From: Iphione sp. A-MEVVRFRX5
Lineage: Eukaryota
NCBI GenBank assembly: GCA_976226885.1
Contig: OZ320313.1
Coordinates: forward strand, 45,880,001 to 45,944,000
Reading direction: 5' to 3'
Length of the DNA: 64,000 nt
How positions within the stretch are numbered: the first letter of the stretch is position 1; each line of letters begins with the position of its first letter. The position numbers and the translations under genes are program-made. Below, piece after piece: positions 1-64,000 of this stretch. Under the pieces are notes generated by a model. It was not told the origin of the DNA and searched no databases. It worked only from the letters and a program-made list of their open reading frames with translations.

Positions 1-528
1 TGTGCTAACAGTAATGTACCATTATATTATGGTCAATATCTTAGACTGTACCCACCAAAGTGTACATTCTACAGGGCACCCAAAAGATAGGTTACATATG
101 CCTTCAATGAACGCTGATGTTTCTGATATTAAACGTGTCGTTTTTCACTAGTTTGAACATAGACCAGTGTTCACTTTGCTAAAAGTCCATTAGATTTTAA
201 AATGAAATGTTTTACATATGTGTACCTTTACCAAAAATACTGTATTGCCATAAGATTAAGGTACATACACTCTCTTAGGTTGCAGGCTAAGGAGAAAAAA
301 TACTGGTCACAATTCAAATTCTTGTAGTCGTGGACGCTTCTTTCAAACAAACGGCCAATGTATCTTTTGAATCGGTTGTTTTCATACATTCTGTCATATA
401 TCCCCCAATGATACTGTGGGCTATAACAAGTCTCTTGTTATATATTGTTACGTGTATATTATAATACCGTATGTGTAAGTGTGGGCTGTGATGCTTGAGC
501 AAGTTATTGACCGAGAGTGATCTTGCAG

Positions 529-849
529 CTTGCGCCAACCTGTCGGCTGATACCTGACTCCGACTTCGCCCCCTCCCTTTACCCCTTGCTGTGTCACGCC
601 AATCGAGAGATAACGTCCGATGCGCCCCGGCTTTTCATCGAGCCCCTACGGCCCACCGTCTCTGGCGCCAAGAACACGACCTTCCGAGCTTCTAATTGCA
701 GGATTCGGTTACTGGGCGCGGCCAACGTGGCCCTGCAGCAGTACCCCGGCCTTCCATCATTACAGGAAATCAGGGCTTTTGCGGGAACAAGGCAAACCAA
801 AGGGAAATGCCAGGAACGCCCCAGTGGCATTTTCCTCGACTTGGCTTAG
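529..849 (+). CDS. Candidate terminal coding exon of an unidentified gene (upstream exons outside the window)
   Basis: GC-rich open frame with many C/G-ending codons in AT-rich flanks. Possible acceptor cttgcag at 522-528, stop TAG at 847-849, AATAAA at 892-897. No recognisable domain, and the minus strand also has splice-like signals, so the strand is uncertain. Confidence 0.3.
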   Translation, partial: LAPTCRLIPDSDFAPSLYPLLCHANREITSDAPRLFIEPLRPTVSGAKNTTFRASNCRIRLLGAANVALQQYPGLPSLQEIRAFAGTRQTKGKCQERPSGIFLDLA

Positions 850-3800
850 CCACTTTTAAATGGCATCGCTTGTTATATCAGTATTACAGATAATAAAAAT
901 TGATTAAAGTGCCACCAAGCCAGACTGAGGACAAGGAGACAATTGCAGAGTGCTAAGTATGTGTAAACAAAACGAGTAATGAATTTGATATCTCAATAAA
1001 TACTTATACCGTAATCGTTACTGTTTTATTGTTGTATTTGCTGCAAGGTCATGAGATCCAGATAGAAAAATCGAATATTGAAGTCACGAACATTTATGAA
1101 ATGTACTATATTCAGGTGCATAGGTGGCGAGTTAAAAAATCGCGCAGAAAAGAAAGCTACAATAATTGAGTTGAGTCTGTGTCAAGACTAACTCAGGTAT
1201 GTTAGGGCCAGCTAGAGGTAGGCTAGTTAAACTTGGGGCGGTTGCACATATGGACATGGCTAGGGCGATAAGGCAGGCAATGGGACCTCTAAGCGCGTTA
1301 TGCATATCATATTTCCTTCAGACCCCTAACCCTAAAAGGCCAAAGTAGGAAACAAGGTCTAGGGGTCGATGGACAATTTGACTACGGTTGACAAATTTAA
1401 ACACCTAAGCCACCCCCCCTCCCCAACCGACCTCTGTACAGATGTGTGGCACTCACCTTAAATATGTGTTTATTTGATGAACTGGACATCGCAAAAGAAG
1501 AAAGTATTTTTGCTGATTTTAGAATATAAATCTGTGGATAATTATTATTGCACAATAGTCTTTCTCCTACAGACTTGCACTAAAAGCCCTGCAGACCTTT
1601 AGCTTCGAACTGTAGAATACACGTATGTGTTGTGTTCTGCATCTGTTTTCCTGTGTTCTAGTGGTTCCTACTTTCCCTAGCAGCCTAGAATACTGTCCTG
1701 TATGTGCTTAAATACGCCGCACGTAGTTTTTCTAAATATACTCGACACGTATCTAGGATGACCGCGCTTTTACTTTTACATAAAGTTGCATGACGACGGC
1801 GACACTCAGCAAGTTAGGTACATGAGCGACGGATTTTGCACAGAAACCTAAACGAACGATATGTCAATGGCGTCAGGTGATAGTTATCAACCTGAGAACA
1901 TGTGTCCCTATATGAATTTGCCCCCAGGGCCATTCATTGTGGGCGTGCCGAGGTAAAGCTTTCTTGCCGATGAGTTGTATACATCAGTAGGGATGTACAT
2001 TCTGTTATGACATCAGGGTCATGATCTCGTTGGTAGAATTACGGAACAGTTTTGAATACAATCTAAGGTAGCCTGTATACAATATACATATACAACCAAG
2101 TTCATGTGAAGAACTGTGAGGTATTTTCTACACTATGGAGCTTGTAAGAGGTATGCCTAAACAGATGTTTAATGTGCCTCTCCAACGAAACTATGGTGAG
2201 AATGATAAAAGGTGCTGTTGCCCGTGGGCAACCTAAACGGCGCCATGACGGGCAGGACGGGTTCTGGTCGTCGGCAAAGTGGTGTGGTTTGACTCCGGTT
2301 ATCGCCCATCGCTTTCTGTCCAGCAGCGTCTTACTCGCTTGGACTCGGCTCCACAGACGAAAGCTCCCCTCTAGACGTCAGGCGATAACATTTGTTTCCC
2401 TTGTAAAGAGTGCTTTTGAAAGCAAAAGCCCCGAGGGGATGAACTAAAATGCTACCATTGGTGACTCGATTTCGCCGTGCAGACTGTTGAAGATTATTGT
2501 CATTACGTGGCGTTCTGACGTCTTTTTTGAGGGGCAGCTGTTGGTACTCGCGTGGCTCGGCAGATGAAGTGATGCCGAGTTTTCAGAACATGATTGATGA
2601 TTGACGTCTACAGCTCCTTGGGCTCCATGTGAGGGTTTAAATGGCGTCGAGTGCGGTCGGGGAGAAGAATTGTGCGTTATGAGGACTACTCCCGACTAGA
2701 CGTTTCACAATCAGGGACATGACGGTTTACACTCGCAGCTTCCTGTCTGCATACACATACAGGTTTGCTGTAAAGTAGACCTCGACTAACGAAGTGGACG
2801 ACTTCTATGATGTTACTTCGTTGTGAGAAACTTCGTTCCCAGAGGTACAGTGGATTGTCCATGAGAATCAATCTACACCTTTGCATATTATAGTGGTAAA
2901 AAGAGGTTGGCCAATTTCGTTATAAAGAAGCTTTATATTGCCAGAGAGGTACGCCTGTAGAAGGACATTGCTGCAGATATTCTGTTTGCCTATGCCTACA
3001 GAACGTTAAATTTTAAAATGTAATGGCCATGAAAAGACGGAAGCATAACGGGGGGGGGGCGGGAGGGCTCGTCAACGGTGGAGCTATATTATCTTACTCG
3101 AGGATAGGCTGACCAACTAATCACTTTCCATATAAATTAGTTGAAATTCGGAACGATTCGTTTTGAGCTAGTTTCGCAGCTTTTTATACACGAGACCCCC
3201 GTAATGATGATGTGATACACCTGGGAACAGAGTGCTGTTTTAAGGGGCAGTGGTTCCACACCTGTCCTGCAGTTTTCCCATGGGTGAACGTTTCCCCTGT
3301 CCGTGCCGGTACATATATATGAGCATGTAGGCTACTCAACGTCACTCACACCTTGTAGGGTGCAGTTAATGAACATACGTATGAACATACAAGCATGAGA
3401 TACATTGGAACGTACTGTATTTTGATGGATACACATTCAAATTAGTAACGTTGTCCATGATATTTCTTTATACGTTTTACCTCTAACAGTAAGTACGTAC
3501 ATGTACATATTTTTTTCAGTAAGACAATGTCCATATATACGTACACATTTTGACTCATTTTCCATGAATTCTCAACTTATCGATATCATCCGGACAGACA
3601 CAATCATCACTGTTGTCTCCCCTTGCTTGCGATTTTTTTAGATGCATATACATGTAAATGTGGACGGAAGTAGACATGGATGGATTTTACTGTATGCCTG
3701 CCAACGGTATAATTATGAGCCTGCATACATAGGGACAAATGCATTCAGACTGTCTCTTAAAATTTTACAAGGCCAATGTGTTCATTTAGTAAAGTGTTGA

Positions 3801-5466
3801 TTCATACAGACATATATGTAAACTTGAACAATAAATGCGAAGACAGATACGGACAATTCTTGCAGTTATCATTTTCATGTCTCACAGTAAAATAAGATAG
3901 CAGTCGATTCCCTCTATTGAAAATGACGTGGAGTTTCTAGTTCAACATGAACATGCTATTTTGCGAAAACAAGTATAATTTCTCCCAACGATTCTTTGTA
4001 TACAGTTCATGTGGCATTTTCTTAAGCATAATGAAAGGAAACCATTTACACAGCTATCAGCAACCCGGTGCATTCTTCAGTAGGATGACACCCTGTATTA
4101 GTGTTATAAGATAATCTTCCATTGCCCAGAGTAGGTAATTTTGTCAAATGATCGGAATTTCGAAATGACTACAATACACTTATACTGTATACGCCACACT
4201 GCCTTCAGTTGGTAGACGGAGCTGTTGTACTTGAATTATCGTCAACTTAGCCCTCTCATACTAAATGGAGCGTCTTTTTCTGTATGTTCAGTTCTCCAGG
4301 ACCAGGCATTCCAGGCATCACACCCAGTTCTGTTGTTTTAATGAATAATCTGCTGCTTGGTCGGTAAATATGGACGTTGTGTTCGTTGCTCAAGAGACAA
4401 CCCTACTTCAAGGTCGCCCACCAGTGGTGACACCTAAAGAGTAAACCTTCAAGACCAGACCTTGCTGTCAGATCAACTCTCAAAAATGCTAAATCACGTG
4501 CCTTCTATGTTTTCCCTCAATGAGACAACGATTATGCTCAGTCCGTTGGGATTTTTCATCCTCACTCCGTGCCAATTCAAGCAAATATATGTACATGGAT
4601 AGGACCTGATCTGTATTTATGTAAGTTCTATAAGTGTCTATGGAGGAACCACCTGAAGGATATCATTGGACTTTGATAGGGTATTAATTTTTAGTAGACT
4701 ATGGAGGTTATTTATCCTTTGAAATTTACTGGAATAACATTGTCATTTTCTCATTTCTTAATATGAACCACACTTTCATCAGATTGTATATGTAGATCTG
4801 CGGTAACCCTCACTGCGAAAAACTATTTACTTATTAGGCCAAAATGTCCGAATGAGTGAAATAAAAGAAAACAAAGGATAAACAGTGAAATTGGTGTGAT
4901 GTTTATAGATTCATTCATTTTAATTCTAAACAGTGATTTCCTGCAAGTGACATCTATCACCCACTGAATGAAAAGGATACCGGCGTCTTTTAATAGCATG
5001 CACATGTTGCACAGTTAGTATACAGTTATATATACATGCGTGGACATAGGTCTATAAATATATGATAATCACAGTACAGCCACTGATGCAATGTCTGTAT
5101 TAACTCAATAGGATACTGATATACCGGCCAGCCAGCAAACGTTGGAGATCTCATCATCCTGATTTTCTGGTCCCCTTTTGTATAGATAGTCGGATACACT
5201 GCCGGGCAAACTTACCACACACCCTCATTAATTAGACTTTTTTTCTCTTGCTTTGAGACCTCGTGACATACACGCACAAATTAATTTTAGCACAAAACTT
5301 TCAAATAAATATATGTTATTAACGGATGTAAATGCACGTATTCTGAAGATGTGTTTTTTTCTCGTTCGGATTAAAAACCAATTCTTGTCGTCGGTGAATG
5401 TGCCCTTGCAGTGGCATCACATCTGAGGACCGTTAAATAAACCCATCCGAGCCGACACGCGTATAG

Positions 5467-5530
5467 ACGCACGCACGCACATTCAGACACATGCACATAC
5501 ACGCACTCACACACGTACACACACACACAC
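5467..5530. repeat. Degenerate (CA)n/(CGCA)n microsatellite
   Basis: Directly visible acgcacgcac...acacacacac tract. Confidence 0.85.
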
Positions 5531-7003
5531 CAGCTCCTACCATACACGCCATGCGGCCCACTGCACCGGCGTCGGGAAGGCTAGCATCTCGTCAGAGCTT
5601 AACTCCTTAGCCGATTGTGCACGTTTCAATTGCTGCTCGCCACACGTATCAAGGGGTTAGCGGCAGAAGGTCAAGGAAAGGAAGCGACGAAATGGTTGCA
5701 GCAAATTTGCCGGTCGTGGGCCGCTGCTGGCGCAGTCGGCTTGTCGTTAAGTGGACGTGACACGCAGGGCCAACCTGGGTCAGACGTCGTGTAGTGCCTG
5801 GTGCCAAATCTGGTTCTGACGTCCCTGAACTACCCACGGAGAGAAAGCAAGACATGAAACTCTCTCAAACGTCGACTTTCTACCGGAAAGCACCCCAAAT
5901 CATGTTTCCCATTTTATAGATGTGAACTATTTGCCTATCATATACAATCTATGCCTTTTATGTGTATCAGATTCCGTTGTGTGCAGCCTAGGGTGGTAGA
6001 CATGTATATGGTCAGTAATCGGAACGTACGTTAGAAAGGCAAGCCCTCCGTTCTGACTCCGACTCTGCCCATTCCTCCTACATCCATGCTACCAGTCATA
6101 CTTAGGTTAGAGTTCCATGTATGCATGTTTTTAGGGGCATGTTGGCATGTTACTGGCATGTTTTGGGGGGAATACATGAATATACAAAAGTGCTTCTATG
6201 AAAGCATGGGCTGTGAAACATGTACTGTAAAACCTCATCAACTGGAGACTCCACAAACGGATTACCACATTAACCGTATGCAGAAAGAGGGACCAAGATA
6301 TTTTCACTATAACTTGTACTATTTAACCGACATTGTTACCTGTAACCGGAGTGCATTTGTCAACTTTTAGAGACAATTAAAAGTCCGACTTTCCATGCAT
6401 ACAGAAATTAGCTGCAGAGATCAGACTGTGTGGTGTGGAAAAGAATCATTCTATAACTTTGAACAGGATTGTTCTCATGTGTGCGTGGTGTGTGATGCGT
6501 CGTGCGCAGAGGTCTTTAGGCCAAAAAACAGACCTGGGCCGTAAATTTGCACATTTTCCACATTACAGATACAGTAATAACATCAAAGTGACAGTAGTCT
6601 CAGCCGTACAGTAAAGGAACACTGTCTACCATATGTTAGATCATGTAAAATGCTATAAAATTTGCATATAATTTGAATTTATTCATTTCACCTTTTCCCC
6701 ACCAATTTACGTGTTTTTTACATCCATGACTATCCTAAAATCTCCACTTCGCGCAATTTAATCATTCAACTGTAATGAATGCAGGGAACATGTAACTCCG
6801 ACGGCCAGCGGATGTGAAGGTCTAATTTCAGGAAACGATACGACAAGTTGAGGTGCTGACGAGATCGGGATACTGCTCGCCGCTTCTGTGCCTGTCTGTG
6901 CCTGAAATTGCCCCCATCTGGTTTGGTAATGGCTGCCGTGCATGTCAAGATTTATTATTCAGTATTTTGATGTTGTTTTTTCTCAACCTTCAATCTAAAG
7001 GGT

Positions 7004-7347
7004 GGGGAGTTAGCTCAGTGGTAGAGCACTGGTCCACTGACTGAGAGGTCACAGGTTCAATCCCGGGCCTGGGACTCCTGATCACGACCAGACAGATTTA
7101 CTGTAGCCCCAACCCAGAGTGGTCCACAACTCGTGAAGAGGCTGTGGGTGTATAGGATTCTGTCCCCTATGCACAAAAAGACCCCAGAAACCTGTTCGAA
7201 ATAAGAGTAGGGGGCAACCCCGAGTATTCTGGTCTCTCAATTCTCAACAATAGATGGTAGTATGCTACCCCAGGAGGATATGGAAGATCCCTGTCGTATG
7301 ATAGGTGAATATATTCCTGGTAAAAGATACAATGAAATGAAAAAAAA
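7004..7347 (+). mobile_element. tRNA-derived SINE, possibly with a Meta-domain-like central core
   Basis: Pol III box A TAGCTCAGTGG (7011-7021) and box B GGTTCAATCCC (7054-7064). The anticodon arm does not pair, so it is not a tRNA gene. About 270 bp of body ends in an A-rich tail. The body segment gtggtccacaac...aaaaagacccc...aagagtagg resembles my recollection of MetaSINE cores (unverified). Confidence 0.8.
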
Positions 7348-8697
7348 CCAACCTTGACTTGAGTTTTTTTTCAGTTTACATACGGTTACTTAAGGATATA
7401 CATGTATATATATAAACATGTAATATGCAATGGGTACTTTTATATGTTTGTACATTCATTCTGTGGCTATGCCATGCAAACACGAATTTTTCAACTTTAC
7501 AGGCATTCAGTCAAGTATTGTGCATGATACTGTGTGAGCATTAACTATAAATATTAGCAGAAAGTGGAATTAATGTTCATATAATATTATACTAAAGACG
7601 TTTTTATATGCTTCCAATTAATTTCTTATGATTTAACAGATTTTGGAAATTTTATGCGTCTCTTATGTCGCACACAAAATGTATTCTCTAAAGGGTTTCA
7701 GATTCCAATCAGTAAGTCATTGTTTTGTCAGTGGTGCAGATACAACGTGGTATTAGGTTGTACGGTAATGTGTGAAATCCAAAGGAAAATGGTCAAACTA
7801 TTTACGGGTAAGTAGTATCCATTTGCAGGCATAGAAAAACAGAATACTCTGACAGTATACCAAACAAATGTGTCGAGCCTGGTCAGTGTGATACAAAATT
7901 ATTGAACTTATTCGTTCTTTGTCTCACTTACCACGTCCAAACAACATTTTGCCTCAGATTTCAGTCCATTTCGCTTGATTTTAACTTTTTTTGTTATCTA
8001 CGCGGAGAGACCAAGACTGAGATTCTCATTTCACAAGTGCAATTCCTGAGGTACCCATGGGGCCCTCATGTGTCCTTCCATACGTCTATTTTGTGGCCCA
8101 CACTAGCCAATACAGAATCAGGTCTACAGGACTGTCCACTGTGCATAAATGTACCTCCAATACGTTCCAAAACTTGTTTTAACGCCACATACTTAAAATG
8201 CTGCAAACAAAGCTTTTCCACGAATTAGTCATGCCTCACTAGGTTATTAACATAACTAGTGACTCATTTGCTTTGTGTCAATCCTGACATTATTTATTTA
8301 ACTCATGTATTGATTGTATAGACTGTTTCTATTGTTTATTGACAATTTAACTCTGAAATCATAGCCATTTATGTGTTTATTAAAGTAAACATATTAATGA
8401 CTCTATCTGTATACTCTGTTGAATTTCTACACCTCCGCATATCAATTCTCAATCCGTGTCACCACACGGTCCCTTAGAACTAAACTGATGAAGCAAAACT
8501 ACACTTATTCTTATTTCTATTTTCACTTATGTCAAACTCACACTCAATCTATTTTAATAAATTATTTTTTTCTACTACAATGAACCCTATGACACCATAT
8601 TGTTTACTTTGTTTACTTTTTTTCTAAAATCTGTTACTCACTTATATTTCTTTGTTATATTTGTACTGTCCATATCCGTACCAACTGCCAATAATTA

Positions 8698-11600
8698 TTG
8701 TGTGGCATTTTGTTTTGCAAAATATGTCAATTATCTTCTAAAGAATGCAATTTGTATTGTTTGTGCAATATGGTAGCTGCCAATATACCTAAACAGAAAG
8801 GCTTAATTGTAGGTCAGCAGAATGTCTGTAGCCTCTTTGCAAAGAAGAGCCATGTTGAATTATTACTTGTTAATAACAATATTGACATTCTATCACTTCA
8901 AGAAACTTGGCTGTCATCTAGGATTTCTGACGGATTGTTAAATATACCAGGTGATGATTTCCTTAGACTTGATAGGAACAAATCTATGGTAACCACTGCA
9001 AATGTCAAGGACAGAGGGGGAGGTTTAGTCTTATACTATCGCTCTTCTTTTTCTTCCACCTTCAGTTATCGCAATCTGAATCTAATGAACCCTGATATTG
9101 AACTATTATGTGTTGAACTGACTCCTGGTAAAATGAAAATGATGCTTTTGCTATGTATTTATCGTCCGCCATCTGGTTCCATTTTGAACTTCCTTGCAAT
9201 GTTGGAATCTACATTGATTCAACTGAACTCTAGATGACAAATATTCCTTTTAGGTGATATTAATCTAAATTTTTAGAAAAATCAAATACTTACGTAAGAA
9301 GGTTTGTGGATTTGACAGTTCATACAAAATCAAACACTCGAGTGACTAAGAAAACTGCTATGCTGATTGACATTATTGCCTCTAACTGTAATCATATTGT
9401 AAGCTCTGGTGTCTGTGTCACTGCCCTGTCAGATCACTACTTAACATTTGTATGCAAAAAATTCAGTAGGAATAATATAAGTACTAAAAAGAAAGAATAC
9501 TACTACAGGAAAGTCAATGACGAAAATTTGGAAAAATGCATTGACCATCTAAAAAGTTCAAACTGGTATGAATTCTATCAAACCGAGGATATTGCTCAAG
9601 CTTGGTCCATCCTACACTCGCTTGCTCTTAATTCTCTGAACATTACTTGTCCTCTCACTAAAAAGAAGTTGCAGTTTCTAATCGTAATCACTGGATCAAT
9701 GCCACTATTTTGAAAGATATCTGCTTAAAAAATTATTTTCTTAAAAAAGCCAAAGAAAGAAAAGACGTTGATACTTCTAGAATAGCGAAATTTTTAACAT
9801 ATCAATTCGGAAAGAAGATACAATTTTATAAAAGGAAATTTTCCAGTGAATCTCTGTCTGAATACAATGTTAGTAGTCGACAGTATTGGAAAATTATAAA
9901 GGGAATCTTAGGAAATGATACAGAAGGCAACAACACAATTAACACCATTTCTGATGGCAAGAATGTTGACTCAACTCTTGTTGCTGATATATTTAACAGT
10001 TATTTTGTTAATGTGATCAGTACTCTGACCAAGAACATGGCTGATCCTGTATTAACCCCGTGTATAGCACCTAATGTCCCTGAGTTTAAGATACAAAATA
10101 TTACAACGGATGTAGTGCAAAGTGTGCTTGTGATGTTAAAAAATAGTAAATCATCTAATATTGATGGCATTTCCACCATTTTATTCAAGAGAATCTTTGG
10201 CAGATGTCAACATCAGTTGGTACATCTACTGAACTTGTCTATTACTAGTCATAAACTGCCATTATCCTGGAAATGTGCTAAGGTTATTCCCCTACATAAA
10301 TATGGAAACTCAAAACTGGTGGACAATTATAGGCCTATTTCACTCCTACCACTACCAGTAAAAATATTAGAGAAGGCTATTTTCGATCAGCTTTATAACT
10401 TTTTAGAAAATGAAAAACTTCTGTGTGATGAGCAATTTGGTTTTTGCAAACACAGGGGTACTAAAGAAGTGATATTTTCTGTTCTTTGTAACCTATATCA
10501 GTCCATGAATGAATAAAAGCATAGTATAATAATATTTGTTGATTTAAAAAAAGCGTTTGACAGTGTGTCCCATGATATTCTCCTTCATAAGCTTGAACAT
10601 CAATTTAGATTCTCAAAAAGTAGCATTTTATGGTTTGCTAACTACTTATCAGGAAGACAGCAATTCTGCTATGTAAACAAAATCAGCTCTGACAAATTGA
10701 ATATTGTAACTGGCGTACCCCAGGATCGACCTTAGGGCCCTTATTGTTTTCTATGTCCATTAATGACTTACCAACCGTACTAAATGAACAAGTGACCCTT
10801 TTTGCTGATGATGCTCTTATTTCAATTTCGGACACTGACACAAAACGATTACAAAAATGGGTACAAAATGCCTGTGATAAGCTATTTACATGGTGCAAAT
10901 TGAACAGGCTAATCTTAAATGTTAAAAAAACCAAAATTATGCCTATACTGTACAACAAAGAAACATTTGAAAACATGGCTTTTCATATAGATGGGCAAAA
11001 TGTTGACTTAGTAGACACATATAAATATCTAGGAATCTATTTTGACTCAAAACTGAAATTTAAGACTGAACTGGAATCTGTCCATACAAAAGTAACAAGG
11101 AAACTTTTCGTTCTGAACAAGGTTAAGTGGATGCTTCGTGAACAAGATGTTTTAACTCTCTTTAAAAGGTACATAATACCACACATTGATTACTCAACTG
11201 TGTTTCTCTCTTGTAATACAGCTAATGATCTCAAGAGAATTCAATGACTTCAAAATAGAGCACTTGCTATAGTTGACACATCGGAAGCTAAGAAAAATAC
11301 TATTTTATCAGCTACAGACTTGCATTTGAAATATGGCATTATGAGCACCTTCAGAAGAAGAGACTATTATGGTCTAACTATTGTACATAATATGGTCCTT
11401 CAAAATCTTATTAAAATTAAAGATCCGACAGTGGCAACCAGAAGCTCTGATGGTAGAATTATTGCTGTACCTACACCACGAACAACACAAGTAAAAAAAT
11501 CAATCCTGTATGAGATGATAGGCAAGTGGAACAACTTAGAAGCAGTGTAAAGAGATAATGATAACATCCATGAATTCAGACATTGTGCCAAATTTTTATC

Positions 11601-11783
11601 ATTATCAAATCACAATTATTGACTATTTACTTTAACTAAAGCTATTGGTACTTGTATATCGATGGAAGATTGTAAAATCACAATATGATGTACTGTATCT
11701 ATATTCCACAGTGTGAAAGCTGCCCTTGTAGGGGCAATACCTTGGAATAAAAATATTATTTATCTTATCTTATCTTTATCTTA
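8698..11783 (+). mobile_element. Decayed L2/CR1-clade LINE (ORF2: APE endonuclease plus reverse transcriptase), with several stops and frameshifts
   Basis: APE motifs QQNVCSL, DILSLQETWL, CIYRPPSG, LLGDIN, SDHYL. RT motifs WKCAKVIPLHK, NYRPISLLP, VDLKKAFDSVSH, GVPQ(G)STLGPLL (1-bp deletion near 10722), LFADD. The 3' end has stem-loop tgccc-ttgtag-gggca (about 11721-11736), AATAAA at 11746 and a (TATCT)n tail. The 5' boundary is not resolved. Confidence 0.93.
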
Positions 11784-12039
11784 TACATGGTTTCTCTACT
11801 AAGATCCGAATGGAAAACAGTAGAAAAACAGTCCAGAGATCAAGTAATCTAGAGATGTGTTTTGCTTCAAATAAACTATCCTCCGAGGAATAGTGCTAGG
11901 AATATGTTGCTGGGGAGTCGATCGGTCTGGGAATAAACTCAGAAAAGAAATGTCTTGCGATCAGTGCGTCCAGAAATGAACATCTTCAAACTAGAGGGCA
12001 ACAGAAGGTCAAGAGGTTATTTTGAAAGGGTATACAAAC

Positions 12040-12830
12040 TCGGCTACATTGTTGTAAACTCCTGGAACATAAAACACATGAACTAAAATTTACGATCCTC
12101 CAAGAAATTCCAAATTTTGGAAGCAATTGATCTACATAGCAAAGATTTAGCACCTACTATATGGTTCACATACGAAATAGCAGTCATATTGTCATAAAAC
12201 ACAAGAATAACAGTATTTGATACCGATTTGAAAAAAGAAAAACTCAATAAAGCAATGCAAATTGATTTAATTTCAAGAACATTAATACCTTCTTCTTCTG
12301 GGCACCAGCGGCCACTAGCAGAAACTCTTTAAAGGCGAGCCCCCCATCCCGACTCTGAAGCATCAGTGTACAGATGATATATTGGCTTCAAGGGACACAT
12401 ATGACAGGTTTGTGACCCACCAACTGAACTCCTGAAGCTTGGCAGGAGTAATAACCATTTTACCATGTGCACATGTGCACATGTTCAGAAAAATCATATC
12501 ATTCAAAACATCACATAGCAAAAATATTTCCTTCAGCCATGATGTACAAGACTTTCATACGGTCCAACAAATCTTGATTTTGATCATGGAAACCACAAAG
12601 AATGGGATTGTGCAATAACCGGAATTTGAGAGGACCCGATGGTTTTCTCACCAATATTGAACATGATAAGAAAGTCTTTTCTATCATGTCAGGCTGCCAG
12701 TGTATCACCAATTCAATGCATCCAGTACCGAACAGGAGATTTTTTAATAAAATCACTCTGCAGGTTGAACCATTCAACTCTGCAATGTACATCTACTCTC
12801 TGATTAAAGATGGCATCATATATATTCTTT
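12040..12830 (-). mobile_element. DIRS1-like tyrosine-recombinase retrotransposon remnant (RT fragment plus RNase H)
   Basis: Manual minus-strand translation across stops and frameshifts gives YTDASESGWGA, INVLE, DNMTAISYVNH..GAKS and IWNF...YVPGVYNNVA, the DIRS1-type RNase H signature. A weak RT N-terminus (ILVRKPSG) lies upstream. Confidence 0.82.
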
Positions 12831-12881
12831 AATCTCCTTTAGCTTACAAAAACTTCTTGTATGAGAAAATAATGTCATGTA

Positions 12882-15439
12882 CACTGAAAACAAACTGGGA
12901 GTCAGGGTGACTCTAAAGGGGAGTCCAGCACTTGTCTCCAGATTCACTCTTTTGAGGAGTCAAGTTTGACTCTCTTCCATAACAGAGTCAATATGACTCC
13001 ACTCAGACTAGATTCATATATTTGACTCTTTTCAGTATAGAGTCATGTGATCATTGACTCCTCTTATAAAGGAGTAAATGAAGCCTGAGTGGAGTCAATA
13101 TAGACTGTATGGAAGAGATGCAAAACTTGTTCCATGTGAATCTGGAATGACAAGTGCTGGACTCCCCTGAATATGGTTAGAACTTCCAGTTATCTGAAAA
13201 TCTTGACCACAGTGAATATATAAATATATAAGTGAGTAGTATATTAATACTACTCACTTATATATTTCATCTGTCACTAAATAAAATTATATAATGTGTA
13301 TCACTGTCATTTATCACACCTAAATCCATAGATCTACATATACACCTACATGAAATCCTTTATGCATACCCATTCAAATCCTTTAAACATCACACATCTC
13401 CATGCACACTTTCATACACATGCTGACACCTATTCATGCTTAAAATACATATCTTCACTTATGCCCACACACCTACACACAAATACTTACAAGGACATGC
13501 ATTTCACACATACACATGTATATATATGTACACATACTTACAGATAGGCACACCTACACCGTTCATCATCTCTTATTTATACACATCTATATTACACATC
13601 TACACACATATATACTCCTATAATACACATTTACAAACCTGCATGCACATACCTAAAAACACACATATCACACATCTACAAACATTTATTGCCACATCTT
13701 AATAAATGCTTACACCTATACATAGCAATACACAGATCTACATGAAGACAACTCAACACATACATTACACACCTACTAGTGTATACACATCAACAGACAA
13801 ATCAATATATATGTTACATATACTTACATATAGGCCCACCTACAAAAAATCATCTCATATTTATAAACATCTCTACACACTTACACACATTTACATGCAC
13901 ACTGTGTTACACACATATCAAACACATGCACACATAAACCTATATATCCTTATGCCAGCAGACATGTACACATGTCTACACATACCTACATTTATATAAA
14001 TTTCTTACATACACATGTATGAACTCCAATTTGCATAACATTATACACATAAATATAACACATTTATACACATATACACACCTACATACACATAACATAA
14101 TATATATACATGTACCTATACCTGAATACACATTTACACATTTACATGCACATAACTATAAACACACATCACACATCTACAACCATGTATTGACACATCC
14201 TAATAAGTGCTTACACCTACACATAGCAATACACAGATCTACATGTGCACAACTCAACACATACATTACACACCTAATAGTATATAGACATCGACAGAAA
14301 AATCAATATATATCTTATATATACTTACATATAGGCCCACCTACACAAAATTATGTCATATTCATACACATCTATACACACCTACACACATTTACATGCA
14401 CACTGTGTTACACACATATCAAACACATGTGTGTAAACCTATATATCCTCATGCCAGCAGACATGTACACATGTCTACACACACCTACATTTATAAATAT
14501 TTATTTACATATGCACTGTACATAAATGGTCTCCAATATACACAACTTTATACACATGATATTACACATCTACACAGATTTATATACCTACATACACATA
14601 TATATACCTTTACCTGCATATACATTTACACATCTACATACACACAACTTTACACACATATCACATACCTACAAATAAGTATTGATAAATCCTAAGTGCA
14701 TACACCTATACATATCTATACACCTACATGTGCACAACATAACACATACATTACACATCTACTAACATATACACACCTACAGAAATATCCACACATGTTT
14801 ACACACACCTACATGTAGGCCCCAAATACATTCACAATTATATATGTATACACACCTATACATAGCTACATGCACACATTACACACATAAATCTACTACC
14901 AGGCTTATACACATATAAATACATACACACATATATACCTATATACAATCCATGTACACACAGAATTTCTCTCTCCATTTTCTTAGTTGACCAATTATCT
15001 GTATGCTTAGTCTCCTTGTCCCTAACCTTTTTCTCCTCTCCCCAAACAAAGAAACATGATGTAAACACATGTACTTACAGACTGGTCATGCTTTCAAATC
15101 AAGTCTTCCAGTAATCCATGGCTTGAAGTTAGGTAGTATAGTTAATGTGCACCACTTCTACACTGAGTTGTATTCAAAATATTAGGATCCTCCAGCTACT
15201 TATAACCAATAGACAGAAAAAAAGAGATCCCATCTTCATGATGGTAGGGGTATGTTTCAAATCTAACTGCCAGAAGTCATGTGACCTCACTTTTTCCCTC
15301 CTGACAGGAGAGTTCCTCTAACATTTGACTCCTTTGGAGAGTCAAGTGAGCCCTAAGAGAGTCAAGCTAACAGAGTCAATGATTTTGACTCTTACACCCT
15401 AAACTTGACTCCAGTTTGACTCCTGTTTTGTTTTCAGTG
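12882..15439. mobile_element. Non-autonomous CACTA/EnSpm-superfamily (CACTG-type) DNA transposon, 2558 bp
   Basis: TIR CACTGAAAACAAA at 12882 and TTTGTTTTCAGTG ending at 15439, TA on both flanks (12880-81 and 15440-41). Dense subterminal GAGTCA/TGACTC repeats in both orientations at both ends. No transposase. Confidence 0.85.
13330..14965. repeat. CA/TA-rich low-complexity satellite with a higher-order unit of about 500 bp
   Basis: (ACAT/ACAC)-rich tract. The block cacatctaca...aagtgcttacaccta...acagatctacatg recurs near 13672 and 14172, and more degenerately near 14665. The His/Thr/Tyr-rich ORFs called here are artefacts of the repeat. Confidence 0.9.
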
Positions 15440-15742
15440 TAGGTTTCTGAGGTATGGTATATAGTATGGTGACAGGCTACAGGGAGAGAGTGACTTATAT
15501 TTTCCATCTTTATCGTACCTATGTTGTATATTTTACTTCGCTAGCTCACAGAACTTTGTTCAAATTTTCAGTATGTGGCTCATCCTCCTATCCCAAATTT
15601 TGGTCTTAATGGAGAACATCGTATATTACACATTTTTTAGCTGCATCAGGCATGACCAGTGTTGGTTTCAATGTGAATAGGATAATTTCGTCCTCCTTTC
15701 TTTGTTTGCAGTGTAGTGTAAATATTTCCTGTTTGTGTTAGT

Positions 15743-15850
15743 TTATGAAGACTTTTCTGGTCTTGAGAAACTAGCACCAGTAAGGAATTGAACCCCAGAC
15801 CTCTGGCATGAGAGGCCGACACCTAACCATCTGAACTAAAAGTGCTGGAC
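15743..15850 (-). mobile_element. tRNA-derived SINE head fragment (copy 1)
   Basis: Minus strand TAGTTCAGATGG (box A-like) and GGTTCAATTCC (box B), followed by aaaagtcttcataaact, which is shared with copy 2. Confidence 0.65.
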
Positions 15851-15986
15851 CTTATGGCCTCTTTGACTTAACATTTTCCCTTACACAGTTGAATTAGCAT
15901 GTACCATGCATGCCTTTACTACATATATGCACTTTGCTTGGCATTTTCGTATACTTGGATCATTTTGGTTCTCTACCAGTTTTAGT

Positions 15987-16085
15987 TTATGAAGACTTTT
16001 CCCCTCTTGGAGAGCTAGCACCATTGGGGATTGAACCCCAGACATTTGGCATGAGAGCCTAACTCCTAACCATTTAAACTGTAGG
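15987..16085 (-). mobile_element. tRNA-derived SINE head fragment (copy 2, tandem with copy 1)
   Basis: Minus strand CAGTTTAAATGG and GGTTCAATCCC, with the same flanking blocks as copy 1 about 245 bp away. Confidence 0.6.
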
Positions 16086-17057
16086 GGAAACCCCACTAGC
16101 CAAGGGCTAAAGGTTGACCTTATGGCCTCATTAACTTAACATTTGCCATATCGGCAGAGAGGAGTGGTCAGAGCAATGTACCTAATGAACTGTTATCCAA
16201 CAATAGTCCCATCTTGATGTGCTGGGAAACTCCAAACAAAAAATACTCCAAAGTTAAACTGAGGTCTTCAGCATGTATTCAGAAGTATTCATCCCTCTAC
16301 CCCTGCGCAGTTCATGGATGAGCATGCGATAAAGTCTCTCCCATCTTTCTCAGATCTTGCCAGATGGTCAGATGCAGGTGGCCAGGACGGTCAAACCCCG
16401 GCAGAGTCCCTGAAGAGTCCTACATTCCTTCAGCACAGGTATCGTTCTAGGTAAGATGACCTGCACCACGGTAGGTAAGGATTCGGCAGCCTGAGGAATG
16501 TGAATAAAGAGATCAATAAAGAGGCTGCATACCGTAACTGCCCGGCTCCTTGTCATTTCCAGTGTCTTGTTCTGCCTTGAGCTGTCAAGACTAACATTAT
16601 ATAAAACCATCTGAAATCTTGATTCAAATGAGGGTTTAAAGTTTGCAAGAATGTGGCCTTAAGCATCCAAAATCTGGACAGCAGGTGAAAGCTAGCGAGT
16701 TCAGGAATGGCCAGTTGGTGATGATCCCAGCCAATAATAATCATGGTTGTTTGTGCTGTTTTAGAACGTTCGGATGATTAGGGACTATTTTAAATGCACT
16801 ATATATTTTGCAGCATGGACACATGGTTTCAGTGCACGTTGTATGATGATGAGGTCCCATCTCGAAGGTGTCACTTAGATTTTCTAAAATGAGGAAACGT
16901 TACCTAATTCCTGAACCATTACATAAAGACCTCTAGCCTATCGTAATTCTACCTAGGGCCTTTTTAAAGAGGACCCTCCAACATGTTCCTTTGGTCAAAG
17001 TATCAGTATACAAGTAAATATATGTTAAAATAAAAACTTAAATTCAGATTATTTGTG

Positions 17058-18320
17058 CAGGCCACTCTCTTGATTATGGACACCCGCCGGACTTTTTCAA
17101 ATCGTTCGGATTCGAGACACGTTGACATTAGACATTGTGAGTATTATCTGGGGGGTCAAACTTAAAAAATTGTTTTCCCCTTCTCCCTCTCTCTCTCTAC
17201 AAAGTATATAGGACAACACAGGAGTTAGGTTTCAGTTTATTCAGTAACAAATAGCAATATGGGAATAAATAATGAAAAATATTTAAGTTCATCAGGATAA
17301 CAAACTGTACATACATACACACAAAATTTAACTCATTTCTTAAAAAAGCTATCCAAAGTGGTCTGGACCAGTTTCCTGGTGAGAGTTCTGTTAGAATGGC
17401 ATTGTTGAAGTGGTTACAGAAGGTTAAGGCACTCAATGTCACCTTCATGGAGGAAGTGTTTCCTCATCTTCTCGAACATCTCCTGGATGTCAGAGTCTGT
17501 GGTTTCAAATGGTTCCTCCTGTGGTTCATCCTCTGGTTCCTCCTTGTCCTCCTGAGTCTCCTCAGCTGCCCATCCTCATCATTGGCACTGTAAGCTGAGA
17601 GGTCATCCTCTAGGCCCTGATACTCTTCTGCTGTCATTCTGCTCTCTTCAGGCATGTTCTGCTGGACTCTTGAGAGGAGGGTCATGAGTGGCTCACCGTC
17701 TGGGTCTGGAGGAGAGGCCACACACTCCAGGTCTTCAGGAATGGGTCTCACTCCAGACCTGATGAAACATGCCTCCACGGTTGTGGCCTTCACAGCCTTC
17801 ACTGCAGAAGTCACCCAAGAGACCTTCCTGGGGTTATCCTCCTGATCCAGCTTGGAGACAATGTACTCCAGCAGTGACTTCTTATAGCGGACCTTCACTG
17901 CCAGGATGATGCCCTGGTCCAAGGGCTTAAGTGCTGAGGTTGCATCTGGTGAAAGGAACACCACCTTAATGTTACTCAGCTGGAGTCCTCCAGGGTGTGA
18001 TGGGGCATTGTCCATTAAGGGACAGACATGTCTCCCTTGGGATTTCATCTGCCTGTTGAAGGAATGTAACCATTCTTTAAACAAAGCTGTTAGCATCCAG
18101 GCTCTTTTGTTGGTGCACCACATGAACAGGAGAGATGACAATATCCCTCACATTTCTCCAGCATCTTGAGCACATCAATTTCCCAATCACCAATGTCTTT
18201 TAGAATTCCCCGAAGCAACTGATGCAGAACATGGCAGTGATCCACTCCTTTTATTTCTTTGATGTGCTTAGTGCTAAGTGCTTCAACCTTTCCATTTCAC
18301 TTATCATCTATACAGAACCC
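17058..18320 (-). mobile_element. Decayed pogo/Tigger (Tc1-mariner) transposase
   Basis: ORF 17464-18141 has NKRAWM, LMDNAPSH, VVFLSPDATSALKPLDQGII (DDE_1-like). The upstream broken frame reads WITAMFC...KTLVIGK. A possible TIR CAGGCCACTCTCTTGATTATGGACAC is at 17058; its partner was not found. Confidence 0.88.
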
Positions 18321-19319
18321 CAAGCACTTTTTAACAAAGAAACAAGCCAAAGAACACCCCCTTCCCTTCCCATACTCCTAGTCCATTAAACCACTGTCGT
18401 TCAAAACAACCCTGCAGTTTCATAAATAGTAGAAACTAGGCAGTCTTGTTACTCTTCGCTTCCATGATACAAAGGCAAATGCTTCAGAGGAAAACAATGA
18501 TGAATCTAGAAGAAATCTTCCTGTTTCATGGATATAGAGCTTTCATTCCTTCAATTATTCTTATTTCACTTGATGACATCCTTTCACATGACATCTACTC
18601 CTGGGAAAGTCAACGAAGGATACGTTGGTAAATTTCCTTATTTGGCAACATGTAAAAACCTCAGCTTGGTGAGGGTAGAACCAGCTTCTCGGCCTTCATT
18701 ATTGTATACACAAGATTATCACTCCTTACTGGTTGGTACGACCTTGTTTTGAAGAGTTACACCTCGCGTTACGAATAGCTTCTTGTTCAGAACGGGAACC
18801 GTAGTCGTTTTTGCTTCTGTTGTATTGACCGAATACAGGCAGTAACTATATATTTTGTTTGTGCTCAGGTTTATAGTTAACTAAGGTAAGAACAGATAGC
18901 TACGCTGCCCTCCTCCATCTCAAGGAACAAGGAAGTGGATGTATACATTTCCTATTCCTTCCTTTCTTTTCCCCGGCGAATCCTTTTTAACCTTGCGGGC
19001 CACTTTTTATGCTCGTTATCATACCTCGTGTTTCGTCAGTGTGTGCCTTCCGGTGAGGTTGAAGACATACATCTTTCTCCCACATTCATTCAGAAGACTG
19101 CAAAAGGATGTCTCTATACTCACCTCAGATATATGACCACACATCCAATGGAACAGACAAGCGTCAAATGACGCTTTCTTGCCTCCAATTAGTACACAAA
19201 TCAACGATTTCTGATTTTAGTTATTTACAGAGCCCTGGTAGGCATACACACCGCTGTTGCCTAGCTGCCATCTCATACATATATATGTAAACATGTACTA
19301 TATATAATATATGTGGACA

Positions 19320-20040
19320 GCAAAGAGTCCGCCTCCTCGGGCGCCACGGGTTGGCTGGCGCCAGCGTCTCGGCGGACTGTATGGCGAGTCAGCACGGCGC
19401 CACAGCGCGGCGAGGCCCGGCAGCTCTGACAGTCCCGATGCCTATCGGAAGGCCTGGAGCACGGGGCCGAAACCACGCTGATGCTATCTTCCCGACAACG
19501 GCACCAGAGGCGTTACACCGCCACCGCCGGGAGGCGCTTCAAACGGCTGACGATGAAAGCCGACCATCATTAGGTCTTTTGTCCGATGTCTGCTCACAAG
19601 TGGCACTGCTGCTCTGGCTGTGCCACCCCGGTGCTTCTCTACCGAAAAAAAGTCCACGCTTCGTCTTGGCCACCGCAGTTCTCCAGCAGCACGTACCTAG
19701 GACGCCAGCCAAGGGGATAGGATGGCCAACCGGGGGCATTCATTGCATTCAGGCGTGGAGGGTGGCGAGGTGGCGAGCACCGTAAACAGATTAAGGAGCG
19801 AGGGGAGATCCCTACACGAGCACGGGCAGCAGACCGTCACTGCTGGCAGTAAATACCTGCACAATGCTATCTGCCCCCCTGACAATAAAGGCTACGCCAG
19901 CACATCACCTGAGCCCAGCGCAGATTGGCGGCGGCGTCGGCGGAGGAAGTAGAAGAGTCCGGGACCAGACCTGGACCTCCCATGCGGCGACCGTGTCCTG
20001 ACTCGGCGATGCCGACACGGCGATATAGGGCCCGTATCGT
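19320..20040. other. GC/CpG-rich island (possible promoter, first exon or decayed coding segment)
   Basis: Abrupt GC- and CpG-rich block in AT-rich context. No frame stays open throughout and no domain was recognised. Confidence 0.45.
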
Positions 20041-20928
20041 CCCTTATACTCATTGAACATGAATAAGGGCGCTTATCTGATGACTCTCATTGCTAGGTCT
20101 GGCTATACTGAAGAAGAAAATATTTATCATTGATCAATGGAGTAGACGTCAATAAAGGCGACGCCAAATTGAATAGAAAGGTTGACAAATACCCCTCTGG
20201 GAGTATATACTTCTACGTGCTGTGAGTGTCTCACAATGTTGTTCTGATGTATGTCCATTTTATCTGTACCTCATAAACACTTGATTTTATGCATATATAT
20301 ATATAGACAGTTTTTTTTCAAATAAATGTTGGTTTGACGCTATTTCATCTTAATTACAATTTAGTCTGCCCTTAGCACTTGTCTCTAGCTCTGTCCTTAC
20401 CGTATCCTTTGTTCTGGCATATTTTCCTTGTGCTTTTGGGTCATTGCTGTCAGTCACTGTTGTTGTTGTTGTTTCAATCAAGCTTGACTTTGTCATTCCC
20501 AACTGAGGCTAAAGTCCAGGTCCTTTACATGAAAGGCCTAGCCAGCACCTTACCGACTAGGCCACAGAGGTACACATTATTTAGTTAGTTGATTCACATT
20601 GCATTTATGGGACCATTTGCAGGTGTTTATGTTGAAAATGTGTGTGAACTATTAAAAGAACTTTCATTATACTTTCACACATTCGATTAACTACGGGCGG
20701 GGGAGAGTCAGACCTTTCTGTCCTTCTGTCTTAGCCATTCATGTCACAGTAATCCATTCCAATCGCTGTCTAGGCGGTGTCTTGACCGATCCCCATATAA
20801 CTCAATTGTAAAAGGCTGATTTAAAGTAGATAAAGTCCTCATACATATGCCTTAGGAATACAGCTTAATCTATTCTTTATAGTTGGCTGGTTGGTTAATT
20901 CGTAGTCACCAGTTACCCTTTTCGATAA

Positions 20929-21275
20929 GGCCTAGTTCCCATACCTGTGTTGAGGTCTGTTAGGTTGCATTTGCCATCCGTGTGTTAACATAAGTTTTAC
21001 ATGAGTTTTTCAGTCATGCAGCCTCACGGATAGGGGTGTCATTTGAGCTTGCATTGAGAGTGCATGGAACAATGAGAAAAATGATGGAAAAGGACATATA
21101 TATATGCTAAAAGCCATGAAAAGCAGCAAAAATTATGCGAAAAAAATTATGAATAAGGGCATTTATGATGCTACAGACTGTGAAAAACTACATAAAAGAT
21201 GAAAAAAGTTGATGAAAAGGGACGAAAATGATGCTAAAGCCATGAAAAACGGCAAAACAATTGGCTAAAGCCAAA
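20929..21275. mobile_element. Partial Harbinger-family MITE-like fragment
   Basis: TAA followed by GGCCTAGTTCCCATACCTGTG, matching the right TIR of the 35264 MITE (reverse complement GGCCTAGTTTCCTTACCTGTG). Then A-rich gctaaagcc/atgaaaa repeats similar to that MITE's interior. Second TIR not found. Confidence 0.5.
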
Positions 21276-21844
21276 AGTCCAATACAATACAAAATATATA
21301 TATATTTTACGTTCTAACACTCCTGTCATGATAATCGGTACATTGTCCCCCAGAAACAATTGTTCTCAGCTGGAATTGAATTCTGGACCATTCTCATGTA
21401 GCGATTTATAAGATGAAGTAAGATTAGTTTTAAAAAATCTAAATGGCGGTTCCTTAGCGACTCTATTCGCAAGTTTTAAAAGATAATACTTTAAATGTAC
21501 AGACTGAAACAGCTTATAAATGCTACCTTCATAAAGAGAAAACAGTTATAAATGAACTTTGAGCATTGAATACATACATATCACTTCTATATTCCAATAT
21601 AATGTCTGTATGTTTTCATATCAACAAGTTAATATGGATCATGTCATTCGAAAACCAACTCTCACGCCATTGAGATTGGGGGAGAGTATATTTTCGGCCA
21701 ATGAAATTGTACATACGGTATGTAAACATTTAAAATGGCAGAGCAAATAAGCATTTGTGTTTCCAGTCATATAAGATGAAGGCTAAATTGGTAATGCTTC
21801 CATATATTTTACCCATTTTGTTAAATTATCATTGTCAGAAGAGT

Positions 21845-21954
21845 GTTTAAGCCTAGACAATATACTTTTGGTTTAACAATTCAAGCCCTTTCGCCCTTGG
21901 CCTCGGGCGATGGGCTGGAATTATTGAACCAAAAGTGAGAGCCTAGACTTAAAC
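21845..21954. repeat. Long imperfect palindrome (foldback) element
   Basis: Nested arms: gtttaagcctagac / gcctagacttaaac; acttttggtttaacaattcaagccc / gggctggaattattgaaccaaaagt (22 of 25 pair); inner tcgccc / gggcga around ttggcctc. Confidence 0.85.
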
Positions 21955-22086
21955 CCTTCATTCAAATTAGTCTAAGCGTAAAAGTTCGTAGGTCAACATA
22001 AATATTTCTATAAGTTTTTCTAGGAACTTACACTTTGTATTATAACTCCTGAAATATTTATCCTTGAGCTAGTTCTTGTGACATAA

Positions 22087-23233
22087 TCATTCATTATGAC
22101 ACACCAAGAAAAAACGTTCAAACAAAGCCTCTGCATCTGCTAGAGTCTTTTCACCTTGTGTTAGTCCATCTGCGGCATTGTCTACAACCAAAAACCTGTA
22201 TAGATTAGGTATAATATAATGTATCAATTGAATATCGTGAAGTAAAAAGTATGCAGCGCTTTTACTTGTATGCAAATCTTTATTCATCAAATACGTCTAA
22301 CAGTATATAATGTGAACCTAGGTCATCATATACTGATTCTGCTGTGGCAAAAGTTTTATCTGAAAAGAAACACACATCTACTTGTAACATAATAAGCTTT
22401 CCATTTCCAAACTAAGACGAGAGGTTTGTCTTGTGTTGAATCCGTGCCGCGGTTGCTGAGCTTCCAGTGCCCGAAGGTGCCGTGTGAGACCAACACGATC
22501 TGGGGCAGCGCTTGATAGGTTCTTTAACAGAAGAGTTAAATCAGTACTCGCCGAAGGTACCTTATGAGAGATTAGGCTTTGTGAGGATGGACCATATTGT
22601 AGCAGAAACTCACATATTGATTTGTAGTAGGATGATGACCACAGAACAACCTCTACCTTGCTCGAATCATCCAATGAAACCCTTCGTCTCTTATTTTGGG
22701 ACAGCTTTTTCCCTAGGGATTTGTCGGGACATTGAAAGAATATGAGTTTCACTAACCATATTAGAACTACCGTCTCAAACCTTGTTACTGCAAATGTATC
22801 ATTCGAGGAAATCTGGTAAGGGAAACATCATTTTGAATGTTGACCATTGCGAAAGTGATTTACCAATACCACAACGCTGACTTGTTGCTCCCGAGTAAAT
22901 GCCACGGGGTATTTTGTTTTGACCTGAAAAGAGCATCTTTTTGTAATCTGAAAACCTCCTCGGTAAGGATATGGTGCTGATTGTTTAAATTTCTAAATGG
23001 AAAGTGGGGCAGCGTCCATTTTCTCTGAATGAATCATACAATATAGGCCTACCGGTACAAGAGTAAAGCTTTTCCCCGCTCCCAGTCTCGCCCTTATATC
23101 CCCCACACCCACCTGACCTCCCTGGATACGACCTGCCAGGGCTGATCGAGTACATCCGGGCCCTTTCGTCATTCAGCGCATGCGTCGAACGCGCGGCAAG
23201 GGTCACGTGACACTTGTTGAACTCGATCTGCTA
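22087..23233 (-). CDS. Candidate small multi-exon gene or pseudogene of unknown function
   Basis: ORF 22378-22752 can splice in phase (AA|gtagat at 22381, intron 22196-22381, tacag|G) onto ORF 22087-22195 to give ...LLCYK-FLVVDNAADGLTQGEKTL...CHNE*. Further phase-1 donor/acceptor pairs lie upstream. No domain recognised. Confidence 0.3.
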
Positions 23234-25984
23234 AACTCAATCCCAAACCGGGCAACTTTATTCCTCCTTACGACGTGTCTCCATAATCCCCACACGCAGC
23301 TCTCTGCAGGGCCACTTGGCAGCTGCTGTTAGTGCAGGTCACCGCATCATTTGCTTTGGTTGGTCGCTTCACTGACGATGTACTTTTGTATCCCTCTCTA
23401 TCCGGGGGGGGGGGGGGTGCTGGATAATGATGCGATATAAAGCCACAGGCCACCAATAGACTGGCATAAAACGGGACTCCTGAACATCTCGTTTTCCAAC
23501 CAGGAGTTTCGGCAACAGGTTATCCAAAAAAAATAGAAGTATGGAAATAGATACAGGATCGTGGGAAAATTTTGGAGGAGAATAAGGTTAGGTGTAGTGT
23601 GTATCGCGGCATCTAGTAACATGTAGAAATCTGCCGGAGCTAGAAAGGAAATGGGAAGGAGATAGCTATCTATCATAGACGTCCATAATGTTATTTTTAG
23701 TATTTACCTGTCGGTAAAATATCAATTATATTTTGTACGGTTATTTTATGAGCGTGTCTTTGTTCCAACATAGTTTTCTGCTTTCTTTTAATTTTCGCAC
23801 TACCCAAATACCTAAATTGAGATTTAGGGATTTACAGTCTGTCTTTTCCATTGTTTTTCTTTCCGTGATGAATAGGGAACTAAATATATGTAAACAAGGC
23901 ATTTCTGTGTACATGTCTACGAGGCGCTTGAGGGAAACTTTCTACGAACAAGAATTCCCACAAAAAGAGTGAAGCAAACGGTTATTGTCACGTTAAAATG
24001 AATCTATGGCGACTAGGTTAGGACACATGAATTTTCGAGTTTCCCGGGAGACATAAAAATGATAGAGATATTTTCCATATACAAGTCAGCATCATGAACG
24101 TAGGCCTACGTAAGGTAGGACCCAGTTAATTTCGGCTGTCTAGTTGCCAGCTGCCTTGGTAGAACTGGCGTCGTCAGTGGTGTTCTTTCTTGGTATGTAT
24201 TGTAGGGCGCCTTACACCCTTCACCCTAAAAGGGCGGTAGGCACGAGTGGCAGGCCCAACACGCGCCACGACCGTGGTTGACTTTCATTGACGAAACCCG
24301 ATCCATCGCCCTGAAATGTCGGCACACATCTCGGGTCAGAGTTCAACGTTCATCTCGACTTTGGCGCAGGGCACAAAGGAAACAGGTCTAGGGTGTCAGC
24401 GCGGTAAGACTGTCGACAAACACTATTTTGATTGCCTTGGCCTCATGAACCCTCTACAATGCGTCAGTGTATGTATTCGGGCCAACCTGAAACATCGTTC
24501 GTTCAGCTGCCACTATAACATTTTCTGGCTGCCTCTGCCAGAAACTTCATTATGAAAATATATGGATTAAATTGTTTGCTTAGTTTTTGTTTTCTTTCAC
24601 AAGCAAGGTTCCGTACGAAGACAGTTTAGCATTCTTTGGAAAAGTGAAAAACCTTTTCTACTTTTCACCTTAATACGTCTTAATTTCGGGAAATTGTAGT
24701 GAAATTACAGAGAATATGATAGCAATTCATGATTGACGATTATCAAAAGGGAATTGGTGATCAATAGAACACAATTAGAAGAGTTTCATGTTAAACAGAA
24801 TGAAAAACAAACACATGGCAAAGGTACTCCTTTCCCAACTCGTCATATTTAATTTTAGACCTGGTCATTTTGGGCCAAACTTGACAGACTGGAGGTGCCT
24901 GCTGTACGGCGTGACCTCTGTGGTCAAATAGCCGAGTGAATGATTTGACTGCTGGTTTAGTACGATCACACGCCACTAGATGTCCATACTGCTACGGTTC
25001 TCTTGATGCCACAGGTTTGTTTCGTTCTAATGTGCGACAACTAGTGTTAATGCTACACAAGTTCCAAATCAAACTGACTAATTCTTCATTTAGAAAAAAC
25101 GCCGAGAGGGCTTTTTTAAATGATATTTTGCTTAGAGTTTGGAGTGCATACCTAAGGCCACAAAAAATAGGTGTGTTCCTGGTTACAACCAGCCCAAACC
25201 TAGGTAGCGAGGGAAGGATTTTGTTTGTTATTTTTTGCTTCTTACCTCTAGTCATCAACAATAATAAAGACAATACAAGAAAGGGGAGCTACAAGGCCTA
25301 CTATCCCCCACCAGCCATAGTACCAAGTGCATGGAACTAATGAGTTCTGCCTGTGTCAGCAGATTATGACATAGCTTCATACTTTGAAATCTACAAACTG
25401 ACTTTTTTGTATGTCAGTCTGTGAATATACCCAAATATTACACTACATAAATTTGATCCTTAAATTACTTAGAATGATCCAAAAATAAGCTATTGTCAAG
25501 AGTCCATTATAGTGGAACACCGTACAGTGAAGACCCATAGAGGTGACCAACTTTGGCACTGGCCAATGTTGGTCTCTCCTATGCTTTGGTCTTATTAGAC
25601 ATAATTATTTGATATAGAATGAAAAGGATGAATGGGTTCTAGGAATTTTGGTCCAAAAAACAAAACATTTTTTACTAGACCTTATTGGGAAAAGATACTT
25701 CTCCTATGAAATGGACTTATCCGCACTGCTAATATCTTGGTGTGTAAGAATGCCAACTTTGGTCGCGTCTTTGTTGAATTTGGGAATGACATGTCAAAAT
25801 GAACATGGTTGTGCCGAGAGTTGCCCCTAGCTAAACTTCCAACTGCCAATATTAAAAGTACCCTGAATAATGACTATCATTGGGAAGGGACACAGATTAA
25901 CGGTCATCCAAGATGCCTTTTGACCATTACGCTTTACTCTATCAGCATAAACTATTAGCATCAGTAATCATGCTCTTATGTATA

Positions 25985-26144
25985 GAGGCCCGTAGCCAAG
26001 GGGGTATCAGGGGTATCGGACGATACCCCCCAAAGACATTGCTTACTATAGATCCTTATATGGATTTTTAAAAATTAGTTCCACCTCTGTGGTATTAGGG
26101 GTATCGTCCGATAACCCACACAGAAAGCCCTGGCTACGGGCCTG
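25985..26144. mobile_element. MITE, (C/G)AGGCCCGTAGCCA TIR family, 160 bp, 5-bp TSD GTATA
   Basis: Left GAGGCCCGTAGCCA, right TGGCTACGGGCCTG, GTATA at 25980-84 and 26145-49. Confidence 0.85.
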
Positions 26145-26749
26145 GTATACATCATTCCTGCTTTCTACCATATTTGCCCCTGCCCGTGTGCTTATGTTCA
26201 CATCAACATTAAAGAAGTTCAGTTTACTTCCCCTGAGTGATGATAGTAAAGTATGACTCTGGGAAAACACTAGACGGCGCCACAGTAGCAAATCAAATTG
26301 GGAAAATAATGCCACTAGGTGGCAGAACACCCGATAAAATCGGAAGGCTTATGAATGCCAAAAACATTCTTTCTTCCCTTTGGGAGGAAAAGACGAGACG
26401 GGGTCGCCACTGCATTTAATAAATCATGAAAAAAGCTATGTTCCGGGTTCAACCAGTTACTACACACCGTTAAAGGACCCCATTTCATTTGTTTACTACA
26501 ATGTCAGTCAGGGCTGCCAAGCTGAGCATACTTCAATAAGGGTGCTTGTCAGATTTTCATCAGCCTTTGGGTAGATTTCATTCAGAGAAACCTTATACTA
26601 GCATAGACCCTTAACGGAGTGGTGAAAATGTCAACCAGTTCTGATGCAACTATCAATATATGCATTCGTAGAATTGTTTTTATAATATATCTAATCCTGA
26701 AATGATTATACTCTGTGTTGGCACAATAGAAACATAGTATCTGTGTTCC

Positions 26750-27206
26750 TTTGATATGGGCATTGCCTTTGTGTTCTCAGAGTGGGACCATGGACCAGAA
26801 TAATGTGCACATGGAATTTAGCCCCAGGTCCATTGTCCAGACATCCATGCGTATGTGATCCGTCTTGAAAACCAGACACACCATGCCCTACAGTAGTTTG
26901 CATGTACTGTAGGAGTGCAAAAATCCAGGCGTACCAGTTGTGAGATACAAGAGAGGGTGAGAGGGTACAGCAAAGTCCAAATGGGAAAGAATGGTGGACA
27001 GATTCCTAGGTTCCATGAAAAAGATTCCAGCTGAAACCATAAAGCATGGGATGCACTGAAGACATGGAACAGAGTGATATGCATGGTTAATGGAGGCCCG
27101 TAGCCAGGGGGTATCGGGGGTATCATCTGATACTCCCCAAGAAAGAGGAGTTCCACCCGGTTCCACCTCGATAGGCCTATAGCCAAGGGTGGGGAGAGAG
27201 AGAGAC

Positions 27207-27270
<64 letters not shown>

Positions 27271-27355
27271 CAGAGAGAGAGAGGAAGGAAGACCTCTCTA
27301 AACAGGAGTTTGACCTCTCTAGGCCTATATAGCCAAGAGTGTATCATGAGAAAGA

Positions 27356-27395
<40 letters not shown>

Positions 27396-27950
27396 GACCT
27401 ATTTAACCATGAGTTCCACCTCTCTAGCTAAGAGTTCCACCTCTCTTATTTGAGATACCCCCACAAGACTTCCTGGCTACAGGCCTGTAATGTTACCAAT
27501 TAGGGCCATGAAGGAACCTATCAGTAAGAGGTCTGTTGCATCCCGAACAGAGCTGTAGAAAAAGGGCGTATGGCATGACAACATGGTATTGATAATAGAA
27601 CAGCCAAGGAGGTGAAGACAGGCTGTGATGGACCAGAGGCCACAATCTGGCTTGAAAATAGCACCCACCGAATATATGCAACGGGAAGCAGATGTTCGTA
27701 AGATGATACCAGCCTTGAGCTCCTGCTGTAGGAGTGTGCACGGTGGGGAGAAACGTGGTTATCAAACGATGAGTGGTAATTTTTGTAAGGATAGGCTGTA
27801 TTACACTTATCATTAATAATGTCGAAACCAAAGGTCACTCCTTGCCAGAGAAATGTAGTAAGGTCTGTGGGCAGGTGCCGGTTAAAACAGCTACGGACCA
27901 ATCTTCAAGTGGAAAGGAGTGTAAGGATACCTTCAATATAGTAGATACAA
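26750..27950 (-). mobile_element. Ngaro/DIRS-like retrotransposon reverse transcriptase remnant, interrupted by a MITE
   Basis: Minus-strand translation TFLWQGVTFGFDI...ELKAGII...GAIFKPDCGL...CSIIN...YSSVRDATDLLLIGSFMALIGNI|NHAYHSVP...FPFGL matches the RT pattern of YR retrotransposons. The frame is restored when the 27093 MITE and one TSD copy are removed. Confidence 0.72.
27093..27487. mobile_element. MITE, same family, 395 bp, 5-bp TSD TAATG, internal (GA)n arrays
   Basis: Left GAGGCCCGTAGCCA, right TGGCTACAGGCCTG, TAATG at 27088-92 and 27488-92. Interior has (GA)n tracts and agagttccacctctct repeats. Confidence 0.88.
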
Positions 27951-28450
27951 GAACAGGAGCCTCGAAGACATCCAACGCAGATTGGGATGAACGCAAAACC
28001 GCCCAACCACCTCAAAATTCCTGAATCAAGTCATCAGAGCTAGTTCAGGTTCTGCATCCATAGAAAACCTTTATCTACAGTGTTTGTGCCCTGATATGTC
28101 CTCCTTCATTGCCTTTAGACTTCAATAGTTGGATCCATATCAAAGGCGAAATGAGTATGAATAGCATCTTTGTCCCCGAAACAAATGCAGAGGGACCTTT
28201 TTTCTTAGTCTTTACACAGAGTGCAACGTCATATTTCAAAAAATATGAAAAACGTTTCAAACAAATTGGCTACATCCGAGGCCACCTCCATAGATGGTGG
28301 AGATCTAACAAGATTTTTCACTTTCAACATACGTGATTAAGTGGAATGTTCATGGTCAGATGACCAAAATACTGCAGTGGCCACTGTGTGGCTGGTTGTG
28401 TGGCACATGGCTTGCAGCATGTGGATTATGGCACGTGGACTGTGGATCTA

Positions 28451-28900
28451 CAGGCCCGAAGCCAAGGGGGTATCGGGGGTATCATCCTATATCCCCAAGA
28501 AAAGCCAGGAATTCTACCTTTCTTAGCCTATAGCAAAGGTGTACCATGGGAAAGAGGGAAGCAGAGAGATTGAAAGAAAGAAAGAGAGAGGTGAGAGAGA
28601 AAGAGGGAGAGGGANNNNNNNNNNNNNNNNNNNNNNNNNNNNNNNNNNNNNNNNNNNNNNNNNNNNNNNNNNNNNNNNNNNNNNNNNNNNNNNNNNNNNN
28701 NNNNNNNNNNNNNNNNNNNNNNNNNNNNNNNNNNNNNNNNNNNNNNNNNNNNNNNNNNNNNNNNNNNNNNNNNNNNNNNNNNNNNNNNNNNNNNNNNNNN
28801 NNNNNNNNNNNNNNAGTTCCACCTCTCTAACTAAGAGTTCCACCTCTCTAGCTAAGAGTTCCACTTCTCTAATTTAAGAGACCTCCTGGCTACGGGCCTG
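28451..28900. mobile_element. MITE, same family, 5-bp TSD ATCTA, spanning an assembly gap
   Basis: Left CAGGCCCGAAGCCA, right TGGCTACGGGCCTG, ATCTA at 28446-50 and 28901-05. Confidence 0.85.
28615..28814. other. Assembly gap (200 N) inside a GA-rich microsatellite
   Basis: Run of N. True length unknown. Confidence 1.
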
Positions 28901-30238
28901 ATCTAGGATCCAGGAGGATGGTTAGGGTGCATGCGGTGTGTGTCACGAGCCTGACGTTAGGCGTGATTTGATAATCTTGCCCATCCTATTCCGTACTCTA
29001 CTCTGCCCGGCCGTATCACACTTTACATGACCAAGTCTGCAAATCTACGTCAGGTGGCAGTGCAGGCAACTAAGTGCGATCTAGTGCCATCTACCGGAAT
29101 GGCGGTGGGGTTTAACGGAAGGTGTAGCCTATAAGACTGTCAGACTGCACCACTTGAACCTGGTATTCACAAACCTATGTACGTACGTATGTGTATGAAT
29201 ACAGGCATACGCATGTCAATTATATCTATCGATTAACCCTTTAATGTTTATGAGTAATACTGCAATTCCCAGATACACTGCTAATCACCAGAATTTAATG
29301 CGATTGTAGTTTAACATTAATATTTATCCGTAAATGTCTATCATTAATTTTGGTGTGTTCTCTCAGAAGGCAACATTCTATCGGCAGTATGCAAGGTAGA
29401 ATCGAGAAGGAAAATGTTTTCAGACATGAATTTCAGATACAGGCTAGTGTCTCAATTCAATGAGCCCTGTAAAAATAGTTGATGTTTGTGCCCATATTTT
29501 CATTTGCAAGAGGAGTTAATGATACATGCATTTCGATTCTTATTGTTTTTTATACTCAGCATGACCTCTGGCATTGATTCATGGGGGGGGGGGGCAGATG
29601 TTCTGGTAAGCTTTACAAACAGGATTTATACAGTAATGCTTCATTATACGGATTCCATCTGTTTTAGGCATTATAATAATGGACAAAAGCAAAGGGCATT
29701 TAGTTGCTAAAATATACTTACTTTTAATGAATAAATCCGCTTTAGGAATATCTGGATAGAGACGTCTGATTGTGCAGTCATGCATACCTCCAAAACATAC
29801 AAGCCAGATTTAGAAAACAGTTAAAACCTTCATTGTGTTCCTCGGAAATAGACATCCTCCTTCCAATGTGAATTTTGACCTGATGGTCAATGTAGAATTT
29901 GAATACAGAGGATATTCGAAATCAGAGTGATCACCGTTTCTGTCGGAATCATTTGGATTTCAGAAAATTCGGCTTTTGAAAAGTGGCCTTAGGCCACTGT
30001 TGTTTTCAATCAGTTAAGTGGGGCCCCAGGCCCTCAACACCTGCCATACCTACAAAAATAAAATAAATCATATAATGAATTTGAACTGTTCTAAACCTGA
30101 AATAATGGAGAAAAACCCCATAAACTTACTTTTGACCATGCAAACCTACAGAAATAAATTAAAGCATGTAATTAATGTCAACTATTCTAAACCTGAAATA
30201 AATGGAGAACAAACTCCTGCAAAAGAAAAAAAATATAA

Positions 30239-31400
30239 TTAATATAAATGATATTCTAAGCCTGAAAAAATCATGTAATTAATGTAAACTATTCTAAACT
30301 TGTCTAGGGTCTCCTGAACAAGTCTGCAATGGTCTCCTGCTAGCACTTCTTCACTGCTACCATCTGTCTTCTCCAGGATAGCCTGAAGAGAGGATACAAT
30401 GTCGGTGTTGCCTTGGTCCTCCAAGAATGATACAGCCCAGTCCAGTCCTTGCCTCACTTGTTTGATATTAACAGGCTCCACATCCTGCTCCTCTTCTTCC
30501 TCCTCCTCTTCTTCTTCTGCCTCTTCCCTCTTCTGCTTGACTACCAGCTGGATGATGCTCTGATCATCCAGCTCTTTCTGATGTAGACTCCTGGGACTCA
30601 CAGGACACATAATCATCTGATCCTGTGTCCTCTCCTTGCTTTTCCTGGAGGTCTTGGAGCAGTGTCCTGAGCTGTGAGAGTGGGGTGTTTTCTTCTACCT
30701 CTCCTCCTCTTCATCTGTAGCTGGACTGATGGTATCTGGATTGGTTTTTAACATTTGGCAATGGTGGTACTGGTGAGAGCTTGCCATGCCTCATGAATCA
30801 TTAGGATAGCCTTCCTGACCAGGCCCGTAGCCAAGGGAGTATCGGGGGTATCGTCCGATACCCCCAGAGAAGCCAAGAATTCCACCTCTCTAAGCCTATA
30901 GCACAGGTGTATCATGAGAAAGAGGGAGAGAGAGAGAGAGAGTGAGAGAAAGAGAGAGAGAGAGAAGGTGAGAGGGAAAGAGGGAGAGGGAAAGAGCAAG
31001 GGAGAGAGAGAGGGTGAGAGAGAGTACTGGGCCTTGAAAGAGGCAATGATGCCTCCATTCAGGGGCTGCAGATGACTGGTGGTGTTTGGAGGCAGGTTGA
31101 TGATTTTGAGGTTCTTGTAGTTCTGGGTTGTCTTGTGGTTGGCTGCAGTGTCACAGAGGAGGACTTCTCTATCACAAAGGGCCTGATCTCAGTTCCTGTG
31201 GCATTATAGCACAAGGCTACAATCAGCCTGTCCTTGGATCACTTCTCACCCTTCACACACCCTGTGGCAAGTGTGGATAATGGTTTGAGTCTGAAGAAAA
31301 GTCCTGACTCATCTACATTAAAGATGTCATCAGGATCATATCCTTGTAGGAGTGTCTTGATGTCTTGCCTGCCTTCCTCTACAACCTGGAAATATCGTTT
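30239..31400 (-). mobile_element. Second decayed pogo/Tigger transposase, internally deleted and interrupted by a MITE
   Basis: Manual translation gives YDPDDIFNVDESGLFFRL, KDRLIVALCYNATG, LLCDTAANH...NLKIINLPPNTTSHLQPLNGGIIASFKAQY, VRKAILMIHEAWQALTSTTIAKC and an acidic C-terminus ending QETLDKF. Confidence 0.88.
30820..31025. mobile_element. Truncated fourth copy of the CAGGCCCGTAGCCA MITE
   Basis: Left TIR CAGGCCCGTAGCCA at 30820 with the same interior. The right TIR is absent and the adjacent pogo coding segment is missing, consistent with a later deletion. Confidence 0.8.
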
Positions 31401-32161
31401 GGATTTGGGGAAATTCGGTTTTCAAATGTTTGGTTTTGGAGTCACCTCTGAATAAAAATGCACTCTTTACCATCCTCTAAAGAGTACATAACCATTCAGG
31501 ATGCAAGCGTCAATCAGGTGGAATAATAGGAACTGGTCTGGCTTTCAGGATTATTCTAGTCACTAATTCTTAAATGTACAAGGTGAACTCTATATTTATA
31601 TAGATACTATATTAATTGTCGTCACGTGTGACTTGTGCTGATCATCAGGAGTCTTCAAATTTTCATGAGCCATCACATATCCATTACTCTTGTGGAGGAT
31701 GGAACAAATGAAATATCCCTCCAATTTTGACATAATATGTTACTACACTACCCTTGTAAAACGTTGCCTGAAAGTCGGTCCCCGTGCGGGCATCTCGCCC
31801 AAATATTACCTTAGTTGGTTACTATGAGGCTCCCAATTTATGGCATTTGAATGGTGTTTCCTGGAATGGATATTTAATATATGAAGTGTCTTTAACAATG
31901 GTAATATTTCACAAGTATACTGTGCACAATTTTCTGGGTTGACTGTAGGAATTTTATAATTTCATGCATGGCCCCCTGACGTACCCTACACGTTAAGGTG
32001 ACCAGTTTACCTCCATTACTGGGGAATCTCGCTGTTCTGACATCAGAGGGACCAATAATTTTATTGAATTCTGTCTAGAATAAGGGATGGTTCCAGAAGC
32101 CATAGCAATAAATACGCATGTATATGTATATATACTCCATCATTGAGTCCACAGTGCAGCC

Positions 32162-32307
32162 GAAACCCTATTTGCGACCACATCGACTTGCGACCATTAC
32201 CTATTTGTGACCACCTGAGGTGGGACCTAAAATTTTTATATCTATACAGTTGGTCCCCTATTTGTGACGAAATGGTGGTCCCAAGTGGTGGTTGCAAATA
32301 GGGTTTC
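32162..32307. mobile_element. Small MITE (pogo/Tc1-mariner-like)
   Basis: Inverted repeat GAAACCCTATTTGCGACCAC (32162-81) / GTGGTTGCAAATAGGGTTTC (32288-307), with internal tgcgacca/tgtgacca subrepeats. Outer termini are degraded. Confidence 0.65.
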
Positions 32308-34461
32308 CTTTTTATATATCCACAGTGATTGTCTGGTTGTCTACTGACAGACGTTTGACTGTATATGACACCTTTGCTGTCACTGGCAAAGTGCAAATAC
32401 CAAACGTGATTGTCTTGATTGAAATATGCTTTGTCACCACATTTTGCCTTCTCTTGCCATGTTTTAGCCAAATGTTTAAGTCATATTTGTCCTTGAGTAG
32501 CTTTAGAGATAGGGAGAACTCTGGAAAAATAAACATTCTGAGAGTGTTTCTCATACACAAAGATTATGTAGTATGACCAGTGCCACTTATCAAGGAAACA
32601 TTTTCTATCAAATATGTCCCAGCGATAATTTAAGCGTAATCATTGTCTATATAGACTGCATGTCTTTTTTGGAGATGTGTGCTAATTATATTGAAACACA
32701 AACATTTTTAAATCTTATGACATTGTAATACATGTGTATACACGTATATCTGAGCCACGGTATCTAACCTAGGTATACCACCCATTGTAATTATGGACTC
32801 AAGTTGTTGTTCTGTCTGCTCAGACTGGTTTCCTTAAAGGTTTTCTACGAATAGAGACCAGAACACTGTGTTATTTCTGTTCATGCTTATATGTATTGAT
32901 GTCCATATGGCATATTTGCCGAATATAATCTATTAATTGTCTTTAACACCCTTGATCCCTCCGCATAGGATAGATTACCTAACAAAGGTTTGACATAGAT
33001 CCATGAGCAGATGCTTGTCACTCGGTAGGGGCAGTCAGTCTACAGAACGATCACGGCCTAAATGCGACCGGTTTGGCACAGACGTGTATTGACTCAACTT
33101 TTATACTACGAACTCTGGAAAGAATAGAGCATTTTCACATAAGCTAAGACAGCAATTTCTTAAATTTAACATATACATACTCTTCTGATGAGTTTGAAAT
33201 CTAATTTAACGTACATTTCGATTTTTTGAAGAGTTTTAGTACCAGAGCATTATGCTCACCACAAACAAGAAGTAACATATTTTCCATCCACTGCACTAGC
33301 ACAGTCATTTAGTGGATCAGACATACATCGTATGCCTAATTTTGAGGTGAAGCTCTGTGTAAACATGCTGTTGGTAAATGGAAAAATAAAGAATCAACTG
33401 AAAACCCTTCTAGAATGTATAGGGATACTGTAGCCATCGTTATCAGAATGGTGATAATGTAAACTATTCATAAAAGATCCCCTGAGCCTAGCTTCACACC
33501 TCAGGGAAGGACTGTGTCCTTCCCCTTGGTGCGAAAGTAGGGTCAGGTCATCTTTCACTCATAATCCAATTAATAGACCTGGTAAAGTTGAAGGAGTCTA
33601 TAGCCATAGACAGTTCTGAAGTGATTGTCTTAACATACCTTCTCCCAAAAGTGGAGCTGGTGCGTGTGTAGGTATGAAACTGAGTGTCTTTGGATCAGCA
33701 TCCGGATCATCATATGTTGAAGCACATGTATTTTCCATGGTCAAATAGTTTGTCCAACTAACCTTCGTCATTGTGGCTAGGATTTGAATCTCTACAGGTT
33801 TCATCATTGATCAGTAAAAAAACATTGCATTTTTACATAGATAAACATGTACCCATTTTGGTTCATTACACTACATTACACCACATGTTTCGTGTTAATA
33901 TGATAACATGATAAAAAAACCGGGCAAGATTGACTATCAGTATGAAAACGATTTGGACCTGAACTCAGTAAAAGCTATGTTACTTTCGTTTCATCACATT
34001 TGACATGATGTGGCCCATTCGATAGCTCATTATCAAGTTCTCCTTCTCTTAATGAGATCCCTTGAATATCATAATTCCCCGGAACGTTTTTTCCTAAATC
34101 CAATTACCAAAATAAATAGCCCAAGACCTGCCACAGCTGAGAGATTATAAGTGCGACACAGCACATCAGAATTGTTTTCAGTTTTGAATTCGCAAGATAG
34201 CAGAATCTTTAGATTACACAATAAATTATTACCTTTATCATTGAACACAAATATCAGGATAAAAGAGTCAACTGTTGTATCTTAAGTGTTATCCTGCTAT
34301 ATCATGCAGGTAATTGTGCATAGTTTCAAATGGCCTGAACCTTTAAAGGGTTAATAATTCAAAGTACATGTACATCTAAACATACATATGGCAACCAAGA
34401 ATTTAACATTATATATTTCTTCTGTGCTGCTTAGTTATGCTGTTATATATATGTAGAAACT

Positions 34462-34462
<1 letters not shown>

Positions 34463-34506
<44 letters not shown>

Positions 34507-34540
34507 AGAGAGACCGAGACAGAACGAAAGAAAGAGAGAG
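34463..34540. repeat. (GA)n microsatellite
   Basis: Directly visible. Confidence 0.95.
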
Positions 34541-35263
34541 CTAAAGGAGGACGCACAGCAGAACAGGGCAAGAAAGGTGCGTAAGCTTTCCTTTAAAATG
34601 ATGCATGAAAACTAAGCATATCTTATCTCGAGGGCATTTTCTTTCTTTCCTTGCCTGGTGCTCACGGAGCCAGAGGTCGTTTTTCTGTATTACTCGCTAG
34701 CTTATCAAAGATTCTTTTTCCTGTGATTTTAGCCCCCTCCTCCCCGTGTCCTTCCATATACAAACATGGCATACAAACTGAAGAGATGCACATGCTCTGT
34801 GTGCCATCAGATGTGATGCCTGTAGCCATCATACCTGATCGTGTAAAGGTTGAAATTTGCATAGGGAATACATTTACCAAGATACCTATGTGAAGGAATT
34901 ATAATACAGGTAGAATGTACTCCTTTTCTGAGACATGCATTATTGAGAGAATACCACATTAGTGTGCAGATACCAATGGCTATTCAAGCTTAGCCCAGAT
35001 ATCCCATGTGAATCGCATCTGATTATGAGAATAGTGTCTGCCCCTGCTAAATCAGAAGGATTTTAAACGGGCCAAATGAATCCATACCCTCTATACCAGG
35101 AAAGCCCTTTTAAACCTTATTCTTATGTTCATAACTACTTGCCCACTTAGACCCTGGTTTGGAGTCTTCTAGCTAATGAGCAGCATAACTTGAAAATAAC
35201 TTGATGCAACACTTCAACTGTTATGTTGTTTATTCGATGAGTGAAATCATAAACAAAGAATAA

Positions 35264-35824
35264 GGCCCGGTTCCTATATGTGCCTTTGTATGCATTTGTA
35301 TGTGTTTCCTTTCATGTGCATTTCCCGCCCAGGAGCTCCTGTATGTTCACACAGACCTGGTTTCCATACCTGCGGGAAACCCAATGGAAAACTAGATGAG
35401 AAACCAGCAAAATTGATAGGGAAAAGTATAAAATTCGATCAATTTGACAATATAAGTGCTAAAAACCAGTGAAATTGATGAATAAAGGAGGACAAATCAT
35501 GAAATTGATGAAGAGAGCTCTAAAAGCCAGTGAAATTTATGCAAAAAAGTATGGAAATTAACGAATCTGACAAGAAAAGTGGTTAATACTGGGAAAAATT
35601 GATGCGAAAATGAAAAAGAAAGTGGCAAATGTGATGGGGACTTGAGGACATGAACAGAATCATGTTTTTACTTACAACATAGCCTTTGAGGGGAGAAAGC
35701 GCTTGCATTCCCTTGTATTTGTGTGTTTGTAATTTGTACATGAAATTATTAAACATGTTCAATAATGAATAACATGAAGCACCCCAATGCACACATGCAC
35801 AAACACAGGTAAGGAAACTAGGCC
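35264..35824. mobile_element. Non-autonomous Harbinger/PIF (Tourist-like) MITE, 561 bp, TAA TSD
   Basis: TAA|GGCCCGGTTCCTATATGTGC ... GTAAGGAAACTAGGCC|TAA. The left end is similar to the Harbinger end at 57490 (GGCCCGGTTTCCTTATGTGC...TTGTATGC). Confidence 0.82.
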
Positions 35825-37345
35825 TAAATGAGCACAATTTACATCTCAAGCCTTAAGGCATAGACATGCATTCCCTGCTACTAAAACATTACTACAACTT
35901 AATGTGTTCTAGTCAATATTATGTCCGACCAAGAACCAATAGTAAAGAAAGCAATCTTAGCCGCAACCAATATATGTTGTCCCCGATGCCTATGATAAAG
36001 ATAGCAATTTAGAGACATTCCCAATTTAAGATGCCACAGGGAGTCATAACGGGCTATTTACTCCTCCAAATTATGATCAGTGATGTACTGATAACAGCTG
36101 AGGGGACTGGCGGTTGTATTTTTATGGGATCTACGTCAGTGTGTGAATGAATTAAATACCCAGGCACTCTCTGTAATAAAAGCTTTTTTGTCCATAAACG
36201 AAAGCTACTTACAATTCTTATTAATCTTACTATTATAATTATTGGCTTTACTTTCAGCAAAGCAGATTAATGCAGACATTTAGAAAAGTTGAAAAGGTGT
36301 CATGATTACTAGTATTAATGAAACATTGTAATTATTGGAGAAACTATAACTTAATCTGGAAACCGTAGAAAGGGTGATAAAATTCGAGTAACATCCGGAC
36401 GGCTTGGTGACTATAAAACCCTTCTGTTAGTAACTCGCACAATTCAGCTGTTTAAGTCTGTTGTAGTTCATCTAGAGCTGCGACTGTTTCTGTTAATTGG
36501 CGCTGCCCAAGTGACAAAAAAACAAATTACAAGCATCAGTTAACAAGGTAATTTAAGTGTCTCTTTTGGCTTGTGCAGATTATGATAAATACAAAACTGC
36601 TGACCTTTGGAGGATGGTATGGACCATATTTCTAAATGGCGAGGCCTAGCTTAAGCAATGAAAGGACAAATAAAAAAAATAAAGATTTGTAGAAATACAT
36701 ACAGCCTACTGACACTGTGTTCCCTTTTGTAGCAGGACTAATACAAAAAAACAGGTGACAAAATATCTCTTGCGTTGAAAGAAATGATATTGTGTCAAAA
36801 GAAAACTTAAACCTGTATAAATGGTAAAAAGGATATGTGAAAGGAAGGTCTGAAGCTGATGATTTGTGTTCTCGTTCCTCTTCGGGTCCCTTATATACTG
36901 GTTTTACGCACATGAATCCATTCCACACCACAGGAATAAATAACACATGATTCGGCAACCAGTGCTTGTAAATGGATAATTTCAATCCACAAATTTTAGG
37001 AGAACAGTTGAGTCATTTGCATATATTAACAAATCACCATCGGACTGTATTTTTTCTATCGAATACATCTACTTAATTATATTGGCTTGAAGCATGAAAA
37101 ATTACATTATATTCATAAAATGAGGTACTTAGGTGTGGAAGCTCTTATTTCCAAATATTCCCTGAAGTGCTTTCCCCATGGAGACGAATTATCCACATGC
37201 AAATTGTGGCATGATGCATGCTGCCCAGACCTGCCCACAACAGGTGGCGGGGTCTATCCCCATGTATGAGAACTATACACACTCCCTTTCTTGAATTTCA
37301 AAGAATGTAAAACATATGTCAGTTCTTAAAATTTGCATAAAAAAT

Positions 37346-37525
37346 CTTTTTGTTGAAAGAAGTAAATAATCTGTGGAAATTTTGAGACTTTTTGTTGAAA
37401 GTGGGCCATATCAGTGGAACATTTAAGGCTTTTTGTTGAAAGAGGGACATGTTGGTGAAAATTTTGTGACTTTTTGTTGAAAGTGGGCCATATCAATGGA
37501 AAACTTTTTTGGCTTTTTGTGCAAA
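37346..37525. repeat. Minisatellite of about 41 bp, 4-5 units
   Basis: ctttttgttgaaag recurs at about 37346, 37388, 37429 and 37470, and partially at 37513. Confidence 0.85.
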
Positions 37526-40500
37526 TGATATGCAAATTTTAACTAACATTACATAAGATAAAGTGTTGTAGTTTTGTTAGACCTTTGTAATGTGTATTCC
37601 CAGCCTACACAAAGTGGCATGCTCCGGGAAGACCAGACAACAGCCAGTTGGCCCGCATGCACAGAGTGGCGGGTCTGGGTTGTCCACGCACATGGGGATA
37701 GTTATATCTTAACTGCTTGGGCTGGACCTACCACTCTCCATGCACACACTGGCAGATCTGGGAGGTTTGTGTGCTTGGGGATAGTGCTTTAAACTTAACA
37801 CCTCGCATGTATGTACCTGTAAAGTCTTCCAAATATTGTTGGTGTGTGTTGTTTCTTTATATATATATTGCTAGTACAATTGACAAAACATGTACACTAC
37901 GTCATTGCCAGAGGAGACCACATCAAGGACTATAAAAGGACACATTCGCAGGTGGTGTGAATCACCAACCGCGGATGGTGGTCTTTTGTTGCACTACATA
38001 TAAAATGTATTTTAATACAATTTCTTATTCTGACCTATGTGAACATAGTATGGCAGATCCCGATTCAGCCATGAATCATTCTTAGATTTCTGAGATTTAC
38101 TTTGTCTTACAAAAGTGAAGATACCTGACGAGATATAATTGAATGAATGAAAACATCATCAGCCGACAAACCTAACGTTACAAAACTCCAACTGACTGAA
38201 AGAAAATGCTATGCAGTGCCCCAAAGCCACACGTCGTTGACAGGTTTTGAGGTCATCTCTCCTTACTTTCGGCCCGAAGAATCCAGTTACTGTATGATTA
38301 ACAAGATCAATAATTCGCTTGTGCTCTTAGACATTAAAACACCAGCACTGCACTGTGCTCTTCTAGAGTTTTAAATGTCGTTTTAAAATGTGTATACCAT
38401 ATTAAATATGTCTGCAATGCTAAACGACAATGGTACTATACTGTCCAATGTACTGTGATGTACTGTTATTTTACAGTTAGTGTTTTACAGGGTGCAGCCG
38501 TACTGACACTGTTAGGAACAAATCGCCTGACGGCAACTTACGCACATTATAATAGAACATAATAATATAATAGAATAATTGCTATTGTCTTGACCAATAA
38601 AAACAATGCAAATCTAAGGCGAGAGAATGAAATGAATTTGAAATGGTGGAAAAAACATATCCGTTGACAAGGATCCGTACATTATATACGAGGAACCGAT
38701 TTCTTATATACTAATAGATAGCATACAGGGTATAAATCATAAAGTAGCTGCTTGCAGGCTACAACCGAATTAGAACCCGACGGTTCCTATAATGTCAATA
38801 ATTAAGGTCCATTCTGGTTGTTGTAAAGGCCACGCTGTTTGCCTATGGGAAGCCAGCAGCTCGGAGAACCTGGCTTGACGTCGTCGAATGCTTCTTTGAT
38901 ATCATAGTTCAGTCCCAGCTGAGACCCGGCTCCCTTACTCTTTACTTTTCCCAGAAGGCAGACAGCAGGAGAGTGTGGAGGGCCCGAGAGACTTCATGGA
39001 GACGGGCAGTCTCTTATAAGATATCCACTGTGTCGCCTACACCCAAAGTGGCGCCGTAGATACGTTACCCCGCTCCTGACAGCTTTCGTGCACTGCTGTA
39101 AACAGGGGAAAATACGATCCATTACGAAGTGTTTCATCAATATGTGTCTTAAATATAAGTGTACACATGAAAAATAATATATTTCGTCCGATTTTTTTGC
39201 GGTGTACCAGTAGTCTTTGATGTCTATGTAGGCCTATAAAAGAAAATGTATTTTCAACTTATTAATTATTTATGGGGAGTCAGTTTTGTATCAGGGATAA
39301 ACTGAGAATCTTGCATTGACTTTCACATTTATATTTGTACCGTCCCACTGAGGGACAACGCTCTGGTGTGGATTAAAATTAAATCTATTAATATTTTCCA
39401 CATGTAAAAACATTCAGGTGATATTTCTGTGGTTCATCTGGTTCGTTCGAACTCCTCAAATTTCCTTTCATTTGGCCGTGCGCCTGATGTCTATCGTCAT
39501 CACTCAAGTTTTAAGTTTGGTCTCCGAAACAGAACATGTTTCAAGGCATCATTACGTACCCATTGAAGGGAAGGGAGAGGAACCCGCAGGAGTCACTATA
39601 AGTCTATACGTTGACTGAGAAAAAAAATAACCTGAACCGCGTGCCATGATATCACTAAAATCAGGTGCGTTTATACCGTTTACAGTATATATGCGTTGAA
39701 ACTTCGACTATAGAAGCAAGATGGGGGTACTTGAGTATTCCTAGTGATCAATCAAGGACATTCCCATGAACACCTGTCAGAAAGCCGTGGGACACTAAAA
39801 ATTTGAGAAATAGTTCGGTCATGATTCATAAGCTCCCCTTGGTAACTTAAATAAGTCGTCTAGAGTGAAATTCTTCTTTCTGGGATGACAGGTAATGGCT
39901 TCTAATGTCGATCTACATTTGTACAACACATTGTGATATCTGAAATACCACTCAGACAATACATAAATAGGTCTCTTCTTGAAGGGATAGCCTGCCAGTC
40001 ATCTCATCTTTCCACCTATAATGATCGTCCCGCATACTTTATAATTATGTGGATGCTGCACGATTGATCTGAAGTCATATGAGGCAGCATCTGAAAAAAA
40101 ACCTATTCAACATTTATATAAAATAAACAAATAAAACTTATGGCGATTACATCAGAAAACATCCCTTAGGTGGTTTTCTATGTGCACATTATCACACATC
40201 CCGAGATGTAAGCGCAATGTGCCAGATAAACCAGGCAAAGTTAAGAACAAGTTCCTATCCATGTGTGCATACATAATGCACATGCATGTGTAAGGGTTTT
40301 TTTCTAAACAGATTTGATGGATTATCTTGCTAATAGGCTAGGTAATGTCTGGACATCTGGAAGTCATTTAAGTCTTGCAAATTCATCGGTTCCAGACAAA
40401 GCAGCTATGTCTCCGAGTGCGTAATGATATACATGGAAAAACCTCCTAGGCAAGCAAGCAGGTTTACAGCCAGTAACATTACATGTACATGTATACTAAA

Positions 40501-43500
40501 CCACTGATACTGCGTAATGGCTTCCTGTGTTTGTGGCATAAGCGACAGCAACGTCTAAGCCATACCGTTATGAGTCAACAACTGACATCCGTTGAGAACT
40601 ACGAGATCAAAGAAGCAGACGTAGAGCTATTTGCTGGGCCGTGGCAGGTCTGACAAAGGTTATTTCCCGAAAAGGAGACACGAGCCAATGCTTGCAAGCA
40701 CCTAATCAAAAAGGACATTCTTAAATAATGCATTCCCCACTATTATGTGCACTTGGCTTGCATGACGCCCCTAGTGCAAAAAAAATACTCTTTCGGGGAG
40801 GAAGCGTCCTGATATATGTATATATTGCCTACATATGTATCTAAATGTTTATTGGTTTATTACTTTATCAATGCGAGATAGGTACATGTGTGATATGAAA
40901 CGGCGAGCCAATGTCTTTTTTCTTCTCAGCGTTTCACTTTTTCGGGAAATAAATACGGCATGTGAATGGATTTTTTTGTTATTCTTAAATGTTGCCTCAG
41001 TTTGTAGTCGTTATTGCAACTTATATTTTTTTAAACCTTTTTATTCAACCGGAGAAACAACATAAAGTATTTACGTCCAGTATCTTCCTCTCGATAAAAG
41101 GGGAAGATATATTGCTCTCTTTATCTGTTCATAGCACGGCCAGGCTACACAAATGAATGTTGTATGAAAACATTATTTCTAAATATCAAGGAAGTGGCAA
41201 AGCATTCCAGCCAGTTAGGAATTAGATACAGGACATTACATTCCGGGTACTGGGATGACCGCACCTGAAGACAGCGTAATGTTTCTGGTAACGACTCTCT
41301 ATTGACGCCATTTTAATGGTATGGCGCCAAACACAGCTTGTCCCAAACCATGTTGGCTGCGCCTGGCAGACCAGCTGTCTCTGTTGCCTCCTCCACACAA
41401 ATAAAATAGCAGAAAATAGACACAGAGGTAACTGTTTGTGTTTGTGTGTACGAGGAGAGTCAATGCGAAACGCCGTTTTTTCGTGTAACTGGGGAGATAA
41501 GAGGTAGGGCTTACATTAATAATGATGTCCTCGAGGTAAATGCAGTGCACTACTTTCCATTGTACTATTTCGCCTGGATCATTGTTTTTGTTAATGTGCC
41601 CCTGCGATAGATTTTAGAAAGATTTATTACCCAGGTAGAAAAGTACTTTTCTGCACAACTTATGTTGCCTAACCTTTAGAAATGCTGTTTGATATATTAT
41701 AGTCGTGACCTGTCAGTTAGAGAGAGACTCGACAACCTGATAACCAAATTAGCTGGACTCGACTTGAAGAACAAATGTATTTTAGTTAATATTTGTACAG
41801 TTTAACCAGAAGTCATTATCCATATCCACACTGTAGGGTGGCATTCACTTGTTTTTGGTCAAGTTTTTCGGAGTCCCATCCAAAAGGAGGAAGGCTTCCT
41901 GCACTCGCATAACCTCTTTACCATAGCAGTCCTTCTGATTGTGATGTAAACCCATCTTTTCCCAATCGGGCATTCAGTGTCGGCTGCAATTCCATTACTA
42001 CTGCACACATCTAAATAGGTTACTTAATTACTAAATAGGTTACAAGAGATTGGACATTGTAACAGAATCGAATTCAAAATAAAGGTGTACATGTAAATGC
42101 CATCCAAGTAAGGAATCTCTCAAGAATAAACAACACGGACAGTTGTTTCAATTTCCCATGAACACAGCAACTTTAAGTCGGTCACTCTCATCAACAGGAT
42201 TTTTAACAACAAACGAGGTACTTCAAAACAACTTAGAAAACAGGTGGGTGTCTTAGGATACCTGTTACATAGTGGAAAAAACTGTCACCTTTGAATAACT
42301 TATAATGGTACTGTAACCTGAAACGTCAATGTGGAATCGCTCTATGATATTAAATTGTTTGCTTCATATCACAGGTAGTGGGCATAATCAGTTAAAATTA
42401 ATTCTGATATCTGCACATTACTTACTAGTCAGGCTTCCATGGAACTCTGTTGATATGTGCAGAGTACTCGCAGAATCAATTGTTTTCACATGGGGTCTTT
42501 TTGTAGCCAGTCTGATGCCTTTGACTCTCCTGCAATAAGATTAAATGTTAATTTAAACAGCTTGTCACACGCCATGACTATGAAGGTTTTTTCCTTTATG
42601 TATATAAGATCCCCGGTCAAAATAAGAGTTCGGCATTGCTCCAAGTATTTTGACATTTTCGGCATTAGCTAATATGGACAGGCCTAGTCCACACTTAGTT
42701 AACACTTAGTGCCACCATTTGCAATGTGTCATAATATTATATCATGGGACATATGAGAGTCATGCATAATCACACAGAAGGAACTTATCTTATACAGCAT
42801 TCTTCGTAGTGCATATTGGATACATCTCATGGCATAGTTAGGTTGGGAGGAGGAATGGTAGAGGAGGTTGGAGTACTCTTAATGATGTGTATTATCCTAC
42901 ACGGTAGTCATAGGAACCCTCCTGAAACTGCTGGAATACATGTCAAGCTGCGGAGAGTTAGAAGACAAAGCAGGTATAAATCGCCACTTCCTTCTTGGCT
43001 AGAAAATCCTCCTATTCAACCATAGGGATGACCCAGACAGAATGAGAACACATTTAACAATAGATAGTAGGATTCTCGGGCTTGACTGGAGGGAGTACCA
43101 GCAGTGTATGTACTGAATGTTAACGTTTGTGATAAAATATCAAATAAGATTGCAACATTTCTATATGCCTTCTGTCATTTTAGTGTACAAAGCACTTATG
43201 GCTCAAGATCGTGGAATTTATTTTGCTTGAAAAGCCCAGTTGCAGTGTAGGTCTCCATTTGCCTTTCATGAATCAAGATTTAGCATGATATCTTGCTTTC
43301 CAGTTTCGTCAATCTTGATACAATGTATATTGAAACTAACCCTACACCTCCTTCTACTGACACTGAACATGCATAAATCATTTTAAGGAGGTATTAGGGA
43401 GTTAAAACCCAGTAAACGCTTTGAGCTTCCATAAAGAGAAGTGGATGATGAGGGTGAATGTACGCTAAGAGGGTGAGAGAATTTGTAACACAGAGATGTA

Positions 43501-44215
43501 AAGCTACTGTATTGAATGTAAAGTGTACAGATATAATTACACAAACTGAAGACTCTATGAGTATATTGTAAAGAGCAATAGCACCACGGTGCCTACAGAA
43601 TCATAGACAGTCATGCGAAGTGTACTCTGTGAACTCTCAGGTTGCTGGTGCCTATGGACCCGTAGCCATTCTGTGGTAAAATGTACTTGATGAACCCTGA
43701 GATTGGTAGTGCCTACTGCACCATAGGCAAAGTTAGGGTCAGAGGTGACCTTGGCCCCTGATTTCCCAGGCCTCTGCTATATTGTAACTACTCGCTCTAA
43801 GCTGATTGGTATAGAACAACAACATAGAAGATATTGTATTCATTTCATTCCATCACTAGATACACTGTTGCTGTCTCTATTGGTCACATGTTGGTTTGGT
43901 ATAAATATGGGTCATGTGTGGCTAATAAAACAGTCTGCACTTGGAGCTCTTGAGTGGAACTTGTTGCTTTGAGAATGCTAAACTGAACAAACCCACTTGA
44001 ACTTACTTAAGGGTTGATACTTGGAAGGATTTACACTGGATAACTGGTGGGACAACTAAAGCAGTGGACTAGCAGCCAATAGGAGGATTACTTCCAAGTG
44101 GGAAAGTCAACAAAGAAATTACAATATAGTGCTTGAATAATAATTTTCAAATTCACTCATGCTTCTGAGAATGTACATGAGAGTATGCTGTTGTTTTGAT
44201 CAATAAGTTGTTATC

Positions 44216-44449
44216 ATGGTTATGCCCAATATCTATTTAATGAATGAGTGTGTGGTCCAATACAACCCGACTCCGACGGCCAAACAAGACAGAGGGGATG
44301 ACCGTAGGGTGCCACCGAAGTGGGTACCTGCCTCAGAGGTACTGTACGATCATTGGATGATCGTGCAGAAGTTGAACCAAGACGTTGCGGATGTCATGGA
44401 TGCTGAGATGAGGAGACAGGGCATTCGCATGCCCAAACGTACAAATTAG
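44216..44449 (+). CDS. Short coding-like ORF or exon fragment, unidentified
   Basis: The GC-richer segment 44260-44449 reads QYNPTPTAKQDRGDDRRVPPKWVPASEVLYDHWMIVQKLNQDVADVMDAEMRRQGIRMPKRTN*. No convincing splice acceptor. Confidence 0.2.
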   Translation: MVMPNIYLMNECVVQYNPTPTAKQDRGDDRRVPPKWVPASEVLYDHWMIVQKLNQDVADVMDAEMRRQGIRMPKRTN

Positions 44450-46257
44450 ATTGATAGGACGTTTTGTTGTGATATTTATGATTATGCCGTCTGCAAGACT
44501 GTTTGAACTGTGATATAACTTATTCCGTACCACCGATTTGTTCACATTAGAACGTTCCCTTCAGAGTCGCCTGTGTGACGGGACAGTTATTATTTACAGA
44601 CGCCGTATTGGCCTCTAGAGACAGAGACTTTATTTTCCAGAGATGGACCCGTTTTTTAAAATAAGTAATAATTAACTATTTCAAGTTTCAACTAATTCTC
44701 TTATCTACGCATAGTAATTTCCAGCAGAACCACATTAACAAGGAAAGGTTTAGATATTCTAGCATCAGACTTTTTCAATGACAGAAGTACACTGGACTGA
44801 GTTAAAGCTTAGAGATATTGAGAGCACCCTAAGAGCTCATTTTTCCTACCTCAGAGTACTAGATTTTTAGATATTTACTCCTGAAGAAGAACCTCCATTG
44901 TTCGAAACGTTGGGAATTAAAAAACAACTAAAACGCAATTCACTGTGTTGTGTTAGTATGTTCATCTTTATTATAACATCTATTTAATGAATATCTTGAA
45001 ACGCATTGGTTATTAATGGGAAATGACCATTTTTTAAGATGTTGTCCAGGGTACTACCCTTCTATGTTCTTTGAACGAGACAACGTCTAGATCCATCTTA
45101 AGAAATAATCGGTACTCCACTTGTGCAGATAATACATATGCATACTCTAAGTTAATGAACTAGATGTATTTGAGGTATATAATAAGGCGGTGTTTGTGTC
45201 CTCTTCAGATTTGCTCGCTTAGGTCCACTTGAGACTGTAACATACATCAGAAATAAACCAAGGATGAGCAGAACCTGTTGGTGAAGTAGCGTTAATAGTT
45301 TTTTTTATCAAATTTTCTAACTCTGCTCTTAATATAATGGAAATTCACTCCCAAATGCAGTATGCCTGAGTTCACACACCTGTGTATTGATCTCTCACTT
45401 GAATGATTAACATCCTTATACGTTTACTTATTCTGATTCTACTTTTGGCAAGTAGGACACTGTCCATGATAAGGGGACACGCCTCTGAATGAGGGCAGTG
45501 TTACTGGGACATTGTACTGTAAAGAACACAGAGTAGCACCAGATTACCTGTTATCCACTAGGATTACTCAAGGTAATGGCCTGCCGACGTCTAGCCACGG
45601 CATGCCCATCGTGACCCTGAATATCACACTTCTTGCTTTCTGACACTACAGGGCTTATGTAAAAAAAATAATTGCGCCTTAGGCGTGGTTTACATAGAGC
45701 TGAGAATACTCTTCGCATTTGTAACTCACCTGTCCTATAACGGCGTGTCAGAAGAACAGGACTTACTAAAGGGCAAATGCTGAACTTTCCTATAGATTAT
45801 GATGACTATTTATATCAGTAAAAGTGACCATGGCAAAATTGAACAAGTCTATAGCGATACACACATGCAAACCATTCACTGTAAGTCACACCCAGACAAC
45901 TGTGTTTGTGGCTCATTAAAGCTTTCTAAGTTCATGTTTCTTTAGGGTCTTCCGATAAAACTGGAAGGATGTTTAAATAAACCGTTTAAATATAGAAAGA
46001 AAACCATTGAAATGGTCGTTAATTGTGCTTAATAAAAATTGATCTTAGAAACCAATATGATACCGAGGACTGCCGTTTTGTAAATTAACGGACTTTGGTA
46101 GCATTGAACTGAGGGCCTAGTTTAGATGATGTGACGCGTAAATATAGCTTCAACTCAACCACTCCACCCTCTGGTCACTGCGAGTTCTCTTAAATACGGA
46201 AGCAGCACACTAGTCACTGCAGTCAGGTAGCAAATAAAAGATGTTACTAAGAGAAGC

Positions 46258-46359
46258 ATCTCTCTCCTTCTCTCAATCTCTCTCGCTTTCTGTCGCCCCC
46301 TTCTCTGTCTCTGTCTCTTTCACTCTTTCTCTCCTTGGCTCCCTCCCTCAATCTCTGTT

Positions 46360-46392
<33 letters not shown>
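46258..46392. repeat. (CT)n-rich microsatellite
   Basis: Directly visible pyrimidine tract ending in perfect (CT)n. Confidence 0.9.
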
Positions 46393-48181
46393 CTCATCGT
46401 TCCTTCTCACCAGCTAGGTGAAAACCTCTTTCCCTCCCATTTGCGGCACTGATAAATTAATATATGTCGTTTTTTTATGCTTTATGATTCATTGCCAGCT
46501 TCAAGTTGCTACTACACATAATGGCAATTTTATTCATAGAGATGTTTGTTCAGATAAACATAGAACGAATATGTTTAGACACCGTAACAGTTATCTGAAG
46601 GTCATCTATCAAACACTACTCCATATTGGATTTATACATCCCTGACGTAAAGAAGCCCCGTATCTTTATTTGAAGTACATTAACTTCGACCAGCCCAGTG
46701 AACAACCCGGAGAAGGGACGACTTCTCGCAGAATGGATTGCCATTGTGTAACGTTACGTTCGATTTAACTCCAGCATTGAATATTGGACTATTCGTAATT
46801 CGCATTCACAAAAGGTCTGCCAATTACTCCATCTGAGATGAAGAACGATGAAGGTAACGAGGTGGGACGCCACTGGCAAATATATTATTTTGAAGTGATG
46901 GCTGCCAGCTCCACAAAACCTTCTCAAGTATCTTTCCATAGGGGAGATGCAGAGTCATTGTTATTTTCGCACACTAACATTACAGTCCATTTCTGATGTT
47001 TTCTGTAGGAGCTAAGCGTGTCCATGGCAAATGCCTGCCTGCAAACAACTGTTCGTTGTTGCATGAGATCTGGGCTCCATCAGGTTTTAGCTTGTCTTGA
47101 TCTCTTGATCTTGCTACTGTCTTGCACTTGTGTGTTACAGTGATCCTAGTGGATGTATAGCTAAGGGACGATAAATTAGAACGTCCAAAAATTTATCGCA
47201 TCTTACCCAGATTCTGCGTGATCATAATATTATATATACCATATTATCTAAGCCAAGGACAGTGATGGATATATGACATGTAAAACGGAACGTCAGCGTT
47301 AGACAAATGAAGCACCGTTCAACCAATCGTCGTACGTTGCTGTGTTTATGACTGTTTACTTGAGCTCAGGACTACGTCACATGCTGGATGAACCCCCCGT
47401 TAGATATTGACTCAGTTGCTAAGTGTTGATATCTGTGTATCGTCTCCAATCCTTGCGCTTATTTTCTCATCATATATATACCGGTTCCGGATCCTTCTCA
47501 AGATTTATGCTACAACAAAAATATTGGCGATTCCTAGTAGGTGTTAACTTCAGATTGGAGTCTTTGGTGCTGACGACTATGCACGTTGGTACCCTTATTT
47601 ACAATTTTGACAGTCACGCCTATTATTCATGTGAAAATCACCACACTAGATGTACTACCGAGTTAGCTTATTAGGCCAACATCATTATCGGTCATCAGGT
47701 TGCCGGGCGAAAACATGTTACTTTAGATTCCACACCCAGTCCGTGTAGGACTGGAAGACGACGTATAGTATTACCTTCCTCAGGCCTAAAGGAGATTCTC
47801 CTAATAATTACATACAGAGTACGATTGCAAGGGTTTCCTATGACAGTACTGAAGCTGTGACTGCCATAATTCGTCAGCCTGACAACAAATGTATTACCTC
47901 ACCAAGGTGTCGCTATATCACATGCACACTATCACTACATTATGCCGAACCTGATACCTAGTGTCATATGGGCTACTCTGATGGTTTCCAAATATCACAG
48001 GCATGCCTTTGTGATATGTTTTGGCTTATCTCCCATGGGTGCTCCAAATTTGCATTTATTCACAGGTTTGGCTGAGATTAATCCAGTTACATTTGCTGTT
48101 CGGTTATGGTGGGGATGTAGCAGAGTCGAGTGATGATGGCGACTTTCCTTGGAACGCCGTGATTTTGTCCTCTAGCTGGAA

Positions 48182-48236
48182 ATGTCTCTGCTCCTTCGTC
48201 TCCTACTGGCTGTGGTGCTGAATAGCGAAACTATTG
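48182..48236 (+). CDS. Candidate first coding exon encoding a signal peptide (MSLLLRLLLAVVLNSETI-G)
   Basis: Acceptor ttttgtcctctag just 5' of the ATG at 48182, hydrophobic 18 aa, phase-1 donor G|gtatgg at 48237. Downstream exons were not identified. Confidence 0.35.
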
Positions 48237-50559
48237 GTATGGCATTTCGAGTATGTGGTTTCTTGCTTTGCTACCTAGTAGTGTCTTTGTAATGACTGTT
48301 CTGAAGTATGTGTCTATGTCTTATCATAGTCCAGGAGATGCACGCACTGCGTGCTAATGGTGACTTGCCAATGGTGAATTTACCGTGGCTGTGCTACCTT
48401 TCTCAGTTTATACCTGCTATGTCTGGTCTCCGTCCACCTGTGTGAGAGATGCTTACTCATGGGATCCTATGCGTGAGTAGGCCTATGTGTTTCTTTTCTA
48501 TGATTTCTCGGATGTTCCCTACCGGCATTTATTGTTCATTGAGGAAGGCGTGCGGTGACGGGCCTATACGCTGAATACCATAAGCACGGAAAATGAGCTC
48601 TGTGGTAAAATAAATGGTCAGTAGGGTACGTAGTCTAAGCTAAAAGTGCACGAAGGGTTGAAGAATGTATGTTTCTCTCAGTTGACTGAGGACGCTTTTC
48701 CCTTGGTAATCCCTTCACCATAGATTGTTTCCAACGGCTGTGCACCCCAGTTCAACTTGATCTTTCAAAAGAAACAGACATTTGGTGACAGCGAATGATA
48801 CTGGATGAAAATGGATAACATAACCCTTTTAAAACTGAACATGAAATAGTCCTTAAAAGGGAACGGCCTTCTCTGATGCCGTTATAGTGAGCTAGGTGGG
48901 CAGATATATGGTGCAAATCGTCTTTACATAATGAGGTTGAATATATTCAAGGAGTAACTACCACACTTTGTCCTAAGGTGCTCATGCCTTGGGAGAATGG
49001 CGGCATAGCAAGGTACCATGTTAACCTCCCCTTCGAGTTCAGAGGATGCACCTATAACTGAATAATATATAACTAAATCTAAGTACAGACAATTTCTAAA
49101 ACCACGCCCTCGAAAACTGAAAAATACAATGACTGAACACATTTCCCTAGAGCGGTTCATATTTTCTCTAAATGAGATCAGATACCAAAATTATTCACTT
49201 TCCCCATACGAACGGTTATATTTGGGATTGAATTAAAAGTCTCATGTGCAATACAGAGGTTTTCATGAAAAATAAACAGGTGCAAACTTTTACAGTGTGG
49301 GCAAGAAAAAGAATGAGTGTGAGGAATACAGTCCTCTAGGGGCATTCTTCAAGTGGGCAGGACGTCACAGTGGCTGATAAGACTGGTACCCTTAGTCAGA
49401 TGTGGGTCAGCTTGCAAGGGGTGGAGGTGAAATTGGTGGGTTTCCCTCTTTGAGCTATTGTAATGTTTAGGCATAGAATGAACATTTGGCAATGATTGCA
49501 ATGCTAATTCTGACATTATAATGAACACACATGTAGAACTACCTTCAGATTAAGTGCATATGTTAAAATCATCATTGGTTTGTTTTTAGTAGCCCTAAGA
49601 GCTCACATAAGAATATGCAGAAACTCCCTGATTATCACCCACTTTTCACCTCTGTAATATTTTTGCTGAATAAAAACACTTAGAAAGGGATAAGACTTGT
49701 GACACTAACTTGATCATTTGGATTAAGGATAAACTTATACATTTTTCACAATAGATTCCTATTAAGCCACTGAAATCTTTATTAATTTTGGTCTGACAGC
49801 TCTTTGTTTATATCCTACTGGTAGAAAGTACCCGGATTCCCCACTCCAAGAATTAGCCTGCCCTTCCCTGGATAAGGCGATTAGGTCAGTAATCTCACTG
49901 ATAGCATACATGTACATGAAGTGTCTTGAGTAAATAAACCAATAAACATGCAATTGTTGTTCCACCTTATTGCTTGGTATTCTTGAGGGGCTTTGTCCTC
50001 TGGGCTGGACAATAGTTGGGTGGAAGAAAAAAGAATTACTCACAGATTAGTAGACTAGATTGTGGATATAGCTGTGAGATAAAACCCTCCATCTGGTCCT
50101 CATTATCACAGTTCACATATCATAGTGGCATATAAAATATATAGGTGTGTAATGCGAGAATGGTAATCGCTTAGATGGGAATCATGAAACAACACTGCTA
50201 TTTTTGCAATCACTACGACTTGATCCCAAATCACAGATAAGCAAATAATCCTAACAGTGTGGGTGACACCATGTAGCTCTTAAAGTGGCAAATCATCCCT
50301 TGGGTTTCTAATTGGGGTAAAAGTCTGCTAACTATTTAAGGACAGTCTCACTACAAATTGATAGATTACTAACAAGAATCCTACTATGATAATTATTACT
50401 GGTACAGGTCAGGGTCAAGAGAAGCAATAAAAACTTTTGTGAGGAGTAAAGTCGAGAGTGGGTCCAATTTGTCAGATTATGGCAGTGTTAGTATACAGTT
50501 ATATAATCAGAAGGAATACACACAGTTCCTAGTACTGCATGGGAAGGGGATCAAAATCA

Positions 50560-52720
50560 GTGATGGCGGTGGGGTTGGATCCTCCTGGCAGGGATAAAGG
50601 CTCTACAGAGCCATACTATTAAACACTCTGGGTGAGTTAGGGTAGACTGGGTTACAATACAACAGCAGGGGATTAATCCGTTCTCTGATGCTGTAAGGAT
50701 AATGTAAGGGTCGATAATACTACTTACTGATTGCCAGGCAACGTGTCTGGTGACAGGTACTGCATAAGGAGCTTGTGAGACAGTCTGTCTCTCTCCTTGA
50801 GTGGTATAAGCAGATTGTTCCACATCTGTAGCCCCCTGTACATAAGGGAGTTGGTGAACGGTCGAGGCAGGTCAGCTTGAGGTCCCACAGCCCCTCATCT
50901 CTTTCTGCATGTAGTCGTTGTCAGTAGCCCAAGCCTGGTCGGTTAATGGACTGCTGAGACTCAACGACACAAGACAAGATCACCAACCTGGCGGATCTTC
51001 ACTGACTTCATCAGCATGGTCACAAGTTGGTCGGGGTTGGTCTGGAGACTCCTGCGGGCACATTTGTTTAGATGTACCTGCAAGCGGATGATGTCATCTC
51101 TTGGCAGCCTGAACCAGGTCACAGCTTGATAGTGGAAGTGTGACATTATGAGGCTCTTGAATACAAGTACTCTACAGCCCGAGGGAAGCACTTGCTTTAG
51201 CCTTCCAAGGCAGAGTGCGATACCCCACGTTTGACCAGTTAGTTGTTTGATGGATGCTTTCATCCTCAGGGTAGCATCCAGACAGTAGCCTAGTATGCAG
51301 TTTGGGTCAGCCATGGCTAAGCTGCTGTCATTTAGCCTCAGGTCTAACGGAATTCTGGCAGCTTTGCCCATTGGGCAATAAGAGCACTTTCCTACACTTA
51401 GTAGGAGCCGTTCATCCTGGCACCATTTGGGGACAGTGTTTGGAGTGTGCAATGGAGCCCCTCTTAGTCGAAGATCTTGTGCTTCAGCGAGGACAGTCAA
51501 GTCATCCACATATATAACGGCATGACAACTGTCAGGAAAGGATCTGGGAATCAAGTTGATTACGAGGTTGAAGGTGAGTGGGCCAACGATGGACCCTTGA
51601 GGAACACCTTGCAACAGCCGCTGTGGTCCAGAGTCTTGGTCTGCACACTTTACAAACTGGCTCCTACCCTCCAGGTAGGTCACCAGTCTTCATGTTTTGG
51701 GGCCTGCCACCATGGTGGTTAGTCTTCTTACAATTGTAGTGGAGACATGCTTGTCATCTGCTGGTCCCTTACCACGTGATGTGAGTATGAGCTAAGAATA
51801 GACATCAAGCTTGATTATTATTGTGTAATCTAATGTCCAGGTGTTGTGAAAGGGTGATCGTGTAGCCACTCCTGTGACCACTCCGGTAACTTTACAGGAG
51901 CCATTACAGGAGCAACCAATCAGAAGGTTGCAGAGGTTATTTTTCACAACAGTCTAGACAGAATATCTAAATGAGGTCTATTTTTAGTACAGAAGCCGGA
52001 CATATGTCTAGAGTATTACTATTCTGAGACATTATTGCATAATCACCGTATCATTTAATGTTTCTACAGGAGTATATAAGACTGTACTTTTCTGTAATAA
52101 ACAGATTTGTACTCTCACTGCACTGTGAGAAAGCACCATTCCAGCAGGCTAGATTTCTGCATTTGGAGTGAACCATATTTCATGATTGTTGTTATCATTT
52201 CTCGTTGCCTTTCTTGTTGGAGACCAAGCTCACGTTACACGTTATTGGAATGTGGGACCAGATCAAAGGCTTTCTTCAAATCCAAAGCGATCATAGGGAA
52301 TAGGGCTGATTCTTTCCACCTTCTAAGAGTCTGGGAATCACCCTGTCTCCAGTATCCTGGAGTAAATCCAAGATAGGAAATCCAGACAGCAAAGAAACAG
52401 GGCTTGAGGATGCATGAGGGCACACCCTCCAGACCAGAGGATTTCCGTACACTCATCTGGCTGACTAAACACCTGATCTCCAGTGGTGTTGGTGCCGTCA
52501 GTTCAAAATGGCATCCATGGAGGTTTATATAAGTGACAACATTCTCTGCAAGAGGTTGTACAGGGGCACGTACTTCTCTGGTTGTGCTCCTTGTTTCAGG
52601 CAGTAGGATCAGGGAGCACCGGCTCGGTGTTGGCCTTCCCCAGTGCAGCATTACGGACCTGCCATGTTTTGGAAGTAGTACTGGAAGCCTCAACGATGAG
52701 GTCATTCAATATGCATTAAA
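50560..52720 (-). mobile_element. Decayed CR1/L2-type LINE reverse transcriptase, internally deleted and interrupted
   Basis: ORF 52235-52705 has KSSGLEGVP...LK, WKESALFP and ALDLKKAFDLVPH. ORF 50961-51683 has YLEGRSQFV, GVPQGSIVGPLTF, IYVDD and ILGYCLD. The NYRPIS segment is missing. Confidence 0.88.
51777..52237 (+). mobile_element. Probable solo LTR (about 460 bp) inserted in the LINE RT
   Basis: Ends TGATGTGAG ... CTCACGTTA (7 of 9 inverted match), CACG on both flanks (51773-76 and 52238-41), TATATAAG near 52073 and AATAAA near 52096. Confidence 0.55.
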
Positions 52721-52786
52721 AAATCCAAATGTTAAAGCTTGGGTGAACACAGACAAAATGCCTGACTGATGTGTCTGCTCCTCTCA

Positions 52787-52925
52787 GACCTATCCCAAAG
52801 CCAACAATAGGGCGAACAAGGACAAAGTGTCTGATTGAAGTGCTCACACCTATCCCAAAGCCAATGTTTGGGCGAACAATTTAAGCATCTGAGTGGAGTA
52901 GTCACTCCTCTTGCACCTATCCCAG
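52787..52925. repeat. Short tandem repeat of about 62 bp (acctatcccaaagccaa...gggcgaacaa)
   Basis: Two near-complete units plus a third partial acctatccca. Confidence 0.7.
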
Positions 52926-55169
52926 AGAGACAGAGCTAATATGAGTTTATAATAGTTCACATTAAAATCATGTTAATGTCTAACTTTGCTTCAAACTGAA
53001 GGTATGCATAAGAAGTGAGTGGCCTTATGCCACTTATCTGAAATGTAAAAAATCCAAATCCCCAAAGAATTTGCTTAAAATGACCACCATTCCGTTTTGG
53101 AGAATCATCTGTATGTATTTGAGACATGTAGTTTAGATAATATATATGATCACCGAAAAATGGGTTAACATGTAGAACACAGCATGGGAGAAGTGTGGCA
53201 TGGAAGCTGAGTGGACATATATAACTGAATCTATGTAGAGTGTCACCTCGGCCTCCACCCACCTCTCTAACTAGACCACTTCCCCAATAAGACCATTTTT
53301 AAGGAACAGGATTACATAAATATACATAAATATCTCTCTTTAATAAGACCACTCCCTATTCAGACCATTTAAGGTCAGAACCAATAATGGTCTTATTAGC
53401 AAGGTGACACACAGTCAAATGCCATTATGCAACCACAACATAATATACCATAACAAAAAAATATTCAGAGCCAAATGGTATCAACATAATATATAATAAT
53501 AAGGTTATACCATAATGCACCAAAACCAGTAATGCAACAACTTCCTTGAAGTATGGAGGGTTGGTAGCATAGCAGCATTCAACTGTACAGGTATTTGACA
53601 TGTACACATTTTTCAAAACAAATGTGGCAGAACATGTGCAATTAAATTTCAGCTATTCTTCCTACCAAAGTTCTCAGTTACACAAAATCAGTTACATATC
53701 AAGTCACGCCGTGGTATTCTCGTTCATGTGTGCTCGCAACATGTACAGCTCCACAAGTATATATCCTGAAATCCATGATTCCATAAATAGTAGCCATTAC
53801 AGGAGCCTCTATAGAACATAACACATTTATACCAAATGCCCAAACATGTTTTACACTATGAAATGTTCATACTGTAGCTTGTGAGTTGATTCAGTGAAGA
53901 AGTTCCACAACCCGTCATGGTTTCACATCTGTTTGTTGGCCACATATATAGGACCTATATTTACAATAGACTCAGTGTCATGTAACTAGGACAGGTGTAA
54001 CCAATAGAACTTTAACATGAAAAGTAATATTCTGTAATTAGACACAATCTCAAAAGAATATTCTAGACTAATAGGAACCTGACAGTAGAAAACTCCTCTA
54101 GTACTGGAGGCCAATCATAAAGTCAGCAGCTCCAACTGTAATTACAAATTCCCAGGGGCCCTTAATGGTGCCATAGATATGCACTTGCACAGTGACCTTA
54201 ACAGCCCGTCTTTGTTAGCAGACAGCTTTGTAGCAAGAGAAATGCACCTAGTGACCTTATTGTCTCTTGTTTGATAGCGAATGAGTCCATGGTGCTATGT
54301 ATACAGCTACTGAGCCTTATTTGATAGTGAATGATCAAATGGTACCACTGTTATGAACTCAATGACTGCAACAGGTCCGTAATGCCACAGATGTGAATAC
54401 AAATGTGTTTTTCTGCCTGACAGAGGGCCATAATCATACAAATATCAATGTAATATCCTGTAATTGTTCGCAAACTCTTTCTACTATGCTGCATCTGTTT
54501 GACATTTATAGTCTGCGATTACAAAGGTATTTTAGGCGCTCCAGTTAACACAGAGATTTAGAGATTATAAAACCACAGCATATTCTTTCTTCTTTGACTG
54601 TACATATCAATAACAATCTACAGACCTTCTTGTAGGGTTGCTTATATTGTACATGGATGCAGCTTAGCGTTGCTGAGTTCATATAAATGAGCGGCATCCT
54701 CTCAAATTTCAATTAGATAATATCTGATATCTGAATCAAAGAGGGATGTGCATTACCTTCATCAACCAAACCCATGCCCCGTTGCATATTCTCATCATCT
54801 CTTATTACTTCATCTTTGTATTAAACATCATAGTACCTAGAAGCTGCCATGATGGAAACTTCTGGGCAGGAAGGATGCGAAGGGCTCTAAATGTCATCGT
54901 CTAGAGAGCTGGTTACAGCGAATGATATCTTTGATATATAACGAAATTCTCTACAAAATCTTTTCCCAAAAAGACAGGGAAGAATGATCAAACAAAACAA
55001 TATTTATTGCACCGTTTTTACCGTAAAGAAACAAATGTGCTAGAAGAACATACAAACAGAAATTTAAAATTAAGAATGTTACATCAGGTTTAATAAAGAT
55101 TCTTACATTAACATTCCTGTTGAACTGTATATTTTCAGTTAGCGGGATATAGTTAAATGGATACCTAGG

Positions 55170-57486
55170 TTAAATCGACCGGAACAAAATGCTGCTACCC
55201 ATAGCAGTTACGAGCAGTTTTTTTTTGTTCAAAACGCTATCGTCGCGTCCAAATCTTCTTTCCCCACATTTCAGTGGTTCTAGTAATACTGGTTGTTGAT
55301 ATTGGCTGGTGTGAGACTGAGTAAGGTGCTTTCTATCCATTGACATGAGACAGTCTTCAATGGTGCTCTTTAGAAGGTCACTATGGACGTTGTTTCTCAC
55401 AGTAATGTGGAAGTTGACAGTAATAAGACCTGGAAACCCTCTCACAGTCCCTCCTTTGACTTTGTAAGCTTAGGGGATTTCTCGCGTGACAGGTTTAAAA
55501 GCCAGACCTATTGTCCGTAGAAAATGTGTTCTCTGACTTTTTCGTCCAAATCCAATACTGAATCGTGGTGATGAAGCCGACTGTTGTCAACTTGGTCCTA
55601 GTCAAGGAGTACTTCAACCCCTGTAAGCACTTTTTCCTGTAAACGTAATACTTTGGCATGTCCAAACACTGGATTGCAATCGACTCGGGATCCCCTTCAA
55701 CCATCTACAAATCCCTCGGACTATTTCCAAATGATCCCCATGTCATCCAGGCATTGAGACCATATGGATGATTCTGAATAAAAATTCTGGGGTGAATACA
55801 AATTCTTCTTATCTTTATCTGGAAGGGCTTCGAAAGACTTGGCCATAAATTGCGTAAATATAGCAGGCACATCTCTTAAACCGCAGTGTTTTATGCGATA
55901 CTGGTGATGGTTGGCGAAAATCGTTGCTCGGATTTTACCTGGTCCATAGAGTGATTCAGGGTGGAAGAACCTTCTGACGAGGTTCAGGGTAGAGCAGCTC
56001 ATGTGCCCTCGGGAGCTCCTAGGATAGGATCGATTTGTTGCAGAGGGTTGGCGTTTTTATTACCGCGCTTATCTGGTCTTTCATGAAGGATAACCAGATC
56101 GGAGATCTGGAAAAATCAGTCGTATGTCCGATTCATTTCACGCAAAGGTCCAATATTTTCTCTCATACCCTATGGGGTTGCCTGCCTTACATCGTGATGC
56201 TGAATATATGTAGAGTAATATCTGTACAGGCCTGCTAGGAGATCTAAAAACAACAAACTTCTTGTGGAGATTTTTAAGGCGAGACTCCTCTAGAATTTTC
56301 AATTCAGTAATAGCGTTTTAACACAGGCTATAATATGCTTGTTAGTTATGCGTCTTTTCATTTTCCAAATTCTATGTGGAGTCTTCGATACTTATAAACT
56401 TTTTTCCTCTAGGTGAGGACAATCCTGTCCGTTCCAGATTAATTTTGCCAATATTATTTTTCATAACCTTTATTTACCCCGATACGTATATTGATAGCGT
56501 ACGTTCTTTTTGGTCAAGTCTCGGTATTACATTCGACTCATATGTGCAATATATTCATCGGTGTGATTGGATGAGAACACACAAGTTCAATGATGGATGA
56601 TTTTTGCTAGGGCCTGCTATCTTCATGGTTAAAGAAAGAGAACGCTTAGGTCAGTATCTCTATGTGCGCTGACTGCGTCGCAGATTGTATGATCAGGAGT
56701 GTTCGTAGGCTGTTTTGAGCACCAACACATATTATAAGTAATACTCACTGGACGACGCCCTGGCGGGTACCATAGTTCATTATCGACTTTCTACACAAAG
56801 CCCAGGGTAGCCTCCGAGGTTCATTACACTTGAAGCGATTAACAATGTTGGCCTTGGAACGAGCGGGGTTCTCAGTTTCGGTCTAGTTTAAATAAGGGTA
56901 CTCATATCTAAAGTGACCTTCTTCTGCACAGGCAAAGCCTTCTCTTGTTTACATGGCCCATCCTCTGACCTAACCAGCAGATCCACAAGCAGCATACCTG
57001 AAGATTATATAAGTACAGATTGTGGTCATTCTCCGACGTGGTGGAAGGACTCAACTTTCTCTCTGAAACAAGGTGCCTGTGTTCGCGTAAACCTTTGTGA
57101 CCGCTGTTTTCATTACAGTCTCTTTTTGTTTCGCTTTTTCAATGGACGTCTGCAGCTCATGGTTCATGGTGGCAACGGCTTGAACCAAGGGCTGGGAGCA
57201 GGCCATGTTGACCTATTTGCAATCGTGGGTGCCCCACTGCCACTTAACCATGCACTGTGGACAAAGTTCATCTTGAGCATCCCCTTCGATGCTTGGGTGT
57301 AGCACATTACACTAAGCGTTTAAATTGACCTGCAGCGTTTCTTTTCCTCCTGACGTAGGCGTACAGTTTAAATTGGATGTCTTCAGCTTGGGACTAAAAT
57401 GATGTCCGGAGTACCTGTATTCAGAGTCCGACATGCATCCCACGTTTACTCTAATAGTAGGGTGTTCGATCAGGCCTGCAAATGCA
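55170..57486 (-). pseudogene. Heavily decayed coding-like region; Cys/His cluster followed by a helical segment (B-box/coiled-coil-like)
   Basis: Manual translation across stops gives ELCPQCMVKWQWGTHDCK*VNMA...MNHELQTSIEKAKQKE, then GLCVES(D)NELW and GTRQGVVQ fragments. The family call is tentative. Confidence 0.3.
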
Positions 57487-57830
57487 TAAGGCCCGGTTTC
57501 CTTATGTGCATTGGTATGCGTTTGTATGCGTGTGCGTTTCAGTGCGGGAAATGCATCGACGGGGTGCTAATTGGTTTTCGCACCTTTTCTCCGCACACCG
57601 CCGCAGACCGCCGCAAAGGGGTGTTCCTTATTTGCGGTGACATCCGTGCGTTTGAGTGCGTTAGCACTTAGGGAAGCTTGGGGAAGCCCCGGGGACTCCC
57701 ACGGAAGTGACGCGCTGCCTAGTAACGGATGTTTATAAGCCCGCCAAATTTCAGCGCCAACCACCACTTCGACAGAAGAATTCACCCTGTTCGGACGTTT
57801 TCTTTGCCGACTATCCGAATATCCGTCACG

Positions 57831-60714
57831 ATGTTGACTCCACAGGAGTTGGTGCTTACGACGGTGATCTTCCAGGCTTTCGAACAAGCGTACGCATTGT
57901 TTTACAGCCCAACTGTAACGAAAGCAGTGGAAGAAGCGGCTACCGAGAAGAGAAAACACAAGTTCTGGCAAGACCCCATCATCGAGAAGCGGAACATCTT
58001 GGGGGCTTTCCACACCTTGATTCAAGATTTTCTTCACCACAATGAGGCCTTTAGAGGCTACTTTCGCCTGACCATTCCCCAGTTCAACGATCTCGTCCAC
58101 CGACTGACACCGTACCTGAAGAAGAATCCGCGGAATGGACGCATCATTTGCCCTAAGGAGCGAGTAGCCATATTTCTACGGTATGTATTCATTTCCATTG
58201 TGATTAATTTTTTTTTTTGTGTCTTTTTCTCCGTTTATCAGTACCTCCGAACATCCGTTTTACCGATTAACCGTTTAACCGTTTATCCGTTTGCCTTGTA
58301 TACTGTGTTGAGAATAGCCATATTTCTCAGGTCTCTTTCTTTTTTTTTTTTTAAATTTTTTTTTTTTTTTTTTGGATTTTCCGTTTGTCCGAACATCAGT
58401 ATGTCCGAACATCCGTTTTACCGATTAACCGTTTCTCCGCTTTCCTTGTAAAACAGTGTTGTTTAATTCCAAAATGTAATTTTGTGTGTTTGCCAAATAT
58501 CTACCGAACATCCGTTCAACCGATTATCTGTAACATGTTTGAGATATTCCAAATGTAAATGTGGGCCTTTTGTGCAAAAAATACCGAACGCCCGTTTTCC
58601 TTGTTTAACCGTTAATAATGGCATTGATGCACCTTTGTAAGCATTGTTGCTATTGTGTACACTGGTATGCCCTGTTTATTGTGCAGTTTGACAAAGAAGC
58701 ATTCACGAATTAAATTTTTATTGATCAGACTGGCAGGCTAAGATACAAGTAAACAATATGAGTCCAAATTAAAAAGAGACAATTAGACCCCCTCACCTCT
58801 ATTCGTACCACAGAAATATTACTACAGAATTTGTAGGTAAACACTGCTATCAAAAAAATTGTTTGTTCAGCTGGTATGATTACATTCAATAGTAGTGTTT
58901 GTCGTATACATTATTCACAATGTTGTTGGCCTGACCGAGCAGCTCGGTGAACCCCCCCGCTGCTGTGACGCCCTGACTATGCCCATATTCAGAGGGTTCA
59001 TCATTTATTAGTCGCTTCTGCACTCTGTTGTTTGGAGTGGCATGCTGGGTGGTTGTGGGTGTTGCTGGATACTGGGAAACACGCGTGGTAGGTGTGCTTG
59101 TTGATGGCCTGTTGTTATGGTATCTCAATTCGAACAGTTCATTCCTCACTCTGTGCAGGAACATGTCCCTCTCGAGCGGATGTAGATCTTGTGCATCTTC
59201 CACGATTTGTACCCAGGGGCGCCACTTTGGACTGCGCCACTCCTTCACCAGTTCGGCGCACTCCGATTGTAAGGCCGAGGAAGTGGCCCCTTCGTCCCTG
59301 TTCGTCACCTTCTCCAGGCACTTCACAGCCATCGCCATATGGTCGTTGAAGACGCCCGCCTTTTCATTGAGGTTCTTCACCTCAACGACACCAGCAGAGA
59401 CCTTTTTAGTGACCCTTTGTTTTTTCGCACCTACAGGTTGTCGCGGAGTGTCTTTAGCTTTGCACTTTGTTGGTGGTAGCGGAGTATCGGTCTCTATCTT
59501 GACAACCTCCTCGTCTTGTGTGGTGACATCATCAAAGCCCTCCTGTGAAGTTCTGTAATGAAAGAAAATGTGGCAATAAGTGTGTGTAATGTCTTTGTCA
59601 CAGGTTTGCAGCGACTGGAGAGTCTCAAAAGAGCCTCTCACTGCAGTACCGGCTTGGCCGTGCTACAGTTCACAAGATCATCCGCGAGGTGGCAACCGCC
59701 ATTACAAAGGAATTGCGTGATGACTACTTGAAAATGCCTTCCACTGCCGAGGAATGGAGGAATGTTGCAGCCAACTTCGGCGAGAGCTGGGACTACCCAA
59801 CATGCCTAGGTGCAGTGGATGGCAAACACATCAAGATGTTTTGCCCCAAGCTGTCTGGATCGCTATTCTACAACTACAAGTGTGAGTGTCATATTAATTT
59901 ACATCTCAATTATCCGTTTTACCGATTATAAATTTTCCGACTCTCCGTTCATTCGATTATCCGTTTGCCAGAATTTATTTATATGTACATGGATTTTTGC
60001 CTGTTCCATTATTACACAATAACCTCTAACATTGCATCTCTCTTGATTCCAGCTACATACTCGGTCGTCCTAATGGCTGTGGTGAACGCGAACTATCAGT
60101 TCATGTACATCAATGTCGGCAGTTATGGAAAGAACAGTGACGCTGGAATTTTCGGCCGGTGCTCATTCGGTAAGGCACTGAATGCTGGCGCCCTGAATCT
60201 ACCACCACCAACTGTTCTACCGGGTGCTGATCATCTGGGACCCCTGCCCTTCACCTTCGTAGGCGACGAGGCCTTCCCCCTATCTCCAAACCTGATGCGA
60301 CCCTTCCCTGGAAAATCCAACGCCCGACACAAGACCATCTTCAACAAGAGGCTGTCCAGGGCCCGACGTATGGTCGAGTCATCGTTTGGCATCCTGGCAG
60401 TGAGATGGCGGATGTTCCACACCAGCATCTGCCTCGACCCTCATACGCTTACCAAGGTTGTACATGCGTGTTGTATTCTCCACAACATGATTCAGGCCCA
60501 TACCACCCCAGCCAAGATCAAGTTGGTACGCGACACAGCTAGACAGGAGACCAACATTTTTAGGGACACCAGACCCACTGCCCATCGAATGCGAAGAGCT
60601 GGAATTGCAGTGAGAGACGCGTACGCCAAATACTTCACCCATGTGGCACCCCTGCCTTGGCACTTGAGCAATGCTCGAGAGCTGGGGTACGAGGAGTCAG
60701 ATGAAGAGGACTAA
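57831..60714 (+). CDS. Harbinger (HARBI1-like, DDE_Tnp_4) transposase, join(57831..58180,59604..59881,60053..60714), 429 aa, open
   Basis: 350+278+662 = 1290 nt. Junctions CG|gtatgt...cacag|G (ERVAIFLR-FAATGESQKSLSLQYRLGRATVHKII) and T|gtgagt...ttccag|CT (YNYK-STYSVVLMAVV). Motifs CLGAVDGKHI, GDEAFPL, RARRMVESSFGIL, ACCILHN. Confidence 0.93.
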
Positions 60715-61022
60715 GTATACTAACCCTGGTATTGGTTCCAGAATGCTGTCATCATCCACCTGACTGGACGCCTCGAGTTCCTGGGTTGGCTGGGAGGCCT
60801 CTTGTGATTCCTCCTCCTCATCAAAGGAGAAGTTCGATTCACACTCCCTCTCCTGCACGAGCGGTTCCAGGAATTTCATGTTATCATAGAATTTCCATTT
60901 CTTGAATTTTGCCGTCGCCTGGCCACTTTTTGTGATCCCATCCTTTCTTTTCTTCATGTACTCATCACGAAGAGAGCGCCAGCGGGTCTTCACAACTGCA
61001 CAGTCGAGGTCGTTCTTGTTTT
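58886..61022 (-). CDS. MADF/Myb-SANT-like Harbinger accessory protein, complement(join(58886..59552,60725..61022)); 5' exon(s) not located
   Basis: Exon 61022-60725 encodes VKTRWRSLRDEY...TKSGQ...KKWKFYDNMKFL, the C-terminal half of a MADF domain. Donor GG|gttagt at 60724 and acceptor ttttctttcattacag|A at 59553 join in phase (EPIPG-TSQEGF). Stop TGA at 58886-88. Confidence 0.88.
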
Positions 61023-61258
61023 CTGTAGTGTATAAATGTGTACAGTGTTCAATATGTCAATATTTCCAGACAATAACATTTACTCATTTGCCGCATTGCA
61101 TTACAGGACACATAGCGCATTACAGGACACATAGGATTCAGATATTACTCAGCAATGTACATGTATTCATTTCTTGTTTTTTTTTTAACCCAAGTTTATC
61201 CGCATGTCCGAACATCCGTTTATCCGCACGTCCGAGCATCCCTTTCACCGTTTATTCA

Positions 61259-61470
61259 GCTTCAGCTTATTAATCGTTTTCCCTCTGCATTTCAGGCCAT
61301 AGTGTTAAGAATTTTCGTAGTTGGTAAGATTAGTCTGTTCATGCCATTACTTAGTCGTTCTGCTTCAGCTTATTAATCGTTTTCCCTCTGCATTTCAGGC
61401 CATAGTGTTAAGAATTTTCGTAGTTGGTAAGATAAGTCTGTACTTATTATAATACATTCCATTACTTAGT
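61259..61470. repeat. Tandem duplication with a period of about 103 bp in the MADF upstream intron
   Basis: gcttcagcttattaatcgttttccctctgcatttcaggccatagtgttaagaattttcgtagttggtaagat at 61259 and 61362. Confidence 0.9.
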
Positions 61471-61758
61471 TTCAGCTTCACTTTATTTTTATCTTATTCT
61501 TGTCTTTATGAACCAGCCGTCAGTGTTAAGAATGTACATCTATTGCTAGTGGTATCTCAAAAAATTCGACATCTGGAATAATAATGAAAGGTGAAATTGA
61601 ATATATGACCATGGTAGGTTTATTGCAGTACTTTTTTCTTGTTTTTCCTATAAAAAAAAAAAAAAAGACATATTTAGTATGTGGGAAAGAACAGTCTCAA
61701 CGGAAAAAAAGACAATGTTCATGTTCCTGAGCCGGCGTTCAGAGTTAGGCCCGGTTTC

Positions 61759-63625
61759 CTACTCCTGTTTCCCTCTACCTGAGGGACTAGTGGGGGCATC
61801 GCTCACCCCACGGCTGGTGGCTCCTCCGGGCGCTGCCCGGCCAGATGCTGCCCGGCCAGATGCTCCCCTTCCTGGTGCCGCCCTTCCTGGTGCCGCCCTT
61901 CCTGGTGCCGCCCTTCCAGGTGCCGCCCTGCCAGGTGCTGCCCTGCCAGCTGATGAAGGTGCTTCCAGGCTCGCACCTCCGGGGGACGCTGCACTTCCGC
62001 TCGCCGCTGGGTCATCATTACCTCGACCCCTAGCCCCCCCCCGGGCTCACCCACCTCTCACCGAAAGAGCAGCCACCTGGTTGGTGAGGATCGCCATGTT
62101 CTCCCGGAAGTAACCAATGGACTCCCAGACCGAACGCACCGTGGTGTCGATGAAGGTGGCGCTCGCACTGCACTTGGCTTCCAAAGACGACACCCTCTCG
62201 ACGGCCAGGCGGTCCAGGGACTCCATTTGTCGGGTGACAAGTTCGGTCTGGTCTTGCTGGCGGGCAGAAAACGCGTCCAGCCATCGGGACATGTCGTCGA
62301 GTCGGCCCATCACAGTCTGCTCCAAGGCACTCAACCGCTCCTCCATTCTCCGCTCGAAATCGTCTATTCTCCTCTCAACGCGCCGCCGCTCTGCCGCCTC
62401 TGTCGCTAGGCCCGCCCGGGCGGCTGAGGCAGTAGACGAACCCTCCAGGGCGATCTGCAGCCCCTCCCTCAGCTGCAGGTGGCCTGAGGACAGGGTGAGG
62501 AGCTGACCAGCACACAGCTCCAACAGTGGACCTGTCACAATGGAATACAAAGTAGTATAAAAATTTGGGGTTTTGCTTCACATGTAGTACATATGCAGTA
62601 ATTGACATGATTATTGGCAGGACATACCAGATAAGAATATTCGGTCTGCAGAAAACCAGTTCTGTATTTTGATGTGAGCGGACAAACTCTCATTCTGTAC
62701 ATATATCGAAAAGTGCGATTAATTTAGAACTGCTCAACTTGCTAAAACTACCGAACCACCGAACCACCGATTCACCGAACCACCGAACACCCGTGCAGTC
62801 GATCGACGGAAAATAAGATATATAACATTGATATGCTCTTACCAGCTTTCCCCTCATCCATTGCAGCACCGAGTTCGGCAGCACCGCCCTGCACCTCGTC
62901 CTCCAGGTCCTGGTCCGTGGGCTGCACGACTATGGGGGCTTTGTCCTTCACAAGTGTTGCCGGCTGCGTTGGCTGCTCCTCAGGTGAAAGTCGTGGCTGC
63001 CTTGTCTGCTGCTCCTCCGGTGAAGCCGGCGGCTGCCCTGTCCGCTGCTCCTCCGGTGAAGCCGGCGGCAGCCCTGTCTGCTGCTCCTCCGGTGAAGCTG
63101 GCGGCTGCCCTGTCTGCTTCTCAGGTGACGCGGGGGGCTGCCCTGTCCGCTGCTCCTCCGGTGAAGCTGGGGGTTGCCCTGTCTGCTGCCCCTCCGGTGA
63201 AGCCAGCGGCTGCCCTGTCTGCTGCTTCACCGGTGAAGCCGGCGGCTGCCCTGTCTGCTGCTCCTCCGGTGAAGCTGGCGGCTGTGGTGGGGCTTCCTCC
63301 TCCTTCTCCTCCTCCTTCAACTCCAGCACGGGCAGCAACGGCAGCTGCTGGATGACCGGTGGTGCTGGAGGATGTTCAGCTGGCTGGTCTGCCGCATCCT
63401 CCTCCTCCTCCTCCTCCATGCGCTCCTCGTCAGACGAAAGGGGCTTTGCCCCTCTATGACGGCCACCAGCAGCTATTGGCTCTTCCTCTGACGAGGACGG
63501 GGAGCGTACTGTGACGCTGTGCGCGCGCGGCCCCATCACAACGCTGCGGTAGTAGGTCATGCGGCGTTGAAACTCAATTGGATCCAACGATCGCCGCTGC
63601 GGCTCATGCACCTCCTTTCCCTCAT
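61759..63625 (-). CDS. Unidentified spliced gene: acidic/Pro-rich repeats, coiled coil, RGG/GRAAP tail; exons 63625-62843 and 62531-onward; 5' end outside the window
   Basis: Acceptor tttcag| at 63626, donor G|gtaaga at 62842 and acceptor gtgacag| at 62532 are all phase 1 and in frame. Heptad-rich segment RRVERRIDDFERRMEERLSALEQ...LEAK. In-frame TGA at 62047-49, after which the same frame stays open to TAG at 61759. Confidence 0.7.
61830..61950 (-). repeat. 15-bp coding-type repeat (GRAAP/GRAAS), about 8 units
   Basis: ggtgccgcccttcct-type units on the + strand. Confidence 0.9.
62965..63295 (-). repeat. 36-bp coding repeat (TGQPPASPEEQQ), about 9 units
   Basis: Visible in DNA and in ORF 62772-63686. 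One unit is 33 bp, so the frame is preserved. Confidence 0.93.
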
Positions 63626-63691
63626 CTGAAATTTGATATGGACAAGTAGTGAGCGGTTGTTCAGTGATTCGGCTAAGTGCAAGCAATATTG

Positions 63692-64000
63692 AGCATGGTT
63701 ATTGGCATGACATACCAGATTCTATCTTTTTGTACGAGAAAAAAACTACATGTCACACAGTTATCACCGAGCATTGATTCCAGTGAGCTGTTATGAGCGG
63801 ATGTTCAGATAATTAGCATAGTAGGTTATGAGCGGACGTTCAGAGAATTACCCTGGATGTCAAAAATGATGCATGAACAATGTTTCCTGTTAATTTCAGC
63901 ATGGTTATTGGCATGACATACCAGATTCTATCTTTTTGTACGAGAAAAAAACTACATGTCACACAGTTATCACCGAGCATTGATTCCAGTGAGCTGTTAT
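63692..64000. repeat. 206-bp-period direct repeat running off the window end
   Basis: agcatggttattggcatgacataccagattctatc...gagctgttat at 63692-63794 is repeated at 63898-64000. A related shorter copy is at 62604-62632. Confidence 0.9.

Follow-up and report, generated by a model that had tools for sequence, protein, structure and literature searches.

Our analysis of the window (the whole 64-kb stretch of DNA) points to the left and central part of a PIF/Harbinger transposon of the autonomous type, in which two predicted convergent genes are interleaved with each other, a layout that appears to be inherited within a MADF(-BESS) clade of elements of marine invertebrates; the probability of this reading is estimated at about 0.75. 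The textbook case of a DNA transposon that requires two proteins is the Harbinger/PIF element. In the arrangement proposed here, the transposase gene on the plus strand would splice over the last exon of its partner, located in transposase intron 1, and the MADF-type partner gene on the minus strand would splice over transposase exons 2 and 3, located in its own last intron (Table 1). By analogy with the Harbinger/PIF systems that have been studied, the partner protein would bind the ends of the element and bring the transposase both to these ends and into the nucleus. The layout is most simply regarded as a frozen rearrangement: it would persist because no simple deletion or inversion separates the two genes without destroying one of them, the main transposase exon being placed within the partner intron. 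As the same exon order recurs in several invertebrates, the layout is probably inherited and not an accident of one copy.

Table 1. Coordinates of the predicted features of the element in the window.
Feature	Position	Strand	Description
TAA target-site triplet and left TIR core GGCCCGGTTTCCT	57487-57502	+	Matches the ends of the family MITE and the right end of L001
Transposase exon 1	57831-58180	+	N-terminal region; last codon split 2+1
Transposase intron 1	58181-59603	+	1423 bp, GT-AG; houses the antisense partner's last exon
CCGnnnnn 8-bp periodic repeats, largest block	58227-58536	+	
Further CCGnnnnn blocks	57807; 59902-59969; 61196-61261; 62748-62804	+	
AATAAA polyadenylation signal	58717-58722	-	163 nt past the partner stop codon
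Last coding exon of the partner	58886-59552	-	222 codons and stop, in frame with 61022-60725
Spacer	59553-59603	both	51 bp, intronic for both genes; two 3' splice sites back to back
MADF partner intron	59553-60724	-	1172 bp, GT-AG, phase 2+1; surrounds transposase exons 2-3
Transposase exon 2	59604-59881	+	Helix-turn-helix region and first catalytic D (AVDGKH)
Transposase intron 2	59882-60052	+	171 bp, built around 8-bp periodic CCG repeats
Transposase exon 3	60053-60714	+	DDE_Tnp_4 core; stop TAA at 60712-60714
MADF exon	61022-60725	-	C-terminal half of the MADF domain and acidic extension
TTA and second 13-nt TIR core, identical in sequence and in direct orientation	61745-61760	+	Sequence match

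The predicted transposase gene comprises three exons that together form a 1290-nt open reading frame encoding a 429-aa protein of the DDE_Tnp_4 type, with an in-frame ATG at 57729 as an alternative start. The protein matches Pfam PF13359 in exon 3 (9.6e-24), and its catalytic triad is intact, the residues D (AVDGKH), D (NSDAG) and E (VESSFG) being aligned with those of the homologues. Both junctions, as read from the DNA, are canonical (ACG/GTATGT...CACAG/G and AGT/GTGAGT...TCCAG/C), and in an alignment with seven homologues the spliced product runs ungapped across both of them. Homologues of exon 1 are present in the related loci L001-L003, L005, L006 and L008-L010, and the position of intron 1 is common to the homologues of Lineus, Gigantopelta and Danio. 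Exons 2 and 3 are uninterrupted in all nine related genomic loci, intron 2 being specific to the lineage of the window. In the transposase tree, which is unrooted, is unresolved at its base and does not allow the order of rearrangements to be read, the transposase of the window forms the longest terminal branch; given this branch, the gene may be decaying.

The first-pass annotation had placed the whole last MADF exon in transposase intron 1, and transposase exons 2 and 3 in the MADF intron. Both placements held: 59552-58886 lies within 58181-59603, with an open frame and GT-AG borders, and the gene models and exon coordinates set exons 2 and 3 inside 59553-60724. The three spanned junctions proved to be canonical GT-AG with compatible phases, as had been claimed, and the coding bases of the two genes do not overlap. 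The interleaved layout of the window was confirmed at the level of sequence, in the order transposase exon 1, last partner exon, main transposase exon and C-terminal MADF exon (MADF_C), with compatible phases. The coordinates also bear out the claim that neither gene can be deleted cleanly, since they are interleaved so that the loss of either one would harm the other. The two introns share only the spacer; in L002, L003, L005 and L009, the back-to-back splice sites, read from the sequence, are separated by roughly 45-145 bp. On the other side, the MADF donor lies only 10 bp from the transposase stop codon, and the 1.1 kb that follow this codon contain neither AATAAA nor ATTAAA; the transposase 3' UTR must therefore extend into the MADF exon in antisense.

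The MADF exon matches positions 40-84 of the Pfam PF10545 profile (8.5e-07). Position 61022 had been taken for the start of the MADF gene; it turned out to be a 3' splice site in phase 1, as is the corresponding acceptor in L002. An exon for MADF positions 1-39 was found nowhere in the 64-kb window by a profile scan of both strands and a three-frame reading of 61000-64000. In relatives, this exon (MADF_N) lies upstream of MADF_C, at a distance of approximately 0.3-0.8 kb. Within the window, only part of the partner gene is present, its 5' exon lying beyond the window or having been lost. The exact second copy of the TIR core, which follows a TTA, may be the left terminus of an insert nested within the 5' intron of the MADF gene, and in L008 a nested LINE sits in the equivalent intron. 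The first exon of the partner would probably be found beyond the insert starting at 61748, outside the window, and this copy is therefore no more than putatively autonomous. It is possible, though doubtful, that the architecture is real and the copy defective, the nested TIR-bearing insert, which on this reading carries a third gene, having removed the first partner exon or cut it off, so that no functional MADF protein could be made. The absence of the N-terminal half of the MADF domain at the distance seen in relatives, the second TIR core and the LINE of L008 would all agree with such damage; however, every frame that is present is intact, and splicing can survive a long intron.

The partner's last coding exon is joined to the MADF exon through the predicted junction AGG/GTTAGT...TTACAG/A, with a codon split 2+1 and a frame that remains open to the stop at 58886-58888. 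If the MADF exon were read through instead of being spliced, a stop would be reached at 60697. The intron phase is identical in L002, L003 and L008, the loci in which the split codon was checked. In the product of the last exon, an acidic start is followed by the basic patch KKQRVTKK; then come a helical core and a tail rich in S, T and P. No homologues of the exon at 58886-59552 were recovered by a word search or by an exhaustive search of 1.84 billion representatives, and the BESS motif was detected in it neither by Pfam at E up to 10 nor by a profile built from the BESS motifs of four relatives. A by-eye placement of BESS at LHPLERDMFLHRVRNELFELRY was unsupported; hhalign aligns SALQSECAELVKEW...WVQI instead, marginally.

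One could therefore suppose that the frame at 58886-59552 arose by chance or has decayed, or that it belongs to a separate gene, and that the MADF product ends at the stop at 60697. This would fit the lack of any detectable homologue or domain and the poor structure model (AlphaFold2 on the single sequence of the intron-borne exon gave a low-confidence pLDDT of 44.6, too poor for a fold search); moreover, when intron 1 was simulated 5000 times with a Markov-1 model, 10 of the runs gave an open frame of 222 codons or more, a chance of about 0.002. However, a frame of this length is improbable by chance, the exon begins at a strong acceptor with the correct phase, its G+C content is exon-like with sharp borders (0.51 vs 0.34-0.35 in the intron sequence on either side), and its stop codon is followed by a polyadenylation signal. 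It is equivalent in position, strand and size to the BESS exons of relatives, and its codon phase is the one shared by L002, L003 and L008. Comparison with these BESS exons by hhalign gave a co-linear but marginal match (E=0.016, probability 2.9%), and the nearest language-model clusters are BESS proteins (0.86, a weak lead). The absence of recognizable homologues is also consistent with the fast evolution reported for MADF partners (PMC9710019). On this evidence, a frame unconnected with the MADF gene is quite improbable, and 58886-59552 is best regarded as the putative C-terminal exon of the partner, easily overlooked because it has evolved beyond recognition and is hidden in the transposase intron.

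The left end of the element is at 57490, directly after the TAA. The same TIR is carried by a 563-bp MITE of the family at 35264-35826, with TAA on both sides. The right TIR, expected as the inverted copy AGGAAACCGGGCC followed by TAA, was absent from the 64-kb window at up to 2 mismatches. The element contains subterminal repeats TGCGTTTG and intronic CCGTTT repeats. In addition, 16 triple-period CCG matches were found, all on the plus strand and all within 57807-62775, with none elsewhere in the 64 kb. The rest of the window consists of transposon fragments. These data bear on the idea that the two genes are a domesticated host pair derived from a Harbinger element that is no longer mobile. 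Such co-domestication of PIF transposase and MADF genes has been documented in insects (PMC9710019), and the long transposase branch would agree with it; however, the element has a left TIR with its TAA, the window also contains a MITE of the family flanked by a TAA duplication, and the surroundings are made up of transposon debris. Domestication is accordingly judged very improbable.

Recurrence of the arrangement in related genomes, proposed as a check in the first-pass annotation, was found when that check was run: several invertebrate Harbinger elements have the same exon order. The succession of transposase exon 1, BESS exon, transposase exons 2 and 3 in one piece, MADF_C and MADF_N is shared by L002, L005 (Gigantopelta aegis), L008 and L010 (Ruditapes philippinarum), and it is partly present in L001, L004 and L009. 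The TIR of L001 is similar to that of the window (GGCCCGTTTCC); L002 differs in having TIRs of roughly 70 bp and other subterminal repeats. In the elements of Gigantopelta and Ruditapes, as well as in L001, L002, L008 and L009, the intron-borne exon encodes a recognizable BESS motif (by Pfam or a local profile; by eye in L009), unlike that of the window, and the transposase lacks intron 2, again unlike the window. In L005, L006 and L008, Pfam itself reports BESS in the corresponding exon. A query with the BESS exon of L002 for annotated full-length partners returned nothing but the L002 exon itself and fragments.

This recurrence is open to a different interpretation, that interleaving is kept by selection for regulation. 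If both genes are transcribed convergently, at least 2.3 kb of DNA would be read from both strands, which could produce interference or dsRNA, and the MADF exon would face an antisense transposase 3' UTR; together, these could allow small-RNA silencing or a balance of the two proteins. The overlap of the pre-mRNAs is unavoidable from the coordinates, the 10-bp gap forces the 3' UTR into the MADF exon, and the layout persists across phyla. However, the 10-bp abutment is not conserved, the corresponding gap being approximately 270-770 bp in L002, L005, L008 and L010; a zebrafish relative lacks interleaving altogether; and persistence is explained equally well by the difficulty of undoing the rearrangement. 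Selection for regulation therefore seems unlikely. Similarly, it is improbable, though conceivable, that the layout is a selected design, in which a catalytic exon within a partner intron (intron 2 in molluscs and the window, intron 1 in Lineus) blocks single-gene deletion derivatives and couples the two genes by antisense transcription and by splice sites placed back to back. If this were true, the three configurations would mean repeated relocation of an exon between partner introns.

Under the preferred reading of an inherited, frozen rearrangement, the interleaved antisense layout would tie the fates of both genes physically. It would force a long sense-antisense overlap of the pre-mRNAs and bring two back-to-back 3' splice sites to within about 50 bp of each other. 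Such elements may serve as a natural system for studying how splicing and transcription in opposite directions can coexist, whether antisense overlap lets transposons regulate themselves, and why annotation pipelines may miss or mis-join partner genes.

In the literature consulted on PIF/Harbinger elements, which presents the two genes as neighbors, no description of the interleaved layout was found; an earlier one may exist, and some Drosophila PIF-like elements may have nested or overlapping arrangements. In insects, PIF transposase and MADF genes are described as adjacent, in some cases dicistronic, with directions that do not always agree and with no interleaving reported (Markova et al., 2022, PMC9710019). 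These insect systems combine a PIF/Harbinger transposase with a fast-evolving MADF protein, as the window does, but the genes are described as neighbors.

The locus of Lineus longissimus (L003, LOC135492680) has opposite-strand, mutually interleaved genes like those of the window; its 3' splice sites also stand back to back, and its MADF introns occupy the same positions. Unlike in the window, the MADF_C and BESS exons are both located in the transposase intron, and the main transposase exon lies in MADF intron 1 instead of intron 2. NCBI annotates this pair as overlapping opposite-strand genes, one for a transposase of 416 aa and the other for a MADF protein of 266 aa, and a three-exon MADF model reproduces the annotated 266 aa. 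We know of no publication on the Lineus interleaved pair.

The zebrafish locus (L006, Danio rerio LOC100191015) has the same two genes as the window: one for a DDE_Tnp_4 transposase, interrupted at the position of intron 1 of the window, and, on the other strand, a convergent one for a three-part partner (MADF_N, MADF_C and BESS exon). However, the two genes stand tail to tail without interleaving, and the transposase intron, of 406 bp, contains no partner exon. We take this locus to resemble the Harbinger3_DR-like systems of Sinzelle et al. (2008). Since the zebrafish genes are convergent but uninterleaved, interleaving would be one variant among several in which a Harbinger transposase and its partner can be arranged.

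The window carries a member of the PIF/Harbinger DNA transposons, as judged from its transposase, left terminal inverted repeat (TIR) and TAA target site, in which a transposase gene and a MADF partner gene on opposite strands are mutually interleaved. The exon coordinates bear out what the first-pass annotation had proposed: the last partner exon lies wholly within transposase intron 1, the partner intron wholly encloses transposase exons 2 and 3, and the two genes share no coding bases. All three junctions are, as it had held, GT-AG and phase-consistent, with frames open through every join, and its structural interpretation as a whole is supported, the same layout recurring in relatives. Both sets of exons have intact frames, and their canonical splice sites are compatible. 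Transposase intron 1 and the partner intron have only 59553-59603 in common, a spacer of 51 bp in which the two 3' splice sites stand back to back. Given the exon coordinates, the antisense pre-mRNAs must overlap over at least 58700-61022. Moreover, the transposase stop lies just 10 bp from the MADF donor and is not followed within 1.1 kb by any AATAAA or ATTAAA; the 3' UTR of the transposase must therefore run antisense to the MADF exon.

Features of the interleaved element and its repeats (window-relative positions)
Feature	Position	Strand	Remarks
Transposase exon 1	57831-58180	+	joined via GT-AG
Transposase exon 2	59604-59881	+	joined via GT-AG
Transposase exon 3	60053-60714	+	Pfam DDE_Tnp_4, 9.6e-24
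MADF exon (C-terminal half of MADF domain)	61022-60725	-	profile positions 40-84, 8.5e-07
Partner last exon	59552-58886	-	222 codons open, stop at 58886-58888
Tourist-like MITE, left-TIR family	35264-35826		563 bp, TAA on both sides
CCGnnnnn repeat blocks	57807-57830, 58227-58536, 59902-59969, 61196-61261, 62748-62804	+

The spliced transposase is a 429-codon frame with two canonical GT-AG introns; translation could alternatively begin at an in-frame ATG at 57729. Aligned with seven homologues (nemertean, snail, fish and tunicate), the spliced protein is gap-free across both junctions and retains the catalytic D, D and E. Its closest relatives, at 45-59% identity in exon 3, are sequences of marine invertebrates and fish. 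Intron 2 (59882-60052) has a core of CCG repeats; none of the nine related genomic loci contains it, exon 3 following exon 2 there without a break. As it is built around these repeats and missing in relatives, its sequence suggests a lineage-specific gain via CCG-repeat insertion.

Of the two genes in the first-pass annotation, the DDE_Tnp_4 transposase has an intact frame and the MADF gene is without its first exon in the window. The exon for MADF profile positions 1-39 was not found anywhere in the 64-kb window by frame reading and profile scans; in relatives it lies ~0.3-0.8 kb upstream of the exon for positions 40-84. The partner gene is therefore incomplete within the window, and this copy is only putatively autonomous. 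Joining the MADF donor (AGG/GTTAGT) to the 59552 acceptor (TTTCTTTCATTACAG/A) splits a codon 2+1, and AATAAA occurs on the - strand 163 nt past the partner stop codon. An acidic extension of ~40 residues (60843-60725, - strand) precedes the donor; the relatives lack it, their MADF exon stopping right after FLEPFV..(K/R). A same-phase GT directly after QERE is a candidate alternative donor, use of which could skip the extension. Upstream of the MADF exon, a 103-bp unit is tandemly duplicated (61255-61487; copies 98% identical, plus a third partial copy).

The last partner exon required separate consideration. No homologue of its product was found by word search or by exhaustive search among 1.84 billion representatives, no Pfam match appeared even at E up to 10, and a profile from four relatives' BESS motifs gave no match. 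MADF partners of PIF elements have been reported as evolving too fast for BLAST (PMC9710019). Single-sequence AlphaFold2 performed poorly (pLDDT 44.6), the low-confidence model predicting helices at exon residues 58-146 and 201-220, with the rest disordered. The nearest language-model clusters are BESS proteins (0.86, a lead only). Of 5000 simulations of transposase intron 1, 10 gave an open frame this long, and the frame is not explicable by codon bias of an overlapping gene, as the opposite strand is intronic there. Its G+C content is 0.51, in line with the other exons (0.49-0.54), and falls sharply to 0.34-0.35 on both sides. In position, strand, size and splice phase it agrees with the relatives' last partner exon, and hhalign against six of these exons gave a co-linear but marginal match (E=0.016, probability 2.9%) in the order acidic start, basic patch, helix, BESS-equivalent segment. 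On frame length, the intronic opposite strand, G+C content, position and phase in relatives, the marginal hhalign match, the language-model lead and the reported fast evolution of MADF partners, we favour a real exon.

The left end of the element consists of TAA and then GGCCCGGTTTCCT (57487-57502), and its TIR aligns with both MITE ends and with the right end of the related locus L001. The MITE, a family member with the TIR GGCCCGGTT(T)CCT, subterminal TGTGC/TATGC repeats and flanking TAA, is evidence of the family's past mobility in this genome. No inverted right TIR of the element lies within the window. At 61745-61760, TTA precedes a 13-nt stretch identical to the TIR core, a copy that is direct, not inverted, relative to the left TIR; the flank beyond is unrelated to the family's subterminal repeats, and the - strand frames of a "third gene" (61762-63698) end exactly at this copy. 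It may be the left boundary of a TIR-bearing insert that is nested in the MADF 5' intron, carries the third gene and has its right end outside the window, comparable to the LINE in the related locus L008. The 16 occurrences of 8-bp periodic CCGnnnnn repeats (CCGTTTAA, CCGAACAT and the like) are all on the + strand within 57807-62775 and nowhere else in the 64 kb; they lie in both genes' introns and immediately before the transposase ATG. Their core is similar to the subterminal GCGTTT repeats, which makes them candidate protein-binding sites. LINE-type reverse transcriptase/endonuclease fragments and a pogo/Tigger-like DDE frame were found at 8698-11247, 17464-18141 and 50961-52705; no host gene was seen in the remainder of the window.

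Ten related loci were compared, nine of them genomic and one (L007) a transcript-sized contig with the transposase alone, by scanning with small profiles (MADF N half, MADF C half, BESS) and the three transposase exons (Tp1-Tp3). Every partner part is on the - strand. Read along the + strand, the order Tp1, BESS exon, Tp2+3, MADF_C, MADF_N is found in L002 and L008 (ENA assemblies), L005 (Gigantopelta aegis) and L010 (the bivalve Ruditapes philippinarum) and, as far as preserved, in L001 and L009 (ENA assemblies). L003 (Lineus longissimus) has Tp1, BESS exon, MADF_C, Tp2+3, MADF_N, with the main transposase exon inside MADF intron 1; in L004 (Holothuria leucospilota) the only partner part is a BESS exon, which immediately precedes the main transposase exon. 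In L006 (Danio rerio) the order is Tp1, Tp2+3, BESS exon, MADF_C, MADF_N, the genes being convergent without interleaving. By these orders, the wider family includes at least three configurations. L002 is a complete 5.3-kb element with TIRs of roughly 70 bp, and its three-exon partner gene has the intron positions and phases of the window. The MADF_C-to-BESS intron splits its codon in the same phase in the window, L002, L003 and L008; back-to-back acceptors roughly 45-145 bp apart are also seen in the printed sequence of L002, L003, L005 and L009; and Pfam identifies BESS in the last partner exon of L005, L006 and L008. Since the same order, phase and acceptor spacing recur in related elements, sequence comparison indicates that interleaving has been inherited within a group of elements.

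In L005 a frameshift breaks the BESS exon (4829-5438) into two overlapping frames, the second of which contains BESS, so the partner gene of that copy is broken; the layout is nonetheless intact. In L008 a non-LTR retrotransposon ORF (RVT_1 and Exo_endo_phos, 10621-12990) is nested in MADF intron 1, lengthening it to about 5.8 kb. In the unrooted 14-row transposase tree, whose base is unresolved, Lineus clusters with tunicate and fish sequences (support 93/91), and the longest terminal branch is that of the window.

According to Sinzelle 2008 and Hancock 2010, as cited in PMC9710019, the Harbinger/PIF partner binds element ends, contacts the transposase and promotes its import into the nucleus; the window's partner protein would bind the element's ends, contact the transposase and aid its import. 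Transcriptional interference, dsRNA or small RNAs could possibly arise from the antisense overlap. Persistence of the layout is most simply explained as a rearrangement not easily undone. Coupling or self-regulation may have been selected for; the data do not require this, and the zebrafish relative manages without interleaving.

MADF partners of PIF elements are already known, and the transposase and partner genes have been described as adjacent (PMC9710019). Full-text literature searches found no description of the interleaved layout; an earlier one, in older key papers or Repbase, is possible. The arrangement is already visible in public annotation: NCBI lists for Lineus longissimus a 416-aa transposase gene (8001-10196, +) and, overlapping its range, a 266-aa MADF gene (8381-10430, -), whose three-exon model yields the annotated 266 aa.
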